Source: a virus
Taxonomy: Duplodnaviria > Heunggongvirae > Uroviricota > Caudoviricetes
Strand: one strand, 5' to 3'
Length of the DNA: 7,637 nucleotides
Virus record (IMG/VR): IMGVR_UViG_2877291059_000003
A program made the position numbers and the translations under genes. Under the pieces are notes generated by a model, which saw nothing but the letters and a program-made list of their open reading frames with translations, was not told the origin of the DNA and did not search any database. Positions 1 through 7,637 of this stretch are shown here, piece by piece (positions within the stretch are counted from its first letter, which is position 1; each line of letters begins with the position of its first letter).

Positions 1-170
1 ATGGCCAGCGTTAACATTCATTGTCCTCGTTGTCAGTCTGCACAGGTCTACCGCCATGGTCAGAACCCTAAAGGCCATGACAGATTTCGCTGCCGTGACT
101 GCCACCGCGTTTTTCAGCTCACTGTTTTTCAGCTCACTTACACTTATGAGGCCCGTAAGCCGGGCATTAA
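1..170 (+). mobile_element. insA: IS1-family (iso-IS1-like) element remnant: 5' part of insA only, truncated internally at about nt 170
   Basis: Translation MASVNIHCPRCQSAQVYRHGQNPKGHDRFRCRDCHRVFQL...TYTYEARKPGI aligns with the N-terminal zinc-finger region of canonical IS1 InsA ([51 protein letters not shown]) at roughly 45% identity. After about nt 170 the frame (NVTFLVNDL...) has no InsA similarity. The IS left end would lie upstream of the window. Confidence 0.8.
108..137. repeat. Perfect 15-bp tandem duplication (gtttttcagctcact x2) inside the insA fragment
   Basis: Direct reading: 108-122 and 123-137 are identical. The duplication is in frame and repeats the peptide VFQLT in the InsA reading frame. 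Confidence 0.95.
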
Positions 171-253
171 CGTGACTTTTTTGGTTAACGACCTGAGCGC
201 ATCCAGAATGGCCTTAGCGTTATCCACCCTCGTTGTTACACCGCTTTTGAAAC

Positions 254-661
254 TCATAGCTGGCGACCGCCTGCACCGAACATCGTGATCAACTGATAAA
301 ATTCAGCGCCATATCGGGTGTTATTCCAGAAACCTTCGTCAGGATTCAGCGTCGCGCTGGTGTCATAGCTGACGCTTACCTTGTCAACGGACTTTGAGGA
401 CTGAACACCATTGGTTGAACCGCCCGGACCACCAGCCAGCATCGCTCTGCTGTCTGCCGCCCAGAGCGTCATGTAGTGCGCAACGAACAATCCGGCAAAG
501 TACGGAAACAACTTTTTGCCGGTGACGTTTTCGGTCAGCAGTTCATCGGCCAGATTCAGACGAAACTGGATTTGCGCTTCGGGATATTTGGCAGGGTCAG
601 CAAACTGCGGGAAGTCGCGGCGAAAATCACTTACCGCTGGCAGACTTTGATTCTTTGGCAT
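254..661 (-). CDS. Phage head protein, DUF4054-like (135 aa)
   Basis: ORF with GAGG Shine-Dalgarno about 7 nt upstream of ATG at 661. N-terminal pattern [20 protein letters not shown] ... AHYMTLWA and C-terminal YGAEFYQL resemble the small DUF4054 proteins usually encoded just downstream of DUF2184 capsid genes. Family assignment is from memory. Confidence 0.7.
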
Positions 662-848
662 TTTTTACCTCGTTACGCGCGTCTGTGGCTTTGCCAACGG
701 ATACTTCCGCGTGCGCACGAGTGAACCAGTACGTGGCAACGTCTTCCTCCACAACATGACGGCCTTTAACAAACTCGCGCCGAGAACCGTCGGGAAGCGT
801 GAGCACAAACGGGGTATGTACGTGTATTACTGCATCATTTTTTGCCAT
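627..848 (-). CDS. Small hypothetical phage protein (73 aa)
   Basis: ORF with AAGGA Shine-Dalgarno about 8 nt upstream of ATG at 848. Sits between capsid and DUF4054 genes; its 3' end overlaps the DUF4054 start by 35 nt. No recognisable family. Confidence 0.45.
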
Positions 849-862
849 CGGGTCATCCTTAA

Positions 863-881
863 TGGCCCCGCCAGGGGGCCA
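863..881 (-). promoter_or_regulatory. GC-rich stem-loop (7-bp stem tggcccc/ggggcca, 5-nt loop) in the gap downstream of the capsid gene
   Basis: Perfect inverted repeat at 863-869 and 875-881, between the capsid stop (890-892) and the RBS of the next ORF. No U-tract follows on the transcribed strand, so it is not a canonical intrinsic terminator; could be an mRNA stabiliser or attenuator. Confidence 0.4.
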
Positions 882-889
882 TGTGGCTG

Positions 890-1831
890 TTAAATGCCAT
901 CAACGTACGAAATGGTTTCTTTGTACACTGGCTCGACTGCACCCAGCTTGCCGTAGTAAGTGACGATCTGATACAGACCGCGATACTGCACCGGCACGCT
1001 CTGAAGCGGAACCAGCGGGTAGCGGACGTATTTTTTATCGTTGGTGTACGCAACCATGCGATCCTTATTCCCCACACCACGGCCTTTCAGCCATTTAACC
1101 GCGCGGATATTCAGCGGAACACCGTTCTGGTGATAGCTGATGGTGTTGGTCTGAAGGTACGTCAACAGGGACTGGTTACCTGCAGATGAAACGATGATGC
1201 TGGACAACAGAGCAAACTGCTCAGGCAGGATCAGCAAATCACGCGGAACCACAGAGTAACCAGAAGCGGCCCACGCATCAGACAGCACCTGGTTAATGCT
1301 TGCGCGGATTTCGTCCGGTGTTGAGGTTGCCCACGTTTTGGCAGCGTTGTTGACAGGCACGCCGTCCAGGGTAACAAGGCCTTTCAGGTTTAATGCGGAA
1401 TCGCCAACATATACCTGTTCATCGTTATCCATCTGCCATTTCAGTTGCATACCGTCATACTTCTGCGTATCAATCGGGCGGCCGACCTGCTGAGCAGCCT
1501 GCAATTCTATGACCGTCCAGCCAAGTTCCATCCCCCACAGGTTCAGCGGGTTACCGGATTTGCCGATATCCACGTTCACGCCAGCAATAGCGGTTGAGTC
1601 TTTGCCTACCCAGTTTTTTCCATTCGGATTTGCGCCAGTACCCGCAGCGGCGAAGCTGGTATTCGTCCAGCTGGAAATGTCATCTGCGATGGAGACGTCT
1701 TCACGCAGTTGAATATCGCGGCTCCAGGTGTACCCCACCAGTGGCAGGTTCAGCGTCTGGTCGAGTCGCTCCAGCTCCCCGATGAGAAAGGCACCAGAGC
1801 TGTCAACGGTTGCCTGATCAAAAGTAATCAT
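890..1831 (-). CDS. Phage major capsid protein, DUF2184-like (313 aa from ATG at 1831)
   Basis: Large ORF in the capsid position of the head module (after scaffold, before DUF4054). ATG at 1831-1829 has an AAGGA Shine-Dalgarno about 8 nt upstream and does not overlap the upstream gene; the track's longer ORF begins at a TTG at 1855. Family assignment is from memory. Confidence 0.8.
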   Translation of the reverse strand: MITFDQATVDSSGAFLIGELERLDQTLNLPLVGYTWSRDIQLREDVSIADDISSWTNTSFAAAGTGANPNGKNWVGKDSTAIAGVNVDIGKSGNPLNLWGMELGWTVIELQAAQQVGRPIDTQKYDGMQLKWQMDNDEQVYVGDSALNLKGLVTLDGVPVNNAAKTWATSTPDEIRASINQVLSDAWAASGYSVVPRDLLILPEQFALLSSIIVSSAGNQSLLTYLQTNTISYHQNGVPLNIRAVKWLKGRGVGNKDRMVAYTNDKKYVRYPLVPLQSVPVQYRGLYQIVTYYGKLGAVEPVYKETISYVDGI

Positions 1832-1842
1832 TCGTCTGTTCC

Positions 1843-2349
1843 TTAAATCTTCCAAGAAATTTCTGCATTGCCGTCAGCATCACCGGCACCTGTGAATTCA
1901 GCGTTGGTCAGCACCACGTTTTTGCCACTGACTGACGTGGACATGAATCCACCCAGCGGCACTTTGATGGATTCATCAGTGGGGACGACAACGTATACCG
2001 GATCGCCTTTTTTGATAGTGCTGGCATCAAAATCAGAACCGAGAGTAACGGTCACGTAGCCACGCTTCATGGCGTCGCCCGGGAAGTTCTTGCCTGTTCC
2101 CACCTAGCGAACCATGTCCGGCTGCGACGTGGTCGGATAAGGGCGCACGTAGATCCCCTTCACCTTGTCTGCGGTATCACCATCTGCCAGCGGCACGAAA
2201 AAACCGTCATCATCGTATTTACCAGCCAGGCCATAGGCAGCGAAGGCGTTATCGGATTTAAGGACCACCGGTTCGACGGTTAAGTCCTGCGGGCGAGAGA
2301 CAGCCCCGGCAATGCCAACAGGCATCCGGTACAGAAATACATTATTCAT
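1843..2349 (-). pseudogene. Phage structural protein (~168 aa if read through) interrupted by an in-frame TAG at 2104-2106
   Basis: ORFs 2104-2349 (81 aa, AAGGG RBS before ATG 2349) and 1843-2103 (86 aa) are in the same frame, separated only by one amber codon (cta on plus strand at 2104-2106). The downstream part starts at GTG with no Shine-Dalgarno. Confidence 0.5.
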
Positions 2350-2352
2350 TTT

Positions 2353-3567
2353 TTACCCTTTACGGTTTGCCCAGAATTCAGCGTTTTGTTTGTTCAGGGA
2401 AGCGATACTGGTCATGCCCATGTTTAGGCGCTGTGCATCGCCGGTGGTGGCGCGGGTGTTTCGCCCTTTGGCAACCTCAGACACGGCATTAAACGCCATG
2501 TCGACCGATTGTTTCGGTAATTTGCGGATATCCGCATCACCGACTATCTGGCGAACCAGCGTTTTGTCAGCAGAAGCCAGAACCTCGCGTTTGAACGCGG
2601 TCGGTTTCATCTTACGGCTCAGATCGATACCCGGAACGATAACTTCGGCACGCCAGGCTGAGTCACCAGTAATCGTGGTTTCCTCTTCATTGTCCTCGCC
2701 GTCACCGGTCGGATTATCGTCAGGCTTATTATCGTTATCGCCCGTGGCATTTCTTTCCAGCTTAGTCAGCAGGGCTTTCAGTAATGTTTTGAGGTCATCA
2801 TCACTGTCGCCGGTTGGATCTCCGCCCATCTCTGGTGCTTTGTCCGGTAGTGGTTGCTGCGGGGACAGGTTGATGTTGAGATTAACGCCCTGCGGCAAAT
2901 CCCCCTCATCTCCTGTAACCGATGCGGGAGCCGACTCCACCAGTTCGTTCATGGTGTCGGCATCTCCTGTCTTGATGGCCGCACGCATGCGGTTCCACCA
3001 GTTTTTCTTTTGATTTGCCATTGTGTCTCTGTCTCCAATTGCACAACGATTTCCGGCTCTGCCTTTAGGGACAAGAGCCACATGGTTTCCGGTAATATCG
3101 ACCTGCTCGGCTTTACCTGGCTCGGTCTGCTCGTACTCCGCGTCATAGCCGCACGACACTTCGCGCAGGCCATCTTCGATAAGCTGAATGGCGCTTTCGT
3201 CTTTGACGATAAGGTCAGCCAGCATCAAATCAGACTGCTCACCCGTCCCGCGCCGGACATTCTGGAGGTGCCCGACAGCAAGCTCTTTCCAGTTCTCGGG
3301 ATTTACCAGCCGCACATTCCCGTTTTCATCTTCAGGATGCTGATGCTCATCCCTTCGAATGAGGCAAGCGTGGCCGGATGGAATACCTGCTCAGGAGAAC
3401 GCGTGACGACTATTTCACCAAACTTATCGGGTTTCAGTTTTGGCAGGTCATCAGCACCATAGCGCTGCTTACCTGTTCGTCCTATCGGCACGTCTTTGCA
3501 CAGCAACGAGCCGTCAGCCAGGCGGTATCGGGTTTCCCCGAGCCTGGTCTCAAAAAAAGTATTTCAT
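2353..3567 (-). pseudogene. Phage scaffold/prohead protein, DUF2213-like, disrupted by two single-nucleotide frameshifts
   Basis: ATG at 3567-3565 follows the upstream stop (3571-3573) by 3 nt and reads MKYFF then TGA inside an A7 run (3552-3558). The next frame continues [31 protein letters not shown]...ATLASFEG with no start codon of its own. At the C3 run (3351-3353) coding switches back to the original frame ([28 protein letters not shown]..., 320-aa ORF). One fewer A at 3552-3558 and one extra C at 3351-3353 would give a single ~404-aa ORF. Confidence 0.6.
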
Positions 3568-3570
3568 GGG

Positions 3571-4353
3571 TTATGCTGCCCTTTTCATTGCGAATGGAAC
3601 GCGAACAAACACGATCTCTTTATAGCAGCGGCAGTTTGGCAGCTCGCCCGCGTGGCCGGTCATGCCGTCCAAAGTTGGAGGTGAATCCCAGCGGACGAAT
3701 TTACCTTTCATGTGATCGTGGGAATCTCGGACATCGCCATCATCGGCTGTACGCCAAATATAACCATCCGAGCCAATAGCTATCGCTCGGGCCATATCCA
3801 GCGCGCCCGTTGCTCTTCCCAGTTCCGTTCGGGCAATCAGATCGGCCCTAGACTTAGCAACATCGCCGGTAGATGCAATCTCTTTAGCAAACTGCTCCGC
3901 CCGACCACCGGTGACAACAGCCTCTATCGCTTTGTTCTGGATGTCGTACACCCTGTCTGCGGCCTCGAGAGGCAGAGATTTGATGTACTTGACCTGTTCG
4001 GCGATGATGGATTGCATCACCTGGCCCACAGGAGCGCTTTCCACAAGATTGCGGAGCTCGCGACTGATGTTCTTGCTGTGTTGCCGCCAAACTTTCTCGT
4101 TCTGCCGGGTTAGGTCCGCAGTAAAGTTTTCCGCGACCTTTGTCGCCCAGGGGGTGATGATTTCACTGTAACGCTCCAGCGCCGCAATAATTTCCGTGAT
4201 ACTGTCATTTGAACCATCGTAGCGACCATTTACGATGTCTCCAACCGCCCTCGCTATCCTGCGTAGGCTGGTTCGATACCGGATTTCCGCCTGACAGCTC
4301 CTGCGGTTCGTCATCAGGTTCGCCGATGCCGGGCGGCGCTTCATCTTCGGCAT
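3571..4353 (-). CDS. Phage head morphogenesis protein (Mu F-like / SPP1 gp7 family), 260 aa
   Basis: ORF with GAGGA Shine-Dalgarno about 8 nt upstream of ATG at 4353. C-terminal region YIWRTADDGDVRDSHDHMKGKFVRWDSPP...HAGELPNCRCY matches the conserved pattern of Mu F-like minor head proteins, and the gene sits directly after the portal. Start is uncertain (alternative ATG at 4314) because the 5' end overlaps the portal ORF. Confidence 0.75.
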   Translation of the reverse strand: MPKMKRRPASANLMTNRRSCQAEIRYRTSLRRIARAVGDIVNGRYDGSNDSITEIIAALERYSEIITPWATKVAENFTADLTRQNEKVWRQHSKNISRELRNLVESAPVGQVMQSIIAEQVKYIKSLPLEAADRVYDIQNKAIEAVVTGGRAEQFAKEIASTGDVAKSRADLIARTELGRATGALDMARAIAIGSDGYIWRTADDGDVRDSHDHMKGKFVRWDSPPTLDGMTGHAGELPNCRCYKEIVFVRVPFAMKRAA

Positions 4354-5364
4354 TCTCGATGTCCTCGTCGGTAATGGATGCCCCGATGCCGGTTACGTCA
4401 GAATTTTCTCGCAAATCAGTCATAGCGGCTTTCAGTGTCATCAGACCATCACCCAGCGCCGTACTGATTGCGTTGGTGGTGTTTAACGCCACCGTTGAGC
4501 GATCGACATCAGACATTTGCCAGAGCGGGTTAAACTCAAACGTGAAATCGTCCGGCAGCGGCTTGCCAAGTTCCGAACGATGCATGATGTCCAGTATCCG
4601 CCGCACCGGAAGACGTAAACGCCTCTCCTGCAACGAACTGATGCGATCGTAATAGTTGGCAAGGTCTGCATCACCGGTAGAAAATCCTTTCGGGGACTGT
4701 CCGAACAACCGCACCAGTAGGATACCAACAGCGCCACTAATCTGTTCTGCAAACTGCGAAAGGATGTCATCCAGACCACTGAAGCTGTACTGATGGGTTT
4801 CAAACTTATCCCGCGAGTCCATGAGCGTCATGCCTTCATTACTCTGGAACTGTCGAATCAGGTCGATATTCTTCAGCAACGCTTCATACGCAGGACCACC
4901 AAGTGCGATAAGCTCGCGTAGCTTCTCCACGCTGTAGGTACGCAAATGCGCCTTGTAGACCAGCTGCGCCGCGCCGACAGTAGCGCTGTCGAACGCGGTA
5001 AGACGATCCCAGATACGCTCTACAACCGACATTCCCCATTCGTTCTCGGTCATCTTCTGCTGAAATGGCAACGTGACGCCATCAAAGCGAATCAGGCGAC
5101 TGTGATGAATGCGCCTGGCAGGAATTCCCGTTGCTGTGGTCACCACATCGTAAAACTCAGGTTTACCCAGGTCCGGCCCCATATCTTTAATGCGGCGGGT
5201 CAGTGCCGGGTCGACCATCCAGCGGTCGAGCGGGAGAATCCCCTTAAACTTGCCCTTACCGATGGTTTCGGGTCGCAGCGGGGTCATTGGTGCCTGCCCC
5301 TCAATCATGATGAAACCCACCGCGCCGCCGTAGAGGCGCGACCATTTCAGCACGTCATTCAGCG
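4205..5364 (-). pseudogene. Phage portal protein (DUF1073-like), 5'-truncated by the IS1 end at 5365
   Basis: Reading frame is open from the IS1 terminus down to the stop at 4205-4207 (about 386 codons) with no upstream start region. Position immediately upstream of the F-like gene and the acidic C-terminal tail (EDEAPPGIGEPDDEPQE) fit a portal. Roughly 100 N-terminal residues expected for this family are missing. Confidence 0.6.
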
Positions 5365-5545
5365 GGTAATGACTCTAACTTATTGATAGTGTTTTATGTT
5401 CAGATAATGCCCGATGACTTTGTCATGCAGCTCCACCGATTTGAGAACGACAGCGACTTCCGTCCCAGCCGTGCCAGGTGCTGCCTCAGACTTCAGGTTA
5501 TGCCGCTCAATTCGCTGCGTATATCGCTTGCTGATTACGTGCAGC
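5365..5545 (-). mobile_element. IS1 fragment: terminal inverted repeat (IRR) plus about 180 bp of the insB 3' region; insA-containing orientation is minus
   Basis: ggtaatgactctaacttattgatagtgttttatgttcagataatgcccgatgactttgtcatgcagctccaccgatttgagaacgacagcg... matches the IS1 right end read inward. Match ends at gtgcagc (5545). Confidence 0.85.
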
Positions 5546-5611
5546 ATTTAGCGGGTAATGACTCTAACTTATTGATAGTGTTTTATGTTCAGATAATGCC
5601 CGATGACTTTG

Positions 5612-5830
5612 GTGACAGCAGGCTCATAAGACGCCCCAGCGTCGCCATAGTGCGTTCACCGAATACGTGCGCAACAACCGTCTTCCGGAGCCTGTCATAC
5701 GCGTAAAACAGCCAGCGCTGGCGCGATTAGCCCCGACGTACTCCCACTGTTCGTCCATTTCCGCGCAGAACGATGACGTCACTGCCCGGCTGTATGCGCG
5801 AGGTTACCGACTGCGGCCTGAGTTTTTTAA
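5612..5830 (-). pseudogene. insB: IS1 insB remnant lacking its 3' third because of the internal deletion
   Basis: Region downstream of insA on the minus strand matches the IS1 insB 5' portion and the frameshift window; the C-terminal coding part is removed by the deletion at 5611/5612. Confidence 0.6.
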
Positions 5831-6031
5831 GTGACGTAAAATCGTGTTGAGGCTAACGCCCATAATGCGTGCAGTTGCCCGGCATCCAACGCCATTCATG
5901 GCCATATCAATGATTTTCTGGTGCGTACCGGGTTGAGAAGCGGTGTAAGTGAACTGCAGTTGCCATGTTTTACGGCAGTGAGAGCAGAGATAGCGCTGAT
6001 GTCCGGCAGTGCTTTTGCCGTTACGCACCAC
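5804..6031 (-). pseudogene. insA: IS1 insA lacking the first ~16 codons (no ATG, no promoter, first CxxC of the zinc finger missing)
   Basis: Translation [74 protein letters not shown] is near-identical to canonical InsA residues 17-91. The upstream IS1 sequence is replaced by another IRR copy at 6050. Confidence 0.75.
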
Positions 6032-6049
6032 CCCGTCAGTAGCTGAACA

Positions 6050-6138
6050 GGTAATGACTCTAACTTATTGTATAGTGTTTTATTGTTCTAGATAATGCCC
6101 GACTGACTTTGTCATGCAGCTCCACCGATTTGAGAACG
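6050..6138 (-). repeat. Third direct copy of the IS1 IRR-proximal end (89 bp), diverged from copies 1 and 2 by four 1-nt insertions
   Basis: ggtaatgactctaacttattgTatagtgttttatTgttcTagataatgcccgaCtgactttgtcatgcagctccaccgatttgagaacg compared with the identical copies at 5365 and 5554. It joins the IS1 interior through a 2-bp microhomology (gg at 6050-6051) and ends 17 bp before the sulfatase ATG. Confidence 0.8.
6068..6096 (+). promoter_or_regulatory. Candidate sigma70 promoter inside the third IS1 end copy: -35 ttgtat (6068-6073), 17-bp spacer, -10 gataat (6091-6096)
   Basis: Motif seen directly. In copies 1 and 2 the equivalent elements (ttgata ... gataat) are only 14 bp apart; three of the insertions in copy 3 lie in this spacer. 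Oriented toward the sulfatase gene (ATG 6156). No expression evidence. Confidence 0.3.
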
Positions 6139-6155
6139 GATCAAGGTAGGGTGTA

Positions 6156-7637
6156 ATGAGAGCGATTATTCTGCTGTTCGATAGTCTGAATAAACGTTAT
6201 CTGCCTCCTTATGGCGATGCGTTAACCAAAGCGCCTAATTTCCAACGTCTGGCGGCTCATGCCGCCACCTTTGAAAACAGTTACGTTGGCAGTATGCCGT
6301 GTATGCCTGCCCGGCGGGAGTTGCATACCGGGCGATGTAACTTCCTGCATCGGGAGTGGGGGCCGTTAGAACCGTTTGACGATTCCATGCCGGAGCTGCT
6401 TAAAAAGGCGGGGATCTATACCCACCTGATAAGCGATCATTTGCATTACTGGGAAGATGGCGGCGGGAATTATCATAATCGCTACAGTTCGTGGGAGATT
6501 GTGCGCGGACAGGAAGGCGATCACTGGCATGCAAGCGTTGCGCAACCGCCTATTCCCGAGGTGCTACGGGGGCCGCAAAAGCAGACCGGTGGCGGTGTTT
6601 CTGGTCTGTGGCGCCATGACTGGGCAAACCGGGAATATATTCAGCAGGAAGCGGATTTTCCACAAACTAAAGTGTTTGATGCAGGCAGTGCCTTTATCCA
6701 CAAAAATCACGCGGAAGATAACTGGTTATTGCAGGTCGAAACGTTTGATCCGCACGAGCCGTTTCACACAACGGAAGAGTATCTTTCCTTGTATGAAGAT
6801 AACTGGGATGGACCGCATTATGACTGGCTGCGTGGCCGGGTGCAGGAAAGCGACGAGGCCGTGGAGCACATCCGTTGCCGGTATCGTTCGCTGGTGTCGA
6901 TGTGCGATCGCAACCTGGGGCGCATTCTCGACCTGATGGATGAGCACGATCTGTGGCGAGATACCATGCTGATTGTCGGCACTGACCACGGCTTTTTACT
7001 CGGTGAGCATGGCTGGTGGGCGAAAAACCAGATGCCTTATTACAACGAAGTTGCCAATAATCCGTTGTTTATCTGGGACCCGCGCAGTGGTGTAAAAGGA
7101 GAGCGGCGACAGGCACTGGTACAAATGATCGACTGGGCGCCAACGTTGTATGACTTTTTTCAACAGCCAGTGCCGCCCGATGTGCAGGGGCAACCGCTGG
7201 CGAAAACGGTCAGTCACGATGAACCAGTACGCAGCTCGGCGATGTTTGGTGTTTTCAGTGGTCATGCTAACGTAACTGATGGGCGTTATGTGTATATGCG
7301 TGCAGCGCTGCCGGGGCGTGAGGATGATATTGCCAACTACACGTTGATGTCCTGCAAAATGAACAGCCGCTATCCGGTGGATGAGATGCGGGCTTTATCG
7401 CTGGCCCCACCGTTTCGTTTTACCAAAGGGTTACAGGTATTACGCATCCCGGCACAGGAAAAATATAAGGGGTTGAATCAGTTTGGTCATTTGCTGTTTG
7501 ATCTGCAAAACGATCCGCAGCAGCTACATCCGATTCATGATGATGTGATCGAGTCCCGGATGATCGCGTTGCTGATTCAGTTGATGAAAGATAATGATGC
7601 GCCGCCAGAGCAGTTTCAGCGCCTGGGATTAGCGTAG
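6156..7637 (+). CDS. Sulfatase-family protein (alkaline phosphatase superfamily, Cys-type), 493 aa, no N-terminal signal peptide
   Basis: Complete ORF with purine-rich RBS (aaggtaggg) upstream of ATG and TAG stop at the window end. Contains the formylglycine sulfatase signature C-M-P-A-R-R-E-L-H-T-G (C49-G59, nt 6300-6332) and a GTDHG motif further downstream. N-terminus MRAIILLFDSLNKRY is not hydrophobic enough for a signal peptide. Confidence 0.85.
   Translation: MRAIILLFDSLNKRYLPPYGDALTKAPNFQRLAAHAATFENSYVGSMPCMPARRELHTGRCNFLHREWGPLEPFDDSMPELLKKAGIYTHLISDHLHYWEDGGGNYHNRYSSWEIVRGQEGDHWHASVAQPPIPEVLRGPQKQTGGGVSGLWRHDWANREYIQQEADFPQTKVFDAGSAFIHKNHAEDNWLLQVETFDPHEPFHTTEEYLSLYEDNWDGPHYDWLRGRVQESDEAVEHIRCRYRSLVSMCDRNLGRILDLMDEHDLWRDTMLIVGTDHGFLLGEHGWWAKNQMPYYNEVANNPLFIWDPRSGVKGERRQALVQMIDWAPTLYDFFQQPVPPDVQGQPLAKTVSHDEPVRSSAMFGVFSGHANVTDGRYVYMRAALPGREDDIANYTLMSCKMNSRYPVDEMRALSLAPPFRFTKGLQVLRIPAQEKYKGLNQFGHLLFDLQNDPQQLHPIHDDVIESRMIALLIQLMKDNDAPPEQFQRLGLA

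Follow-up and report, generated by a model that had tools for sequence, protein, structure and literature searches.

The window analyzed here, a stretch of 7,637 nucleotides, originates from strain Sd1617 of Shigella dysenteriae type 1 (Sd1; CP006736.1, nt 1878784 to 1886420, genome label L010), which has been described as MLST-untypeable and as the sole strain with a truncated IS600 orfA. Phage DNA occupies positions 176 to 5364 of the window (5,189 nt), and alignment revealed it to be collinear with intact prophages, with no rearrangement. Profile searches with Pfam, NCBIfam, and PHROGs established the gene order as portal, Mu-F-like head morphogenesis, DUF2213 head maturation protease, Gp24 cement, major capsid, STY1053, and DUF4054 (Table 1). 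The 73-amino-acid (aa) open reading frame (ORF) matched no Pfam family and takes the name STY1053 from NCBIfam, with a further match in PHROGs, while DUF4054, for which there is no NCBIfam family, is covered by Pfam and was likewise matched in PHROGs. The cut gene at the far edge of the phage DNA has a full-length homologue in L002 that matches phrog_222 (tail completion or Neck1), and the major capsid gene is equal in length to that of L001. Rfam and tRNA scans detected no RNA genes in the window. An earlier note on this DNA had placed the remnant at 171 to 5364 and described it as running from portal to DUF4054; its gene content stands, with the 27 neck codons added, but the phage DNA begins at 176.

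Table 1. Features of the 7,637-nt window (positions counted from its first nucleotide)
Feature	Position	Strand	Basis or remark
IS1N (iso-IS1) insA 5' fragment	1..170	+	Zn-ribbon IS1 family match
Filler CGTGA, 5 nt	171..175	.	Between insA fragment and phage DNA; none in other Sd1 genomes
Tail-completion/Neck1 gene, first 27 codons, cut by IS1N	176..257	-	L001 alignment begins at 176
DUF4054 (E217 gp27-like) virion structural gene, intact, 135 aa	254..661	-	PF13262, E=1e-27; phrog_302
STY1053-family small phage gene, intact, 73 aa	627..848	-	NF047914, E=1.3e-17
Major capsid gene (DUF2184/PF09950), intact, 313 aa	890..1831	-	PF09950, E=9e-87; phrog_264
Gp24-type cement (decoration) gene, amber-inactivated	1843..2349	-	Profile match and alignment
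DUF2213 head maturation protease gene, frameshifted	2353..3567	-	Profile matches and alignment
Mu-F-like head morphogenesis (minor capsid) gene, intact, 247 aa	3571..4314	-	PF04233, TIGR01641; phrog_324
Portal gene (DUF1073/PF06381), codons 103-488 only	4205..5364	-	PF06381 match and alignment
IS1-derived mosaic, 778 nt	5365..6142	-	Comparison with Sd197 and other genomes
IS1 mosaic: right-end 181 nt	5365-5545		
IS1 mosaic: right end, copy 2, includes 8-9 nt of unique portal flank	5546-5611		
IS1 mosaic: internal IS1 (insB' 5' part and insA)	5612-6049		
IS1 mosaic: right end, copy 3, four 1-nt insertions	6050-6138		
IS1 mosaic: filler	6139-6142		
Chromosomal DNA displaced from rlmC-artJ island	6143..7637	+	99.5-99.6% identity to E. 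coli O55:H7 locus
Sulfatase gene, intact, 493 aa	6156-7637	+	PF00884

Three of the eight head-module genes, full and truncated genes counted together, are inactivated. The portal gene has lost the first 102 of its 488 codons, its 5' 307 nt being gone at the IS1 junction, and this junction is identical to the nucleotide in all 10 Sd1 loci. A CAG-to-TAG change at codon 82 of the cement gene (window 2104 to 2106) accompanies a split of the ORF into products of 81 aa and 75/86 aa in 9 of the 10 Sd1 loci; the ORF boundaries of the split differ from these in L014, a draft contig. The DUF2213 gene carries a 7-bp deletion after position 3340 that is common to Sd197 and others but not found in L008, as well as an extra T at 3552 that is specific to the CP006736.1 assembly and probably an assembly artifact. 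The portal truncation at the IS1 junction at 5365, the amber stop in one structural gene, and a frameshift had all been called in the earlier note and were borne out here, except that the frameshifted gene, which it took for a scaffold, is that of the head maturation protease. Relative to L001, the region from capsid to portal contains ~12 non-synonymous or nonsense changes and 2 synonymous changes. The amber codon, the polymorphic 7-bp deletion, and the high non-synonymous share are suggestive of a remnant decaying under relaxed selection.

No terminase, tail, lysis, immunity, replication, or integrase genes were found in the window or within 10 kb on each side of the locus in the 10 Sd1 genomes that we compared. 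Apart from IS copies, these flanks hold only yeiG-cirA-lysP at one end and artJ'-IS-folE at the other, such that the absence of terminase and tail genes claimed for the window also holds outside it, a check that had been set in advance. The remnant is syntenic with functional phage, is missing essential modules, and carries inactivating mutations in the genes that remain, as is typical of a cryptic prophage; alignment to intact prophages and inspection of the flanks confirmed the earlier description of a cryptic head-module remnant lying between two different IS1-family elements. Its gene content supports the view that it would be unable to form phage, and it would be expected to be non-inducible and to yield no particles. 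For S. dysenteriae HNCMB 20080, PHASTER "Region 9" already records this stretch of phage DNA under the label "intact"; that label is wrong, and the region is an ordinary, decaying piece of prophage. When portal codons 1 to 102 were used in a protein search, 31 candidates were obtained, 22 of them short or partial portals; among these, we saw no fusion to IS1 and no obvious S. dysenteriae sequence. The best of these candidates for the portal 5' end (P0002) turned out to be a frameshifted portal within an otherwise complete E. coli prophage. In a published PHASTER table, 1 of 27 regions is SEN34-like. The portal-codon search and this table point weakly toward the missing phage parts being gone from the genome.

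In the synteny comparison that the earlier note had proposed, the closest intact relative was the prophage of E. coli FDAARGOS_944 (99.2% nucleotide identity). The remnant is ~96% identical to many E. coli prophages, 95.2% identical to the inducible phages vB_EcoM-606R2 and relatives, and 82% identical to SEN34. Judged from these alignments, the source phage appears to be a temperate myovirus with a Brunovirus/SEN34-type head and tail module, the closest match to which is a lambdoid hybrid prophage with ipaH from Shigella/EIEC-like strains.

Neither of the IS1-family sequences that adjoin the phage DNA is a complete element in the window. On the portal side, the IS1 right inverted repeat begins at 5365, where the earlier note had seen a canonical IS1, yet the sequence contains three direct copies of the right end, lacks a left inverted repeat, and has broken insA and insB. 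A complete, normal 768-bp IS1 occupies the same position in Sd197 and L006; in Sd197, it is flanked by CATTCAGCG on the portal side and ATCCGCATT on the sulfatase side, with no 8- to 9-bp target duplication. On the neck-gene side, the window holds only the 170-nt insA fragment, which is part of a scrambled IS1N that extends upstream of the window in CP006736.1. This fragment carries a 15-bp tandem duplication (109 to 123 and 124 to 138) seen only in L010, and the L010 IS1N region has four left-end copies with the unique flank "AAT." In Sd197, the element is a complete 767-bp IS1N (99.3% identity to annotated IS1N elements), and its terminal repeat abuts the identical phage nucleotide in nine of nine other Sd1 genomes. 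The internal join of insA to phage DNA at ~170 is confined to L010, and the claim that the prophage ends inside an iso-IS1 insA does not hold for the nine other Sd1 genomes, which have a complete IS1N.

Comparison among genomes and the published assembly method strongly support, but do not prove, the conclusion that the fragmented IS1 and IS1N structures of the window would be artifacts of the CP006736.1 assembly, since unique flanking nucleotides are repeated inside both elements and since the assembly was built from short-read contigs (454, Ion Torrent, and MiSeq) whose order was set by the reference Sd197. The scrambled elements could instead be real, Sd1617-specific products of abortive or nested insertions of IS1 ends combined with internal deletions. 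Another IS1 copy of CP006736.1 has a 90-nt block full of indels that matches the one here in sequence and IS1 coordinate, which counts among the signs of misassembly but is also what a transposing variant might show, and the authors of the Sd1617 genome, who noted unusually short IS1 copies, took these to reflect recombination or excision. However, the recurrence of unique flank nucleotides within the elements, the retention of length by the replacements (778 and ~785 nt, close to the real 768 and 767), the numerous homopolymer indels, and an assembly method that fits such errors all argue against real structures. The junctions are moreover normal in the nine other clonal genomes, including the draft L014, which we take to be an independent assembly of strain 1617, and we consider real scrambling very improbable. 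Given that the IS1 and IS1N copies checked in CP006736.1 are scrambled, IS junctions, IS counts, and "truncated IS" taken from this record are unsafe as biological evidence.

The remnant is fixed in the S. dysenteriae type 1 clone, where it lies in the folE-yeiG intergenic region; the reconstructed empty site occurs once in 5,426 of 5,426 E. coli genomes. In sister genomes, the block reads IS1N::IS1 - artJ'-sulfatase - IS1 - phage remnant - IS1N. Two IS1N copies in direct orientation enclose it, the 8-bp target duplication AATAAACG lies outside each of them, and every genome has the outer junctions CACATTGAATAAACG/IS1N and IS1N/AATAAACGGTATG. The two IS copies and outer duplication that define a composite transposon were seen in the sister genomes, and the window reaches only the inner edge of one IS1N. 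We found no attachment site or integrase at the folE-yeiG insertion, and the intact relatives of the phage are integrated at ybhA/pgl or ssrA. The native locus of the sulfatase gene is between rlmC and artJ, and the sulfatase segment beside the remnant has been lost repeatedly among Sd1 genomes through IS1-IS1 recombination.

The nine other genomes show the true structure, in which the portal gene is broken by a complete IS1 and the neck gene by a complete IS1N. Since the IS1 and the IS1N each lack a target duplication of their own, they are recombinants between copies that were once at different loci; for the IS1, whose flanks differ in Sd197, the two parents were separate insertions. Via this IS1, the phage piece is linked to the sulfatase-artJ' fragment that stems from the rlmC-artJ island. 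What else the prophage contained would have been lost elsewhere by IS-mediated recombination or deletion. An inversion between inverted IS1 copies may fit the portal-IS1-sulfatase orientation. An origin of this junction by plain deletion within a prophage integrated at the lambda attachment site was considered and rejected, the phage genes being inverted relative to the sulfatase gene in comparison with FDAARGOS_944. The block could then have been transposed as an IS1N composite transposon, or a resident IS1N could have taken up an IS1N-bearing circle or segment by recombination; the block may have arrived by composite transposition, by homologous insertion, or through successive inversions. 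The specific proposal that composite transposition on IS1N brought the block to the folE-yeiG spacer, rather than homologous recombination between IS copies building it up on site, is one that we advance tentatively and regard as rather doubtful. If true, it would mean that IS1-family elements carried a chromosomal sulfatase gene and phage structural genes to a new location as one unit, without phage integration.

The earlier note had attributed the remnant to IS-mediated deletion. DNA has indeed been lost, but deletion in place is insufficient, since the folE-yeiG site, the 8-bp duplication, and the displaced rlmC-artJ fragment require translocation as well as loss. Under an in-place model, a prophage integrated at this site would have been trimmed from both sides by IS1 adjacent deletions, with one endpoint inside the iso-IS1 insA. 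IS1 is known to promote adjacent deletions, and the model would account for IS1-family sequence at both edges and for the absence of the remaining prophage nearby. Its internal insA endpoint, however, is limited to a single short-read, reference-guided assembly, and the portal-side neighbor derives from the rlmC-artJ locus rather than from the folE side. The clean duplication outside two IS1N copies, the absence of an attachment site and integrase, and the location of the intact relatives at other sites also count against it. The target duplication and the displaced sulfatase gene largely refute this model, which we consider unlikely. It could also be argued that the four full-length ORFs (major capsid, Mu-F-like, DUF4054, and STY1053) are kept for use by the host or another mobile element, as every Sd1 genome examined has the block. 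However, with Sd1 being a recent clone, universal presence says little about selection, and the portal, protease, and cement genes are disrupted, the terminase is absent, capsid-to-portal changes are mostly non-synonymous or nonsense, and an additional frameshift is polymorphic among strains; we give this explanation almost no credence. Taken together, these results make it highly probable that the locus is a non-functional leftover of a prophage head that was shuffled by IS elements through both translocation and loss, and that the IS scrambling in the window is artifactual. Prophage remnants eroded by IS elements are characteristic of Shigella genomes, and this one carries little biological weight, but the locus provides a neat illustration of IS1/IS1N recombination first rearranging DNA and then, more than once, removing it in a young pathogenic clone.

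The portal-to-DUF4054 order of the remnant is that of SEN34-type Brunovirus and its E. coli and Shigella relatives (vB_EcoM-606R2 and the FDAARGOS_944 prophage, which carries ipaH). Relative to SEN34-type genomes of roughly 40 to 43 kb, it retains ~5.2 kb, or 12 to 13% of the genome, and it lacks their terminase, lysis, regulation, replication, integrase, neck, tail, and baseplate genes. In Tn9-type composite transposons, IS1 copies are present as direct repeats. The block is similar in that two direct copies of an IS1-family element bracket a cargo, with an 8-bp target duplication outside; in contrast with Tn9-type elements, its flanks are IS1N, and its cargo is junk, namely, a phage remnant, another IS1, and a sulfatase-artJ' fragment. 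Homologous recombination with one resident IS1N could also give such a structure, and movement as a unit is a candidate route only. Unlike IS-flanked defective Shigella prophages, such as the cryptic Stx1 prophage of S. dysenteriae type 1, the remnant is without known virulence cargo and lies outside any attachment site, in an IS1N-bounded block that also contains a displaced piece of chromosome. Like them, it is bounded by IS elements, eroded by them, and expected to be non-inducible, and it is conserved across the Sd1 clone.

The window corresponds to the chromosome of Shigella dysenteriae type 1 (Sd1) strain Sd1617 (CP006736.1, about 1,878,784-1,886,420), which is the same at junction-specific strings and across the entire IS1 region, and its first bases are the ATG of an insA gene and its last a sulfatase stop codon. 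When compared by Megablast with 5,426 complete E. coli genomes, window 176-5364 behaved as a single collinear block, matching a complete prophage of "E. coli" FDAARGOS_944 at 99.2% identity and many other E. coli prophages at about 96%. In the phage collection, identity to this block was 95.2% for phages vB_EcoM-606R2, 689R2, 611R5, and 683R1, 85% for Citrobacter phage Omnitron, 82% for Salmonella phage SEN34 (genus Brunovirus), and 79% for Hafnia phage yong1. Given this alignment, the gene families detected, and the defects revealed by base-by-base comparison with the intact relative (see the table), the core of the earlier note's claim, namely that a cryptic prophage head module lies between IS elements, is correct, with boundaries at 175/176 and 5364/5365.

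Features of the window. Phage genes were assigned with Pfam, NCBIfam, and PHROGs; defects are relative to the intact relative.
Feature	Window position	Strand	Family	State
IS1N side	1-175			insA joined internally to phage DNA
Phage block	176-5364			
Portal		minus	PF06381	lacks codons 1-102 of 488
Mu-F-like head morphogenesis protein		minus		
DUF2213		minus	PHROGs name, head maturation protease	7-bp deletion after 3340; additional T in T-run at 3552
Cement protein		minus	Gp24-type	codon 82 CAG to TAG
Major capsid protein		minus	PF09950	
Small protein		minus	STY1053 family	
DUF4054		minus	E217 gp27-like	
Tail-completion/Neck1		minus		first 27 codons only
IS1 region	5365-6142			insA and insB ORFs broken
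IS1 right-end repeats, direct	5365, 5554, 6050			three copies
Repeat of portal/IS1 junction	5545-5611			repeats 5356-5422 inside IS1
Sulfatase	6156-7637, within displaced chromosomal DNA 6143-7637			intact

The amber codon splits the cement gene alike in nine of the ten Sd1 loci compared, and the ORF boundaries differ in the draft contig (L014). Sd197, CP026777, and CP024466 carry the same 7-bp DUF2213 deletion as the window; CP026774 lacks it and has an intact 406-aa DUF2213 ORF. The additional T, which is unique to the Sd1617 record, is probably an assembly artefact. Against the intact relative, the capsid-to-portal genes show about 12 changes that are non-synonymous or nonsense and 2 that are synonymous, a ratio compatible with the absence of purifying selection. 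Of the 31 substitutions counted against the FDAARGOS_944 prophage, 10 fall together within 200 nt of the DUF4054 gene (336-534) and are mostly synonymous, which suggests a small recombination patch rather than decay in place. Relatives with near-identical head modules differ in their large terminase, which is a 467-aa PBSX-type protein in one (L001, 17502-18905) and an unnamed 540-aa type in another (L002, 25504-27126). A mosaic boundary therefore falls at the very beginning of the portal gene, and these two prophages do not reveal which terminase type the Sd1 ancestor had.

The IS sequences at the two edges differ from the earlier note's description. The internal insA join that the note placed at about position 170 (phage-TCACG-internal insA) exists only in the Sd1617 assembly, as does a 15-bp tandem duplication. 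Sd197 instead carries a complete 767-nt IS1N (99.3% identity to elements annotated as IS1N), whose terminal repeat GGTGATG adjoins the phage exactly at the nucleotide matching window 176, and this junction was found in all nine other Sd1 genomes. The IS1N region of Sd1617 contains four left-end copies, and the opening bases of the unique flank on the yeiG side come directly after each one. Nor is the IS1 at 5365 canonical, as had been supposed: neither a left inverted repeat nor an inverted repeat of any kind was found in window 5365-6142, whereas at the same position Sd197 and CP026777 have a normal IS1 of 768 bp that retains both inverted repeats. Just before the second right-end copy stands CATTTAGCG, which nearly duplicates the unique portal flank CATTCAGCG; the portal/IS1 junction is thus repeated inside the element. 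The third copy carries four single-base insertions and stands in place of the IS1 left end and of 21 nt of the original sequence that precedes the sulfatase gene. Both replaced stretches are about as long as the DNA they replace, and the same indel-ridden 90-nt block recurs 3 kb off, at the matching internal coordinate of another IS1 copy in the Sd1617 assembly. The window thus contains neither an intact IS1 nor an intact IS1N, whereas the sister genomes have both, intact except for a target duplication around each element.

Since unique flanks are repeated within the IS elements, the substitutions preserve length, homopolymer indels occur, and all other clonal genomes have the normal structure, we infer that the internal insA join and the irregular IS1 are assembly artefacts. 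The Sd1617 genome was built from 604 contigs (454) and 562 contigs (Ion Torrent and MiSeq) with Sd197 as the reference, and its authors reported that IS1 copies were shorter on average in Sd1617 (221 against 334). A later paper found that the record could not be typed by MLST and that no other record had a truncated IS600 orfA. Among the IS copies examined in CP006736.1, both of IS1 and one of two of IS1N (window 5365-6142 and 1-175; Sd1617 locus L010, 1000-2300 and 10487-11273) are scrambled alike: the ends are repeated, unique flanking bases turn up internally, and there are indels in homopolymers. Just outside the window, L010 differs from another Sd1 locus, L007, by 73 nt missing within the artJ' fragment (L010 about 2860-2935; alignment A2, columns 1856-1928) and in the long poly-C run that lies downstream of that fragment; both are likely further assembly or sequencing errors. 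The main useful outcome is a warning that the IS-related features of CP006736.1 are unreliable in general.

The ten Sd1 loci share the order folE-IS1N-artJ'-sulfatase-IS1-portal'...DUF4054-neck'-IS1N-yeiG-cirA-lysP, with artJ'-sulfatase missing in four. Both IS1N copies point the same way, and an IS1 flanked by an 8-bp duplication of its own, CGGTCAGA, interrupts the one on the folE side. The outer flanks of the pair (...TTGAATAAACG before the first IS1N and AATAAACGGTATG... after the second) and the reconstructed empty site ...TTGAATAAACGGTATG..., which occurs exactly once, upstream of yeiG, in each of 5,426/5,426 E. coli genomes, indicate that the whole IS1N-bounded block is bracketed by an 8-bp target duplication. 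No matching flanks were found around any single internal IS, so each is a recombinant between insertions at different loci. Given this bracketing, the integration of intact relatives at ssrA or at ybhA/pgl, and the usual position of the sulfatase gene between rlmC/PTS-IIB and artJ, the remnant is not at a phage attachment site and was brought to folE-yeiG with a displaced chromosomal fragment.

With two direct IS1N copies inside an outer 8-bp duplication, the block has the structure of a composite transposon. It may have arrived by transposing as an IS1N composite, or an IS1N-bounded segment may have recombined homologously into an IS1N already resident there. Compared with the FDAARGOS_944 arrangement, the phage genes have the opposite orientation relative to the sulfatase gene; hypothetically, two inverted IS1 copies, one in the portal gene and one at the end of PTS-IIB, mediated an inversion, which would give exactly the portal-IS1-sulfatase junction. 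The intact sulfatase gene has been cut off from the PTS IIC/IIB genes that adjoin it in its original rlmC-artJ island (compare L004, 6317-9495), so its expression context has changed, and artJ is truncated by IS1N. The 3.4-kb artJ'-sulfatase segment is absent from L008, L009, L011, and L013, in contrast to L005-L007, L010, and L012; the shortened loci read folE-IS1N 5' part-IS1-portal, the expected product of recombination between two direct IS1 copies. Genomes with this loss include both carriers and non-carriers of the 7-bp DUF2213 deletion, so the segment was lost at least twice.

Among the 31 candidates from a protein search using portal codons 1-102, there was no IS1-fused amino-terminal portal fragment. 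The locus is already catalogued in the literature and is no surprise for specialists: in the PHASTER table for HNCMB 20080 (CP061527, L005), Region 9 (1,663,417-1,681,800) spans it and, alone among 27 regions, is described as SEN34-like, a hint that the remainder of the prophage may be gone. The published output labels Region 9 an "intact" prophage; this label is spurious, and IS genes and neighbouring housekeeping genes probably inflated it.

The closest intact relative, the FDAARGOS_944 prophage (L001, L016; NZ_CP065613.1, 4286289-4329172), is a lambdoid hybrid at ybhA/pgl with the T3SS effector gene ipaH, and its host carries numerous IS1 copies and resembles Shigella or EIEC. Window 176-5364 has the properties of a cryptic prophage remnant and, judging from its gene content, is predicted to be non-inducible. 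IS-bounded defective prophage remnants have long been described in Shigella; this remnant works like them and is one of them.

Follow-up and report, generated by a model that had tools for sequence, protein, structure and literature searches.

The reverse complement of the window, the whole 7,637-nt stretch of DNA analyzed here, is a 100% identical substring of the chromosome of Shigella dysenteriae type 1 strain 1617 (CP006736.1; locus L011 of the comparison), and the names attached to its open reading frames (ORFs) in protein collections are those of S. dysenteriae 1617 and Sd197. Complete E. coli prophages are homologous to the window over positions 176–5364 only. By this comparison, the window holds a 5.2-kb head-gene prophage remnant, both ends of which have been cut off by IS1 elements (Table 1). 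The gene order (portal and Mu F-like genes, then the DUF2213 gene, then the cement and major capsid genes) is that of a head module. The portal match starts at profile position 59 and homology to intact prophages ends at 5364, leaving a product of 382 aa versus 488 aa in intact portals. The neighboring Mu F-like gene is called as a 247-aa gene in sister genomes, and a sulfatase gene adjoins the IS1-bounded remnant.

Table 1. Features of the window (coordinates of the 7,637-nt stretch)
Feature	Position	Strand	Basis or remark
IS1-family fragment at one remnant boundary	1..175		InsA-like ORF; prophage homology from 176
Major capsid gene (DUF2184/Major_capside)	890..1831	-	Profile match, neighbor comparison
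Cement (Gp24-like) gene, full length 507 nt, amber codon inside	1843..2349	-	
DUF2213/Pa193 gp24-like head scaffold-protease gene, disrupted	2353..3567	-	PF09979 match, alignment
TAA ending the shifted frame	3303..3305	-	75 native residues, 12 missense, stop
T7 homopolymer (A7 on the plus strand), one T over the T6 found elsewhere	3552..3558	-	TGA after 5 codons
Phage Mu F-like minor head/head morphogenesis gene, apparently intact	3571..4314	-	Pfam PF04233
Portal gene (Phage_portal_3/DUF1073), 5' end lost to IS1	4205..5364	-	Profile match
IS1 copy at the other remnant boundary, chimeric, with indels versus Sd197	5365..6140		

Both flanking IS1 copies are chimeric in the 1617 assembly, with 3'-end segments joined to internal IS1 sequence. 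InsA in the flanking IS1 shows a VFQLT/VFQLT duplication, and several 1-nt indels separate the IS1 copies from Sd197. The chimeric copies look like repeat misassembly in CP006736.1. The surroundings of the remnant also differ between genomes: folE/yeiB-like neighbors lie on one side in L010 (GCA_002949675.1) and L012, and the sulfatase gene is found in L004, L007 and L008. These differing neighbors indicate IS1-mediated rearrangements among S. dysenteriae genomes. The remnant is a dead, IS-bounded head module, and its context of decay is set by the IS1-truncated portal gene, the IS1-cut opposite end and an amber codon in the cement gene.

The amber codon of the cement gene is codon 82 (2104–2106, minus strand), which reads CAG in intact copies and TAG, in frame, in the window, splitting the gene into ORFs of 81 and 86 aa. 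The same TAG is present in otherwise complete Shigella/E. coli prophages that carry a divergent DUF2213 allele (L003, L005, L006 and L009), and the 81-aa product is found on 132 contigs, so that the amber allele is widespread. For this reason it may be that the cement protein is not needed, or that it is functional as two pieces.

The DUF2213 gene was compared with intact homologues in E. coli prophages, which are 1221 nt long and encode 406 aa; the window copy has 1215 nt. Residues 16–181 of the intact homologue match PF09979, the DUF2213 family that now bears the name of Pa193 gp24, with an E-value of 2.8e-42, and the protein matches phrog_1961 end to end (residues 1–405 of the intact protein). 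PHROGs related to phrog_1961 carry the annotation head maturation protease. The gp24 of phage Pa193 has been described as a putative scaffolding protein, with a helix-turn-helix at its C-terminus that binds the five-fold vertices of the capsid (PMC11456595). The intact DUF2213 product is, on profile matches of this kind, a putative prohead scaffold/protease and the putative counterpart of Pa193 gp24; no PDB entry matched the intact protein by sequence. A Tn-seq paper on Burkholderia that calls DUF2213 'essential' (PMC8770471) was considered and set aside as irrelevant to the window locus.

A methionine codon (Met185, ATG at 3019–3021, minus strand) lies in frame directly after the DUF2213 domain, with a GGAG at 3033–3036, 11 nt upstream, and the 222-codon frame that begins there is still open in the pseudogene. 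Met185 could be the internal start of a nested C-terminal scaffold protein by analogy with lambda C/Nu3.

The reading frames of the window copy are broken in three. Read from its ATG at 3567 (minus strand), the gene begins ATG AAA TAC TTT TTT TGA, encoding MKYFF and a stop (TGA at 3552–3550). A second frame is open from the T run to the TAA at 3305–3303 and includes FEGMSI in its ending region. From approximately 3393 to the stop at 2353 the frame of the ATG is once more open, and this part is listed as a 320-aa ORF. The original prediction had described these three segments correctly, with a stop in the A7 run, a middle part in a second frame and a return to the frame of the ATG. Its placement of the start at 3567 also stands against the alternative of a first codon at TTG 3506, since the homologues share the N-terminus MKYFF(E/N)TRLGETRY, which corresponds to the ATG at 3567. 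The colinearity that it had proposed to check is borne out on the profile: a 67-aa ORF of the window aligns to PF09979 positions 9–63 and the 320-aa ORF to positions 72–166, with scores of 35 and 91 bits, compared with 145 bits for the intact homologue and a gathering cut-off of 22 bits. The uninterrupted frame of a functional PF09979 member is lacking in the window, where a stop after five codons and a 7-bp deletion interrupt it.

The two lesions are defined by alignment of the window gene to the intact 406-aa/1221-nt E. coli prophage genes of L001 (99% identity) and L002 (95% identity). The alignment to these genes contains exactly two length differences: a T6 run that is longer by one T, and the loss of 7 bp. 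Two compensating single-nucleotide frameshifts in homopolymer runs had been predicted, and this part of the proposal does not hold, as the second lesion is a 7-bp deletion outside any homopolymer. The C3 run to which a second 1-nt indel had been assigned (GGG on the minus strand, 3351–3353) is identical in intact homologues. The missing bases, CGATCCT, are instead deleted between window positions 3341 and 3340 (minus strand), at the junction of ...ATGAGCATCA and GCATCCTGAAG..., a loss that cuts into codons T76-I77-L78 and causes a frameshift. The ancestral peptide across the junction is FEGMSITILHPEDENG, and the junction translation given earlier was wrong. One base gained and seven lost amount to a net change of -6 nt, so the frame returns and the gene is 6 nt shorter, contrary to the unchanged length that had been stated. 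When both lesions are repaired in silico, the gene agrees at 1221/1221 nt with the intact copy carried by L010, another S. dysenteriae genome.

The 7-bp deletion recurs well beyond strain 1617. Among the fetched loci, it was found in L004, L007, L008, L011, L012 and L014–L022 and not in L001–L003, L005, L009 or L010; the 14 loci with the deletion correspond to 12 assemblies, as L011/L013 and L012/L014 are each counted once. Carriers other than 1617 include Sd197 (CP000034.1), CP061527.1, CP026777.1, CP026782.1 and a WRSd3-type draft contig (AXUT01000369.1), together with seven de novo Logan assemblies of public Illumina read sets from different projects. The 87-aa deletion product (SDY_2120/WRSd3_03665) is present on 92 contigs. 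Complete E. coli genomes with a match here number 258, and the deletion is absent from all of them (0/258). The undeleted allele is carried on 18 contigs of other S. dysenteriae assemblies and lies within the same IS1-bounded remnant (L010), which places the deletion after the truncation of the prophage. Slippage between ATCCTG direct repeats 7 nt apart was considered as an origin of the deletion and rejected, because it predicts ...CACGATCCTG and the alignment, read by eye, has ...CAGCATCCTG; the same inspection by eye found no microhomology that would explain the junction.

This distribution bears on the reading that S. dysenteriae type 1 has an intact gene and that sequencing or assembly introduced both lesions. 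An error-prone 1617 assembly guided by Sd197 could inherit errors of its reference, but the deletion lies outside homopolymers and recurs in independent complete genomes as well as in assemblies made de novo from Illumina reads. As the 18 contigs with the intact allele show, assembly is capable of yielding that allele where it exists, and the artefactual origin of both lesions is very improbable. Its recurrence in independent genomes and read-set assemblies, its non-homopolymer position and the presence of the 87-aa product on 92 contigs show the deletion to be a genuine lineage mutation that has pseudogenized the gene in part of S. dysenteriae.

The extra T has a different distribution. T7 was found only in L011/L013, both of which are CP006736.1; the 16 other fetched loci with this allele, Sd197 and the WRSd3-type draft among them, have T6. 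The run is the only homopolymer of at least 6 in the gene. The 67-aa ORF that is specific to T7 occurs on 1 contig, versus 92 for the 87-aa product of T6. Exact-pattern scans for the deletion junction returned no match in GTDB species representatives or JGI metagenomes, and scans for the T7 context returned none in complete E. coli genomes, GTDB species representatives or JGI metagenomes; within these collections and the loci compared, the two sets of scans show both lesions to be confined to S. dysenteriae assemblies. Repair of T7 to T6 alone gives exactly the sequence of Sd197 and of the WRSd3-type draft.

The history of the strain and of its assembly is informative here. Strain 1617 was the direct parent from which WRSd3 was engineered (PMC11413625), and WRSd3 carries the T6 product (WRSd3_03665). 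The genome of 1617 was determined from 454, Ion Torrent and MiSeq data with Sd197 as the assembly reference (PMC4445032), and in another study 1617 was untypeable by MLST (PMC7819885). Comparison of the 1617 assembly with Sd197 over approximately 10.6 kb gives 8 single-base indels and 0 substitutions, and T7 is the sole difference inside the 5.2-kb remnant. The restriction of T7 to the 1617 assembly, the T6 of the 1617-derived WRSd3, the indel-only differences and the use of 454/Ion Torrent data make an assembly error the best account of the extra base. As judged from these comparisons, T7 is most likely a homopolymer-length miscall in the 1617 assembly. Outside the window (at approximately 10938 of L011), approximately 238 bp of a TonB-dependent receptor gene of Sd197 are missing from the 1617 assembly, in which the gene is called in pieces; this gap may be a real deletion or a further assembly defect.

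Homopolymer runs are natural hot spots of slippage, and both lesions could be real in 1617, with a true +1 slippage in T6 that arose in this strain or its culture after the 7-bp deletion and restored the frame downstream. In addition, T7 stands in the deposited assembly, and the MiSeq data of the 1617 project could have corrected homopolymer errors if they were used for polishing. This reading is unlikely given that the 1617-derived WRSd3 has T6; a laboratory pipeline may be common to the 1617 genome and the WRSd3 draft, yet the two disagree at the T run. Nearby differences from Sd197 that are all 1-nt indels, with no substitution among them, have the spectrum of errors and not of divergence, and the T7 product is on a single contig against the 92 of T6. 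Even with a true T7 the allele is dead, given a stop after five codons and a junction that is not in frame. A stronger version, in which T7 is a real secondary slippage mutation that restores the downstream frame and a near-full-length DUF2213 protein without residues 76–78 might be made by low-level +1 slippage (UUU-UGA) or by re-initiation at TTG 3506, has only a very slim chance of being correct. If true, it would represent the partial reversion of a prophage pseudogene.

The series UUU-UUU-UGA-G permits +1 re-pairing of a P-site tRNA-Phe at the stop and formally resembles the CUU-UGA of prfB. Programmed +1 ribosomal frameshifting at UUU UGA could in this way carry ribosomes past the T7 stop, and the gene would be expressed through recoding. 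The site is not conserved: all other copies have T6 or T5 and an unbroken reading frame. Ribosomes that had shifted would run into the 7-bp deletion further on, and a protein without T76-L78 and with a substitution would need a second shift. The chance that recoding operates here is close to nil, in agreement with the original prediction, which had held programmed frameshifting to be unlikely.

The locus is thus very probably the product of a real 7-bp deletion in a dead prophage and a probable T7 miscall, the compensation between them being coincidental. The prophage was already dead, both of its ends having been removed by IS1, when the DUF2213 gene lost CGATCCT (codons 76–78) in part of the S. 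dysenteriae lineage. This ordinary mutational decay truncates the product within the N-terminal domain, after 75 native and 12 missense residues. The extra T, five codons into the gene, would be a miscall arising from the 454/Ion Torrent-based, Sd197-guided assembly. The changes of +1 and -7 would add up to a multiple of three by coincidence, without biological compensation. Neither frameshifting nor recoding is involved, and no functional DUF2213 protein is made from the locus. The actual organism most likely carries one uncompensated frameshift. Pseudogenization and sequencing error had been offered as alternatives for the gene as a whole; each fits one of the lesions, the deletion being genuine and T7 most likely an error, and neither fits both.

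The biology is of minor weight, as it adds one more decayed prophage gene to an IS-rich Shigella genome. The practical value lies in a flag on quality: the 1617 reference assembly contains single-base indel errors and scrambled IS1 copies, and frameshift and pseudogene calls made on 1617 should be verified on Sd197 or on more recent complete genomes.

Compared with known systems, the gene resembles Pa193 gp24 in its PF09979 match and in its place in the head module, where the Mu F-like gene lies on one side and the cement and major capsid genes lie on the other, an arrangement also of Pa193/E217-like modules. It differs in that the window copy is a pseudogene, and no solved structure was matched to it by sequence. 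The likeness to +1 frameshifting of the prfB type consists of a slippery codon followed by UGA, but the site of the window occurs in one assembly only, lacks conservation and cannot rescue the deletion downstream. The extra T has a parallel in the homopolymer errors of 454/Ion Torrent sequencing: the gene's longest homopolymer is longer by a single base, and the neighboring differences are all 1-nt indels. The finding is ordinary prophage decay plus a probable artefact. Shigella pseudogenes and IS-mediated prophage decay, as in SDY_2120 of Sd197 and its neighbors, show the same small frameshifting deletion, nonsense codon, IS1 truncations and non-inducible remnant, and Sd197, 1617 and WRSd3 already have database entries in which the split ORFs figure as separate hypothetical proteins. 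There is no substantive difference between that decay and the window, which is one instance of it.
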